Shown: positions 1 to 16,346 of the stretch, piece after piece | Position numbering within the stretch: position 1 is the stretch's first letter | How the letters are laid out: every line of letters starts with the position of its first letter | Source of the DNA: a virus | Lineage: Duplodnaviria > Heunggongvirae > Uroviricota > Caudoviricetes | IMG/VR virus record: IMGVR_UViG_2529292829_000006 | Length of the DNA stretch: 16,346 bases | Direction: 5' to 3' (one strand) | Translations under genes and position numbers: made by a program | The notes under the pieces: model-generated | Databases searched by the model: none | Told to the model about the DNA's origin: nothing | What the model saw: only the letters and a program-made list of their open reading frames with translations

Positions 1-1254
1 ATGCTGGAACAAATGGGCATTGCCGCGAAGCAAGCCTCGTATAAATTAGCGCAACTCTCCAGCCGCGAAAAAAATCGCGTGCTGGAAAAAATCGCCGATG
101 AACTGGAAGCACAAAGCGAAATCATCCTCAACGCTAACGCCCAGGATGTTGCTGACGCGCGAGCCAATGGCCTTAGCGAAGCGATGCTTGACCGTCTGGC
201 ACTGACGCCCGCACGGCTGAAAGGCATTGCCGACGATGTACGTCAGGTGTGCAACCTCGCCGATCCGGTGGGGCAGGTAATCGATGGCGGCGTACTGGAC
301 AGCGGCCTGCGTCTTGAGCGTCGTCGCGTACCGCTGGGGGTTATTGGCGTGATTTATGAAGCGCGCCCGAACGTGACGGTTGATGTCGCTTCGCTGTGCC
401 TGAAAACCGGTAATGCGGTGATCCTGCGCGGTGGCAAAGAAACGTGTCGCACTAACGCTGCAACGGTGGCGGTGATTCAGGACGCCCTGAAATCCTGCGG
501 CTTACCGGCGGGTGCCGTGCAGGCGATTGATAATCCTGACCGTGCGCTGGTCAGTGAAATGCTGCGTATGGATAAATACATCGACATGCTGATCCCGCGT
601 GGTGGCGCTGGTTTGCATAAACTGTGCCGTGAACAGTCGACAATCCCGGTGATCACAGGTGGTATAGGCGTATGCCATATTTACGTTGATGAAAGTGTAG
701 AGATCGCTGAAGCATTAAAAGTGATCGTCAACGCGAAAACTCAGCGTCCGAGCACATGTAATACGGTTGAAACGTTGCTGGTGAATAAAAACATCGCCGA
801 TAGCTTCCTGCCCGCATTAAGCAAACAAATGGCGGAAAGCGGCGTGACATTACACGCAGATGCAGCTGCACTGGCGCAGTTGCAGGCAGGCCCTGCGAAG
901 GTGGTTGCTGTTAAAGCCGAAGAGTATGACGATGAGTTTCTGTCATTAGATTTGAACGTCAAAATCGTCAGCGATCTTGACGATGCCATCGCCCATATTC
1001 GTGAACACGGCACACAACACTCCGATGCGATCCTGACCCGCGATATGCGCAACGCCCAGCGTTTTGTTAACGAAGTGGATTCGTCCGCTGTTTACGTTAA
1101 CGCCTCTACGCGTTTTACCGACGGCGGCCAGTTTGGTCTGGGTGCGGAAGTGGCGGTAAGCACACAAAAACTCCACGCGCGTGGCCCAATGGGGCTGGAA
1201 GCACTGACCACTTACAAGTGGATCGGCATTGGTGATTACACCATTCGTGCGTAA
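1..1254 (+). CDS. proA: gamma-glutamyl phosphate reductase (glutamate-5-semialdehyde dehydrogenase), complete
   Basis: 417-aa ORF starting at window position 1 with ATG; sequence recognised as enterobacterial ProA; position immediately upstream of tRNA-Thr matches the proA-thrW arrangement known from E. coli. Confidence 0.95.
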
Positions 1255-1261
1255 ATAAAAC

Positions 1262-1325
1262 CGGGTGATGCAAAAGTAGCCATTTGATTCACAAGGCCAT
1301 TGACGCATCGCCCGGTTAGTTTTAA
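1262..1325 (+). terminator. long inverted repeat downstream of proA (ACCGGGTGATGC ... GCATCGCCCGGT) followed by TAGTTTT; possible terminator or REP-like element
   Basis: Inverted repeat read directly from sequence; the loop is long (about 30 nt), so terminator function is uncertain. Confidence 0.3.
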
Positions 1326-1368
1326 CCTTGTCCACCGTGATTCACGTTCGTGAACATGTCCTTTCAGG

Positions 1369-1444
1369 GCCGATATAGCTCAGTTGGTAGAGCAGCGCAT
1401 TCGTAATGCGAAGGTCGTAGGTTCGACTCCTATTATCGGCACCA
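1369..1444 (+). tRNA. thrW: tRNA-Thr (anticodon CGU), thrW-like; integration target of the downstream element
   Basis: 76-nt sequence GCCGATATAGCTCAGTTGGTAGAGCAGCGCATTCGTAATGCGAAGGTCGTAGGTTCGACTCCTATTATCGGCACCA; acceptor stem GCCGATA/TATCGGC, D-stem GCTC/GAGC, anticodon loop TTCGTAA (CGT), T-loop GGTTCGACTCC, 3' CCA. Confidence 0.9.
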
Positions 1445-1454
1445 TTCTAATGTA

Positions 1455-1610
1455 TCCCCAAGTCTACTCAAGTATTTAAAAACCTCTTATAATCCGCATG
1501 TTAGCGCCCCTTTTAGTCTTTTGACGTCTACTTAAGTACTCCAAAATCTACAGTCAATTGGGGGTACTTTTGGGGGTATTTGCTGTTCGGTTTAGTGGAG
1601 GTACCCCCAA
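1455..1610. promoter_or_regulatory. attL-proximal repeats: direct repeat GTCTACTYAAGTA (1462..1474, 1526..1538) and TGGGGGTA copies (1559..1566, 1571..1578, inverted 1601..1610); candidate integrase arm-type sites and int promoter region
   Basis: Repeats read directly from sequence between the tRNA 3' end and the int start codon; function inferred from position. Confidence 0.35.
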
Positions 1611-2825
1611 GTGAAACTCAATGCCCGTCAAATAGACACTGCCAAGCCAAAAGAGAAGGCTTACAAGCTGGCTGATGGTGGTGGTCTGTATCTCTTGGTA
1701 AAACCTAGTGGAGGAAAATATTGGCGCTTCAAGTATCGTGTAGCTGGTAAAGAGAAGCTGTTAGCACTAGGTGTGTATCCTGAAGTTACCTTGGCTGATG
1801 CTCGTGCAAAACGTGAAGAAGCTAAAAGGGGTATCGCTGGGGGTATCGATCCGATGGAAGCGAAACGAGAGGAAAAGATTGCCCGGGAAACGCAGTTAAA
1901 CAACACCTTCAAAGATATTGCCCTTGAGTGGCACAGCAGCAAATTAAAAAAATGGTCTGCTGGTTATGCTTCAGACATCCTCGAAGCCTTCAACAAAGAT
2001 GTGTTCCCTTACATTGGCAAAAAACCAATCGCCGAAATCAAACCACTTGAACTGCTGAATGTGCTGCGGCGCATCGAGGGGCGCGGTGCTACCGAAAAAG
2101 CCAAAAAAGTGAGGCAGCGATGTGGGGAAGTTTTCCGCTATGCAATTGTCACTGGACGTGCTGAGTATAACCCTGCACCGGATCTCACCAGCGCGATGCA
2201 AGGTCATGAATCTAATCATTATCCTTTCCTCACAGCCAAAGAATTACCTGATTTTTTCAAGGCATTGTCCAGTTACTCAGGAAGTGCATTGGTTGTTATG
2301 GCGGCTCGTTTACTGATTATCACCGGTTTGCGGACTGGCGAACTGCGCGGGGCATTATGGGATGAAATCGATCTCAACAAGGCTATCTGGGAGATACCTG
2401 CTTCACGGATGAAAATGCGTCGCCCTCATGTAGTGCCTTTGTCTGAGCAGGCTCTTTCGCTTATTGGGCAGATTAAAGAACTAACTGGCAATTATCCGCT
2501 TATGTTTCCCGGCCGTAATGATCCAAGGAAAACAATGAGCGAGGCTAGCATAAACCAAGTATTTAAACGCATCGGCTATAACGGAAAGGTTACTGGTCAT
2601 GGCTTCCGGCACACTATGAGCACCATTTTGCATGAGCAGGGCTATAACACCGCGTGGATAGAGACACAGCTTGCGCACGTCGATAAAAACTCAATTCGTG
2701 GCACATACAACCATGCGCAATATCTGGATGGGCGGCGGGAAATGCTTCAGTGGTACGCTGATTATATGGATTCGCTCGAGCATGGCGGAAATGTGGTGCA
2801 TGGTGAGTTCGGAAAATGCGGGTGA
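1611..2825 (+). CDS. int: tyrosine-type site-specific integrase, P4-type
   Basis: 404-aa ORF with GTG start and GGAGG 9 nt upstream; N-terminus MKLNARQIDTAKPKEKAYKLADGGGLYLLVKPSGGKYWRFKYR typical of P4-family integrases; catalytic-region motifs LRTGELRG, HGFRHT and C-terminal Tyr region present. Confidence 0.9.
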   Translation: MKLNARQIDTAKPKEKAYKLADGGGLYLLVKPSGGKYWRFKYRVAGKEKLLALGVYPEVTLADARAKREEAKRGIAGGIDPMEAKREEKIARETQLNNTFKDIALEWHSSKLKKWSAGYASDILEAFNKDVFPYIGKKPIAEIKPLELLNVLRRIEGRGATEKAKKVRQRCGEVFRYAIVTGRAEYNPAPDLTSAMQGHESNHYPFLTAKELPDFFKALSSYSGSALVVMAARLLIITGLRTGELRGALWDEIDLNKAIWEIPASRMKMRRPHVVPLSEQALSLIGQIKELTGNYPLMFPGRNDPRKTMSEASINQVFKRIGYNGKVTGHGFRHTMSTILHEQGYNTAWIETQLAHVDKNSIRGTYNHAQYLDGRREMLQWYADYMDSLEHGGNVVHGEFGKCG

Positions 2826-2953
2826 CTGGTTGAGTATACAGTAGTAGACTTTGAGCGACGAAAGAAAAGGCTGTGTCTAGGGTCGCTCCCGAAAATCCGT
2901 ACACCTCGACGGACTGGTACAGCCACTACAGTAGAGGACGCTGAGGTGTGCGT

Positions 2954-3751
2954 ATGATTGATATTCATGCCGAATTAAACGAATACAAAAAAGATTTTAT
3001 TTCTTTACGTGAATTTCTTGAGGTCGTGCTTAAGGTCGCTGGTGATGATTATGATGTTTCAGATGTCATAACTTGGATACTCAGGAGAATAAGCGGAGAA
3101 CATATCCGCCTGTACACAGTAAATGAATTTAAGCTGTTGGAATCTTTTTGTAACCCGTATCGGGATGAATTTGATAATGATGTTCTTTATAGAAATCTGA
3201 ATGCGGTTCGGAAACGTGGTTGTTTACCTGGTGAGAGGGATGAAAATGGTTTTCTGGTGTCCGGTTATTGGGAAGATCCCGAATTTGAGAACATTGGATT
3301 TATAAGGGGTGAAATTTTCGCAATTTTTCCCGATGTCCTTGACGCGTTAACGAAGCTGGAAGGCGCTAACTCTTCTGAAAATGACGAGGCACAAGGACGC
3401 GATATTGAAAAGAAAGAGTTGCGTACAGAGGATGATTTATTATCCCAAATCGCAATGCTGGAAAAAGAAAACGCAGAGTTAAGGGCAAGGATAGAGCAGT
3501 TAGAGCAAGAGCACCCGATACACTTATATAAATACTGGGATAAAGACCCATTAGCTAAGGCTATTGAGATTAGAAACAGAGAGTGGGCCAATTACGATCC
3601 AGAAAATGATTTTGCCACCAGGGGAAATCAAGAAGCGATAACCAGGGAGCTTAAGCAGTGGGGGGCAAGTAATGCACTTGCAACGCTCATAGAGAGGACT
3701 GCCTGCCCTATTAACCGAGACAACAGCCAAAAGAACGCAAAGCCGGATTAA
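2954..3751 (+). CDS. hypothetical protein, AT-rich cargo gene directly downstream of int, with a central coiled-coil-like segment (LSQIAMLEKENAELRARIEQLEQE)
   Basis: ORF track gives 2948 (GTG); the ATG at 2954 is the more likely start. No family recognised. Low GC relative to neighbours. Confidence 0.6.
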   Translation: MIDIHAELNEYKKDFISLREFLEVVLKVAGDDYDVSDVITWILRRISGEHIRLYTVNEFKLLESFCNPYRDEFDNDVLYRNLNAVRKRGCLPGERDENGFLVSGYWEDPEFENIGFIRGEIFAIFPDVLDALTKLEGANSSENDEAQGRDIEKKELRTEDDLLSQIAMLEKENAELRARIEQLEQEHPIHLYKYWDKDPLAKAIEIRNREWANYDPENDFATRGNQEAITRELKQWGASNALATLIERTACPINRDNSQKNAKPD

Positions 3752-3765
3752 CGCACCATACCGCA

Positions 3766-3945
3766 TACCCTGAGGGTGATTTACTGTTACCCTGAGGGTA
3801 TTTTTTTATCTTCCCCGTCAATTTTACCATCACCCTTAGGGTAGATTTCCTCCAGATTACCATCACCCTTAGGGTAGATTTCCTCCAGATTACCATCACC
3901 CTTAGGGTAGATTTCCTTCCGGTAACCATTAGGCCTGAGGGTATG
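3766..3945. repeat. array of six ACCCT-N-AGGGT palindromes, including three tandem 32-bp repeats (about 3826..3921), upstream of alpA
   Basis: Copies at about 3767, 3789, 3831, 3863, 3895 and a degenerate one at 3932; read directly from sequence. The minus-strand ORF 3711..3929 with repeated WRKSTLRVMVI is a translation artefact of this array. Confidence 0.7.
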
Positions 3946-4011
3946 AAAATATTCGTTATTTCTGTGCCATGATTACCTCGTCAAATTGAGTAGACGTTAT
4001 GAGGTAAATAT

Positions 4012-4209
4012 ATGTCAAATACGCTTATTCGTTTAACAGAAGTTCAGCGTAGAACTGGATATAGCAAGGCATGGATTTATCGCCTTATGGGGCAAGGTAA
4101 ATTTCCTGCATCAGTTAAAATTGGCTCGCGAGCTATTGCTTTCGTTGAGAGTGAAATTGACGAGTGGATTAATCAGCGTATTGCGGAATCACGCGGAACA
4201 GCTACCTGA
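4012..4209 (+). CDS. alpA: AlpA-family phage/island transcriptional regulator (HTH)
   Basis: 65-aa protein with RLTEVQRRTGYSKAWIYRLMGQGKFP ... ESEIDEWINQR, the characteristic AlpA (CP4-57 regulatory protein) pattern; GAGG ribosome-binding site upstream. Confidence 0.85.
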   Translation: MSNTLIRLTEVQRRTGYSKAWIYRLMGQGKFPASVKIGSRAIAFVESEIDEWINQRIAESRGTAT

Positions 4210-4286
4210 TTAAATGGCTACGGGGCTATTGCCCCCAGCTATCCACCAGCAAATAAAAGTAACTTAATTCGATAGCAGGAGTTTTT

Positions 4287-5087
4287 ATGAAATTTCCAAA
4301 AATGCCCGTACAGGGGCGGGGCTTCGTTCGGCCTGAAAACCAGAATCTGCAAAATCTCGGCGAAATTATCCCGATTATTTCCGGCGTTATTGGCGGGAGT
4401 GAAACCAATATTGTTAGTGCCAGAGCGTTACATAAGGCGTTAGGTGTAGGGCGCGTTTTCCGTTCGTGGATCAAGGGGCGCATTGAAGAATACGGCTTCA
4501 CGGAAGGCGTGGATTATGAGGTTGTTGAATATTTGAGCCGACCCGATCCGGTGAGCGCAAAATCTCGCCAGCAAACAGCTCTTGAGTACATCATCACCGT
4601 GAACATGGCGAAAGAACTGGCGATGGTCGAACGTACCGAACAGGGCCGCGCCGTTCGCCAGTACTTTATCAAATGCGAGGAGGAGCTACACAAGGTTGCG
4701 CCTGTTCGTTCCGCAGCGTTACGCCGGGAACTGAAAGCCCGTATCACAGTTGCCAGCTACTTTAAGCCAATGTGTGCCGCGCTGGAGGCGTACCGGGCTG
4801 AACTGGGTAAAAACACACTCCAGCACCACTACACCACGGAAGCGAACATGCTGGCGCGTATCGTGCTGGGTGGCATGACTGCAAAACAGTGGGCACTGGC
4901 GAACGGCATTACAGGCGAACCACGCGACCACATGAGCACGTTGCAGCTTGAGCACCTTTCTTACCTTGAGCAGAGCAATATCACGCTGATTGAGTTAGGC
5001 CAGGACTACCACCAGCGGAAGGCTGAATTAATTCGTCTTTCGCAGCGTTGGTTAGCCCGTCGCATGGAGGAAAACAGCCATGTGTAA
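4287..5087 (+). CDS. phage antirepressor-like protein (AntA / KilA-C-type region)
   Basis: AGGAG 7 nt upstream of ATG; segment NIVSARALHKALGVGRVFRSWIKGRIEEYGFTEGVDYEV resembles antirepressor N-terminal domains, and TALEYIITVNMAKELAMVERTEQGRAVRQYFIKCEE resembles KilA-C/ANT regions. Assigned from memory of family patterns. Confidence 0.65.
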   Translation: MKFPKMPVQGRGFVRPENQNLQNLGEIIPIISGVIGGSETNIVSARALHKALGVGRVFRSWIKGRIEEYGFTEGVDYEVVEYLSRPDPVSAKSRQQTALEYIITVNMAKELAMVERTEQGRAVRQYFIKCEEELHKVAPVRSAALRRELKARITVASYFKPMCAALEAYRAELGKNTLQHHYTTEANMLARIVLGGMTAKQWALANGITGEPRDHMSTLQLEHLSYLEQSNITLIELGQDYHQRKAELIRLSQRWLARRMEENSHV

Positions 5088-5804
5088 CGCTCTGACCGTT
5101 ACAAAAAGAGAAAGCGCCCCGTTGCCGGAGCGCCTTTGTGAACGAATAGCCTACTGCGCCATATTGCTTACTGTCTACGAGGCAGATTATAGCGTTGTGG
5201 TCGCACAGAGTGAAGGCGCTGATCACCGTTACTACAGCACGCCAGAAATGCAGAATATTTTGCTGCAAAATGTCGTTGGTCACACTGTCCGGAAAGCAAA
5301 AAATTTTGCTGGTGGCGCGACTGATGCGATTTTGTCAGGTCGCCAGGTGCTGATCAATCTGATGTCTGATTTCGTTCTGGATAAAACAAAGGCGACCGCA
5401 GAGGGCCGCCAGTGGGAAAGCTACATACTTGAACGCATCGCCAACAATGCCAGATTTGCGGCTGGTGGGCAATGTGTCAGCTTTGCACCAATGACTCTAT
5501 GTTTAACTGAGGGTCATTATGGTGAATATGCTGGCTTGCTGGTGGGCTATTCCTGCTCTTTAACATTGCCATGCCGCGATGTTTTCCAGGTATGCGACCC
5601 CATTTTTGTGCGCCTGTACTCTTTAAGGAATTTCTCAAGGATAAACGCACAGGGCGCGAATCTGTTTGACTCATGCTCGTACGCTATCTTTCTGCGCTGT
5701 CTTTTCCGTGCCGGTGATGGTGTATTGGTTGATTTTTTGTTGGTCATGGCGCAGCCCTGTAAAACGATGCACCGTAGTTCCTCACACCACGGCGCTGGTG
5801 ATGG

Positions 5805-5984
5805 TTACTCCTGTTCTTTGGCCTTGCGGCGCTGGCGGTATTCAACTTCTCGCTTTAATGCTGCTGTTACAAACTGCCCTGTACTTTCACCAGGCATTTT
5901 TACCGCCTCAACATTGTTCATAACTTCATGCGGAACCCTTGCCGCAACTGTTTGTGATTTTGCGTTTACTGCTTTTGTCGCCAT
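5805..5984 (-). CDS. small (59 aa) basic protein, candidate ribbon-helix-helix (Arc-like) transcriptional regulator, divergent from the replication operon
   Basis: Hand translation of the minus strand: MATKAVNAKSQTVAARVPHEVMNNVEAVKMPGESTGQFVTAALKREVEYRQRRKAKEQE; SD AAGGGG 8 nt upstream of ATG; below the ORF-track length cutoff; operator-like palindromes lie immediately upstream. Confidence 0.5.
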   Translation of the reverse strand: MATKAVNAKSQTVAARVPHEVMNNVEAVKMPGESTGQFVTAALKREVEYRQRRKAKEQE

Positions 5985-6029
5985 GTTGTGTACCCCTTAC
6001 AAAAAACAAATGCAGTATGCAGGAAAAAA

Positions 6030-6110
6030 AATAAGTGTTCAACACTTGACGTGTTTAACACCTGGGCTTAAATTGGTGTTCAACACCTTGTTGATGCAAG
6101 GTGCAGAAAC
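6030..6110. promoter_or_regulatory. three copies of the palindrome GTGTT-N-AACAC (6035..6045, 6051..6061, 6076..6086) in the divergent intergenic region; candidate operator/promoter
   Basis: Read directly from sequence; lies between the minus-strand small gene (start 5984) and the plus-strand small-gene chain (start 6184). Confidence 0.5.
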
Positions 6111-6183
6111 GACAACGCCCCGCAGTGGTGGCACACATGCAGGGCGTCTAACCACCAACGATAGCAAGAGTATCGAGGTAGCT

Positions 6184-6387
6184 ATGAGAAATCATACCAC
6201 ACACCCGCAAGGGCGGGACTCGCACAACCTGAATAAATACATCTGGCGTTTTATCGCCCTGAGCACGGCACAACCGCGCGTAATTCACATCGAGGCCACC
6301 AGCGAACAGGAAGCACGCCAGCAATCTCCTGATGGCTGCGTGATGGTATTCGCCGCCCGTATTCGCCAGGAGGTGGAACATGTGTAA
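6184..6387 (+). CDS. small hypothetical protein (67 aa), first gene of a translationally coupled chain
   Basis: ATG at 6184 with GAGG upstream; MRNHTTHPQGRDSHNLNKYIWRFIALSTAQPRVIHIEATSEQEARQQSPDGCVMVFAARIRQEVEHV; stop overlaps the next start (ATGTGTAA). Confidence 0.45.
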   Translation: MRNHTTHPQGRDSHNLNKYIWRFIALSTAQPRVIHIEATSEQEARQQSPDGCVMVFAARIRQEVEHV

Positions 6388-6604
6388 TGCAACATGGCCT
6401 GATGCAGCGGTAGACGCTATCAAAACGCTGATGGATTCACTTATTGAGATTTCTGCTATCGCTGGTGTGGCGCATAAACACGCAGCCAGAGAATCAGAAT
6501 GCATCTCCCATTATTTAGCATTTGTGCAGCTAAAAGCCGATCAGGCACTGGATAAGGCCGGAAAAATTATCATGGCTGATGTGCAGGAGGTGCACCATGC
6601 ATAA
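6380..6604 (+). CDS. small hypothetical protein (74 aa)
   Basis: Start overlaps upstream stop (ATGTGTAA) and stop overlaps downstream start (ATGCATAA); protein-like composition. Confidence 0.5.
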   Translation: MCNATWPDAAVDAIKTLMDSLIEISAIAGVAHKHAARESECISHYLAFVQLKADQALDKAGKIIMADVQEVHHA

Positions 6605-6962
6605 CCTGTCAATTTCTGACCTTAACAGCATTCAGTTTGACGAGAAATTTACCGGGCAGTTGCTGGTCAATGTGGAGAACGGGCGCATAGTGCGTAATTA
6701 CCACCTGCCGGATGGTGCAATTGCCGGAAGCGTTGAAGCATTGCTGGAACTGGCGGAACGTGCGCGACTGATTAAGCCGTCAACGAGCCATCACGATGAT
6801 GATCTGCATTTTACCGGGCGTATGGTGAGTCACTACGAAAACGGCGTTGAAGTATCCCGCGAACGGCTGCGTGATGATTGCTGTTTCGGCACACTGCCGG
6901 AATTTATCGAGTTGCTGACCAGTTGCGGTTATCAGGTCATTCAGGGGGGTAAACATGCGTGA
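6597..6962 (+). CDS. hypothetical protein (121 aa)
   Basis: ATG at 6597 inside the track ORF 6579..6962; coupled overlaps at both ends. Confidence 0.55.
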   Translation: MHNLSISDLNSIQFDEKFTGQLLVNVENGRIVRNYHLPDGAIAGSVEALLELAERARLIKPSTSHHDDDLHFTGRMVSHYENGVEVSRERLRDDCCFGTLPEFIELLTSCGYQVIQGGKHA

Positions 6963-7188
6963 TGATCGTTTTAATTCCCTGAAACGGGAATTTGATGGCG
7001 CACCGGAAGATGCAGCGGGCGCATTGTTGAGCGTTGCTGACATGATGAAAGCTGCATATTTTCTTATCAATACCAGTGGCTACAAGTCAGAGGGGGAAAT
7101 GATTCTTAGTATTGCGTCGGACTATGCGGAATATGTGGCAGAGACGCGTTACAGAAGAAAATTCACGGAGGATGTAAGCCATGCATAA
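6955..7188 (+). CDS. small hypothetical protein (77 aa)
   Basis: ATGCGTGA overlap with upstream gene, ATGCATAA overlap with downstream gene. Confidence 0.55.
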   Translation: MRDDRFNSLKREFDGAPEDAAGALLSVADMMKAAYFLINTSGYKSEGEMILSIASDYAEYVAETRYRRKFTEDVSHA

Positions 7189-7381
7189 TCATGAAGCGCA
7201 TGTACCCGTAGTGCTTAATGTGCCAGATGATTTCACCGGACGCGTACTGGTTTACCTGGATAAAGGGAAAGTGAAATCACAATGCCGACTGAAAAGTAAT
7301 GAGATTGTTGGTTCTCCTGAATTTTTTTCTGAACTTTGTATTCGTGCGGAAATAAAACCGGAACTGCTGACAGGAAAATAA
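7181..7381 (+). CDS. small hypothetical protein (66 aa)
   Basis: Coupled start; protein-like composition. Confidence 0.5.
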   Translation: MHNHEAHVPVVLNVPDDFTGRVLVYLDKGKVKSQCRLKSNEIVGSPEFFSELCIRAEIKPELLTGK

Positions 7382-7385
7382 AACC

Positions 7386-7676
7386 ATGAAAAAGAAAAAT
7401 TCTGGCTTTACTGCCAGCGGCCTCTCTCGGCCTGAAATCCGCCCCGGTGATATTTTCCGGGACACCAGACGCGGGGGACGGGTGGTTATTCGTCACGTTA
7501 CGCCAGGCAATATCACCTACCGCCGTGAGGCTTACGAATATGACTGCGTAATGCCGCGCCGTCAGTTTGATCGTGATTTTATTGTGGTGGAAAACAAACA
7601 ACAGGCAGTGGCGAGACGTGCAGCCACGAATATTAAAAAAATCCGGGCAATGTTGGTTGCGGGAGGTAAGAAGTGA
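7386..7676 (+). CDS. small basic hypothetical protein (96 aa)
   Basis: Stop overlaps the GTG start of the primase/helicase gene (GTGA). Confidence 0.55.
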   Translation: MKKKNSGFTASGLSRPEIRPGDIFRDTRRGGRVVIRHVTPGNITYRREAYEYDCVMPRRQFDRDFIVVENKQQAVARRAATNIKKIRAMLVAGGKK

Positions 7677-9478
7677 AAAACGCACCGAGTCTAAAATATC
7701 AGCCGAAGGATAAATTCACTGAGGTAATCATTTTTGCCGGGATGGATGCTTACGCCCATGCTCAACACTGGATTGAAAGTGAAGGACGAAAACACGGCGA
7801 TAACGTGCCTCCTGTTTACCTGGGGCCAAAGCAACTGGCAGACCTGGCGAATATCCGCATTATTGACGAGAAACGCCGTTTTGCGCGTGTCTATATCGCG
7901 GGGGAGATAGAGCCAATCCAGATCAATACTATCGCTGAAAAGCTGGCGCTGGCTGGCGTACAGGAGGCGAAATTATACAAAGGTATCACCGACCAGGAAC
8001 CGGAGAACTGGCGCGACTACCTGCAACGGATCCGCGAACAGGCTGAGCACGGGGAAGTTTCAGTGATGAAATTAGCTACAAAAAATAGTGGTCTACCCAA
8101 GCCTGCATTAAATCAGATGGGAGCCAGCCAGAGAGGGGAAGTGTTACTTGAACATTATGGAGGAGCACTGGCGATAAATGATGATTCTGATGTAGTTCAC
8201 CATTACAACGGAATTGTTTGGGAGCCTGTATCTGATAAGGAACTCCAGCGGTCTATGGCGAAGATTTTTATTGATGCCGAAATTAGTTATTCGCAAAACG
8301 CCATTAAATTTGCCGTAGAGACAATGAAATTGAGTCTACCTGTTATGGGGGGAGCGGACAGAAATCTTATTGGGTTCAGTAACGGTGTTTTTGATATCAG
8401 GACAGGAAATTTTCGGGAACACAACAAAAATGACTGGTTGTTAAATGCCAGTGAATTACCGTTCAGCCCGCCAGAAGAGGGGGAAACGCTGGCAACACAT
8501 GCGCCGAATTTCTGGAAGTGGTTGCGTCGTTCGGTGGCGGATAATGCTCGTAAAGCGGATCGCGTACTGGCGGCATTATTCATGGTACTGGCGAACCGGT
8601 ACGACTGGCAGTTATTCCTTGAGGTAACGGGGCCGGGCGGAAGCGGTAAAAGTGTGATGGCGGAGATTTGTACCATGCTGGCGGGTAAGGCCAATACAGT
8701 ATCGGCGAGCATGAAGGCGCTGGAAGACGCGAGGGAACGAGCGTTAGTGGTGGGATATTCTCTGATTATCATGCCTGACATGACCCGCTACGCAGGTGAT
8801 GGTGCTGGGATTAAGGCCATTACAGGCGGTGACAAGGTGGCTATCGATCCGAAACACAAAGCGCCCTATTCCACGCGCGTTCCTGCGGTAGTGCTGGCAG
8901 TAAACAATTATGCCATGTCATTCAGCGACCGTAGTGGGGGGATCTCGCGTCGACGAGTAATATTTAATTTCTCTGAGGTTGTACCAGAGAACGAACGCGA
9001 TCCGATGCTGGCGAAAAAGATAGAAGGGGAACTGGCAGTAGTGATTCGCCATTTGCTTACACGATTTGCCGACCAGGACGAAGCGAAAAGACTACTTTAT
9101 GAGCAGCAAAAATCAGAAGAAGCACTGTTGATAAAGCGTGAAGGTGATTCGCTGGTGGACTTCTGCGGTTATCTGATGTCGTTGGTTAAATGTGAGGGAA
9201 TGATAGTAGGTAATGCAGAAATAGTGCCATTTAGTCCGAGGCGATATCTGTATCATGCTTATTTGGCTTATATGTCTGCGCATGGTCTGGGAAAACCGGT
9301 ATCACTGACACGCTTTGGTACAGATATGCCAGGGGCAATGGCTGAGTACGGAAAGGAGTACAAGCGGGCTAAATGCACTAAAGGTCCAGATAAAGGGCGA
9401 ACGATCACAAATGTTCTGTTAGATAAAGATGCTGATGGATGGTTACCAGCAACGGCAGGCATTAACGACAGAACATGA
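7673..9478 (+). CDS. phage/plasmid primase-helicase, P4-alpha-family C-terminal domain (island replication initiator)
   Basis: 601 aa; motif LIGFSNGVFDIRTGNFREHNKNDWLLNASELPF (D5-N / P4-family primase C-terminal signature) and P-loop LEVTGPGGSGKS; iteron array immediately downstream. Confidence 0.85.
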   Translation: MKNAPSLKYQPKDKFTEVIIFAGMDAYAHAQHWIESEGRKHGDNVPPVYLGPKQLADLANIRIIDEKRRFARVYIAGEIEPIQINTIAEKLALAGVQEAKLYKGITDQEPENWRDYLQRIREQAEHGEVSVMKLATKNSGLPKPALNQMGASQRGEVLLEHYGGALAINDDSDVVHHYNGIVWEPVSDKELQRSMAKIFIDAEISYSQNAIKFAVETMKLSLPVMGGADRNLIGFSNGVFDIRTGNFREHNKNDWLLNASELPFSPPEEGETLATHAPNFWKWLRRSVADNARKADRVLAALFMVLANRYDWQLFLEVTGPGGSGKSVMAEICTMLAGKANTVSASMKALEDARERALVVGYSLIIMPDMTRYAGDGAGIKAITGGDKVAIDPKHKAPYSTRVPAVVLAVNNYAMSFSDRSGGISRRRVIFNFSEVVPENERDPMLAKKIEGELAVVIRHLLTRFADQDEAKRLLYEQQKSEEALLIKREGDSLVDFCGYLMSLVKCEGMIVGNAEIVPFSPRRYLYHAYLAYMSAHGLGKPVSLTRFGTDMPGAMAEYGKEYKRAKCTKGPDKGRTITNVLLDKDADGWLPATAGINDRT

Positions 9479-9510
9479 TACGAAATTTATAAGTTGAAAC
9501 TTAAAAGTAG

Positions 9511-9843
9511 ACGGTTGGTAGACAGATACACTTAACCCTCTACCAACCATCTACTAATTAATGTTTTGAATTATATAGGTATTTTTAATGTGGTAGAGAG
9601 GTGGACAGTTTATTTTATATTTCTAAACCACGGGGGTATCTAAAAATAGATAGTTATGGGTTCATTTTTAAAATTTTTCTTTTAACTATCTACACTGTCT
9701 ACCATTTAGTAAAAGTCATTAATTATCAATGTATTAATACTGTAGAGAGTTGGTAGACAGTTTGCAGATTGTTTTTTTGTTATGTATTAATAACATTAAA
9801 TAAATCAAACAATTATATCGGTAGACAGTTGGTAGACAGTTGT
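9511..9843. repeat. iteron-type replication origin: at least six copies of (T)GGTAGACAG(TT) in both orientations flanking an AT-rich tract
   Basis: Copies near 9517, 9540 (inverted), 9591, 9690 (inverted), 9750, 9820 and 9831; AT-rich core about 9600..9740; located directly 3' of the primase/helicase gene. Confidence 0.6.
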
Positions 9844-9847
9844 AACG

Positions 9848-10390
9848 ATGGGGCAAAGCATGACTAAGCTGACCATTAACAGAAAACCGAAAGGCATTTA
9901 CGGCACGCCGCAGAAAACGACGCAGGCGGCGCAGGAGCAGGATAAAACCACATCGGCGCATAAAGTGATGCCCGGTAACCAGAAAGCGCAGCAAAAGCCC
10001 ACAGGGGCGACACCGTGGCGGCATATGACCAAACGCCAGCGCAAAAACCGCAGGCGCGTTAACCGCCTCACTGAGTTGTGGCCTGACTTATTCAGCCGGG
10101 AAGCACCGAAGCCGCTTAAGGTGGGGATATTCGACGACCTGATGCAGGATCTCGCCGTCAGGGGGCTGGCATTCGGGCCAGGGGCATTGCGTGCGACGCT
10201 GGCATCTTATGCGCAGTGTCCGCACTATTACCGCGCCTTAATGGCTGGTGGGGTACGCTACGACCTGAAAGGCCAGCCGTGCGGCGAGGTGACACCACAG
10301 GAACAACAGGACGCAGAAACGCGGCTGGTGGCGCTGAATGAGAAGCGCAAACGCCAGCGCCGGGCAGCAAAGGAGACAATAGGCGCATGA
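9848..10390 (+). CDS. ProQ/FinO-family RNA-binding protein
   Basis: Segment RRVNRLTELWPDLFSREAPKPLKVGIFDDLMQDL matches the conserved FinO/ProQ domain pattern; an alternative start at the ATG 9860 is possible. Confidence 0.7.
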   Translation: MGQSMTKLTINRKPKGIYGTPQKTTQAAQEQDKTTSAHKVMPGNQKAQQKPTGATPWRHMTKRQRKNRRRVNRLTELWPDLFSREAPKPLKVGIFDDLMQDLAVRGLAFGPGALRATLASYAQCPHYYRALMAGGVRYDLKGQPCGEVTPQEQQDAETRLVALNEKRKRQRRAAKETIGA

Positions 10391-10632
10391 TTCACGACAG
10401 CAAAGCGGAAGCACTGGAAGCGCGTGGTCTGTACCGGAGAGCGGCGGCGCGGTGGGCTGAGGTCATCATGCTGGCGAATGATGACAAGGCACGGGAACAG
10501 GCGGCAAAACGTCGCGCGGAATGTATCCACAAGGCAGCACGCCCACCAGCAAGGCAGGATAATTTCGGGGGAGATGCGCGAAACCATCAGCCGGGCACAT
10601 GCCGGGATGGGATTACATCAGCCCAATGGTGA
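10387..10632 (+). CDS. PerC-family-like small transcriptional activator
   Basis: N-terminus MIHDSKAEALEARGLYRRAAARWAEVI resembles the PerC/Pch family signature (from memory); start overlaps upstream stop (ATGA). Confidence 0.5.
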   Translation: MIHDSKAEALEARGLYRRAAARWAEVIMLANDDKAREQAAKRRAECIHKAARPPARQDNFGGDARNHQPGTCRDGITSAQW

Positions 10633-10809
10633 GGCATTCAGGAAATACCAAAAAAAGAACAATTGTAGTCAGTAACAGAGGATGGGATTCTCTTGGTTTT
10701 TTGTTGATGCTTTCTGAGGAAATCTACTACGTTGCTGAGCAGATGAATATTCAATTGCATCTGGGTTCCTGATAAGATTAATCTGAATATTTTCATTTGG
10801 AATAGGGAT

Positions 10810-11952
10810 ATGAATAAAACTTTAATTGCAACATTAGTCGGTATAGTAATGTTAACCGGATGTGGGCCAGAAGAGTTAACTCCAGAACAGAAACAGGAAG
10901 TAGCGGCTCTTAAAGCTGAACTGTCGCAAACGGAAGGTGAAATATCAGCAGCTAAGGAAGTTGACCAGCAGTTTTCTGGTGGGTTGATAAAAAATCTGAC
11001 AACAGCAAGACTGGAAATATTAGGAACTAATAAAGCGCTTTTGGAACAGCGTATTAATGCTATTGAATCAGGTGCCAAAATTGATGTTGTTGTATCTGGA
11101 GTAAAACCTGATCCTGAGCTTGCGGCTTCAATTAAAACTGAAATTGACAGCTTAGATGCAAAAATCAACGAAGCCAAAGCTGATGCTCGTCAGTATAGTG
11201 GTGGTCTGATAAAGGTACTAAAATTATCTACTGTTGCCACTGAAGAGCAGACCATGGCAATGTTGCAGCAAAAGTACCTCACAGCCAAGTATGGCCTCGC
11301 TGAAGTTAAGCTGGCATCAGTACAAGATAATGACGCAAAAAACAGTACTGAAACGGAAGTAACAGCCAAAAATTCCCAAGGGCAACTTCCTTTACTCCCG
11401 CCAGCGGATGGTCCGTTTGGCTTAGAAGCCGGTCTTACACAGAAAAACATCGAAGATATGATCGGTGCTAAGCTCAAGCCACTACCAGACAGTGTGAATC
11501 TGTATACTTCTGATAAATTACCGAAGCAAAACGCAGATTTTGAAATGTATGGTTTGTTGATCTCCCCGAAAGCTGGTTTATGTCAAATACGGGCTTTAGG
11601 AAAAAATATTGATACTGATAGCTATGGATTGGCTCTTAAATCCAAGTTTGAAGAATTGAGTAATTCTTTAAGTTCTCTGTATGGAAAGGCTGATACTACA
11701 GACTTTTTGCTGGCTGGTTCAATTTGGAAAGATCCTCAGGACTGGATGAGGGGGCTAAACAAAAAAGAACGCTTCTTATCTGCCACATGGAAGGGAACAA
11801 AAGAAATACCATTAAAAAACAATATCGATACTATCTCTATTGAGGCCAGAGCGAACAATTCCACTCAGGGATATGTCTATCTGCAGTACTCATTTACAAA
11901 TGACGAAATTTGTCAGGAAGAAATTGAAGGGGCGAAAAAAAGTTCCCTTTAA
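10810..11952 (+). CDS. lipoprotein (type II signal peptide, lipobox LTGC) with tandem internal repeats; function unknown; AT-rich cargo
   Basis: MNKTLIATLVGIVMLTGC signal/lipobox; two similar ~55-aa segments (QFSGGLIKNLTTARLEILG... and QYSGGLIKVLKLSTVATEE...); SD AGGGA upstream; low GC. Confidence 0.75.
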   Translation: MNKTLIATLVGIVMLTGCGPEELTPEQKQEVAALKAELSQTEGEISAAKEVDQQFSGGLIKNLTTARLEILGTNKALLEQRINAIESGAKIDVVVSGVKPDPELAASIKTEIDSLDAKINEAKADARQYSGGLIKVLKLSTVATEEQTMAMLQQKYLTAKYGLAEVKLASVQDNDAKNSTETEVTAKNSQGQLPLLPPADGPFGLEAGLTQKNIEDMIGAKLKPLPDSVNLYTSDKLPKQNADFEMYGLLISPKAGLCQIRALGKNIDTDSYGLALKSKFEELSNSLSSLYGKADTTDFLLAGSIWKDPQDWMRGLNKKERFLSATWKGTKEIPLKNNIDTISIEARANNSTQGYVYLQYSFTNDEICQEEIEGAKKSSL

Positions 11953-11964
11953 ACAATCCGTGCA

Positions 11965-11992
11965 AAGCCCCTTAGTAAGGGGCTTTTATATA
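11965..11992 (+). terminator. rho-independent terminator (GCCCCT-TAGTA-AGGGGC followed by TTTTATAT)
   Basis: GC-rich hairpin plus T-tract read directly, immediately 3' of the lipoprotein gene. Confidence 0.6.
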
Positions 11993-12016
11993 TTAATGTT
12001 CAACGGGGGGGATTAG

Positions 12017-12340
12017 ATGAAAGATAATCTAGAAAAACTAATTGAAAATACTTTAAAAGATATTCTATTAGCTAATGCTGCTCTAACATTCATTTTTGCA
12101 ATACCAATGGCTATTATCAGTAGGCATGGGATGGGCATCACAATCTGGTTTATAACTGTGCTCATTGCACCTGCTCTGTGTGCAGTAGGTGCATGGCTTG
12201 TATCTCGAACATTCGGCCATGCTGAGGAGTTCTTTCATCGTCGGTGGGCTAAGCGAATCTATGTTTTTTATACTCTTGCGGCTGCCGAGTTTTTGCTTGT
12301 GTACTCAATCGCGCAAATAATGAAAAATCTGATGAAATAA
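12017..12340 (+). CDS. small integral membrane protein (107 aa, about 3 predicted transmembrane helices)
   Basis: Hydrophobic stretches LLANAALTFIFAIPMAII, ITIWFITVLIAPALCAVGAWLV, IYVFYTLAAAEFLLVYSIAQI; GGGGG ribosome-binding site about 8 nt upstream. Confidence 0.65.
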   Translation: MKDNLEKLIENTLKDILLANAALTFIFAIPMAIISRHGMGITIWFITVLIAPALCAVGAWLVSRTFGHAEEFFHRRWAKRIYVFYTLAAAEFLLVYSIAQIMKNLMK

Positions 12341-12529
12341 TTAACAAGTTATTATCATGGGGTTTGTGGCTGTTAACCTGCAGTGAGGCGACAATCGTGT
12401 ATTTATAAAAACTTCCCCTTTTCACTCCCCGCTGTTTCTTCTGCTATTTCCTTTATGTTTGCATGCAGCAACATCTGCCATACCTTTGCAGAAAAATCAG
12501 AGCATTTAGTGCCGAAGGTTGGTTTATTG

Positions 12530-12622
12530 ATGCTTTTTGTTTCATTTATTGCAATTATCGATGGTATTATTTCAATTTGTGCAATAATTGCAATTATTGT
12601 CATTCAGAAGGGATCATCATGA
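12530..12622 (+). CDS. possible 30-aa hydrophobic peptide (MLFVSFIAIIDGIISICAIIAIIVIQKGSS), start-coupled to the downstream gene
   Basis: In-frame ATG within track ORF 12383..12622; GAAGG about 12 nt upstream; stop overlaps the ATG at 12619 (ATGA). Could be a leader peptide or small membrane toxin-like peptide; speculative. Confidence 0.3.
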   Translation: MLFVSFIAIIDGIISICAIIAIIVIQKGSS

Positions 12623-12786
12623 AAAATCACGGAGTAAAGCCAGTTTTACTTTCCCGGGGGCAGATCGAAGCCCTGCAACGTATCCAGGCCGAAAAGCGTC
12701 AGAAATCTGTGCTTGGTGTGGCACCGTCGATTCATGTTATTGCCCGGCAACTGATGGATAAGGCACTTAAAGAGGTGAGGCTGTGA
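12619..12786 (+). CDS. small hypothetical protein (55 aa)
   Basis: ATG at 12619 with AAGGG upstream; MKNHGVKPVLLSRGQIEALQRIQAEKRQKSVLGVAPSIHVIARQLMDKALKEVRL; stop overlaps next start (GTGA). Confidence 0.45.
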   Translation: MKNHGVKPVLLSRGQIEALQRIQAEKRQKSVLGVAPSIHVIARQLMDKALKEVRL

Positions 12787-13055
12787 AATTAAATATCAGA
12801 GTGGATAAACGCCAGCTATGGCAGAAAAAAGAGAACAGCGAGGCATTCAGGGCTTTGCTGGTGGAAAATCTTCGGCACCGGTTCAGTGGAGAGTTGCCTG
12901 ATGCACTGGGGAAGAAACTGGAATCCCTGACGGTGGAAATTGGCGATTATGGCTTTGTTGATGTTGAAAGCACGACTGCCAACACAGAAATCGTAAAGCA
13001 GGTCGTCAATGATGTAATGAAAACCACGCTTAGCCAGCCATCCTGGCGCAACTGA
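12783..13055 (+). CDS. small hypothetical protein (90 aa)
   Basis: GTG start overlapping upstream stop; protein-like composition; weak hairpin (AGGGGC/GCCCCT) downstream at about 13062..13085. Confidence 0.5.
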   Translation: MKLNIRVDKRQLWQKKENSEAFRALLVENLRHRFSGELPDALGKKLESLTVEIGDYGFVDVESTTANTEIVKQVVNDVMKTTLSQPSWRN

Positions 13056-13154
13056 ATCAGTAAGGGGCGGTTATTGCCCCTTTCCTCCATACCCACAACG
13101 CATTCCCTTTTCGCATTAAATTATTTTTTATCGTATATGCATGAGGTGAGCTAC

Positions 13155-13682
13155 ATGTTGATGAGTAAAGCCGAATACGCCAAATACAAAGGCGTAAGCC
13201 GCCAGACAGTTTACGACTGGATCGAGAAAGGCGAAGTGATCATGTCTGGCAAAAAAATTGATGTGGAAGCGACAGAGCAGCGGAACAGCCCACCAGCACA
13301 GGGGAAAGACACCATTTCTGAAATGTGGCCAGAAAGAACGCTGGAAATGACGTGGGGCGAGTTCTGGAAAGCAGTTAAGGCCAGAGGCGGTAAAATTCCT
13401 GCGCCAGCAACGGACGAGGGCATACAGCAGCGTGTGCTGGATGCAGCCGGGGAATTAGGCTGGGAAGTGCACTTTCTTGATGATGGTGCTATCTGCCTTG
13501 AGGATGATGAAGGGCAGCATTACTTTGAAAAATACAATTTGCGAGGTAATGCCAGGCTGGCAATTCGTATGCTGCGTTGCGAACTCTGCTATGTTGCAGG
13601 TGATTATGCCGATGAACTGGAATCATGGAGTGAAGCCGGGCTAAACGCCCTAGCTGAATGGGAAAAATCAGACCATCAATGA
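13155..13682 (+). CDS. HTH DNA-binding protein, terminase-small-subunit-like / packaging-redirection (Rpp-like) candidate
   Basis: N-terminus MLMSKAEYAKYKGVSRQTVYDWIEKGEV is a typical phage TerS/excisionase-type HTH; GAGGTG SD 8 nt upstream of the ATG at 13155 (track ORF begins at 13074); a repeat array follows immediately. Confidence 0.6.
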   Translation: MLMSKAEYAKYKGVSRQTVYDWIEKGEVIMSGKKIDVEATEQRNSPPAQGKDTISEMWPERTLEMTWGEFWKAVKARGGKIPAPATDEGIQQRVLDAAGELGWEVHFLDDGAICLEDDEGQHYFEKYNLRGNARLAIRMLRCELCYVAGDYADELESWSEAGLNALAEWEKSDHQ

Positions 13683-13686
13683 CATC

Positions 13687-13905
13687 AAAAAGTGTCAAGT
13701 TGAGCAGCTTGCCAGGTTGACACTTTACACTCTGAACGCGAAAAAGTGTCAACCTCGCTGTAAGCCGCGCCATTACTGGCCTTTCGCCAGATTTACCACG
13801 TCAAAAAGCCGAAAAAATCGCGAAAAGTGTCAAGTTGCCATGCTTAGAAATGCCAGGGGAGGTTAAGTTTTGTTAAGGTTTTTCCCGAAAAAGTGTCAAG
13901 TGTGT
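13687..13905. repeat. array of AAAGTGTCAA(G/C)YTG repeats including an inverted pair (13689..13726); candidate binding/packaging (cos- or pac-like) site
   Basis: Copies at about 13687, 13717 (inverted), 13742, 13823, 13888 and 13897; read directly from sequence. Confidence 0.55.
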
Positions 13906-14285
13906 CAACCCGCGATATACAGATTTATTAAGGTTTTGAGCCAGAAAGAGTTAACCGCGCCGCTTTAGAAAACTTCAGGCACGCATTTGTGAAAGCATCA
14001 AATGAAGTTCTGTCATACTTTGCAAATCATGCAGATGCATCGTTACTGAGCATTTTAAGTTACAGTTGATGCGGACTGTCCACTTTAACCTTTCAAAACG
14101 TTTCGTAGTAGGTACTAACTAGAATGCCAAGAGTCTTTCAGGTTCCGTGATGTTTAGCGTTGGATTTGATATTAAGTGTTTAAATTCAATGTGTTACATT
14201 GTGTTATAAAGTTTATTGCTAACAACTGTAGGGTAGATGCCAAGCGCACGCTAAGCATGTTATAATCATTTCAACTTTCATAATA

Positions 14286-15281
14286 ATGGATACGAGAGTG
14301 GCGACGATAATCAAAAATATAGCAATCAAAGGTCTTTTTAAACGGAAGGACATTGATTGGAGTTTAAAAGATGTGAATGTTTTAGTGGGTAAAAATGGCT
14401 CAGGTAAGAGCACGATAATTCAAAGTGTTTTTGCCCTCTTAAAACAAGAATTAAATGAAAGTTTAAGTAATGCTGCGTTGGCTCAAATAACATTGGCCAA
14501 TGGAGGCACAATTACTCACAAAGTTAATTTTCGCGAAATTGACTCTGTCCAGCTTCTAAACCTACTTAATAACCTTAAGAAAAACAGTATTAAAGGTAAA
14601 TCAAAGGGTAAGGAAATAAAGGAGTTAAATGAACTTATTGAGTTGCTTGAATCGAAAAAAGAAGACACTGAAATTAAAGAGTTCGGGATGGGAACTGTTA
14701 GCGTAAGTGATAATATTAAAAACACTAAGCGAATAAATGTTGAGTTAATATCAACTATCAATATGAGTGCCAATTCCATCTATGAATTCAAAAAAAGTGA
14801 TGGTGAGCGCACCACAATTCTTGATATGGAAATTGCTGGTGAATTAGAAAGGTTAAAGAATACTTTCAAAGTAAGTGAGTCTAAAGGTATTCTCATAAAG
14901 GATAAGTTGGAATCAGCTATAAATAATTTATTTGCTGAATGTAACAAAGTTGTTTCTTTTAGTAATGGTAACATTTCTATTAAGATGAGTGATTCTGGTG
15001 AAGATATTAGGTATAATCTTCTTTCATCAGGTGAACGTCAGTTGTTATATATTCTGATTAAAACAGCTAATACTTCATTGGATGAATCTGTCTTGTTGAT
15101 GGATGAGCCAGAAATATCCTTGCACCTTACGTGGCAAGAAAGATTAATAAGCACCATCAAATCAATTAACGATAATTGTCAGTTAATTATTGTTACTCAT
15201 AGTCCTGCAATATTAATGAAAGGCTGGATGGATTCTTTCGTAGATATAAAAAATATTTCAAAGGAATCTTCTCATGACTGA
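14286..15281 (+). CDS. ABC-type ATPase (AAA_15/AAA_21-like, OLD/AriA-like), first gene of a candidate anti-phage pair
   Basis: Walker A VGKNGSGKST, ABC signature LSSGERQ, Walker B VLLMDEPE, H-loop IIVTHSP; AT-rich; possible TATAAT at about 14261; an alternative GTG start at 14298 is possible. Confidence 0.85.
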   Translation: MDTRVATIIKNIAIKGLFKRKDIDWSLKDVNVLVGKNGSGKSTIIQSVFALLKQELNESLSNAALAQITLANGGTITHKVNFREIDSVQLLNLLNNLKKNSIKGKSKGKEIKELNELIELLESKKEDTEIKEFGMGTVSVSDNIKNTKRINVELISTINMSANSIYEFKKSDGERTTILDMEIAGELERLKNTFKVSESKGILIKDKLESAINNLFAECNKVVSFSNGNISIKMSDSGEDIRYNLLSSGERQLLYILIKTANTSLDESVLLMDEPEISLHLTWQERLISTIKSINDNCQLIIVTHSPAILMKGWMDSFVDIKNISKESSHD

Positions 15282-16254
15282 GTTTGAGGATATTAATTTT
15301 AGCGAAGAATATCTTCAGGTATATTGTATTATGGCTGGACACAATGGCTTTGTCTTTGTTGAAGGTCTAAAAGACATTTCTTTCTGGGAAGGCTTATTAA
15401 ACGATAAAGATAATGATATACGTTTTGATATTTGTAACCCTACCAATAAAGGAACAAAAGGGAAACCAGTATTAAAAAAATTCATGAGCCGAGCAAATCG
15501 ATATGCCATATTTGCAATGGATAGTGATTTTGATTATTTATGCCCTAAAAACAGTACAGACTCAGAGATAATTTGCAGTAACAAGTTTATTTTTCAAACA
15601 TTTGTATATTCAAAAGAGAGCATCGAGTTACACCATGAAGTCCTTGAGTATTGTCTTTCTCAAATAAAGATCGCTACTGAAATTAAATTCGATTTTACAG
15701 CATACATTACAGAGTATTCACGGTTGATCTACCCCGTGCTGAAGAAATTTTTATTGCTTAAACAGCATCAAGTTAGACTTGATGACTCAGTTTTCCATGA
15801 AGCGATTGCTCCTTCTGTGCCACGATTAACGAACCAATTTGTTATCAAAAATGCTGTATTTGAAAGTATGCAGCAATCTAAAGCGGTTATTGAAGAAAAA
15901 CTTGATAACCTTATTCAAGATGAATACGATGCTGATAAATTCTATGAGCAGTTATATGATAAAGGATTGAGAGAAGATAACGCCTATCAATATATCAATG
16001 GTCATTTTTTAGCTGATAGAGTTGTCATGCCTGTCATAAAATCATTGATAGAGCAATTGAATATTAATGAAACTGCCTTAATAGTCAAACAATGCAAAGA
16101 TAAACCAACCTTAATCTCGGAAAGAAAGAGTGAGCTAAAAAATATTCTTGAAACTGATTTGAATATTAATACGCTATTACACTGTTGCAAAGAAAAGTTC
16201 AAAACTCCTTGTGCTATTGCGATCAAAGAAAATGTAGCTCGAGCTTTAGCATGA
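15274..16254 (+). CDS. TOPRIM-like (DUF4435-type) putative nuclease, OLD/AriB-like effector candidate
   Basis: 8-nt overlap with the ATPase gene (ATGACTGA); N-terminal FVFVEGLKD (conserved Glu) and AIFAMDSDFDY (DxD) in TOPRIM-like spacing; AT-rich. Confidence 0.75.
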   Translation: MTEFEDINFSEEYLQVYCIMAGHNGFVFVEGLKDISFWEGLLNDKDNDIRFDICNPTNKGTKGKPVLKKFMSRANRYAIFAMDSDFDYLCPKNSTDSEIICSNKFIFQTFVYSKESIELHHEVLEYCLSQIKIATEIKFDFTAYITEYSRLIYPVLKKFLLLKQHQVRLDDSVFHEAIAPSVPRLTNQFVIKNAVFESMQQSKAVIEEKLDNLIQDEYDADKFYEQLYDKGLREDNAYQYINGHFLADRVVMPVIKSLIEQLNINETALIVKQCKDKPTLISERKSELKNILETDLNINTLLHCCKEKFKTPCAIAIKENVARALA

Positions 16255-16261
16255 CAATGGA

Positions 16262-16292
16262 AAATAAAAAACCTCATGCCCTTGGGGTTTTT
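16262..16292 (+). terminator. putative terminator (AAAAAACC ... GGTTTTTTT around GCCCTTGGGG)
   Basis: Weak A/T-rich stem with T-tract directly after the TOPRIM-like gene. Confidence 0.35.
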
Positions 16293-16346
16293 TTGCTAAT
16301 TAATTCTGTTCTAACAGAAGGTTATGATAAAACTTTTAAACTGTAG

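Follow-up and report, generated by a model that had tools for sequence, protein, structure and literature searches.

A candidate master regulator, its RNA leader and an operator-like palindrome array in the int-alpA interval of a Gram-negative PICI-type satellite

What does a gene of no recognisable family do between the integrase gene and alpA of a phage satellite? In Gram-negative PICIs the role of master activator falls to AlpA, and alpA is the switch induced by the helper (PMC6092414, PMC11773190). For these elements no global repressor is known, the int-alpA zone having been assigned just int and alpA (PMC6092414, PMC10111431, PMC11773190), and published work has not named the helper product that induces alpA (PMC6092414). 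How these islands stay silent, and how the helper switches alpA on, is an acknowledged open question, for which the locus analysed here provides a testable candidate.

The island and the gene between int and alpA

The stretch of DNA under study (the window, 16,346 nucleotides) is E. coli chromosome. It opens with proA (1-1254) and a tRNA-Thr(CGU) gene (1369-1444), followed by an island with these features:

int, 1611-2825, downstream of the tRNA-Thr gene and upstream of ORF265
ORF265, 2954-3751, plus strand, 265 aa, ATG at 2954 and TAA at 3749-3751
alpA, 4012-4209, plus strand, Phage_AlpA / HTH_17 (Pfam, 2.4e-19), the presumed regulated target
antA, an AntA/Ant-like gene, 4287-5087
small phage-family genes, within the island
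a P4-alpha/D5-type primase-helicase gene, 7673-9478
a ProQ/FinO-family gene and a PerC-like gene, within the island
AriA/AriB (PARIS), 14286-16254, a 32% GC block at the distal end of the island

The att core, TCCTATTATC, lies at 1428-1437 and is the one reported for the validated PICI EcCIMP1, which occupies the same thrW site. The island combines co-oriented int, alpA and primase genes beside a tRNA att site with the lack of virion structural genes, as in Gram-negative PICIs, whose "integration zone" consists of int plus alpA (PMC10111431). By gene content and order it is a Gram-negative PICI-type phage satellite inserted at thrW. A preliminary description of the sequence had compared the place next to int with a variable cargo site of P4-like elements; the adjacency of int and alpA is the layout of Gram-negative PICIs and not of P4 proper, and no psu, sid or delta gene was found in the window.

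The mechanical reading frame of ORF265 starts at a GTG (2948). Alignment showed the methionine encoded at 2954 to be kept in all homologues, and a Shine-Dalgarno motif, GAGG, is found at 2943-2946. The gene had been described as low in GC; at 41.4% it does lie below the island mean (44.4%), int (47.8%) and antA (53.1%), yet it is just mildly AT-rich, the PARIS block standing at 32.6%. Comparison with Pfam, NCBIfam, PHROGs and PADLOC returned no domain match, only coiled-coil noise over aa 158-186, and the weak matches of this segment were confined to DivIC and bZIP-type coiled coils. No match to the Phage_AlpA / HTH_17 HMMs (AlpA/excisionase-type winged helix) was obtained, including for the strongly acidic N-domain, which has a strand-helix-helix-strand-strand run at aa 15-64 in the AlphaFold model. 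Fold comparison gave no convincing match for ORF265. Neither sequence nor fold comparison identified PDB relatives of the C-terminal domain, a PDB profile search giving coiled-coil matches only, and no link to any DNA-binding domain was found by either route. Pfam analysis of 100 family members gave nothing consistent, with a single EAD9 match. The one LacI-type periplasmic-binding-domain match was traced to a truncated chimeric ORF (P0067) and is not informative as a fusion. Literature searches found no paper describing the gene family or the palindromes discussed below. The HMM and structure-based searches proposed in the preliminary description thus bear out its statement that ORF265 carries no recognisable domain, and the coordinates agree with its placing of the gene between int and an operator-like palindrome array upstream of alpA.

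ORF265 is present in 148 of 5,426 complete E. coli genomes, always on the chromosome and mostly annotated as hypothetical; one copy, 99% identical, is named "bZIP transcription factor" in RefSeq. A word-indexed search yielded 42 relatives, and an exhaustive profile search of 1.84 billion representatives recovered 128 clusters only. Every homologue with readable context (the X family) follows int and precedes an alpA-like gene by 70-330 bp, in the order int - X - about 200 bp - alpA. The slot is filled in this way in at least 12 genera from the Enterobacterales and the Pasteurellaceae, among them Escherichia, Salmonella, Kluyvera, Raoultella, Symbiopectobacterium, Pantoea, Xenorhabdus, Cedecea, Photorhabdus, Atlantibacter and Sodalis as well as several Pasteurellaceae. 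An independent IMG/VR set gave the same picture, with an alpA-like gene 70-250 bp downstream of all 29 distinct C-domains. Among 238 E. coli genomes sharing this alpA-antA backbone, 148 have ORF265 in the slot, 26 a second gene and two a third. [quoted passage not shown]

These data bear on the proposal that ORF265 is variable cargo, a single-gene anti-phage defence or exclusion protein. The gene does adjoin a satellite integrase, as do the genes of the P4-like defence hotspot, and its mildly low GC and highly variable N-terminal domain would fit such a role; int-proximal hotspots were reportedly described in true P4 elements by Rousset et al. in 2022. The check on slot variability turned out the other way. 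The order int-X-alpA is backbone-like across genera and ORF265 homologues are syntenic in every related locus examined, which is the finding that the preliminary description had itself named as telling against cargo. Moreover, ORF265 matched none of the PADLOC HMMs for known defence families, whereas AriA and AriB in the same window matched strongly; PARIS, the defence system of the island, occupies the opposite end; tblastn detected no ORF265 match in phage and plasmid collections; and the gene comes with an RNA leader and an operator array of its own. We consider a defence function very unlikely. As judged from these comparisons the slot is allelic: it holds not defence genes but a modular regulator-family gene, or an alternative that has repeats of its own, and the pairing with the alpA promoter is constant. 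ORF265 would thus be a conserved, uncharacterised regulator and a candidate for the role of master regulator.

A cassette with an RNA leader and phased palindromes

The extent of the exchangeable unit emerged from a blastn comparison of the window with the island of APEC strain IMT5155 (L003). Identity is 98% up to position 2873 and 97% from 3991 on, the Int, AlpA and AntA proteins being 99%, 97% and 97% identical, and exactly the DNA in between is replaced:

exchangeable regulatory cassette, 2874-3990, plus strand, comprising the RNA leader, ORF265, the terminator/palindrome array and the alpA promoter

At this position L003 carries a gene for a 238-aa protein, whose C-terminus is distantly related to the C-domain of the X family (hhalign 81%, E 1e-5), and a spacer with TGGTGGTT/AACCACCA and AATGG-type repeats, devoid of ACCCTNAGGGT. 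The alignment indicates that ORF265 is swapped between islands together with its RNA leader and the operator-like array, as a single cassette. One suggestion made for ORF265 had been that it is the island's repressor. Cassette exchange, together with the co-occurrence of the palindromes and the C-terminal module (see below), supports the regulatory part of this suggestion and would fit repression or activation.

The first component of the cassette is an RNA motif whose 5' end coincides with the breakpoint:

int-alpA RNA (Rfam RF02996), 2870-2937, plus strand, 5' leader of ORF265; cmscan score 45.5 bits against a gathering score of 35.8

In Rfam this motif is listed as an sRNA with no known role, and its name refers to its int-alpA position. 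By its score above gathering and its covarying P1 and P3 helices the element is a member of the family, and here it is tied to the X-family gene, which gives a motif of unknown function a genomic role. It was found 14-21 nt upstream of the X-family start codon both in 16 of 20 IMG/VR loci and in 15 other loci (in the three Pasteurellaceae loci L021, L022 and L028 the start was taken by eye from the MKxSLPKK-type Met). Loci bearing the motif include Pasteurellaceae and a locus with an alternative C-module. Among islands with another slot gene, it is absent from L003 (even at E values up to 1), L004, L005, EcCIMP1 and CP4-57. Changes on both sides were seen in 4 of the 8 pairs of P1 and 4 of the 5 pairs of P3, and 95% of the cells were paired as compared with 28-46% in slid controls, so that the three-helix structure is supported by covariation in P1 and P3. 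The P3 loop, ACACCUC (2901-2907), is complementary to the Shine-Dalgarno region of ORF265, GAGGUGU (2943-2949). The loop-Shine-Dalgarno helix is paired in 12/12 enterobacterial sequences, with one compensatory change; Salmonella has the compensatory combination ACACCCC/GGGGUG, and in Pasteurellaceae ACCUU stands opposite AAGG. Most likely, then, the element is a cis-acting translational leader of ORF265 and not a free sRNA. Such a leader would control synthesis of the protein, the P3 loop being able to mask the ribosome-binding site.

The second component lies downstream of the gene. Five exact copies of ACCCTNAGGGT (at 3767, 3789, 3832, 3865 and 3898) and a composite site at 3925-3942 all fall in the 260-bp spacer between the ORF265 stop codon and the alpA ATG at 4012. 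The chance expectation for exact sites in the window is 0.21, no shuffle reached five, and no further copies were found elsewhere in the 16 kb; the array is as dense and operator-like as originally described. Spacings between centres are 22, 43, 33, 33 and 34 bp, multiples of about 11. The spacer contains the following elements:

palindromes 1 and 2 (3767-3777 and 3789-3799), within 3765-3808, plus strand, pairing with each other and followed by U7, an intrinsic terminator
three 33-bp tandem units, 3824-3929, plus strand, with one CACCCTTAGGGTA each (3832-3842, 3865-3875, 3898-3908)
promoter-proximal composite site ACCATTAGG-CCTGAGGGT, 3925-3942, plus strand, adjoining the place of the -35 in the putative alpA promoter
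putative extended -10 of P_alpA, TGcCATGAT, 3965-3973, plus strand, with no good -35 element
alpA leader hairpin, 3974-4007, plus strand, predicted to sequester the alpA Shine-Dalgarno motif (GAGG, 4001-4004)

The fold formed by the first two palindromes has a computed energy of -24.8 kcal/mol (z = -5.5; 0/200 shuffles as good), and a terminator-like scan agrees. On these predictions palindromes 1 and 2 are a strong terminator, at which the int-ORF265 transcript would end.

The 33-bp unit varies from one to three copies between strains, and matches shorter by 33 bp were seen. The tandem units, together with the helical phasing and the AT-rich flanks, could suggest iterons of a replication or packaging site bound by ORF265. 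The island has its own P4-alpha-like primase-helicase and an origin would be expected downstream of that gene (PMC10111431). In addition, the sites keep a constant distance from the alpA start and the -10-like block from genus to genus, and the tandem duplication is missing in most relatives. All this makes iterons highly improbable.

In an alignment, 9 loci representing 7 genera share the composite site, with both its sequence and its position preserved, and the 3965-3973 block is conserved in the locus alignment as TG-n-(C/A)AT-n-AT. A consensus sigma-70 scan of positions 2700-4300 detected no canonical promoter. Leader folds that would sequester the alpA Shine-Dalgarno motif were predicted from single sequences in the window, L003, L031 and L013, and in L003 a changed Shine-Dalgarno motif pairs with a changed anti-Shine-Dalgarno; RNAalifold, applied to the divergent rows of the alpA leaders, returned no consensus structure.

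[quoted passage not shown] Every site lies upstream of the putative extended -10, and the conserved proximal one is centred at about -43 to -47 from the inferred alpA start, a class II position. The negative sigma-70 scan is in keeping with this, and in related PICIs without ORF265 the alpA promoters are silent until the helper activates them (PMC6092414, PMC11773190). On the other hand, PICIs without an X gene achieve helper activation with no such factor; a row of five or six phased sites, covering 170 bp from the gene's own terminator on, is closer to an array for silencing or occupancy; and the site positions are approximate, the start site being putative. We regard activation as a possible though doubtful alternative. 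As to the repressor reading favoured below, no site overlaps the -10 or the start, an arrangement that speaks against it, and the proximal position suits a class II activator at least equally.

Modules of the protein and what the palindromes follow

Alignments of the ORF265 family distinguish a variable N-domain, a zipper and a well-conserved 70-aa C-domain, which the AlphaFold model resolves as follows:

N-domain, aa 1-139, 2954-3370, plus strand, acidic (net -12), pLDDT about 85-93, variable and swappable
disordered acidic linker, aa 140-158, 3371-3427, plus strand, pLDDT below 50 over aa 140-157
leucine zipper, aa 159-186, 3428-3511, plus strand, with Leu162/169/176/183 and Asn173 at an 'a' position
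C-domain, aa 187-256, 3512-3721, plus strand, four short helices, conserved, the proposed DNA-specificity module

The coiled-coil-like central segment noted earlier is thus found again: the leucines occupy every seventh position through four heptads, and aa 159-186 are modelled as one long helix. Together with Asn173, these heptads form a textbook dimeric zipper. Zipper and C-domain together reach a pLDDT of 91.7. Invariant alignment columns define the C-domain motif P-I-L-L..DDPL.LAIEIRN.EW.NYDP...T....AI..EL...G.S..QA.AIE.VACPI.R. The N- and C-terminal parts recombine independently within the family. Many relatives have the zipper and C-domain alone in common, and about a dozen clusters share only the N-domain, fused to an unrelated C-module (e.g. 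P0092 and L031). Proteins of the P0092 type and the L005 slot protein have no Pfam match and are unrelated to the C-domain of ORF265. The protein is acidic (pI 4.7) and its C-domain just neutral (net -1 to +3 in relatives), properties that sit uneasily with a DNA-binding repressor.

Spacers behind X-family genes carry two to six copies of TACCCTNAGGGTA or of variants that include ACCCTCATAGT and ACCATGATAGT; a further variant, TACTATNATAGTA, is found in Pasteurellaceae and a metagenomic relative. The degenerate motif ACYMTNAKRGT reaches 14.4 per kb in X-alpA spacers, compared with 0.2 per kb elsewhere in these loci; the independent IMG/VR set gives 14.6 versus 0.20 per kb. Six genera keep sites centred at -206, -174, -152 and -108 relative to the alpA ATG, the spacer DNA being otherwise diverged. 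Natural recombinants show which part of the protein the sites accompany. At locus L007 AlpA is 100% identical, tblastn finds no N-domain similarity, the C-module is 58% identical and the palindromes are kept. Conversely, L031 has a homologous N-domain, a different C-module and a spacer with CACTTCCAA repeats instead. Neither this type of C-module nor the palindromes are present in L003, L004, L005 or EcCIMP1. Furthermore, half-site variants match C-domain subtypes: ACCCT is seen where the subtype is TRGNQ, ACTAT where it is APKA/KPTQ, and mixed sites where it is IPxQ. The simplest reading of this co-occurrence is that the zipper plus C-module determines DNA specificity.

The same comparisons exclude AlpA, Int, AntA and the N-domain as the specific binder of the palindromes. 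Integrase arm sites were considered and rejected because L003 encodes an Int 99% identical and lacks the palindromes, and because the array lies more than 2 kb from the att core. Sites for AlpA were likewise discarded, AlpA being 97-100% identical in islands with and without them.

Alternatively, a helper-phage or host factor could bind the palindromes while ORF265 uses its N-domain to act at the protein level, for example on a helper protein, on Int or on AlpA. The acidic character of ORF265 and its want of a recognisable DNA-binding fold are consistent with this, as is the gap left in the literature by the helper inducer of alpA (PMC6092414); and since C-module and spacer are physically adjacent, linkage could explain part of their co-occurrence. 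Yet ORF265 is the sole within-island difference between the palindrome-bearing window and the palindrome-free L003, the association extends from E. coli to Pasteurellaceae through flanking DNA that cannot be aligned, and C-domain subtypes are matched by half-site variants. A separate binder therefore appears unlikely.

A proposed switch for alpA and its relation to known systems

We tentatively favour, as the leading but by no means assured reading, a Stl-like repressor: a zipper dimer of ORF265 would bind the palindromes through its C-domain and gate the alpA promoter. DNA binding, the sign of regulation, sensing by the N-domain and the function of the leader are all inferred from sequence. 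In this scheme ORF265 would be a backbone regulatory gene whose product dimerises in parallel through the four-heptad zipper. The zipper directly precedes the C-module, so the dimer would place two modules on the abutting half-sites of an 11-13 bp palindrome; a candidate duplex target for a dimer of aa 156-265 is TACCCTGAGGGTA. The conserved module would occupy the TACCCTNAGGGTA palindromes, phased at multiples of about 11 bp from the stop codon to the alpA -35 region, and bound ORF265 would control expression of AlpA, the master activator of the island. We prefer repression to activation, with ORF265 holding alpA silent while the island is at rest. As an input module, the swappable acidic N-domain would make release depend on a signal from the helper phage, a Stl-like logic in a new protein family.

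A stronger version can be put forward, in which ORF265 founds the missing "Stl equivalent" of Gram-negative satellites. A new fold family would shut the alpA promoter through a zipper-dimerised C-terminal DNA module, interchangeable N-modules would each recognise another helper protein and so set helper specificity, and the int-alpA RNA would be a riboregulator of the repressor level. Taken as a whole this version is speculative and its truth rather doubtful.

The proposed repressor invites comparison with SaPI Stl and with Rpr of Gram-positive PICIs. They would have in common a regulator beside int that governs the lytic switch of the satellite, a modular make-up combining a conserved DNA-specificity part with a divergent part that could read helper-phage proteins, and alleles that differ between otherwise similar islands. 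ORF265 does not belong with Stl and Rpr, having no sequence or fold (HTH) homology to them. Its proposed DNA module is C-terminal, after a leucine zipper, and its proposed target is the AlpA promoter. The gene lies beside int and is co-oriented with alpA, unlike the divergently arranged stl, a difference that counts against the repressor reading.

In the exchange of a regulator with its cognate repeated sites, between islands 97-99% identical on both sides, the locus recalls lambdoid immunity cassettes. ORF265 is of another protein family, however, the cassette adds a structured RNA leader, and there is no sign of SOS cleavage or immunity. It resembles bZIP and bHLH-Zip proteins in its leucine heptads, which have Asn in an 'a' position, and in the short palindromic half-sites that abut around a single central base. 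The label "bZIP" fails nonetheless because ORF265 has no basic region: aa 140-158, before the zipper, have a net charge of -2, bZIP_1 and bZIP_2 gave no match, and the zipper precedes the candidate DNA module. The Gram-negative PICIs EcCIMP1 and EcCICFT073 represent the same type of island. EcCIMP1 shares the thrW att core, int, alpA, an Ant-like gene, primase and PerC, and differs in its 427-bp int-alpA gap, which has no X-family gene, palindromes or int-alpA motif.

The locus thus offers an unannotated protein family, an operator consensus with conserved positions and natural cassette swaps as specificity controls. Should helper proteins indeed be read by the N-domain, the diversity of this domain would map the specificity of satellites for their helpers, and the module could then serve in engineered switches that respond to a helper. 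In Kluyvera, Pantoea and Symbiopectobacterium the ORF265-family gene is split into two ORFs.

Structured elements flanking ORF265, with a probable cis-acting leader

Two structured elements lie around ORF265, the gene between int and alpA, and a repeat array precedes the second:

2870-2937: Rfam int-alpA RNA motif RF02996, 16 nt 5′ of ORF265
3824-3929: three copies of a 33-bp unit, with one palindrome each
3974-4007: predicted, conserved hairpin of the alpA leader, which sequesters the alpA Shine-Dalgarno sequence

Comparison of the loci showed RF02996 to be limited to those carrying genes of the X family (ORF265 and its homologues), and the Shine-Dalgarno sequence of ORF265 is complementary to the P3 loop of the motif. 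Together, these sequence features suggest that the element is a cis-acting leader as opposed to a free sRNA.

In the alpA leader of the sister island of APEC IMT5155, the Shine-Dalgarno and anti-Shine-Dalgarno sequences have changed in matching fashion. In the window, the left arm of the hairpin contains the inferred start site (~3980). Transcripts from the putative alpA promoter might thus escape the block imposed by the hairpin while read-through transcripts would remain silent.

Variation of the putative operator array and of the slot gene

Strains whose ORF265 is 99-100% identical (L002, the L033 group and matches shorter by 33 bp) have one or two copies of the 33-bp unit, which makes the operator array polymorphic in copy number. 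The X gene itself differs in architecture among loci, as does the occupant of the int-alpA slot:

L012 3651-4447, L014 and L015 (Kluyvera, Symbiopectobacterium, Pantoea): X gene split into two ORFs, one for the N-domain, the other for the zipper and C-domain
L016 2140-3560 (Xenorhabdus): X gene broken by an IS transposase
L031 2501-3274 and 3275-3476: ORF265-type N-domain joined to an unrelated C-module in the same int-X-alpA slot
L032 3145-4101, opposite strand (E. coli K-12 CP4-57): yfjH

The alternative C-module of L031 carries the motif GKDTALM.IAGLA.AL...RG...N.SA, and the repeats in the spacer of this locus read CACTTCCAA. The int-alpA RNA leader is retained there. The CP4-57 slot has no int-alpA motif and YfjH shows no homology to ORF265; yfjH is divergent from alpA across a 43-bp gap, a Stl-like arrangement. 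At least six X-containing elements were found in a single genome, that of Pasteurellaceae bacterium Macca (L022-L026, L029), where X follows a terminase-like gene and precedes a tandem pair of AlpA-like genes and one Rha/Ant-like gene.

Other genes and RNAs of the islands

Many related islands (L006, L012-L014, L019, L021, L022, L030 and several IMG/VR loci) encode P4-type C4 and isrK immunity RNAs 3′ of an Ant-like gene; neither was detected in the window's island at the Rfam gathering threshold. Three further regions of this island deserve mention:

5080-6387, plus strand: 435-aa ORF with no Pfam match
9848-10390: gene for a ProQ/FinO-family RNA-binding protein
14286-16254: AriA/AriB (PARIS) defence pair at the island's distal end, within a block of 32% GC

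The 435-aa ORF is absent from the RefSeq annotation, which instead has small genes of the YlcI/YnfO family on the minus strand, together with an Icd-like gene, across this interval. The 14286-16254 block is the real cargo region of the island. The ProQ/FinO-family protein is a possible candidate partner of the island's structured leaders.

Follow-up and report, generated by a model that had tools for sequence, protein, structure and literature searches.

In the phage-inducible chromosomal islands (PICIs) of Gram-negative bacteria, AlpA is a self-activating master regulator, the transcription of which depends on a helper phage (PMC6092414, PMC11773190), and no repressor or inducer that controls alpA is known (PMC6092414). 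Helper-phage-dependent induction and transfer are known for EcCIMP1 and EcCICFT073 only (PMC6092414, PMC11773190), the former being mobilized by phage Kapi1 (PMC11773190).

An EcCIMP1-like island with an ORF and a palindrome array between int and alpA

The window analyzed here, a stretch of 16,346 nt, is an EcCIMP1-like PICI in E. coli. Among the features by which PICIs are recognized, an integrase gene next to a tRNA gene, a co-oriented alpA gene downstream, and an island-encoded primase with an adjacent replication origin were all seen. The tyrosine integrase gene int (1611 to 2825; Pfam) is oriented in the same direction as alpA and adjoins the tRNA-Thr gene (1369 to 1444), the attachment site. 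The gene that the first-pass annotation had called alpA (4012 to 4209, plus strand) was confirmed as such by a match to the Pfam family Phage_AlpA (E = 2.4e-19). Starting from int, the order is the int-alpA RNA motif, an orphan ORF, a palindrome array, alpA, antA, an Icd-like gene, and the gene of a D5-type primase (7673 to 9478; D5_N/DUF5906/Pox_D5 in Pfam). The ori iterons (9482 to 9842) adjoin the primase gene and are followed by ProQ/FinO, PerC, and an AAA_15/21 + DUF4435 pair. At one end the island borders on proA and tRNA-Thr, at the other on the defense-gene pair. The AAA_15/21 + DUF4435 pair is a PARIS-like defense pair. No structural genes were identified by Pfam among the window ORFs scanned, and several ORFs have no assignment.

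The island is of the same element type as EcCIMP1 and occupies the same integration site, the tRNA-Thr gene next to proA; the AlpA proteins of the two are 81% identical, and the int, alpA, antA, primase, PerC, and ProQ genes of the window are those found in EcCIMP1 and EcCICFT073. In EcCIMP1, however, the int-alpA spacer consists of 430 bp that contain neither an ORF nor palindromes. Comparison with related islands indicates that the ORF and the array of the window most likely make up a control cassette, a regulator with its sites, placed between int and alpA of an EcCIMP1-like PICI. Given that EcCIMP1 lacks the cassette and is nevertheless helper inducible, the cassette is not a universal trigger but one of several solutions at this position. 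A reading of the region as a packaging site was also considered, and a search for cosN (GGGCGGCGACCT, with up to 2 mismatches) found none.

A modular orphan ORF downstream of the int-alpA RNA motif

The orphan ORF (2954 to 3751, plus strand) encodes 265 amino acids from its ATG, or 267 from a GTG at 2948, and is listed in RefSeq as a CDS for a "hypothetical protein." In the AlphaFold2 model of its product, an alpha/beta N-domain is connected by a disordered acidic linker to a long coiled coil, which is followed by a C-domain of four helices. The leucine zipper is encoded at 3428 to 3511 and the four-helix domain at about 3527 to 3718, zipper and C-domain together making up residues 155 to 267, approximately, and including the conserved segments AIxIRNxEW and IExVACPIxR; the C-terminal part was modeled with a pLDDT of 90.6 from a 70-sequence alignment. 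A family search of the ORF gave no match in Pfam, PHROG, or NCBIfam, and none was found by tblastn against 50,697 phage genomes. Sequence profile comparison with the PDB retrieved only zipper proteins (Max and GCN4), aligned over the coiled coil only (E = 0.06 to 0.8), and a structural search with the C-domain identified no significant neighbor and no recognized DNA-binding fold. The family is very small, with 31 clusters in a collection of 5.8 billion proteins and 91 representatives in one of 1.84 billion, and a literature search found no description of either the ORF family or the operator array. Within the family, the zipper and C-domain are joined to about 18 unrelated N-terminal types; conversely, the N-domain of the window ORF is also found attached to a C-terminal domain of quite another kind, without a zipper. 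Synteny is uniform: all 12 members that were looked up are encoded directly upstream of alpA, as are all 63 C-domain genes detected in IMG/VR.

Immediately before the ORF lies the int-alpA RNA motif (Rfam RF02996; 2870 to 2937, plus strand), which, at 45.5 bits, exceeds the gathering score of 35.8 and ends 16 nt before the ATG. As its name implies, this RNA family is located between int and alpA. However, in the window, and likewise in 10 related loci that span both C-domain classes, it is directly upstream not of alpA but of the regulator ORF or its equivalent, at a distance of 11 to 20 nt in the loci of which the coordinates were compared. The motif is therefore probably the leader of this ORF.

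Several other candidates were rejected. YfjH of CP4-57, which adjoins the original alpA, is unrelated and divergently oriented. On the minus strand, the "RHH-like" ORF at 3711 to 3929 is an artefact of translating the repeats, in which RKSTLRVMVIW is read three times; it has no family match and is unannotated in RefSeq genomes. A second minus-strand ORF, at 3551 to 3766, has no family match either.

Five perfect palindromes and a degenerate half-site upstream of alpA

Five perfect copies of the palindrome ACCCTNAGGGT, starting at 3767, 3789, 3832, 3865, and 3898, are present in the window versus 0.21 expected, a number that was reached in none of 200 shuffles; scanning the window with up to 1 mismatch yielded no match beyond these five. 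The array is thus real and far above chance. Sites 1 (3767 to 3777) and 2 (3789 to 3799) read ACCCTGAGGGT, and sites 3 (3832 to 3842), 4 (3865 to 3875), and 5 (3898 to 3908) read ACCCTTAGGGT. The latter three are borne by a tandem array of the 33-bp unit TTACCATCACCCTTAGGGTAGATTTCCTCCAGA (3824 to 3917), for which Tandem Repeats Finder reported a period of 33, 2.8 copies, and a 100% match; the 3' end of the third unit has diverged (90% over a 40-nt frame). The sixth, promoter-proximal site (3932 to 3942, GGCCTGAGGGT) is degenerate, with 2 mismatches to the palindrome and an intact right half only (CCTGAGGGT at 3934), and is kept as a half-site in related islands. The start-to-start spacings of sites 1 to 6 are 22, 43, 33, 33, and 34 bp, that is, about 2, 4, 3, 3, and 3 helical turns. 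The first-pass annotation had described six palindromes, the middle three of them in 32-bp tandem repeats. Five of the six stand and the last is reduced to a half-site; the tandem arrangement holds with a period of 33 bp, the unit as written there already having 33 letters, and the middle positions given as 3831, 3863, and 3895 were 1 to 3 nt off.

One conceivable function of such repeats is replication. The array would then be a second site of crr-like iterons for the island primase-helicase, comparable to P4, in which two distant iteron clusters are used. Indeed, GGTAGA occurs 16 times in the window versus 4.1 expected, with copies in the 33-bp unit as well as among the ori iterons. These 6 nt are, however, all that the ori iteron GGTAGACAGTT has in common with the unit, and they are not conserved as a flank of the palindrome, with related arrays reading GGGTAATC, GGGTATTT, and GGGTAAAA. 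Moreover, the same array occurs together with three types of replication proteins, and a replication role for the array is barely credible.

Sites 1 and 2 double as a terminator of the ORF

Sites 1 and 2 together form a textbook Rho-independent terminator of the orphan ORF (3765 to 3808, plus strand). The hairpin (3765 to 3801), which contains both palindromes, begins 14 nt after the stop codon of the ORF and is followed by seven T residues (3802 to 3808). At the RNA level, it folds with -23.9 kcal/mol (z = -6.4) into a 15-bp stem with G.U pairs in the extension, followed by AUUUUUUUAU. Equivalent hairpins were detected in five related loci, where the centers of the paired sites, which are free to vary, are complementary to each other: A/T in L003, G/C in L008 and L130, C/G in L135, and ATA/TAT in L136. 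In loci L184 and L185, a compensatory double change has converted the pair to ACCGTGAGGGT/ACCCTCACGGT, and the terminator stems of the "EIEKIACPI" clade covary. The complementary centers and compensatory changes imply that the hairpin itself is under selection; at sites 1 and 2, selection is accordingly not only on protein sites, which counts against an operator-only reading. Because int and the ORF are oriented like alpA, transcripts running on into this self-activating gene would fire the island, and a terminator at this position makes biological sense: as RNA, sites 1 and 2 would shield the positively autoregulated alpA from transcription entering from int and the ORF. The first-pass annotation had overlooked this role of the two sites and the T-run.

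These observations also favor the more radical possibility that the palindromes act at the RNA level only, as terminator or attenuator hairpins that divide the int-ORF transcript from alpA, and are read by no protein. Such an explanation suits sites 1 and 2, where it can apply as a second function, but not the array as a whole. Sites 3 to 6 lie beyond the terminator and are not followed by a U-run, so that they do not qualify as terminators, and the fold of 3820 to 3950 is only modestly stable (z = -3.0), its stability coming from pairing between repeat copies. Structure alone requires no invariant 10-nt sequence across elements of which the proteins are 30 to 50% identical. Furthermore, sister cassettes carry non-palindromic direct repeats that are incapable of mutual pairing, and spacing by whole helical turns is a feature of DNA rather than RNA. 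A purely RNA-level function of the array is thus improbable.

Conservation of the palindrome in related islands

The first-pass annotation had suggested searching for the palindrome upstream of alpA in related islands, where it proved to be strongly enriched: in 63 IMG/VR loci, the spacers between the ORF and alpA contain 8.8 motifs per kb versus 0.10 per kb elsewhere, an approximately 87-fold difference. Conversely, a search of IMG/VR with the motif only identified 23 loci, of which 21 are such islands; a C-domain ORF ends just upstream of the site pair in 19 of these, and the other 2 are cut by the contig end. Twenty-seven distinct site contexts from 9 loci conform to t(t/a)ACCCT-N-AGGGT(a/t)a, with a free center, diverged flanks, and 10 invariant bases. 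Helical phasing is retained as well, 19 of 20 spacings in ACCCT arrays falling within 0.25 turn of an integer. The core ACCC-N3-GGGT is absent from 30 of the 63 IMG/VR C-domain loci, all of which belong to deeper C-domain subclades; these have the same layout with motifs of their own, namely, AGGGTGA-N16-TCACCCT, CCTATAT, or ACCGTGAGGGT with ACCCTCACGGT. In a motif-pair scan of genome contigs, the matches listed were unrelated, palindrome-rich metagenome-assembled genomes of Chloroflexota, Bacteroidota, and CPR.

Natural swaps of domains and motifs

More than 80 related loci were compared to determine which part of the island varies together with the motif. The palindrome is kept where the ORF has an unrelated N-domain (L006, L009, L130, and L135 to L138), where AlpA is only 30 to 56% identical (L135 and L136), where the integrase is 66% identical and other tRNA sites are occupied, and with each of three primase types (D5_N, DUF927, and AAA_25). 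It also persists in distant metagenomic hosts wherever the C-domain persists. Conversely, there are islands that have a nearly identical AlpA and integrase but another ORF, and these carry a different array. For example, in L004, AlpA (63 of 65 residues) and Int (400 of 404 residues) are almost unchanged and the ORF C terminus is divergent; its array contains no ACCCT site, only four AATRG-N6-CYATT dyads spaced 22 to 23 bp apart. A further group consists of L139 and L140, with an AlpA about 80% identical and the same alpA leader, and L131, with a homologous N-domain. Their ORFs have a different C-domain and no zipper, and their arrays are composed of non-palindromic, mostly direct repeats (CACTTCCAAA, in 5 and 8 copies, and TACCAA, in 6 copies) that are likewise mostly spaced in whole turns. 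Finally, the AlpA proteins of L131 and L136 are similar, but the ORF C-domains differ and so do the motifs.

As judged by these sequence comparisons, the motif follows the zipper and C-domain of the ORF rather than AlpA, Int, the N-domain, or the primase type, and such natural exchanges of domain and operator point to this portion as the putative DNA-reading part of the regulator. The coding sequence of the C-domain abuts the array, and the two are inherited together in part because they are physically linked. Linkage by itself, however, would not be expected to keep an exact 11-mer where the C-domains are only 35 to 58% identical.

The same comparisons bear on the other possible readers of the sites. 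AlpA is an obvious candidate: it activates its own promoter in other PICIs (PMC6092414, PMC11773190), and the array lies just upstream of alpA, so that the palindromes could be its autoregulatory or excision sites. Yet the nearly identical AlpA of L004 has no such site, L139 and L140 combine a similar AlpA and the same leader with other repeats, the motif remains the same next to the distant AlpA proteins of L135 and L136, and it differs between L131 and L136 despite the similarity of their AlpA proteins. Recognition of the array by AlpA is accordingly most improbable. A reading as integrase arm sites was rejected, because the att site is 2.3 kb away from the array and because L004 combines a 99% identical Int with another array.

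The sites could instead be bound by a factor from outside the cassette, either an activator from the helper phage or a host transcription factor. The alpA promoters of PICIs respond to helpers even without the ORF, as in EcCIMP1, and the fold of the ORF product is not recognizably that of a DNA-binding protein, both of which are compatible with this possibility. It is nonetheless quite improbable: within the same host species, every change of the ORF C-domain is accompanied by a change of motif even where int and alpA are near identical, and across distant metagenomic hosts it is maintained along with the C-domain. That none of the 50,697 phage genomes contains an ORF homologue bears only on the origin of the ORF. 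Of the three binders that the first-pass annotation had put forward, the upstream orphan protein is therefore favored by the comparisons, AlpA is excluded by the module swaps, and the minus-strand RHH-like protein drops out as an artefact.

A candidate operator set that gates alpA

The reading that best accommodates these data, to which we assign a probability of about 0.6, is that the palindromes are the cognate operators of a regulator that the island itself encodes, the product of the ORF at 2954 to 3751, and gate alpA. The regulator would dimerize via its leucine zipper, and the conserved C-terminal four-helix domain would read the compact dyad ACCCT-N-AGGGT. Dimers would bind cooperatively to the helically phased sites, 2 to 4 turns apart, filling the perfect distal sites first and then the weak half-site next to the alpA promoter, such that site occupancy decides whether alpA fires. 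As the input module, the N-terminal domain, which varies greatly, would presumably sense a product of the helper phage. Of this model, the sequences show the motif with its enrichment and phasing, its co-variation with the C-domain, the synteny, and the fold of the terminator; that the protein binds the sites directly and cooperatively, that it senses a phage product, and which sign the regulation has are parts that we infer. The proposal of the first-pass annotation that these are cooperative sites of a dimeric regulator of alpA gains from the invariance of the 11-mer across 27 contexts, the enrichment upstream of alpA, and the helical phasing; it loses from the lack of a recognizable DNA-binding fold in the protein. 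Also counted in favor of the operator model is that AlpA autoactivates and is helper induced, while Gram-negative PICIs have no known factor that controls it (PMC6092414, PMC11773190). Counted against it are the 30 of 63 C-domain loci without ACCC-N3-GGGT, the helper inducibility of alpA in EcCIMP1, which has neither ORF nor array, and the placing of the alpA promoter by inference, the consensus scan being negative.

For that placing, the regions proximal to alpA were aligned across islands that differ in their arrays; a TGn + CATGAT-like element is conserved at 3965 to 3973 (plus strand; TGC+CATGAT in the window) and is a putative extended -10 of the alpA promoter. A scan of 3500 to 4350 for consensus sigma-70 promoters gave no promoter, and the putative promoter has no recognizable -35. 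If 3965 to 3973 is the extended -10, the half-site would be centered near -44, and sites 5 to 1 near -78, -111, -144, -187, and -209. Islands with different arrays also have in common a leader block (3977 to 4011, plus strand), CTCGTmAA...TAGACGTTAyGAGGTAAAyAT. An inverted repeat in the alpA leader is conserved. A leader hairpin hiding the ribosome-binding site was rejected, the fold in the window being no stabler than that of shuffled sequences (z = 0.27).

With respect to the sign of regulation, we lean slightly, at little better than even odds, toward phage-triggered activation over Stl-like repression. This lean is based on the distal location of the strong sites, on the weak but conserved promoter-adjacent site in a class-II-like position, on the missing -35, and on the constancy of the DNA-binding module and operator while the sensor diversifies. 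In-phase sites, strong distally and weak next to a promoter with a poor -35, are known from OmpR at ompF and ompC and from lambda CI at OR2/PRM. The array of the window has these same properties, whereas the window regulator has no homology to either protein and the alpA start is a prediction.

The alternative retains the same sites and the same binder and makes the ORF product an Stl-like master repressor: cooperative occupancy or wrapping of the region from about -210 to -44 would keep alpA off until a helper-phage protein, acting on the variable N-domain, inactivates the repressor. A positively autoregulated alpA does need something that holds it off (PMC6092414), cooperative multi-operator arrays are typical for repressors of temperate elements, and in cassettes with the other C-domain the proximal repeat overlaps the putative -35/spacer region. 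In addition, a constant module with about 18 N-terminal types parallels the diversification of Stl toward different phage inducers (PMC9927489, PMC9638917). However, the strongest sites are 80 to 210 bp upstream, with only a degenerate half-site near the promoter, and the promoter without a -35 suggests a need for activation. One operator and module serving many sensors would also entail dominant cross-repression between co-resident islands, and 8 of 148 genomes contain two arrays. On this evidence, repression by the ORF product is the less probable of the two, though it deserves serious attention.

Both SaPI Stl and the Rpr of Gram-positive PICIs resemble the window regulator in being satellite encoded next to int, in joining a DNA-binding module to a partner domain that has diversified strongly, and in gating an early operon through several sites. 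Stl differs in that stl is divergently transcribed, whereas the window regulator gene is co-directional with alpA, which also speaks against the repressor model, and in that its HTH is N-terminal, whereas the candidate module of the window is C-terminal, zipper anchored, and of no known fold. With bZIP proteins, the window regulator shares a parallel coiled coil beside a putative recognition region and a short dyad with half-sites about 6 bp apart; here, however, the zipper precedes the DNA-reading part, a reversed topology, and the PDB matches cover the zipper only. A compact dyad with such a half-site distance would suit a parallel-coiled-coil dimer, and the pairing of zipper-less sister proteins with direct repeats would fit the same logic of zipper dimer and dyad.

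A broader generalization is possible, if doubtful, at this stage. The ORF would be the founding member of a new, modular family of satellite-specific regulators, built of a swappable sensor, a zipper, and a domain of novel fold that binds DNA, and the family couples helper infection to alpA in many Gram-negative PICIs; the array, with sites 1 and 2 also acting as a terminator, would set the induction threshold by its unit copy number, and the int-alpA RNA would be the leader of the ORF. The cassette is a concrete, testable candidate for what triggers alpA in Gram-negative PICIs. If this candidate is confirmed, it would add a DNA-binding fold that is absent from Pfam and the PDB, account for the genomic surroundings in which an orphan Rfam motif is found, and open a way to study the helper specificity of islands with defense systems, such as the PARIS-like pair, and virulence regulators, such as PerC.

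Copy number variation of the array

The region is present in about 150 to 170 of 5,426 complete E. coli genomes, in which the 33-bp unit occurs in 1, 2, or 3 copies, corresponding to arrays of 143, 176, and 209 bp. The two-unit array is found in roughly 112 genomes, the one-unit array in roughly 20, and the three-unit array, which is rare, in a handful; the IMG/VR contigs cover the same range of copy numbers. Gain or loss of the unit would add or remove in-phase sites and might thereby tune the switch. In lineage L009, a 22-bp unit has been duplicated independently, and expansions of both kinds add sites in helical phase.

A probable RNA leader and a short element around the regulator gene

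The int-alpA RNA motif of Rfam (RF02996) is found on the plus strand at 2870-2937, its 3' end lying 16 nt before the start codon of the regulator ORF, the orphan ORF between int and alpA. In 10 other related loci (L003, where it spans 3048-3115; L006, where it spans 3917-3984; and L008, L009, L130, L131, L133, L138, L139, and L140), the motif likewise lies just 5' of the counterpart of this ORF; these loci include both C-domain classes of the regulator, with and without a zipper. The RF02996 search gave no match in L004, EcCIMP1 (L005), or L137. The int-alpA RNA looks like the leader of the regulator ORF rather than an sRNA associated with alpA.

Within the palindrome array that separates the regulator ORF from alpA, a short element, ACCAT(C/T)A, is positioned ahead of each of sites 3 to 6 (3824-3830, 3857-3863, 3890-3896, and 3923-3929, respectively), and it is retained beside the promoter-proximal half-site in L003, L008, L130, L137, and L138. 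This element may be the site for a second factor or, alternatively, may belong to the sequence on which recombination acts to produce the 33-bp duplications.

Related layouts and copies of the array

One C-domain subclade from IMG/VR (L208, L211, L214, L218, L220, L223, and L224) is a clear-cut natural case of the window's hairpin-plus-array layout with a different motif. In these loci, the terminator stem that follows the ORF covaries between loci, with the CTATATAG core retained, and two or three copies of CCTATAT are found 3' of the stem. Paired ACCCTNAGGGT palindromes were also abundant, among the matches listed from the scan of genome contigs (L010 to L129), in metagenome-assembled genomes of Chloroflexota/Anaerolineae, Roizmanbacteria, and some Bacteroidota, and some of those listed form regular arrays, for example, in L030 and L062; these palindromes seem to be interspersed or tandem repeats of an unrelated kind.

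Escherichia coli MB06173 (L001) is 100% identical to the window over 3600-4300. Its island, flanked by two copies of IS3, has undergone truncation and rearrangement, with the primase reduced to a pseudogene and the ProQ/PerC segment inverted. The intact arrangement is that of the window. In E. coli 52F4 (L002), the cassette has decayed: the ORF and the array are both still present, but only the first 8 codons of alpA remain, joined to a RepA-helicase pseudogene.

The alpA leader and P4-type RNAs

The alpA leader (3977-4011) contains a conserved inverted repeat, CTCGTmAA...TTAyGAGG, with equivalents in L130, L138, L139, and L140, and is common to islands with different arrays. The 3' arm of the repeat overlaps the Shine-Dalgarno sequence; the predicted fold of the leader in the window is no better than that of shuffled sequence (z = 0.27). 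The repeat might represent either a site for AlpA or an element that controls translation. Farther along, 3' of alpA/antA, related islands encode P4-type immunity RNAs, namely, Rfam C4 in L003, L005, L009, L131, L133, and L138 (6/6), accompanied by isrK in L003, L005, L131, and L138. The Rfam scan of the window identified neither C4 nor isrK above threshold.

Other genes of the island and a putative origin

A 435-aa plus-strand ORF was called at 5080-6387, and its last 90 residues match phrog_6196, a PHROG family annotated as "transcriptional repressor." The matching end coincides with an Icd-like gene of RefSeq, which for the identical genome annotates only this 405-bp gene and small minus-strand genes in the segment; the gene model here is uncertain. 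Directly 3' of the D5-type primase gene is an origin-like region (9482-9842) in which several GGTAGACAGTT-type iterons occur in both orientations, with AT-rich stretches between them. Finally, the distal end of the island (14286-16254, plus strand) encodes an AAA_15/AAA_21 ATPase (331 aa) and an adjacent DUF4435 protein (326 aa), together a putative PARIS-like (AriA/AriB) anti-phage gene pair.

Follow-up and report, generated by a model that had tools for sequence, protein, structure and literature searches.

The window, the whole stretch of 16,346 nucleotides analysed here, is a Gram-negative PICI-type phage satellite integrated at a tRNA-Thr gene of E. coli, and it contains a compact control module ahead of its replication operon. 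This module is probably best explained by a small repressor of the ribbon-helix-helix (RHH) type, a set of palindromic operators, and an antisense open frame which would permit AlpA-driven read-through. From sequence comparisons we infer that the 59-aa product of a minus-strand gene within the module (Table 1) binds DNA and acts as the repressor; the read-through switch is suggested by analogy with satellite P4.

The assignment to the PICI-type islands rests on int, alpA and primase genes in one orientation, a specific attachment site, and a length within the roughly 10-20 kb expected for such an island. The gene order of the window (int, alpA, antA, the control module and a replication operon with the primase at its end) is also that of the model island EcCICFT073, which has the same control module, and DNA resembling this region of the window is found in 1386 of 5426 complete E. 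coli genomes. Both Gram-negative and capsid-forming PICIs occur widely, carry defence systems (PARIS in the island studied here) and are transferred between species. Helper-phage-dependent induction, replication and packaging have been studied experimentally for EcCICFT073, and AlpA acts as an activator in Gram-negative PICIs; it is their only experimentally shown regulator, and a repressor is not known for them (PMC6092414). The published induction route thus runs via AlpA and no experiment so far demands a repressor, a point which counts against the model proposed here.

Table 1. Features of the island and its control module (positions in the window)
Feature	Position	Strand	Remarks
tRNA-Thr	1369-1441		attachment site
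int	1611-2825
AlpA-family regulator	4012-4209	+	Pfam Phage_AlpA, E 2e-19; same strand as long frame, 5' of it
AntA/AntB-type protein	4287-5087	+	Pfam AntA, E 2.5e-23; stop overlaps start of long frame
Stop-free frame, 435 codons	5080-6387	+	antisense through both minus-strand genes, and through operators, promoters and leader
Intrinsic-terminator-like site	5391-5410	-	end of minus-strand unit
Accessory 66-aa basic protein	5547-5747	-	3' of RHH gene, same frame; phrog_21027, E 5e-32 over full length; RefSeq WP_071607143.1
Terminator-like hairpin	5769-5795	-	just 3' of RHH stop codon; conserved in L033 and EcCICFT073
59-aa YlcI/YnfO-family RHH-like protein, candidate repressor	5805-5984	-	ATG start; NF041551, phrog_949
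Shine-Dalgarno sequence AAGGGG	5993-5998	-	8 nt 5' of RHH-gene ATG; read from sequence
Predicted leftward promoter P_L	6014-6042	-	TTGAAC (6042-6037), 17 nt, CATACT (6019-6014); read from sequence
Candidate operator O1, GTGTTCAACAC	6035-6045		within 15-bp palindrome AAGTGTTcAACACTT; adjoins -35 of P_R, covers -35 of P_L
Predicted rightward promoter P_R	6046-6074	+	TTGACG (6046-6051), 17 nt, TAAATT (6069-6074); consensus scan
Candidate operator O2, GTGTTTAACAC	6051-6061		in P_R spacer; shares last -35 base
Candidate operator O3, GTGTTCAACAC	6076-6086		within 13-bp palindrome GGTGTTcAACACC; directly after -10, over predicted transcription start
Hairpin CACCTTG-N6-CAAGGTG	6084-6103	+	inverted repeat at predicted 5' end of P_R transcript
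Structured leader	6115-6175	+	hairpin 1 (6115-6147), tail TCTAACCACCAACG (6147-6160), hairpin 2 (6159-6175)
Icd-like protein, 67 aa	6184-6387	+	NF033153, E 4e-20; RefSeq; first gene of replication operon, in frame with long frame
D5_N/DUF5906/Pox_D5 primase-helicase	7673-9478	+	last gene of operon behind P_R

The minus-strand gene and its product

The gene was first noticed in a sequence-only reading of the window, and its start codon, its exact translation and its strong Shine-Dalgarno sequence all proved to be as described there; an SD-like purine run is found at the equivalent position in the relatives. The same reading had called it unannotated, which is wrong for RefSeq, where the ORF appears as WP_000201462.1 ("YlcI/YnfO family protein", with no function given). 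The protein belongs to the NCBIfam family NF041551, whose model it matches with 59.7 bits (cut-off 30; E 2e-16), its residues 9-50 covering model positions 1-42 of 42, and it matches phrog_949 with an E value of 5e-22. The family is narrow, with 81 clusters at 50% identity in 1.84 billion proteins, and every one of the 74 homologues comes from Enterobacterales. A search with tblastn against P4 and other phages gave a single weak match, in a 16.5-kb induced element, and none in P4. The literature searched on YlcI, YnfO, DUF3950 and PICI repressors contained no functional work on the family, and a 2026 survey enters the family merely as "prophage-associated protein".

A kinship with Arc, MetJ and CopG, with which the sequence-only reading had proposed a comparison, is suggested at the level of architecture and finds no counterpart in significant sequence or profile matches. 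The protein shows the strand-helix-turn-helix order of RHH proteins with a G-x-S/T/N turn before helix B: hydrophobic and variable residues alternate at positions 11-17, the turn G32-E33-S34 is invariant and T35 nearly invariant among homologues, residues 11-15 are variable, and the monomer model contains two helices (residues 19-28 and 35-58) predicted with pLDDT values above 90. Residues 1-18 are modelled with low confidence and the N-terminal strand is not formed in the monomer model, which speaks against the RHH reading. The Pfam RHH models did not match the protein even at E <=1, a PDB sequence search with it returned no match, and Foldseek with its model yielded no significant match; the best structural match is an RHH antitoxin, TacA2. 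With hhalign, residues 9-31 were placed on residues 6-28 of Arc, again not significantly. One distant relative matches TacA1 weakly, and five family members match CB_ParB_C weakly. The protein is probably a dimeric DNA-binding protein of the RHH type.

Candidate operators, promoters and specificity classes

The triplet of GTGTT-N-AACAC palindromes named in the sequence-only reading is exact: three copies of GTGTTNAACAC lie between positions 6035 and 6086, where 0.03 would be expected by chance (none of 200 shuffles reached three), and they are the sole matches in the 16.3-kb window, also when one mismatch is allowed. The region indeed faces the start of the plus-strand operon that leads from the Icd-like gene to the primase gene. 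P_R is predicted to drive this operon and P_L to drive the RHH gene. We compared about 40 related loci, and 29 loci were aligned over the promoter region; across the aligned loci the TTGAC[G] motif and a TAnnnT box occupy the same positions, and the position of O2 is kept in nearly all of them. A site equivalent to O1 is additionally found in four loci (L002, L004, L038, L039). Sites in the spacer of a conserved promoter and at its transcription start indicate a repressor layout, and since O1 overlaps the -35 element of the protein's own promoter, autoregulation is to be expected. Two observations fit this model less well. In most relatives the -10 element of P_L reads TATACT and is followed by a third operator copy, which is missing at this position in the window, and the spacings between O1 and O2 (16 bp) and between O2 and O3 (25 bp) do not follow a simple helical phase.

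The link between protein and sites comes from their joint variation. Residues 11-15, the predicted beta-strand, co-vary with the repeated sites, so that about 40 loci fall into 11 classes, and all three site copies of a locus change in step; part of this co-variation may be plain linkage, because the N-terminus of the protein and the operators lie less than 110 bp apart. Proteins with the motif QT[VLI]AA go with GTGTTnAACAC sites in five genera, those with [KR]KLEA go with GTGTCAGCCAC sites in E. coli, Pectobacterium and Xenorhabdus, those with Q[SA]LK[SA] with GTGTGGCCCAC sites, and those with QK[VL]Q[AT] with GTGGAnTCCAC sites. The window protein itself has QTVAA at these residues, and the EcCICFT073 protein (gene C_RS30120) has QALKA. 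When the site class was predicted from the protein alone, all three predictions were confirmed (P0027, P0044, P0033). Comparison of the window with L033 reveals a mosaic: the two loci agree in the leader, in the Icd-like gene and in the C-terminal half of the RHH-like protein, and differ in the N-terminal 31 codons of the RHH gene and in the operators. This suggests that the N-terminal third of the protein and the operators are swapped as one cassette, and that at least 11 specificity ("immunity") classes exist among these islands.

The palindromes might instead be bound by another factor, i.e. AlpA, the Icd-like protein, a replication initiator using them as iterons, or a host protein, while the 59-aa protein does something else. 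P4-type replication proteins do bind repeated short sites, Icd-like proteins carry the label "transcriptional repressor" in phrog_6196 and phrog_1743, and the status of AlpA as sole proven regulator also speaks for this possibility. However, the site class does not follow AlpA, the Icd-like protein or the replication protein. Three different classes of sites occur in the window, L033 and EcCICFT073, although their Icd-like genes hardly differ; AlpA proteins share 94-95% identity where operators differ and 22-29% where operators match; and one and the same site class is found with DUF927, AAA_25+HDPD, AAA_25 and D5_N replication proteins. We thus reject AlpA, the Icd-like protein and an iteron-binding initiator as binders, and a host factor is ruled out by the occurrence of 11 site classes in a single bacterial order and of two classes in a single genome. 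Altogether we consider a different binder very unlikely. The idea of a repressor and its operators ahead of the replication operon, as formulated in the sequence-only reading, has gained support from comparative evidence, namely the co-variation, the confirmed class predictions, the promoter positions and the failure of other binders to track the sites.

If the 59-aa protein does bind the palindromes, it might act there as an activator, as an architectural factor or as a centromere-binding protein similar to ParG or omega, and not as a repressor. These two RHH proteins recognise short repeats arranged in arrays and have roles in both partition and regulation, and the weak CB_ParB_C matches among family members point in the same direction. 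Yet sites in the spacer and over the transcription start represent the classic geometry of steric repression, there is no gene for a ParA-type ATPase adjacent, and the sites number just three, all of them on promoters, which makes such a role about as improbable as binding by another factor and leaves repression as the preferred reading.

The long open frame, the leader and the accessory gene

The sequence-only reading had overlooked the plus-strand ORF at 5080-6387, which adds an extra layer to the module. Its ATG overlaps the stop codon of the AntA gene (ATGTGTAA) and its end is the stop codon of the Icd-like gene. Open frames of this kind occur in 24 of 26 loci, and in about 15 of 24 loci their start adjoins or overlaps an upstream gene's stop codon. 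Resampling for 23 loci showed that the part antisense to the RHH gene is free of stop codons in all 23 and that the 190-nt intergenic region is free of them in 18, with a per-locus chance of 0.005-0.048; the other two frames contain 2-12 stops. Annotation pipelines disagree about this region because the antisense frame is stop-free: many GenBank records call a 435-aa "Icd-like protein" across it and omit the 59-aa gene, where others have three small genes.

This raises the question whether the 435-aa protein is the real gene, with the 59-aa ORF as its antisense shadow and the palindromes inside coding sequence. The openness of the plus frame far above chance and the frequent annotation in GenBank argue for this, but the pattern of substitutions argues against it. 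Counted by codon position of the minus-strand frame, 2603, 1573 and 5082 substitutions fall on positions 1, 2 and 3, with position 2 being the least variable, and this means that in the plus frame position 2 would vary more than position 1, an unusual pattern if that frame were coding. Amino-acid identity is 0.643 for the minus frame and 0.575 for the plus frame, and the mean BLOSUM62 score per site is 3.32 versus 2.58. In addition, the ATG, the SD and the length of the minus-strand ORF are conserved, its product scores above the cut-off of a curated family model, and in three loci (L038, L039, L008) the 59-aa gene and its operators persist although the long frame is missing. The plus-strand translation antisense to the RHH gene is rich in cysteine and without family match, and from locus to locus the long ORFs begin with unrelated N-terminal parts; for the N-terminal 155 aa in the window neither Pfam nor PHROG gave a match, and tblastn against phage records found none. 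A Bro/Eta-like domain in this segment was considered and rejected, as it matches no family or phage and is not conserved among loci. Judged by these substitution patterns, the frame under protein-coding selection is that of the minus-strand gene, and we regard a genuine 435-aa gene in its place as very improbable. The sequence-only reading had held that a plus-strand protein spanning this region in relatives would speak against the 59-aa gene. Such an ORF does exist in relatives, but it does not refute the gene because the substitution patterns favour the minus-strand frame. Both readings are compatible to the extent that the long frame may be translated although its product is without importance.

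Between P_R and the Icd-like gene, the predicted transcript carries several potential secondary structures. Hairpins equivalent to the one at its 5' end are visible in relatives with different sequences, and the tail TCTAACCACCAACG of the leader is conserved among loci. In the alignment, hairpin 1 is paired to 89%, with double-sided changes at 9 of 10 pairs, and hairpin 2 to 94%; controls with shifted partners reached 0.2-0.5. The last base of hairpin 2 in the window is the first base of the SD sequence GAGG (6175-6178), whereas in most relatives the SD lies in the loop. The leader matches no Rfam family. C4 or isrK RNAs were found neither at positions 5300-6500 at E <=10 nor at gathering score in 12 related loci, and C4, isrK or a P4-CI immunity RNA were rejected as candidates for the intergenic region, where the sole Rfam match, to R1162 antisense RNA (E 6.7), was taken as chance. 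Pairing of the leader loop GUGGUGG with a downstream CCACCA, resembling seqB/seqA of P4, is possible in the window; it was dropped because the complementarity is not kept in relatives.

The second minus-strand ORF, whose reality had been called doubtful in the sequence-only reading, is probably real, given its phrog_21027 match, its RefSeq entry and a copy with 65% identity in EcCICFT073. A type II toxin-antitoxin pair formed by the 59-aa and 66-aa proteins, with the palindromes serving merely the autoregulation of the pair, is the least probable of all readings: the TacA2 and TacA1 matches and the position of a small basic ORF next on the same strand are in its favour, but we reject it because the partner gene is not conserved: of about 40 loci only 5 have it, and the RHH gene and the operators persist in its absence. 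Furthermore, the two genes have a terminator-like hairpin between them, nearly all loci place two of the three sites on the spacer and transcription start of the rightward promoter, which points the opposite way, and comparison of the 66-aa protein with toxin and defence models gave no match.

The proposed switch and its relation to known systems

Under the preferred reading, that of an RHH repressor with its own operators, each dimer would read one palindrome of 11-13 bp, with the beta-ribbon (residues about 11-17) contacting the centre of the palindrome and invariant parts of the protein contacting the GTG/CAC flanks. Occupancy of O2 and O3 would block RNA polymerase at P_R and keep the operon from the Icd-like gene to the primase switched off while the island is integrated. 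The 59-aa protein would then be the repressor so far missing for this class of satellites. By analogy with eta/kil of P4, transcripts driven by AlpA from upstream could be translated straight across the module; such read-through translation would circumvent the silenced P_R, open up the hairpins of the leader and extend to the replication genes. It would also counteract expression of the repressor gene, which is transcribed convergently. This read-through layer is not obligatory, because L008 and L038 keep the module without the open frame. Nevertheless, the stop-free antisense frame gives a hint as to how activation by AlpA and repression could be wired together.

A more far-reaching reading, which we put forward tentatively and consider possible but rather doubtful, is that the YlcI/YnfO-type protein is the missing master repressor of Gram-negative PICIs, existing in at least 11 heteroimmune classes and forming part of a two-state read-through switch. 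In one state the repressor would silence the internal promoter, and in the other, read-through from the alpA side would bypass this promoter and silence the repressor by convergent transcription, with the frame being kept translatable solely for the AlpA-driven traffic of ribosomes and RNA polymerase and helper phages inducing the island by tipping the switch. If this is true, a stop-free frame selected to run through promoters and a working antisense gene would represent an unusual and clearly documented example of a frame kept for its translation and not for its product. The natural variants represent a ready-made set of small candidate orthogonal repressor-operator pairs.

Similarities to the proposed module can be found in several well-known systems. 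Arc and Mnt of the phage P22 immI region and CopG of pMV158 are, like the 59-aa protein, very small (in the range of 53-83 aa), and share with it an N-terminal strand in which variable residues alternate with hydrophobic ones, then a pair of helices with a G-x-S/T turn, as well as short palindromic or pseudopalindromic operators that overlap promoter elements and a likely autoregulation. In contrast to the three separate sites of 11-13 bp in the window, however, they use one tetramer operator of 17-21 bp, none of them matches the 59-aa protein significantly in sequence or profile, and the window gene differs from theirs in being embedded antisense in a long open frame. The window protein is also related to proteins of the lambdoid prophages DLP12 and Qin, where the YlcI/YnfO (NF041551) and DUF3950 families occur; it passes the former model and has no match to DUF3950 (PF13132) even at E <=1, whereas a distant island relative (L029) passes the latter with 29.9 bits at a threshold of 25.

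Stl proteins, the repressors of SaPIs, are larger and of the helix-turn-helix type, so that no homology to the 59-aa protein is expected. Islands under Stl control are derepressed, with excision and replication, when the repressor is removed or bound by a helper-phage protein; the demonstrated trigger in Gram-negative PICIs is the activator AlpA. Judged from the divergent layout and the operator positions, the module in the window nevertheless matches the Stl/Rpr systems in position and logic: in SaPIs and Gram-positive PICIs, the repressor gene is divergent from the excision and replication operon and located between the integrase and primase sides (PMC6092414).

The immunity region of P4, with eta/kil, the internal promoter PLE and the CI RNA, shows a nested-gene arrangement which is also found in the window. 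In both, a long ORF follows an alpA-like gene and contains an internal promoter (predicted from the consensus in the window) and a structured leader; its 3' end is in frame with the short gene that opens the replication operon and is annotated as Icd-like or as a cell-division inhibitor. As summarised in PMC10111431, translation of the long P4 ORF from upstream transcripts overrides immunity. In contrast to P4, no C4, isrK or CI-type RNA was detected in the window or in 12 related loci, no protein homology to phage records was found for the N-terminal part of the long ORF, and P4 has no homologue of the 59-aa protein; immunity in the island appears to be protein-based, with the repressor gene located antisense within the long frame. 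Finally, the immunity regions of lambdoid phages differ from the module in protein fold, size and promoter layout, but both systems have in common that the repressor's recognition segment moves with its operators as a cassette between nearly identical flanks, that many specificity classes, putative ones in the case of the islands, exist, and that elements residing together in one genome differ in class.

The island and its YlcI/YnfO-family gene

The gene organisation of the window is that of Gram-negative PICIs (see the table of features), and E. coli chromosomes carry the island at tRNA-Thr, beside proA, with 100% identity to the window. The module of EcCICFT073, the model Gram-negative PICI of E. 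coli, matches that of the window (alpA is followed by two minus-strand genes, namely a small ORF and a YlcI/YnfO gene, then by an Icd-like gene and, at some distance, by the primase), and capsid-forming PICIs with capsid, decoration and terminase genes are among the relatives carrying the same small gene. The int-alpA RNA motif was also found in the related loci L003, L005, L007 and L022. Since adjacent genes near the right-hand end match AriA and AriB, the island carries a defence system there. RefSeq marks a frameshift in the PerC-family regulator gene (10387-10675), where the window has the overlapping ORFs 10387-10632 and 10424-10675; a PerC-like protein encoded by a different PICI of E. 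coli reportedly represses LEE (PMC11773190).

Features of the island and its regulatory module, in window positions
Feature	Position	Strand	Description
Integrase			in island
int-alpA RNA motif (Rfam RF02996)	2870-2937		directly after integrase gene; 45.5 bits, gathering score 35.8
AlpA			in island; Pfam E 2e-19
AntA/AntB protein			in island, before minus-strand small genes
Long ORF	5080-6387	+	435 codons, ORF listing
66-aa and 59-aa small genes	5547-5747, 5805-5984	-	between AntA/AntB gene and plus-strand operon
Predicted leftward promoter P_L	TTGAAC 6042-6037, CATACT 6019-6014	-	17-nt spacer; upstream of 59-aa gene
Predicted operator O1	6035-6045		GTGTTCAACAC
Predicted rightward promoter P_R	TTGACG 6046-6051, TAAATT 6069-6074	+	17-nt spacer; promoter scan
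Predicted operator O2	6051-6061		GTGTTTAACAC
Predicted operator O3	6076-6086		GTGTTCAACAC
Structured leader of Icd-like operon	6115-6175		two hairpins, compensatory changes; same position in L002-L041
Plus-strand operon		+	Icd-like gene, DUF4222, D5_N/DUF5906/Pox_D5 primase
ProQ/FinO-family protein	9848-10390		
PerC			in island
PARIS defence pair	14286-15281, 15274-16254		adjacent genes; PADLOC: AriA E 3e-43, AriB E 4e-22

The minus-strand 59-aa ORF proposed in the sequence-only reading is present, encodes MATKAVNAKSQTVAARVPHEVMNNVEAVKMPGESTGQFVTAALKREVEYRQRRKAKEQE and has a Shine-Dalgarno sequence, AAGGGG, 8 nt upstream of its ATG. It had been called unannotated, which is incorrect: RefSeq lists a 'YlcI/YnfO family protein' without giving it a function, and the protein matches NF041551 (E 2e-16). 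No functional study of this family was found in the searchable literature, and a 2026 survey gives the gene merely as 'prophage-associated protein'. All 74 homologues are from Enterobacterales, and the family is narrow, as only 81 clusters emerged from a full HMM scan covering 1.84 billion representative proteins.

The fold is probably ribbon-helix-helix (RHH), as had been suggested from composition: the alignment shows the RHH pattern, other evidence on the fold is moderate, and direct Pfam, PDB-sequence and Foldseek searches gave no match. In the alignment M1-A-T, N7, K9-S10, R16, H19, G32-E-S34, Q37-F38, E46 and R50 are invariant, residues 11-15 are hypervariable, variable and hydrophobic positions alternate up to residue 17, and a G-x-S/T turn precedes the second helix. 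The AlphaFold2 monomer has confident helices at 19-28 and 35-58 and a low-confidence N-terminus, as expected where a strand pairs only in the dimer. With low probability, hhalign places residues 9-31 on Arc 6-28, and thereby T12, A14 and R16 on Arc Q9, N11 and R13, which are the base-contacting residues of Arc; one distant family member exactly reaches the gathering score of Pfam RHH_1.

Co-variation of protein and candidate operator sites

The palindrome triplet described earlier was recovered: the window holds three exact matches to GTGTTNAACAC and no others, against 0.03 expected and with three reached in 0 of 200 shuffles, and allowing one mismatch adds nothing window-wide. Perfect palindromy extends further at two of the three sites, to 15 bp and 13 bp.

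The apparent matching of protein and palindrome is the strongest result of our analysis. Upstream of the small gene, every locus compared (31 from genome contigs, those fetched for particular protein variants, and EcCICFT073) carries a (quasi-)palindrome of 11-13 bp in three or, in some cases, four copies, and across these loci the repeat sequence tracks residues 11-15 of the protein, in 11 classes. The N-terminal arm also differs in the two CTGG classes, which fits a reading of the repeat flanks by the arm.

Residues 11-15 of the small protein and the repeat upstream of its gene
Residues 11-15	Repeat	Occurrence
QT[VLI]AA	GTGTTnAACAC	E. coli, Edwardsiella, Pectobacterium, Kosakonia, Klebsiella
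QSVTA	GTGTCTTACAC	
Q[SA]LK[SA]	GTGTGGCCCAC	Dryocola, Yokenella, EcCICFT073
[KR]KLEA	GTGTCAGCCAC	E. coli, Pectobacterium, about ten Xenorhabdus species
QK[VL]Q[AT]	GTGGAnTCCAC	
KRFDV	GTGTCGGACAC	
QKTSV	GTGnnGGACAC	
QQLNA	GTGAATCGCAC	
QKMSA	CTGGCACCCAG	
QKIQA	CTGGATKCCAG	
AQKKI (distant)	GTGCACCCCCAC	Klebsiella

Three site predictions were fixed from the protein before the DNA was inspected, and all three held. Variant P0027 was predicted to have sites different from those of the window because its N-terminus differs, even though its C-terminal half is the same as in the window protein; P0044 (KKLEA) had GTGTCAGCCAC sites, and P0033 (QTIAA, Klebsiella, 64% identical) had GTGTTnAACAC sites. Whole-protein similarity is no guide to the site, as L004 (60% identical) has the site of the window and L033 (75% identical) another. 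A cassette structure emerges when DNA of the window, L033 and EcCICFT073 is aligned three ways. All three have an almost identical Icd-like gene and 3' leader segment, and the window and L033 also have the same sequence over the C-terminal half of the small gene; each of the three has its own version of the first 31 codons, of the two promoters and of the operators. The concerted change of three separate copies in every case goes beyond what linkage alone can explain and calls for a trans-acting reader.

Readers other than the small protein fare poorly. The Icd-like protein is constant over three site classes, and four different replication proteins occur with one class. AlpA is 94-95% identical between EcCICFT073 and L035/L036 despite different sites, and merely 22-29% identical between loci with a common site. 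The idea also fails on co-resident modules of different class, namely the tandem islands of L018 and two loci within one organism, Xenorhabdus mauleonii. In L018 (Pectobacterium betavasculorum) a second island module about 4.5 kb away has its own RHH variant (SQQLNARF, 10565-10747) and three GTGAATCGCAC sites of its own, so that two adjacent islands differ in specificity class.

Immediately beyond the stop of the 66-aa gene is a Chi site, GCTGGTGG (5538-5545), which L033 and EcCICFT073 also have; GCTGGTGA, which agrees with it at 7 of 8 positions, immediately follows the stop of the 59-aa gene (5794-5801). Both proteins end in KEQE, with similar DNA around both stops, and these regions may be recombination joints of an exchangeable cassette.

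Aligned on the -35 box, nearly all loci show TTGAC[G], a site immediately in the spacer, a TAnnnT box and a second site over the predicted start of P_R. A hairpin (6084-6103) would occupy the first 20 nt of a transcript from there; relatives keep it though the sequences differ, which supports this start. In most relatives the -10 box of P_L is TATACT with the third site directly after it; the class of the window has lost that site and has, in its stead, an additional full site, O1, on the -35 box. This geometry is the one expected of an autoregulated protein that would repress the replication operon sterically. The divergent repressor and operators of the sequence-only reading agree with both the co-variation and the position of the sites on the replication-operon promoter.

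An open plus-strand frame and a structured leader

The alternative to the small gene is a plus-strand protein spanning this region in relatives. Many GenBank records indeed give one 435-aa 'host cell division inhibitor Icd-like protein' at exactly 5080-6387, and RefSeq gives a 67-aa Icd-like protein and two antisense small genes. The ATG of the long frame, which the sequence-only reading missed, overlaps the AntA stop codon (ATGTGTAA); from there the frame lies antisense to both minus-strand genes, takes in the operators, the two promoters and the leader, and is closed by the stop codon of the Icd-like gene, with which it is in frame. In 24 of 26 loci the plus frame is open over the entire small gene and intergenic region, with stop-free runs of 128-443 codons in 25 of 26 (L008 included), closed either by the stop codon of the first gene in the operon or shortly before the ATG of that gene; in about 15 of 24 an in-frame ATG overlaps or abuts the stop of the same-strand upstream gene. 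The open frame is not due to chance: under synonymous resampling of the small gene a stop-free antisense frame has a probability of 0.02-0.47 per locus (observed in 23/23), and under dinucleotide shuffling of the 190-nt intergenic region 0.005-0.048 (observed in 18/23), where the other two frames contain 2-12 stops.

Substitution patterns nevertheless favour the minus frame as coding. Third codon positions are common to both frames, and differences at minus-strand positions 1/2/3 number 2603/1573/5082, so that minus-frame position 2 is the most conserved, whereas the plus frame would vary more at position 2 than at 1. Amino-acid identity (0.643 vs 0.575) and mean BLOSUM62 per site (3.32 vs 2.58) are higher in the minus frame. 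Similarity between the long ORFs of different loci is confined to the antisense, intergenic and Icd-like parts; the N-terminal parts show no relationship to one another and no family match. In three loci (L038, L039, L008) the small gene and its operators are retained and the long frame is absent. Together, these observations indicate that the small gene is real, and the plus frame appears to be under selection for translatability, at least over the small-gene and intergenic segment. The 460 bp at 5088-5546 contain no RefSeq gene on either strand and are covered just by the N-terminal part of the long frame, whose translation there had no PHROG, Pfam or phage match; a strong minus-strand terminator lies within them (5410-5391).

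A new cis-regulatory RNA may lie in the leader of the Icd-like operon, which matched no Rfam family. Pairing is 89% in hairpin 1, where 9 of 10 pairs show double-sided changes, and 94% in hairpin 2, counts that lean towards this structure because it was chosen by eye (shifted-partner controls, 0.2-0.5). Between them lies the near-invariant tail TCTAACCACAACG. In most relatives the Shine-Dalgarno sequence is in the loop of hairpin 2; in the window it (GAGG) directly follows the stem. The island also encodes the ProQ/FinO-family protein.

A proposed two-layer model and known systems

The best-supported model has two layers. In the first, which we consider likely, a small RHH-type repressor would pair with cognate operators on the promoter of the replication operon, and specificities would have diversified. 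The second is more tentative and rather less probable than not: transcripts from an AlpA-activated upstream promoter would run into the module and be translated straight through it, bypassing the repressed promoter, and this read-through would counteract the repressor gene, which is oriented convergently. The second layer would reconcile a repressor with the published findings that AlpA switches on downstream genes and is by itself sufficient to induce EcCICFT073 (PMC6092414). The small genes of EcCICFT073 bear late-issued locus tags (C_RS30120 and neighbours), from which we infer that they were probably missing from the annotation used in the era of that study.

In the searchable literature, which leaves aside most subscription journals, we found no description of a role for the YlcI/YnfO branch, of the 11 co-varying protein/site classes, of a stop-free frame maintained over a functional antisense gene, or of an RHH repressor-operator pair combined with P4-like nested genes. 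RHH repressor-operator pairs and the nested-gene logic of P4 are each known. Phage P4 differs in having an immunity RNA; searches of the window and of 12 related loci for C4, isrK and CI-type RNA gave none, and the leader structure conserved here is a different one. P4 is nonetheless the closest precedent for the long frame: its long ORF eta follows the alpA homologue vis, shares one reading frame with kil, with which it is nested, and encloses both PLE, a constitutive promoter, and the immunity RNA; eta overrides immunity-specific termination when upstream transcripts are the source of its translation (PMC10111431).

Follow-up and report, generated by a model that had tools for sequence, protein, structure and literature searches.

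Gene content of the island and domains of its initiator

The window, by which we mean the whole 16.3-kb stretch of DNA that was analyzed, is an Escherichia coli chromosomal island (Table 1), and its first letters lie in proA. A tRNA-Thr attachment site is followed by int, an int-alpA motif, alpA, and a replication gene, and these genes and all the others in the island are transcribed rightward. This is the layout of Gram-negative phage-inducible chromosomal islands (PICIs), in which int, alpA, and pri-rep run in one direction from a specific attachment site. Behind the replication gene is a gap of 369 bp that ends at a ProQ/FinO-family gene, which forms the right-hand boundary of the putative origin described below and accompanies the replicon in relatives. 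The 2.9-kb stretch around this gap is found at 100% identity in many complete E. coli genomes.

Table 1. Positions of genes, protein domains, repeats and AT-rich tracts in the window
Feature	Position	Strand	Sequence or remarks
tRNA-Thr(CGT), attachment site	1369-1444		
int, tyrosine integrase	1611-2825	+	
int-alpA RNA motif	2870-2937	+	Rfam
Repeats upstream of alpA	3840-3911		GGGTAGAT
alpA	4012-4209	+	
AntA-family gene, then Icd-like gene		+	after alpA
DUF4222 gene	7386-7676	+	
Replication initiator gene ('Pri-Rep')	7673-9478	+	601 aa, 'DNA primase family protein'; Pfam D5_N, DUF5906, Pox_D5; followed by the 369-bp gap
Winged-helix origin-binding domain, residues 491-592	9143-9448	+	phmmer against PDB 1KA8, E = 1.1e-18
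Predicted wing hairpin, residues 565-583	9365-9421	+	RAKCTKGPDKGRTITNVLL; tracks iteron class; beta-hairpin in AF2 model
Intergenic region	9479-9847		369 bp
Iteron pair 1-2	9506-9527	+	AGTAGACGGTT GGTAGACAGAT; 11-bp pitch
Iteron pair 3-4	9534-9555	-	GGTAGAGGGTT and AGTAGATGGTT; 11-bp pitch
Iteron pair 5-6	9592-9610	+	GGTAGAGAG and GGTGGACAGTT; 8-bp pitch
Iteron pair 7-8	9684-9703	-	TGTAGATAGTT and GGTAGACAGTG; 9-bp pitch
Iteron pair 9-10	9741-9762	+	TGTAGAGAGTT GGTAGACAGTT; 11-bp pitch
Iteron pair 11-12	9820-9841	+	GGTAGACAGTT GGTAGACAGTT; perfect tandem, 11-bp pitch
Exact copies of GGTAGACAG	9517, 9695, 9752, 9820, 9831	+, -, +, +, +	
One-mismatch copies of GGTAGACAG	9592, 9600	+, +	
Two- to three-mismatch copies of 11-mer GGTAGACAGTT	9506, 9534, 9545, 9684, 9741	+, -, -, -, +	
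Weak iteron-like units	9645-9655; 9763		
Least stable 300-bp duplex	9519-9818		
AT-rich tract	9556-9589		88% A+T
AT-rich tract, longest	9612-9683		72 bp, 76% A+T; holds weak unit 9645-9655
AT-rich tract	9705-9740		83% A+T; IHF-consensus match at 9724
AT-rich tract	9763-9819		57 bp, 82% A+T; IHF-consensus match at 9803
38-nt direct repeats	from 9573, 9725, 9804		spacing 152 and 79 bp
ProQ/FinO-family gene	9848-10390	+	Pfam ProQ, E = 4.9e-23; RefSeq start 9860
PerC gene	10387-10632	+	several genes without assigned function beyond it
TTGACAC repeat cluster	13688-13910		six copies of GGTTGACAC
AriA/AriB (PARIS) defence pair	14286-16254	+	

The open reading frames of the integrase, alpA, and the initiator are all intact. 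The island family was found at two tRNA sites, tRNA-Thr in the window and tRNA-Gly in close relatives, which carry the same block from int and alpA through the initiator, the origin, and ProQ to PerC with other right-hand modules. A further relative, vB_KppS-Ant, is a 16.5-kb record with 'induced prophage' as its stated source. Its genes include those for capsid, portal, and terminase, its initiator is 73% identical to that of the window, and its origin uses GGTGAACA. The intact reading frames, the two tRNA sites, and the relative vB_KppS-Ant fit a live satellite better than a decayed prophage. A right-hand attachment repeat was not found, as no repeat of the tRNA end of at least 10 nt was present in the tail of the window and none of at least 12 nt in locus L001. 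The lambda/phi80-type cos site that EcCICFT073 has is absent from the window. IS3 or IS1 insertions are present near the island copies of some genomes.

The initiator consists of an N-terminal 145-aa domain, D5_N, an SF3 helicase with its P-loop in DUF5906, and a C-terminal origin-binding domain. Residues 146-592, which comprise the helicase and origin-binding domains, are 49% identical to alpha of satellite phage P4, and the protein matched the origin-binding domain of P4 alpha as crystallized (PDB 1KA8). The assignment of these two domains is well supported by this homology. An AF2 model of residues 480-601 gave three helices and then a beta-hairpin with moderate confidence (pLDDT 69), and residues 565-583 are placed by this model as the wing of a winged helix.

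The initial annotation had put an origin directly 3′ of a primase/helicase gene. The position, with the stop codon ending at 9478, and the helicase were confirmed, but the sequence does not support the 'primase' label or primase activity of the initiator. The name derives from TIGR01613, a P4-family model that spans the helicase part and scored 94 bits, below its cut-off of 108.7 bits. The N-terminal domain had no Pfam match, and the TOPRIM glutamate and the DxD motif were not conserved in it when judged by eye (IIFAG..., YIAGEIE). A relationship of this domain to the primase part of P4 alpha was also considered and rejected (hhalign probability 1%).

An array of iterons in the intergenic gap

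Twelve iterons in both orientations and two weak units were found in the gap behind the initiator gene. The iteron is 11 bp long with the consensus GGTAGACAGTT and contains the 9-mer core GGTAGACAG. Exact copies of this core occur five times in the whole window, four on the plus strand and one on the minus strand, and all of them are within 9517-9839. At least six copies in both orientations had been reported initially, which holds when one mismatch is allowed, and our count is 12 units plus the two weak ones. The interval given for them, 9511-9843, is the right region, but its start cuts the first iteron (9506-9516) and the full gap is 9479-9847.

The iterons are arranged in pairs, and most pairs are tandem with their members one helical turn apart. 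Pairs 1-2 and 3-4 together form a 17-bp inverted repeat that is 94% complementary, with arms 16 nt apart. Pairs 7-8 and 9-10 diverge across a 36-bp tract of 83% A+T, and 6 bp separate the end of pair 11-12 from the next ORF.

Chance does not account for the array, whose repeats are far more numerous than expected. Within the 369 bp of the gap there are 11 copies of the pentamer GTAGA/TCTAC, compared to 0.53 expected from the rest of the window. A 16-bp tandem-dimer pattern, GTAGANRGTTGGTAGA, searched with three or fewer mismatches, gave six matches, all in 9507-9836. Shuffled sequences gave 0.48 ± 0.70 matches, and none of the 200 shuffles reached six.

The gap is 72% A+T overall, and the AT-rich tract expected among the iterons turned out to be four tracts, each with 76-88% A+T. 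Duplex stability was also compared across the window, and the weakest 300-bp stretch, at about 2.5 sd below the mean, falls inside the gap. Thus, six pairs of iterons flank four AT-rich tracts, where a PICI origin has at least two iteron sets around AT-rich DNA. The longest tract is a candidate for the site of first melting. The two matches to the IHF consensus are not interpretable in DNA so AT-rich.

Other signals were looked for in and around the gap. There was no match to the DnaA box TTWTNCACA in 9401-9900, and neither GATC sites or clusters nor oriC-type 13-mers were found in the gap. The adjoining ProQ/FinO gene suggested a small RNA, which was rejected since no Rfam family matched the gap at gathering thresholds and the only matches of a permissive scan were to two eukaryotic miRNA models at chance level (E = 0.7-1). 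A hidden coding sequence was rejected as well. Mechanical ORFs can be drawn at 9601-9756 (+) and 9734-10024 (-), but no CDS or other feature is annotated under the origin among the matches listed (30, from the 105 E. coli genomes with this origin).

One possible explanation for the repeats is that they are mainly operators, bound by the initiator or by some other regulator of the island to control transcription of the ProQ/FinO and PerC genes or the termination or autoregulation of the operon, and that replication is not their primary role. The short distance from pair 11-12 to the next ORF could point this way, as could three weak sigma-70-like matches with their -35 hexamers inside iteron or iteron-like units. 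Initiators of plasmids that bind iterons also often autoregulate. However, a promoter array was rejected because the three promoter-like matches are at chance level (2.1 ± 1.5 in shuffles). Twelve sites over 340 bp with tracts of 76-88% A+T are the anatomy of an origin and not of an operator, and, as described below, the specificity of the repeats changes together with the origin-binding domain of a helicase. The array also persists where other genes follow it, as in CFT073 (SSB) and vB_KppS-Ant (a capsid gene). We therefore consider it very unlikely that the repeats serve mainly as operators. Operator and origin functions are not mutually exclusive, and pair 11-12 may have a regulatory side-role that is compatible with origin function.

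The window-type origin is present in 105 of 5,426 complete E. coli genomes (about 2%), with 108 matching places, all of them chromosomal, and it is 99-100% identical in 69 genomes. Conservation within the type was measured with seven origin copies that are 87-100% identical. Among these seven, whole 11-mers were not better conserved than the spacers (19% versus 21% variable positions, p = 0.68), whereas 6.7% of positions varied in the GTAGA cores and 23% outside them in the gap (Fisher p = 0.0027). Among close relatives, then, only the GTAGA cores are protected and not the whole 11-bp iterons. Several substitutions in relatives bring degenerate iterons nearer to the consensus. At 9600, for example, GGTGGACAG becomes GGTAGACAG in relatives, where the G at 9603 is A.

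These findings bear on the possibility that the gap is an inactive relic, that is, the former origin of a domesticated island that no longer replicates. The insertion sequences near some copies and the right-hand attachment repeat missing from the window would agree with a relic. The intact initiator ORF, the near identity of the origin in 69 genomes, the conservation of GTAGA cores in diverged copies, the shift of degenerate iterons toward the consensus, and the presence of the family at two tRNA sites all argue against decay, and make a relic extremely improbable.

Related origins and the wing of the initiator

In Gram-negative PICIs, the ori is immediately 3′ of the replication gene and has sets of iterons around an AT-rich region (Fillol-Salom 2018, PMC6092414). 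A fragment with the pri-rep gene and ori of EcCICFT073 kept a temperature-sensitive plasmid at the restrictive temperature, and with deletions of rep or ori plasmid maintenance was lost or much reduced (Fillol-Salom et al. 2018, ISME J, PMC6092414). An origin of this kind has already been shown to work in a related island. The deletion primer EcoCFT073-pri-4c contains GGTAGACAGGGTAGACAG (PMC6092414). In CFT073, we found 11 iterons with the GTAGA core after the pri-rep stop codon, in both orientations and with the sequence GGTAGACAG or GGTAGATAG. The initiator of the window is 43% identical to the EcCICFT073 Pri-Rep over its full length (E = 6e-173). Since GGTAGACAG follows the pri-rep gene of EcCICFT073, the window and a tested origin agree in both the sequence and the placement of their iteron. 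The published work and the CFT073 iterons both bear out the initial statement that PICIs place their ori directly 3′ of pri-rep. Our literature search found no usable later work on Gram-negative PICI origins or on the crr of P4.

A homologue scan with one genome per bacterial species gave 34 loci in other Enterobacterales, 49-95% identical, from about 15 genera including Escherichia, Klebsiella, Raoultella, Kluyvera, Pectobacterium, Serratia, Yersinia, Erwinia, and Pantoea. At 33 of the 34 loci, the DNA behind the stop codon is AT-rich (450 bp, GC 0.34-0.44) and has an iteron array, most of them with 6-12 copies of a GGYRRANRN 9-mer in both orientations. The exception, L034, is P4-like (812 aa), and its cluster of GGTGAACA is upstream.

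The arrays could be sorted by iteron class. GGTAGAC is found in the window, six other loci, and distant CFT073-like alleles. GGTGAAC, which is the P4 type I iteron TGTTCACC on the other strand, is found at 12 loci, GGTGGAG at nine, GGCGGAC at three, and GGTGGAC at one. From class to class, the iterons mostly keep their positions and orientations, and a typical array reads -,-,+,-,-,-,+,+,+,-,+,+ within about 240 bp. The architecture of the window (369 bp, ++ -- ++ / -- ++ / ++) departs from this common pattern of about 250 bp. Origins of different classes align end to end with class-specific bases at homologous iterons, and, therefore, all the iterons of an origin changed together.

Covariation between iterons and initiator was assessed with 35 proteins by comparing the segment directly after the conserved EYGKEY motif with the helicase. 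The mean identity of this segment was 0.65 within a class and 0.38 between classes, where it reached a maximum of 0.54. Helicase identity was 0.78 within a class versus 0.73 between classes, with different-class pairs up to 0.99. The rest of the origin-binding domain, like the helicase, does not track iteron class. The segment CTKGPDKGRTITN is paired with GGTAGAC, KTKHGIRSN with GGTGAAC, STKGNMRSN with GGTGGAG, and ATRGRIQSN with GGCGGAC. P4 alpha binds TGTTCACC, and its segment, KRHTKQGIQTN, groups with the GGTGAAC alleles.

Individual loci follow the same pattern. L004 and L008 have helicases 87% identical to that of the window and the iteron GGTGAAC, and L035 has a helicase 71% identical and the iteron GGTAGAC. 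The sister alleles L004-L013 use the iteron of P4 itself, GGTGAACA, with helicase domains 83-87% identical to that of the window. The initiators of the window and EcCICFT073 are 43% identical, yet they have one common iteron.

These comparisons provide good indirect evidence that the initiator reads the repeats through its wing. Judging from the comparative data, the wing segment appears to have been exchanged independently of the helicase within one initiator family. Part of the covariation could reflect ancestry as a linked block because the wing codons are only about 60-110 bp from the iterons. The broader proposal, that the C-terminal beta-hairpin wing of about 19 residues is a reading head that can be swapped and that determines which iteron P4-alpha/PICI initiators recognize, has in our view an even chance of being correct. 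If it is, sequence would tell which enterobacterial satellites belong to one replication compatibility group, and islands that have an iteron in common but are otherwise unrelated could activate each other's origins or compete for them.

Another possible explanation is that the initiator binds the cluster as a cis-acting enhancer of the crr type, and that replication begins at another iteron site of the island. According to the P4 annotation, crr (4291-4590) is immediately 3′ of alpha and contains a 120-bp sequence twice as a direct repeat, with five iterons (GGTGAACA) in both orientations per copy, and the P4 origin proper is 4.5 kb from crr, beside an alpA homologue. The window cluster has exactly the position of crr, its iterons are in both orientations, and the window has 38-nt direct repeats there, so that the cluster is the counterpart of crr by position and grammar. 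A second repeat cluster with a superficially similar motif is 4.1 kb rightward, behind a small HTH gene with a terminase-small-subunit-like N-terminus, and other repeats are upstream of alpA (Table 1). However, the window has no second cluster of the GGTAGACAG type. The TTGACAC cluster accompanies the adjoining HTH gene, which is in L044, and neither it nor the GGTAGAT repeats upstream of alpA are present in L045, which has the same initiator and origin as the window. Both were therefore rejected as a second iteron site. None of the 33 relatives has a second cluster of its own class in the 4-kb flanks, and the EcCICFT073 pri-rep and ori fragment supported replication alone (PMC6092414). Since the candidates for a second site fail and the CFT073 fragment is self-sufficient, a single self-contained origin is favoured, unlike the split ori and crr of P4, and the chance that the cluster is only an enhancer seems very small.

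We conclude that the island is a PICI-type phage satellite at tRNA-Thr and that 9479-9847 is very probably its origin of vegetative replication, with a probability of about 0.87. This reading is based on an array above chance, the least stable duplex in the window, a validated relative, the domains of the initiator, the arrays in relatives, the covariation, and the conservation of the cores. The pairing of initiator and iterons in particular is supported by the array at 33 of 34 loci together with the covariation of iteron class and wing. The initial annotation had favored an autonomously replicating satellite over a prophage remnant, and the PICI layout, the homology to CFT073, the relatives, the covariation, and the mobility of the family all point to the same interpretation.

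A sequence of events at this origin can be proposed. Upon induction, the rightward operon would express the initiator, as the PICI literature suggests. Its C-terminal winged-helix domain, identified by homology, would bind the GGTAGACAG iterons, as the covariation and P4 alpha suggest, with the beta-hairpin wing (565-583) reading the variable middle of the iteron. The 11-bp tandem pairs and the inverted and divergent pairs (9506-9555 and 9684-9762) would gather protein on one face of the helix. By analogy to P4 alpha and other SF3 initiators, protein on both sides of AT-rich DNA could then form SF3 helicase hexamers. The tracts of 76-88% A+T would melt and the helicase would unwind outward. 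Because the initiator has no recognisable primase domain, host DnaG would probably do the priming, and host Pol III would copy the excised circle.

By this finding, the island is probably a functional phage satellite capable of its own replication and not prophage debris. The origin type occurs in about 2% of complete E. coli genomes and is unannotated among the matches listed. With exact coordinates, it could be annotated or serve as a compact replicon of initiator plus origin. These results leave the current understanding of satellite replication unchanged. Their addition to the literature is modest, namely that a short wing segment appears to set specificity within one initiator family.

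Comparison with other satellite and plasmid origins

Among the closest known systems is EcCICFT073. In both islands, the origin is immediately 3′ of a fused pri-rep gene, sets of iterons in both orientations flank AT-rich DNA, and the iteron core, GGTAGA(C/T)AG, is identical. Both also have int, alpA, DUF4222, and pri-rep with PerC downstream, all rightward. The initiators differ, with 43% identity and the wing CTKGPDKGRTITN in the window compared to KGVTQTN in CFT073. The origin is 369 bp in the window compared to 288 bp, and the order of the iterons is different. The window has the ProQ/FinO and PARIS genes, whereas CFT073 has SSB and capsid-type genes, and tRNA-Thr is not among the E. coli attachment sites given in PMC6092414. 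Origin function was demonstrated only for EcCICFT073.

The initiator shares with P4 alpha an SF3 helicase with a C-terminal winged-helix origin-binding domain, and these domains are homologous (49% identity; PDB 1KA8). The primase part of alpha, about 325 aa, is replaced in the window by the unrelated 145-aa domain, so that a P4-type primase domain is missing from the N-terminus. P4 needs two sites in cis, ori and crr, 4.5 kb apart, whereas the window has one cluster, and the iteron is TGTTCACC in P4 and GGTAGACAG in the window. The terminator talpha is between the gene and the repeats in P4, but no terminator was found there on the plus strand of the window. The P4 hallmark genes sid, psu, delta, and epsilon had no match in the ORFs scanned with Pfam or PHROGs, and an Rfam scan of the window gave only the tRNA and the int-alpA motif and no P4 CI RNA. 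Since this initiator family includes the iteron of P4 itself, PICI and P4 replicons may be closer than their usual treatment as separate lineages suggests.

[quoted passage not shown] The window is similar in placement, in the logic of iterons and AT-rich DNA, and in allele-specific matching. The SaPIs are of another lineage with other iteron sequences, and SaPI Rep (PDB 7OLA) matches the initiator only in the helicase core (residues 232-434, E = 3e-8).

Iteron plasmids such as pPS10, RK2, F, and R6K also have repeats beside an AT-rich unwinding element that are read by a winged helix. However, their Rep is not a helicase and DnaB is recruited via DnaA, whereas the initiator of the window is an SF3 helicase and its origin has no DnaA box. 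Thus, neither the DnaA boxes nor the non-helicase Rep of a DnaA-dependent plasmid origin were found. The iterons of plasmids are as a rule direct repeats of about 17-22 bp, and those of the window are 9-11 bp and in both orientations. Among the known systems, these comparisons place the origin of the window as a probable Gram-negative PICI origin that belongs to the P4-alpha family and whose layout is somewhat enlarged.

Organization of the island across tRNA sites

A common left-hand block was found at two tRNA sites and comprises int, alpA, antA, an Icd-like gene, DUF4222, the initiator gene, the origin, ProQ and PerC. The block is located at tRNA-Thr next to proA in the window, and at tRNA-Gly next to actS in the related loci L044 and L045, where the ProQ/FinO and PerC genes remain joined to the replicon. 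A partner RNA for the ProQ/FinO-family chaperone was not found by Rfam. The right-hand modules of L044 and L045 are unlike, as one carries NUDIX and DUF2213 genes and the other a 'peptidase M41' gene, while that of the window holds a lipoprotein-like gene and PARIS. The PARIS pair is accessory cargo at the right island end. From sequence comparison, the shared left block and the differing right modules suggest modular recombination on the right-hand side of PerC.

Within the left block, a mechanically called 435-aa ORF has a family match for its last ~90 residues only (Icd-like repressor, PHROG 6196). In RefSeq, this stretch contains a short Icd-like CDS together with small genes on the opposite strand (YlcI/YnfO), and the ORF is probably not a single gene.

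Positions of features in the window and in locus L034
Feature	Position (nt)	Remark
int-alpA RNA motif, RF02996	2870-2937	Between int and the next gene; Rfam 45.5 bits vs gathering score 35.8
CCCT(G/T)AGGGT palindromes	3766-3945	Six copies, upstream of alpA
Perfect 33-bp tandem repeats	3824-3929	Hold three of the six palindromes
435-aa ORF	5080-6387	
ProQ/FinO-family RNA-chaperone gene, then PerC-family regulator gene	9848-10632	Directly 3' of origin
TTGACAC(TTTT) cluster	13688-13910	Six copies, both orientations
AriA	Within 14286-16254	ABC-type ATPase, PARIS anti-phage system; PADLOC E = 2.6e-43
AriB	Within 14286-16254	PARIS anti-phage system, adjacent to AriA; E = 3.6e-22
L034 regions concerned	About 1193-1500 and 5506-5956	

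Repeat arrays near alpA and in the right-hand part

The palindromic motif upstream of alpA, which contains GGGTAGAT, is absent from L045, whose replicon is that of the window. Therefore, the motif is not an origin component. The array is probably an operator array of the island induction switch.

The TTGACAC cluster is immediately preceded by a 202-aa ORF (175 aa in the RefSeq annotation) with an N-terminal HTH similar to small terminase or excisionase. Cluster and ORF are linked, both being present in L001 and L044, and the absence of the cluster from L045 shows that it is not linked to the replicon. The cluster may be a packaging site or a site bound by the 202-aa HTH protein.

Iterons of related islands and phage P4

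The iteron GGTGAACA follows the initiator gene, within 450 bp of its stop codon, in many islands whose helicase domains share 74-87% identity with that of the window (L004-L013, L020, L029, L030 and L038). This iteron is identical to the phage P4 type I iteron, and its use in such islands blurs the customary separation of PICI and P4 replicons. The Erwinia rhapontici homologue, L034, has a P4-like length of 812 aa. Iterons are absent from the 450 bp past its initiator stop codon, and four copies of GGTGAACA are clustered ~2.8 kb upstream of the initiator gene, a placement that resembles the split arrangement of P4.

What the first reader, a model, noticed from the sequence alone, without database searches (positions are those of the whole stretch)
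10810..12340. AT-rich lipoprotein + small membrane protein pair between the replication and packaging modules
Seen: a 380-aa lipoprotein (lipobox LTGC) with two tandem ~55-aa repeats, a strong terminator, then a 107-aa three-helix membrane protein with its own ribosome-binding site. Both are much lower in GC than flanking backbone genes, indicating separately acquired cargo. No family recognised. Inference: envelope-located cargo on a satellite is a typical place for superinfection exclusion or abortive-infection functions; this could be an uncharacterised system.
Basis: partly seen in the sequence, partly recalled or inferred. Interest (0 to 1): 0.6.

Follow-up and report, generated by a model that had tools for sequence, protein, structure and literature searches.

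The report
Mobile envelope lipoprotein cassette on satellite
A self-contained gene cassette for an uncharacterised outer-membrane lipoprotein, here followed by a small membrane protein, sits in the known cargo slot of an E. coli phage satellite and also travels alone among prophages and satellites, making it an untested candidate for blocking phage entry.

Summary
Window 10810-11952 encodes a 380-aa lipoprotein (lipobox LTGC) with two helical-hairpin repeats, a variable linker and a C-terminal alpha/beta domain modelled at pLDDT 97. A conserved terminator follows, then a 107-aa three-helix membrane protein (TM3). Both genes are about 39-40% GC, against 48-60% in the flanks. No Pfam, NCBIfam, PHROGs, PADLOC or PDB family matches either protein.

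The two genes are not an obligate pair. TM3 always follows the lipoprotein, but only 2 of 29 lipoprotein lineages, plus one decayed remnant, carry TM3.

The lipoprotein is a ~1.2-kb mobile unit (leader, gene, terminator). It occurs:
- downstream of the primase gene in PICI-type satellites, a slot already shown to hold defence cargo;
- next to the tape-measure gene in siphovirus prophages, the HK97 gp15 moron slot;
- alone beside tRNA genes in decayed islands.

Related E. coli islands have this slot empty. In Klebsiella satellites an Imm_superinfect protein occupies TM3's position.

Best reading (confidence 0.4): an envelope-level superinfection-exclusion cassette, with TM3 as an added inner-membrane layer. 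Function is inferred, not shown. Against a phage target: strong purifying selection, and identical lipoproteins beside unrelated tape measures.

The parts
10650..12537 (.). Variable insert (cargo) relative to related E. coli islands whose slot is empty
   Evidence: blastn of the window against island L098 (strain BCE049). Backbone homology covers the window up to 10649 and from 12538 onward; only 147 unrelated bases lie between in L098. The PerC-to-55-aa-gene gap is empty in L098 and L100.
10766..10809 (+). Conserved 5' leader of the lipoprotein cassette. It holds an extended -10-like element, TG-n-TAAGAT (10770-10778), and the ribosome-binding site TAGGGAT.
   Evidence: DNA homology to copies in unrelated contexts starts sharply at 10766-10770. 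The alignment of upstream regions shows conserved cTG-(A/T)TAGGAT...TGGGATAGGGATATG. No transcription-start data exist, so the promoter is inferred.
10773..10786 (+). Pseudo-palindrome TAAGATTAATCTGA, an exact match to the RcsB box TN(G/A)GAN4TC(T/C)NA
   Evidence: It is the only match in the window; 0.74 are expected by chance. It is present at the same position in 17 of 31 lipoprotein representatives, with the central N4 varying. The consensus is from PMC7913699. Binding was not tested.
10810..10863 (+). Signal peptide and lipobox (LTGC, Cys18); +2 Gly and +3 Pro
   Evidence: Translation. G17/C18/G19/P20 are invariant. Outer-membrane sorting follows from the +2 rule (established knowledge), not from a test.
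10882..11292 (+). N-terminal domain: two tandem helical hairpins (residues 25-161), each with an SGGLIK turn
   Evidence: Internal repeat, E = 2e-7. AlphaFold helices. dN/dS is 0.02-0.06. The domain occurs alone or fused to other C-terminal domains in other proteins.
11293..11403 (+). Variable linker, predicted disordered (residues 162-198)
   Evidence: pLDDT below 50. It is the only poorly conserved stretch in the family alignment and has the highest dN.
11404..11952 (+). C-terminal globular alpha/beta domain (residues 199-380, starting GPFGLEAG; Cys258 and Cys368 invariant), plus the stop codon
   Evidence: AlphaFold model from 51 diverse sequences: pLDDT 97.1, pTM 0.90. The domain occurs alone as ~200-aa secreted proteins in many bacteria. 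There is no convincing solved-structure match.
11964..11990 (+). Intrinsic terminator of the lipoprotein cassette
   Evidence: The hairpin GCCCCTTA..AAGGGGC plus T-run is conserved in E. coli, Klebsiella and Yokenella. A hairpin plus T-run follows the gene in nearly all contexts.
12017..12340 (+). TM3: a 107-aa basic (pI 9.5) protein with three predicted transmembrane helices; an add-on to the cassette in one sublineage
   Evidence: ORF and hydrophobic segments. There are 17 homologue clusters. Every locus examined lies 64-70 nt downstream of the lipoprotein. dN/dS is 0.16. No family hit.

Best explanation
What is shown. The lipoprotein gene is an autonomous, horizontally mobile 'moron' cassette of about 1.2 kb: a short conserved leader, the gene, and its own terminator. 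In this window it occupies the accessory slot between the replication module (primase, iteron origin, ProQ/PerC) and the downstream small-gene module of a PICI-type satellite integrated at thrW. A second gene, TM3, has been added directly behind the terminator in this lineage. TM3 encodes a small basic protein with three membrane helices. It is under purifying selection and is never seen without the lipoprotein.

What is inferred about the product. After signal peptidase II cleavage, the protein is anchored by Cys18 to the inner leaflet of the outer membrane, because there is no Asp at +2. It then presents a highly conserved globular head on a double helical-hairpin stalk and a ~35-residue flexible linker that reach into the periplasm.

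What is inferred about function. The lipoprotein is made in cells that carry the element. It acts at the envelope to exclude superinfecting phages. Most likely it binds a conserved host envelope component needed for phage DNA entry, rather than a variable phage protein. TM3 probably adds a second block at the inner membrane, like other small membrane exclusion proteins. A conserved RcsB-box-like palindrome overlaps the putative -10 element. This suggests a link to the Rcs envelope-stress regulator, with the direction of control unknown.
For: Cassette anatomy:
- Homology between contexts begins at window 10766 and ends at 11953-11993.
- A terminator follows the gene in nearly every context, even though the hairpin sequences differ.
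- GC is 40% against 48-60% in the flanks.
- The slot is empty in related islands.

Contexts:
- downstream of pri in satellites that have three different replication proteins;
- between the tail-chaperone slot and the tape-measure gene in lambdoid prophages, with gpM/gpL/gpK homologues further on;
- after the tail-fibre assembly gene at the end of a myovirus prophage;
- alone, 300-400 nt from tRNA-Arg, tRNA-Gly or thrW in decayed islands, which argues that the host retains it.

Precedents:
- The PICI slot downstream of pri carries defence genes (PMC11364771).
- The chaperone/tape-measure slot is where the HK97 gp15 exclusion moron lies (PMC3594210).
- The lipoprotein Ltp excludes phages (PMC3952083).

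Other support:
- The position of TM3 is held by a PF14373 Imm_superinfect protein (E = 4e-16) in Klebsiella satellites.
- Both genes are under purifying selection, so both are functional.
- The lipobox is invariant.
- The RcsB box is conserved in 17 of 31 representatives.
Against: - No experiment and no homology links either protein to phage exclusion. PADLOC, Pfam, PHROGs and NCBIfam are silent.
- Neither the lipoprotein nor its C-domain consensus matches any of 50,697 sequenced phage genomes.
- Very strong purifying selection (dN/dS 0.02-0.12) and 60% identity across Enterobacterales genera are unusual for an arms-race protein.
- Lipoproteins that are 99% identical sit beside tape-measure proteins only 24-28% identical. 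The tape-measure neighbourhood is therefore positional, not co-evolutionary.
- The C-domain family is very large (2,852 clusters at 50% identity) and is mostly stand-alone secreted proteins in diverse bacteria. A general envelope role is therefore possible.
- The RcsB-like box overlaps the putative -10 element, which would suggest repression rather than induction.
- The promoter is inferred only.
Confidence: 0.4

Rival explanations
1. It is a lysogenic-conversion or envelope-fitness factor unrelated to phages. The lipoprotein would strengthen or modify the envelope in the manner of lambda Bor, plasmid TraT or Rcs-regulated stress lipoproteins: for example serum or antimicrobial resistance, outer membrane-peptidoglycan tethering, or stress tolerance. 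Mobile elements would carry it because it benefits the host.
For: - Strong purifying selection and high conservation across genera.
- Retention as the sole survivor of decayed islands next to tRNA genes.
- A conserved RcsB-box-like site.
- A large family of stand-alone C-domain proteins in non-phage contexts, such as the Sinorhizobium chromid.
- The same lipoprotein is found with unrelated tape measures.
Against: - The gene is rare: 112-113 of 5,426 complete E. coli genomes.
- Within Enterobacterales it is almost always in or beside mobile elements, in slots known for anti-phage cargo.
- A superinfection-immunity-family neighbour occupies the adjacent sub-slot.
- There is no similarity to Bor, TraT or Lpp families.
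Confidence: 0.3
2. It is a periplasmic immunity or inhibitor protein. The C-domain would neutralise an incoming toxin or a cell-wall hydrolase (a type VI effector, a colicin, a phage or host muramidase), as lipoprotein lysozyme inhibitors and periplasmic immunity proteins do.
For: - In one metagenomic protein the N-domain is fused to a type VI VasI domain.
- The mature protein is acidic, pI 4.9.
Against: - No toxin or effector gene is linked to it in any of ~90 loci.
Confidence: 0.12
3. It serves the mobile element's own life cycle. Made late, it would protect released particles from being wasted on debris or on already infected cells (as T5 Llp does), or it would help envelope disruption at lysis.
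For: - In prophages the gene lies inside the late tail operon, in the same orientation, directly before the tape-measure gene.
- In satellites it precedes the module that includes a tape-measure homologue.
Against: - Its own terminator, and its leader conserved independently of context, point to autonomous expression.
- It survives alone in decayed islands with no phage genes.
- It is not in a lysis cassette and has no C-terminal membrane anchor as spanins have.
- It does not co-vary with tape measures.
Confidence: 0.1
4. This is the first reader's version: the lipoprotein and TM3 form one obligate two-component envelope defence system, for example a sensor plus a membrane effector causing abortive infection.
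For: - TM3 is never found without the lipoprotein.
- In E. coli the two are always present or absent together.
- TM3 is under purifying selection.
Against: - The lipoprotein cassette is complete and mobile without TM3 in most lineages.
- A conserved terminator separates the genes.
- TM3's ribosome-binding site is not conserved in Klebsiella or Yokenella.
- Other satellites have unrelated small membrane proteins, a second lipoprotein, or nothing at this position.
Confidence: 0.08

Closest known systems
HK97 gp15 moron (superinfection exclusion; Cumby et al. 2012, reviewed in PMC3594210)
   Same: - It is an autonomous unit with its own terminator and deviant GC content.
[quoted passage not shown]
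- Its product is targeted to the envelope.
- It has bacterial homologues outside prophages.
   Different: - gp15 is a small inner-membrane protein of the YebO family, whereas this is a 380-aa two-domain lipoprotein with no sequence similarity to it.
- gp15's exclusion activity is demonstrated; this protein's is not.
Phage exclusion lipoproteins: T5 Llp, phi80/N15 Cor, Streptococcus phage TP-J34 Ltp
   Same: - They are lipid-anchored envelope proteins encoded by mobile elements that block infection at the receptor or DNA-entry step.
- Ltp has tandem repeat domains and targets the tape measure.
   Different: - There is no sequence or family match, and no fold match to solved structures.
- Llp and Cor are small (~60-80 aa).
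- This protein does not co-vary with the adjacent tape measures.
- Its function is untested.
T4 Imm-type small membrane 'superinfection immunity' proteins (Pfam PF14373)
   Same: A PF14373 protein sits between the lipoprotein and the 55-aa gene in Klebsiella satellites, which is the position TM3 holds here. Both are ~107-aa multi-helix membrane proteins.
   Different: TM3 itself gives no PF14373 hit at E <= 0.1. It has three predicted helices and no zinc ribbon.
Tai tail-assembly-inhibition genes in the PICI region downstream of pri (He et al. 2024, PMC11364771)
   Same: They occupy the same accessory slot of the same kind of satellite, and they were also unrecognised by PADLOC and DefenseFinder when found.
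   Different: - Tai proteins act in the cytoplasm on tail-fibre or needle assembly.
- This protein is exported and lipidated.
- It has no tblastn match in the phage collection, which should contain the Tai-encoding phi80.
Lambda Bor and plasmid TraT (lysogenic-conversion or surface-exclusion lipoproteins)
   Same: They are outer-membrane lipoproteins carried as cargo by mobile elements and expressed from the resident element.
   Different: There is no homology, and the size and domain architecture are different.

Membership tests
Bacterial lipoprotein (signal peptidase II substrate) | N-terminal signal peptide ending in a lipobox [LVI][ASTVI][GAS]C | tested here: met
   The N-terminus is MNKTLIATLVGIVMLTG-C18. 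The lipobox Cys and its flanks are invariant in 20 homologues.
Bacterial lipoprotein (signal peptidase II substrate) | Actual lipidation and outer-membrane location | not testable with these tools
   A +2 Gly (not Asp) predicts outer-membrane sorting by the established Lol rule. This is an inference only.
Moron (autonomous cargo unit in a phage or satellite) | Own transcription terminator | tested here: met
   Hairpin plus T-run at 11964-11990. An equivalent terminator is found in nearly all contexts.
Moron (autonomous cargo unit in a phage or satellite) | Own promoter, expressed from the resident element | tested here: inconclusive
   The conserved TG-n-TA(A/G)GAT extended -10-like element travels with the gene. 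The consensus promoter scan did not call it. No transcription-start data exist.
Moron (autonomous cargo unit in a phage or satellite) | Base composition unlike its neighbours, and presence/absence among related elements | tested here: met
   GC is 40% against 48-60% in the flanks. Islands L098 and L100 have the slot empty.
PICI accessory/immune region downstream of pri | Location between the replication gene and the downstream module of an int-alpA-pri island | tested here: met
   Gene order in the window and in 10 or more related satellites. The region is defined in PMC11364771.
PICI accessory/immune region downstream of pri | Anti-phage activity of the cargo | not testable with these tools
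   This requires plaque and adsorption assays.
Tai (tail assembly inhibition) | Sequence homology to Tai proteins (phi80 orf63 and relatives) | tested here: not met
   tblastn of the lipoprotein against 50,697 phage genomes found no match at E <= 1e-3. The lipoprotein is exported, whereas Tai acts in the cytoplasm.
Known anti-phage defence systems (PADLOC-DB 2.0) | A match to any system's protein model | tested here: not met
   Zero families for both proteins at E <= 0.1. In the same call, the AriA/AriB genes downstream match strongly.
Superinfection immunity protein family (PF14373), considered for TM3 | A match to the Pfam model | tested here: not met
   TM3 gives no PF14373 hit. The positional analogue in L038 scores 59 bits against a cut-off of 27.9.
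Obligate two-gene system (lipoprotein + TM3) | Reciprocal co-occurrence across genomes | tested here: not met
   TM3 always occurs with the lipoprotein. The lipoprotein occurs with TM3 in only 2 of 29 lineages, plus one remnant.
RcsB regulon | RcsB box TN(G/A)GAN4TC(T/C)NA near the promoter | tested here: met
   There is an exact match at 10773-10786, the only one in the window. It is conserved at the same position in 17 of 31 representatives. The consensus is from PMC7913699.
RcsB regulon | RcsB binding and RcsB-dependent expression | not testable with these tools
   This requires gel-shift or footprint assays and reporter assays in rcsB and rcsF mutants.

The most novel reading that the evidence does not exclude
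The lipoprotein would be the founding member of a new, widespread class of envelope-level anti-phage factor. It would be an outer-membrane-anchored stalk-and-head protein, wired to the Rcs envelope-stress regulator, that blocks phage genome entry by occupying a conserved periplasmic host component. It would spread as a plug-in cassette among satellites and prophages and be kept by the host after the carrier decays. Lineage-specific inner-membrane partners such as TM3 would extend the block.
Probability: 0.25. Interest if true: 0.7.

Novelty: new variant of a known kind. Interest (0 to 1): 0.55.

Why it matters
Superinfection-exclusion genes are under-sampled. They are small, envelope-located and missed by defence-finding tools.

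This cassette is compact, clearly delimited and testable. Its C-terminal domain (modelled at pLDDT 97) and its N-terminal domain each belong to a very large unannotated family: about 2,850 clusters at 50% identity match one domain or the other.

The cassette occupies two independently validated cargo slots. It also carries a conserved candidate operator for the envelope-stress regulator RcsB.

If it excludes phages, three things would follow:
- a new protein family would join the list of envelope defences;
- the outer-membrane and periplasmic steps of phage DNA entry in enterobacteria would become accessible to study;
- phage defence would be tied to the Rcs stress response.

It is present in clinically relevant strains, including the O104:H4 outbreak strain 2011C-3493 and ST361-type isolates. 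This could matter for the choice of therapeutic phages.

If it has no phage phenotype, it is still a conserved mobile envelope factor worth assigning.

Tried and rejected
1. Family scans of both proteins in Pfam, NCBIfam, PHROGs and PADLOC gave only insignificant hits, namely LpoB, Lpp and TgpA_N at E from 0.003 to 0.08.

2. Profile searches of the PDB by sequence found only designed coiled coils.

3. Fold searches with the pLDDT-97 C-domain model found nothing convincing.
- Foldseek against the PDB gave nothing at E <= 0.001.
- BFVD gave only an 'Erwinia phage lipoprotein' of unknown function, TM 0.62.
- The AlphaFold-database library was unavailable.

4. tblastn of the lipoprotein and of a C-domain consensus against 50,697 phage genomes gave no match. 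This rejects Tai membership.

5. I tested whether the lipoprotein co-varies with the neighbouring tape-measure protein. This is rejected: 99%-identical lipoproteins sit beside 24-28%-identical tape measures, with an overall rho of 0.37, which relatedness can explain.

6. The obligate-pair hypothesis is rejected.

7. Source names for cluster members are only 'hypothetical', 'lipoprotein' and one automatic 'TolA-binding protein' label.

8. A literature search by RefSeq accession and by topic found no paper on these proteins.

10. The full-length AlphaFold model is of low confidence (pLDDT 61) outside the helices. I did not use it for fold search.
Full report
SETTING

The window begins with the end of proA and tRNA-Thr(CGT), which is thrW. 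An integrated element follows, with these parts:
- a tyrosine integrase (1611-2825);
- an Rfam int-alpA RNA (2870-2937);
- an AlpA-like HTH gene (4012-4209);
- an AntA/B-like gene and a DUF4222 gene;
- a 601-aa primase (7673-9478; PHROG DNA primase, E = 2e-152);
- an AT-rich stretch (28.5% GC) with eight or more GGTAGACAGTT iterons in both orientations (9500-9840);
- a ProQ/FinO-family gene and a PerC-family gene.

The two genes of the finding come next. After them lie a 55-aa gene, a 90-aa gene and an HTH_17 gene. The element ends with an AriA/AriB (PARIS-type) pair (PADLOC E = 2.6e-43 and 3.6e-22). This is the int-alpA-pri layout of a PICI-type satellite. I could not run a formal satellite classifier.

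THE OBSERVATION

The 380-aa ORF (10810-11952) starts MNKTLIATLVGIVMLTGC, and the lipobox cysteine and its neighbours are invariant among homologues.

The N-terminal half contains a true internal duplication (34% identity over 50 residues, E = 2e-7). AlphaFold renders it as two helix-turn-helix hairpins, each with an SGGLIK turn.

A variable linker, predicted disordered, follows at residues 162-198. After it comes a C-terminal domain. Modelled alone with 51 diverse homologues, that domain reaches pLDDT 97.1 and pTM 0.90.

The terminator at 11964-11986 has a 10-bp stem.

The 107-aa ORF (12017-12340) has three hydrophobic segments, a pI of 9.5 and a strong Shine-Dalgarno sequence.

GC is 40.2% and 38.6% (GC3 about 32-33%) for the two genes. 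The upstream genes are at 59-60% and the downstream genes at 48-50%.

Neither protein matches any Pfam, NCBIfam, PHROGs or PADLOC family.

THE PAIR IS CARGO

The 1.75-kb segment is at least 99% identical in 111 of the 113 complete E. coli genomes that carry it (113 of 5,426), and always chromosomal. One carrier is O104:H4 2011C-3493.

Islands with the same backbone exist with an empty slot. In strains BCE049 and CFSAN018748 the PerC gene is followed after 110-200 nt by the 55-aa gene. Backbone homology to the window stops at 10649 and resumes at 12538.

The pair also occurs in islands with a different replication protein and a different integration site. Cargo at the 3' end differs between islands:
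- PARIS in this window;
- two hypothetical genes in strain F9792;
- a SIR2 gene in BCE049;
- a DUF3800 gene in CFSAN018748.

He et al. (2024) showed experimentally that the region 'downstream of the pri gene' is an accessory region of PICIs that carries anti-phage genes (PMC11364771). The finding lies in that region.

THE TWO GENES ARE NOT ONE SYSTEM

The lipoprotein has at least 320 homologue clusters at 90% identity across Enterobacterales, at 60-99% identity. TM3 has only 17.

Every TM3 locus examined lies 64-70 nt downstream of a lipoprotein gene. These loci come from E. coli, E. ruysiae, Klebsiella, Yokenella and 17 IMG/VR contigs.

I collected 87 lipoprotein loci, which fall into 29 groups at 95% identity. 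Only two groups carry TM3. A decayed Yokenella copy is a third case.

DNA homology between the window and copies in other contexts begins sharply at 10766-10770 and ends at 11953-11993, just after the stop codon or terminator. Only in Klebsiella and Yokenella does it continue, and there it ends at or within TM3.

The terminator between the two genes is conserved, but TM3's ribosome-binding site is not.

Both genes are under purifying selection, so both are functional:
- lipoprotein N-domain, dN/dS 0.02-0.06;
- lipoprotein C-domain, dN/dS 0.05-0.12;
- TM3, dN/dS 0.16.

The correct description is a self-contained lipoprotein cassette, to which TM3 was added in one sublineage.

WHERE THE CASSETTE LIVES

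a) In PICI-type satellites it lies downstream of the replication gene. This holds whether that gene is a P4-alpha-like primase, a Zn-ribbon/Toprim/DUF927 primase or a DUF927 protein. Examples come from Enterobacter, Klebsiella, Pantoea, Tatumella and Lonsdalea.

b) In lambdoid siphovirus prophages it lies inside the tail module, after the major tail and chaperone-slot genes and some Ant-like morons.
- It is immediately upstream of the tape-measure gene, with gpM (PF05939), gpL (PF05100) and gpK-like (NlpC/P60) genes further downstream.
- In some loci the G/T chaperones or a zinc-ribbon gene lie between it and the tape-measure gene.
- In one group it lies just after the tape-measure gene.
- This is the slot of the first described moron, HK97 gene 15, which encodes a superinfection-exclusion protein (PMC3594210).

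c) In one case it lies at the end of a myovirus prophage, after the tail-fibre assembly gene.

d) It also occurs alone, 300-400 nt from tRNA-Arg(TCT), tRNA-Gly(CCC) or thrW. These are what look like decayed islands, which have lost the integrase and replication genes but kept the cassette.

In total, 12 of the 29 groups are adjacent to a tape-measure gene. A hairpin plus T-run follows the gene in almost every context, although the hairpin sequences differ.

THE LEADER

The ~44 nt that travel with the gene contain TG-n-TA(A/G)GAT, an extended -10-like element, and a conserved ribosome-binding site.

Overlapping the -10-like hexamer is TAAGATTAATCTGA (10773-10786), which is TAGGATTAATCCGA in most relatives. 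It matches exactly the RcsB box TN(G/A)GAN4TC(T/C)NA defined structurally for Salmonella RcsB (PMC7913699).

It is the only match in the window, where 0.74 are expected by chance, so on its own it is not significant. However, it recurs at the same distance from the lipobox codon in 17 of 31 representatives, down to 53% protein identity. The central four bases vary while the GA/TC arms are kept.

This makes it a credible operator. Its position over the -10 would suggest repression or a non-standard arrangement. The direction of regulation is unknown.

WHAT THE PROTEIN IS

A profile search of 1.84 billion cluster representatives found 2,852 matches at E <= 0.001. It shows that the protein is modular.
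- The C-domain occurs alone in ~200-aa secreted proteins of many bacteria. It begins GPFGL.MG and has two mostly conserved cysteines.
- The N-domain occurs alone or fused to other C-terminal domains, once to a type VI VasI domain.

No member carries a functional name.

In the viral structure library the best match is an uncharacterised 'lipoprotein' of an Erwinia phage (E = 1e-6, TM 0.62).

With Gly at +2, the established sorting rule predicts an outer-membrane anchor. The stalk-linker-head design would let the head reach into the periplasm. This is inference.

MECHANISM

Four kinds of evidence favour an envelope-level exclusion role.
- The cassette sits in slots where exclusion or defence genes have been demonstrated.
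- It has the autonomous anatomy expected of a gene expressed from a resident element.
- The host keeps it after the carrier decays.
- Its neighbours are envelope proteins. In Klebsiella satellites the place of TM3 is taken by a 108-aa membrane protein matching Pfam 'superinfection immunity protein' PF14373 (59 bits, E = 4e-16). In other satellites it is taken by a second small lipoprotein or by nothing.

Lipoprotein exclusion factors are well established. Examples are T5 Llp, phi80 Cor, and Ltp, which targets the tape measure.

I tested the attractive idea that this lipoprotein targets the tape measure next to it. The idea does not hold. Lipoproteins 99% identical are paired with tape measures only 24-28% identical, and the overall correlation is weak (rho 0.37).

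Strong purifying selection and cross-genus conservation point the same way. Together they suggest that any target is a conserved host envelope component rather than a fast-evolving phage protein.

I therefore commit, at confidence 0.4, to this reading. The lipoprotein is a moron-type outer-membrane factor that blocks phage entry by acting on a conserved envelope component. TM3 is a lineage-specific inner-membrane add-on.

The main rival (0.3) is a phage-independent envelope-fitness factor. The lesser rivals are:
- an immunity or inhibitor protein (0.12);
- a role in the element's own life cycle (0.1);

NOVELTY

The kind of thing is known: envelope cargo, a moron, in a satellite's accessory slot. 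The protein families are unannotated, and defence-prediction models do not recognise them. I found no paper on them.

I rate it a new variant of a known kind and moderately interesting. It is well delimited and easy to test, but its function is unproven.

Noticed in passing
L017 11837-14410; L018 (1202-aa ORF after the lipoprotein); L038 11789-14584; L062 13161-15965; L072 11805-14801: PICI-type satellites (int-alpA-pri, no capsid genes seen) encode a full-length tape-measure protein homologue of 857-1202 aa (PF20155 TMP_3, E = 3e-51; PHROG tail length tape measure, E down to 1e-171). A tail-completion/Neck1-like gene (phrog_5) lies further downstream. The tape measures are mosaic between otherwise near-identical satellites (24-84% identity). 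I found no paper describing satellites that carry their own tape measure.
   Followed up: partly
L038 10822-11148 (+): A 108-aa membrane protein with a Pfam Imm_superinfect domain (PF14373, E = 4e-16) plus a C-terminal zinc ribbon lies between the lipoprotein and the 55-aa gene in Klebsiella pneumoniae satellites. This is exactly where TM3 lies in the window. A 54-aa two-helix ORF (L038 10254-10418) lies between the lipoprotein and this gene.
   Followed up: yes
window 14286-16254: An AAA_15/21 ATPase (331 aa) and an overlapping DUF4435 protein (326 aa) match PADLOC AriA (E = 2.6e-43) and AriB (E = 3.6e-22). This is a PARIS-type defence pair at the 3' end of the island, at 32% GC. Other islands with the same backbone carry different genes here: two hypothetical genes, a SIR2 gene, or a DUF3800 gene. 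Klebsiella carries a KAP NTPase.
   Followed up: partly
window 9500-9840: The AT-rich stretch (28.5% GC) after the primase holds eight or more copies of GGTAGACAGTT in both orientations. It is probably the island's replication origin.
   Followed up: partly
window 2870-2937: An Rfam int-alpA RNA (RF02996, 45.5 bits against a gathering score of 35.8) lies between the integrase and the next gene.
   Followed up: no
window 12383-12622 and 12543-12599: The low-GC stretch before the 55-aa gene contains repeated ATTGCAAT palindromes, which may be operators. It also contains a small, very hydrophobic + strand ORF whose stop overlaps the 55-aa gene's start (ATGA). RefSeq instead annotates a 66-aa ORF on the opposite strand. 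The ORF is not conserved in empty-slot islands, so the stretch may be regulatory rather than coding.
   Followed up: partly
L096 4944-5528 (Deinococcus geothermalis plasmid pDGEO01): A stand-alone homologue of the lipoprotein's C-domain (37.6% identity, E = 5e-28) is annotated between cas6e and cas1e, inside a type I-E CRISPR-Cas operon.
   Followed up: no
protein P0184 (metagenomic, 365 aa): The lipoprotein's N-terminal double-hairpin domain is fused to a type VI secretion VasI domain (PF11319, E = 4e-9) in place of the usual C-domain. The N-domain therefore behaves as a reusable membrane-anchored stalk.
   Followed up: no
window 7673-9478 compared with L099 1624-3756, L100 2187-3599 and L031 5463-7592: Islands sharing the DUF4222...ProQ-PerC...55-aa-gene backbone carry three unrelated replication proteins in the same position: a 601-aa P4-alpha-like primase, a ~710-aa DUF927 protein, and a RepA-family helicase. 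In strain F9792 the primase is frameshifted.
   Followed up: partly
L062 12062-12538: In some Klebsiella-type satellites a second small lipoprotein (internal start MKIIMVLISSLLFLTAC) occupies the sub-slot between the 380-aa-type lipoprotein and the 55-aa gene.
   Followed up: no
window 5080-6387: The 435-aa ORF listed here is probably not a gene. In the near-identical island of strain F9792, RefSeq annotates small genes in this stretch instead: a YlcI/YnfO family gene, an Icd-like gene and hypothetical genes, some on the opposite strand.
   Followed up: no

Follow-up and report, generated by a model that had tools for sequence, protein, structure and literature searches.

Two adjacent genes close to the 3' end of the window (the whole stretch of DNA that was analysed, 16,346 nt) are, judging from their sequences, a real copy of the known PARIS phage-defence system; they belong to a lineage with a short ATPase, one already covered by standard tools. 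The pair very probably acts as a PARIS-family abortive-infection module and lies next to attR as exchangeable cargo of an integrase-primase island of ~15 kb at thrW. Conceptually the finding adds little because DefenseFinder-type rules and PADLOC already detect the pair. The cassette is, nevertheless, carried by the 2011 O104:H4 outbreak lineage and by 19 other complete Escherichia coli genomes, and so bears on phage therapy and host-range prediction. What is known of the PARIS mechanism derives entirely from a system with a long AriA and with an AriB that is an outlier in DUF4435. The compact lineage is nearer the DUF4435 core, is widespread on mobile elements, and is without the module that the published sensing model needs; it bears on the question of whether the propeller and Ocr model is valid for the whole family.

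The gene pair and its family assignment

Gene 1 (14286..15281, + strand; 331 aa from the ATG at 14286) encodes an ariA-like ABC ATPase of compact form and gene 2 (15274..16254, + strand; 326 aa) encodes a putative ariB-like DUF4435/TOPRIM nuclease. A sequence-only reading of this DNA had claimed an 8-nt overlap between the genes, which the ORF list bears out, and all motifs that it quoted were found in the translations. Gene 1 contains Walker A GKNGSGKST at residues 35-43 (nt 14388-14414), signature LSSGERQ at residues 246-252 (nt 15021-15041), Walker B LLMDEPE at residues 270-276 (nt 15093-15113), and an H-loop VTHSP at residues 303-307 (nt 15192-15206). Gene 2 contains FVFVE30GLKD34 and AMD83SD85FDY; its acidic codons lie at nt 15361-15363 (E30), 15520-15528 (D83-S-D85), and 15616-15618 (E115). 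None of the quoted motif residues varies in alignments of 61 gene 1 relatives and 50 diverse gene 2 relatives, so they are not chance matches. For gene 1 the invariant set is K41, S247-Q252, D273/E274, and H305, of which K41 and the Walker B glutamate align with K39 and E393 of B185 AriA. The two genes are translationally coupled, and both the ABC ATPase and the TOPRIM/DUF4435 protein that they encode are intact.

RefSeq begins gene 2 at 15274 (WP_000134255.1) and gene 1 at a GTG at 14298, which gives a product of 327 aa (WP_000190961.1). Because 47 of the 61 aligned homologs also begin at this position, GTG 14298 is the more likely start of gene 1; the overlap with gene 2 is unchanged by this choice. 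The AT-richness that had been ascribed to both genes is real, with a GC content of 0.32-0.35 over 14001-16000 compared to roughly 0.44-0.55 in most of the island.

RefSeq names for the two products are generic ('AAA family ATPase' and 'DUF4435 domain-containing protein') because NCBIfam gives only sub-threshold matches for the pair, with ABC-transporter ATPases among them. Such labels and matches are what can be said for reading the genes as an inactive remnant, or as a housekeeping ABC component mistaken for a defence system. Against this, neither ORF is broken, no catalytic residue is lost, and 20 of 5,426 complete E. coli genomes, O104:H4 outbreak strains among them, carry the 2.3-kb region around the pair at ≥99% identity. 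The transporter matches are far under their cut-offs (e.g., 41 bits vs 261) and no permease or substrate-binding gene occurs nearby, for which reasons an ABC transporter was rejected; the remnant or housekeeping reading is extremely improbable.

The earlier description of the genes as an OLD/PARIS-type defence pair holds for PARIS, given the Pfam, PADLOC, and fold comparisons, and fails for OLD. In Pfam, gene 1 scores 74.5 bits with AAA_21 and 71.1 bits with AAA_15, and the sole match of gene 2 is DUF4435 (62.6 bits over residues 26-265), all above curated cut-offs, while TOPRIM_OLD has no Pfam match in the pair. The published detection rule for PARIS calls for adjacent genes with AAA_15 at ≥32 bits or AAA_21 at ≥27 bits, together with DUF4435 at ≥27 bits (PMC9122126, methods). 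The present genes, adjacent with an 8-nt overlap and with all bit scores over these thresholds, are therefore called as PARIS by a rule of the DefenseFinder/PADLOC type. In PADLOC, the top model for gene 1 is AriA PDLC04164 (2.6e-43, 146 bits), with PtuA second at 9e-26, and the top model for gene 2 is AriB PDLC04165 (3.6e-22), with no model other than AriB matching. Solved AriA and AriB structures are also the best structural matches of genes 1 and 2, respectively. Foldseek, queried with the gene 1 structure predicted by AlphaFold2 (pLDDT 84), returns AriA chains as the top 14 matches (best 1.6e-14), with PtuA and Rad50 next; the predicted fold of gene 2 matches AriB moderately (Foldseek TM 0.38). 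By sequence, the closest solved relative of gene 1 in the PDB is B185 AriA (464 aa; 4.4e-17), although the match covers only residues 24-49 and 231-322. Among the families that had been named (OLD, PARIS, and Gabija), assignment to PARIS is thus supported by profile matches and predicted folds.

[quoted passage not shown] Because genes 1 and 2 are separate, DUF4435 is the only Pfam family of gene 2, TOPRIM_OLD is unmatched, and no helicase gene lies nearby, OLD and Gabija were rejected; such a system is very unlikely here. Septu/retron PtuAB and MADS were also considered, as gene 1 matches PtuA at 88.8 bits and mad3 at 82.5 bits and has a PtuA-like fold. Both were rejected, PtuAB because the partner has no HNH match and no retron reverse transcriptase lies nearby, MADS because no methyltransferase genes lie nearby, and each because its score is below that of AriA (146 bits). 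PADLOC PDLC04164/PDLC04165 with the Pfam DUF4435 core form the best-scoring class for the pair and for the compact family, with no substantial difference from it.

Architecture of the compact AriA and its partner

The pair resembles B185 PARIS (PDB 8ux9, 8v45-8v49) in consisting of two co-oriented genes for an ABC ATPase and a DUF4435/TOPRIM protein, in keeping the ATPase motifs and TOPRIM acidic residues, and in being carried as mobile-element cargo. It differs in its carrier, which is a thrW integrase-primase island and probably not a P4 element, and in both proteins: AriA has 327-331 aa compared to 464 aa and is without the Phe-zipper four-helix bundle, while AriB has no direct sequence similarity to its B185 counterpart and does not keep the interface salt-bridge residues. 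The sequence-only reading had suggested that canonical AriA may be longer, which is correct (464 aa in PDB 8v45/8ux9, so that the 331-aa gene 1 product is 133 aa shorter). Its proposal of a distinct compact variant is right in that the shortness is real, but this form is not rare and belongs to a large lineage for which models already exist.

A canonical reference pair was taken from an IMG/VR contig (AriA 471 aa as listed, AriB 311 aa); its AriA is 76% identical to B185 AriA over a C-terminal fragment, and a tblastn search for B185 AriA in the phage collection gave distant matches only. Walker A lysine and signature serine are 206 aa apart in gene 1, 328 aa apart in the IMG/VR canonical AriA, and about 327 aa apart in B185, which places the whole deficit (about 121 aa) in the inter-lobe region. 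An hhalign comparison of the compact ATPase profile with canonical AriA reached no further than the 133 C-terminal columns, so the inserts were compared by the spacing of motifs, the secondary-structure prediction, and domain ranges from the literature, with hairpin and insert boundaries taken from the predicted monomer and the published residue ranges.

B185 AriA has two inserts in this region: IS1 (122-180) has been implicated in trigger recognition and IS2 (242-289) lengthens the coiled coil into a four-helix bundle, the Phe zipper of which (F230/F234/F238/Y304) joins AriA dimers into a hexamer (PMC11464382). Ocr acts at the coiled-coil interface (PMC10802264). In gene 1, sequence and predicted monomer both indicate that the B185-type four-helix bundle, with IS2 and the Phe zipper, is missing. 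Its place is taken across the compact family by a constant two-helix hairpin of 36-43 aa (residues 178-220), and the FxxxFxxxF motif that is present in canonical AriA is absent from the family. Residues 84-132, at the position equivalent to IS1, form a Lys/Arg-rich segment that ranges from 22 to 81 aa across the family and that contains KKNSIKGKSKGKEIK in the window AriA. From this architecture we infer that compact AriA would be unable to form a B185-type propeller and that segment 84-132 would be its likeliest trigger sensor.

These differences could mean that a member of the same family works as a different machine, in which compact AriA forms a Rad50-like dimer (e.g., A2B1 or A2B2) rather than A6B3 and responds to non-Ocr triggers through the basic segment. 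The shortened Walker A-signature spacing, the short hairpin, and the missing zipper argue for such a machine, as does the fact that the B185 hexamer interface is built from precisely the absent elements, IS2 and the zipper, with Ocr acting at the coiled coil; the variable length and basic character of residues 84-132 point the same way. PtuA (PDB 8sux, among the Foldseek matches) is, however, a short ABC ATPase that is still hexameric via other interfaces, and we give this possibility a little less than an even chance. A more specific proposal, a minimal PARIS in which AriB is held on a simple head-to-head AriA dimer and triggers are read via segment 84-132 and neither by pores nor at the coiled-coil interface, is tentative and somewhat doubtful. 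If it is true, the B185 hexamer would be a lineage-specific elaboration, and most natural DUF4435 systems would sense with another geometry and possibly with other triggers.

The partner keeps a TOPRIM-like acidic set. Across 50 diverse relatives (21-35% identity) M1, E30, D34, F37, W38, D83, D85, E115, and H244 are invariant and G63 and K64 nearly so. Metal binding in B185 AriB involves E26, D30, D88, E90, and E122 (PMC11464382). By predicted strand-helix order, E30, D34, D83, D85, and E115 of gene 2 are placed as in TOPRIM, and in a joint alignment the VEGKDD, CDRE, and HSIEN motifs of canonical AriB share columns with E30/D34, D83/D85, and E115, respectively. B185 AriB holds the tRNA anticodon loop with K60 and K64 on a short helix (PMC12409363); canonical AriB lysines fall in the columns of K64 and K68 in gene 2, a correspondence that is tentative because alignment identity is very low. 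Searches of the PDB with gene 2, either by phmmer or with a 15-sequence family profile, found nothing, and hhalign of gene 2 with the canonical AriB from IMG/VR gave 0.4% probability. With no direct sequence similarity to B185-type AriB, gene 2 is linked to it through the broad profiles of DUF4435 and PADLOC and through the moderate fold match. Canonical B185-type AriB itself has no Pfam match and reaches no more than 37 bits with PADLOC's copy of DUF4435, a poorer score than that of the compact lineage, which makes the compact lineage mainstream DUF4435 and the studied B185 system the outlier. At the B185 AriA-AriB interface, D401/E404 of AriA form salt bridges with R28/R31 of AriB (PMC11464382). 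The equivalents here are T282/E285 in AriA and L32/I35 in AriB, with K33 adjacent; interfaces co-evolve between clades, so the difference is neutral as to whether AriB docks on AriA.

By analogy with B185, a head-to-head AriA dimer in the uninfected cell would bind AriB over the ATP sites and keep it inactive. A phage protein, which in B185 is of the anti-restriction/DNA-mimic class, would then bind AriA in an ATP-dependent manner. Freed AriB would dimerise and nick the anticodon region of specific tRNAs, whereupon translation would stop and infection would be aborted, as in B185. In the present copy, oligomeric state and trigger range are probably unlike those of B185 because the four-helix coiled-coil bundle is missing from AriA, and the hypervariable residues 84-132 would be the best candidate for the trigger sensor; trigger, stoichiometry, and RNA target of this pair are extrapolations from the studied system. 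Phage defence by the pair could alternatively be incidental or absent. Deep et al. described B185 PARIS as type II TA-like, with AriA neutralising and solubilising AriB (PMC10802264), and the present genes are translationally coupled and lie at the edge of a mobile island, as might befit a toxin-antitoxin pair. We regard incidental or absent defence as unlikely.

Distribution of the compact lineage

Relatives of gene 1 number >2,892 at E≤1e-5, and among the 120 listed the full-length ones are almost all about 306-362 aa. An exhaustive profile search for gene 2 returned 702 clusters (at 50% identity) at E≤1e-3 and 432 at E≤1e-10; nearly all of the best 150 clusters are 310-367 aa long, with no fusions. 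Among 50 sampled members of the gene 2 family, 49 match PADLOC AriB PDLC04165 and 39 match Pfam DUF4435, so a purely Pfam-based PARIS rule would under-count the lineage by missing the remaining 11. Among the gene 2 homologs sampled from other genera, the one at locus L003 (6001-6999) has no Pfam DUF4435 match and matches PADLOC AriB; for the partners at L012, L013, and L014 none is on record.

The compact ATPase is followed directly by a partner of ~330 aa at five of six sampled loci (one partner is partial, at a contig end), and these five partners match the gene 2 profile at 1e-37 to 1e-57. The paired loci come from Acinetobacter, Gluconobacter, and Shewanella cyperi and from two further contigs, one of E. 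coli that is plasmid-like (Rep3 and Tn3 genes) and one that is prophage-like (Arc and Bro-N genes). The two-gene module thus recurs on mobile elements in several genera. Pairing is not universal, because the ATPase of Shewanella xiamenensis (L002, 5001-5954) has no ORF of ≥100 aa in the 1.6 kb downstream; the system there has perhaps decayed, or the ATPase is an orphan.

Rousset et al. (2022) tested two PARIS systems, B185 and O42, each with a long AriA. The P2-hotspot table of the same study includes PARIS with an AriA of ~395 aa, which is another lineage outside the validated set. Literature searches on both RefSeq accessions and on DUF4435 with PICI found no paper on this pair, and no phenotype was found in the literature for any compact-lineage member.

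The thrW island and its cargo slot

The window is chromosomal DNA of E. coli, and the island in it begins at thrW, a tRNA-Thr(CGT) gene (1369..1444, + strand; ARAGORN and Rfam) that lies downstream of an aldehyde-dehydrogenase-family gene and whose 3' end is the attL core. This core, TCCTATTATCG(G)CACCATT, is repeated at ~18573-18591 of L001 (from NC_018658.1, the O104:H4 record), and attR (TCCTATTATCGCACCATT) lies about 320 bp past the ariB stop, about 230 bp beyond the window end. The ariA-ariB pair is, therefore, the last cargo before attR in an island of ~15 kb. A tyrosine integrase gene (1611..2825, + strand; Pfam Arm-DNA-bind_3, Phage_int_M, and Phage_integrase) is followed directly by an int-alpA RNA motif (Rfam RF02996; 2870-2937, + strand; 45.5 bits vs a gathering threshold of 35.8). 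Other island genes encode AntA-like, Icd-like, D5-type primase, ProQ/FinO, and PerC proteins and an excisionase/TerS-type HTH protein. A 20-mer, GGGGGTACTTTTGGGGGTAT, occurs just inside attL (1562-1581) and just inside attR (L001 18494-18513) and is a candidate arm-type binding site of the integrase or excisionase.

The earlier reading had put the pair in the 3' cargo region of an island and had pointed to P4-like satellites and PICIs as carriers of defence cargo at hotspots. The cargo position stands, in a variable slot at thrW; a P4-type satellite is an improbable carrier, as P4 sid, psu, and delta had no match among the ORFs scanned (a subset of the island ORFs). Compared with the P4 hotspot of Rousset et al. 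(2022), where the core genes sid, delta, psu, alpha, and int flank the cargo, the integrase, D5/primase, Icd-like gene, and int-alpA RNA are present, and a PICI-like integrase-primase island fits the layout better than a P4-type satellite.

Within the island, a 435-aa ORF (5080-6387, + strand) matches phage transcriptional-repressor phrog_6196 (4.8e-54) with only its last ~90 residues. AT skew falls to -0.35 over 5501-6000 inside this ORF, and the O104:H4 record has minus-strand YlcI/YnfO-family genes and an Icd-like gene in the region; most of the ORF is probably spurious.

Upstream of gene 1, the best-scoring promoter candidate in the region is a sigma-70-like site at 14237..14266 (+ strand; ATGCCA, 18 nt, TATAAT; 10/12 matches, with TG before the -10 as in an extended -10), which lies 20-32 nt upstream of the two possible gene 1 start codons. 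It is a candidate only, because sites in the region are no more numerous than in shuffles. An A-tract/U-tract hairpin at 16266..16293 (+ strand), 12 nt past the ariB stop, has an 11-bp stem by RNA fold with a z-score of only -1.6. It was not reported by the terminator scan and is tentatively a possible intrinsic terminator.

The upstream part of the cargo cassette (13785..14285) starts at the left edge of a block shared with O104:H4, at about 13785. Between the window and NC_018658.1 there are 87 mismatches over 9844-13784 and one over 13785-16346. The cassette thus has one mismatch in 2.56 kb next to backbone that is about 2% different, which gives the island a mosaic appearance and fits recent cassette exchange between diverged backbones, as read from these alignments. 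The primase region aligns with O104:H4 in pieces only, at 90-93% identity; RefSeq has a 710-aa DUF927 protein in O104:H4 compared to a 601-aa ORF in the window. Between the HTH-protein gene and the cargo, AAAGTGTCAA occurs five times without a mismatch, four times in direct and once in inverted orientation, within 210 bp at 13689-13899, and the cassette boundary at ~13785 lies inside this cluster. Five matches anywhere in the window were reached by only 6 of 200 shuffles, and the copies could be iterons or operator sites.

A segment of the backbone (12780-13980) is present in 167 genomes, and four sister islands at other chromosomal sites carry different cargo, some of it defence-like, in the ariA-ariB slot. 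In E. coli FDAARGOS_1302 (L009 7726-10824) the slot holds genes for a DNA methyltransferase, a DUF262 protein, and a MAE_28990-family HEPN-like nuclease, and in strain 67-1 (L007 7733-9721) it holds a gene for a 662-aa protein annotated with an RNA-binding domain. Unrelated hypothetical proteins are the cargo in two of the four sister islands. In strain N1420 (L008 7396-9003) the slot encodes two hypothetical proteins side by side (275 and 259 aa), which are a candidate defence pair.
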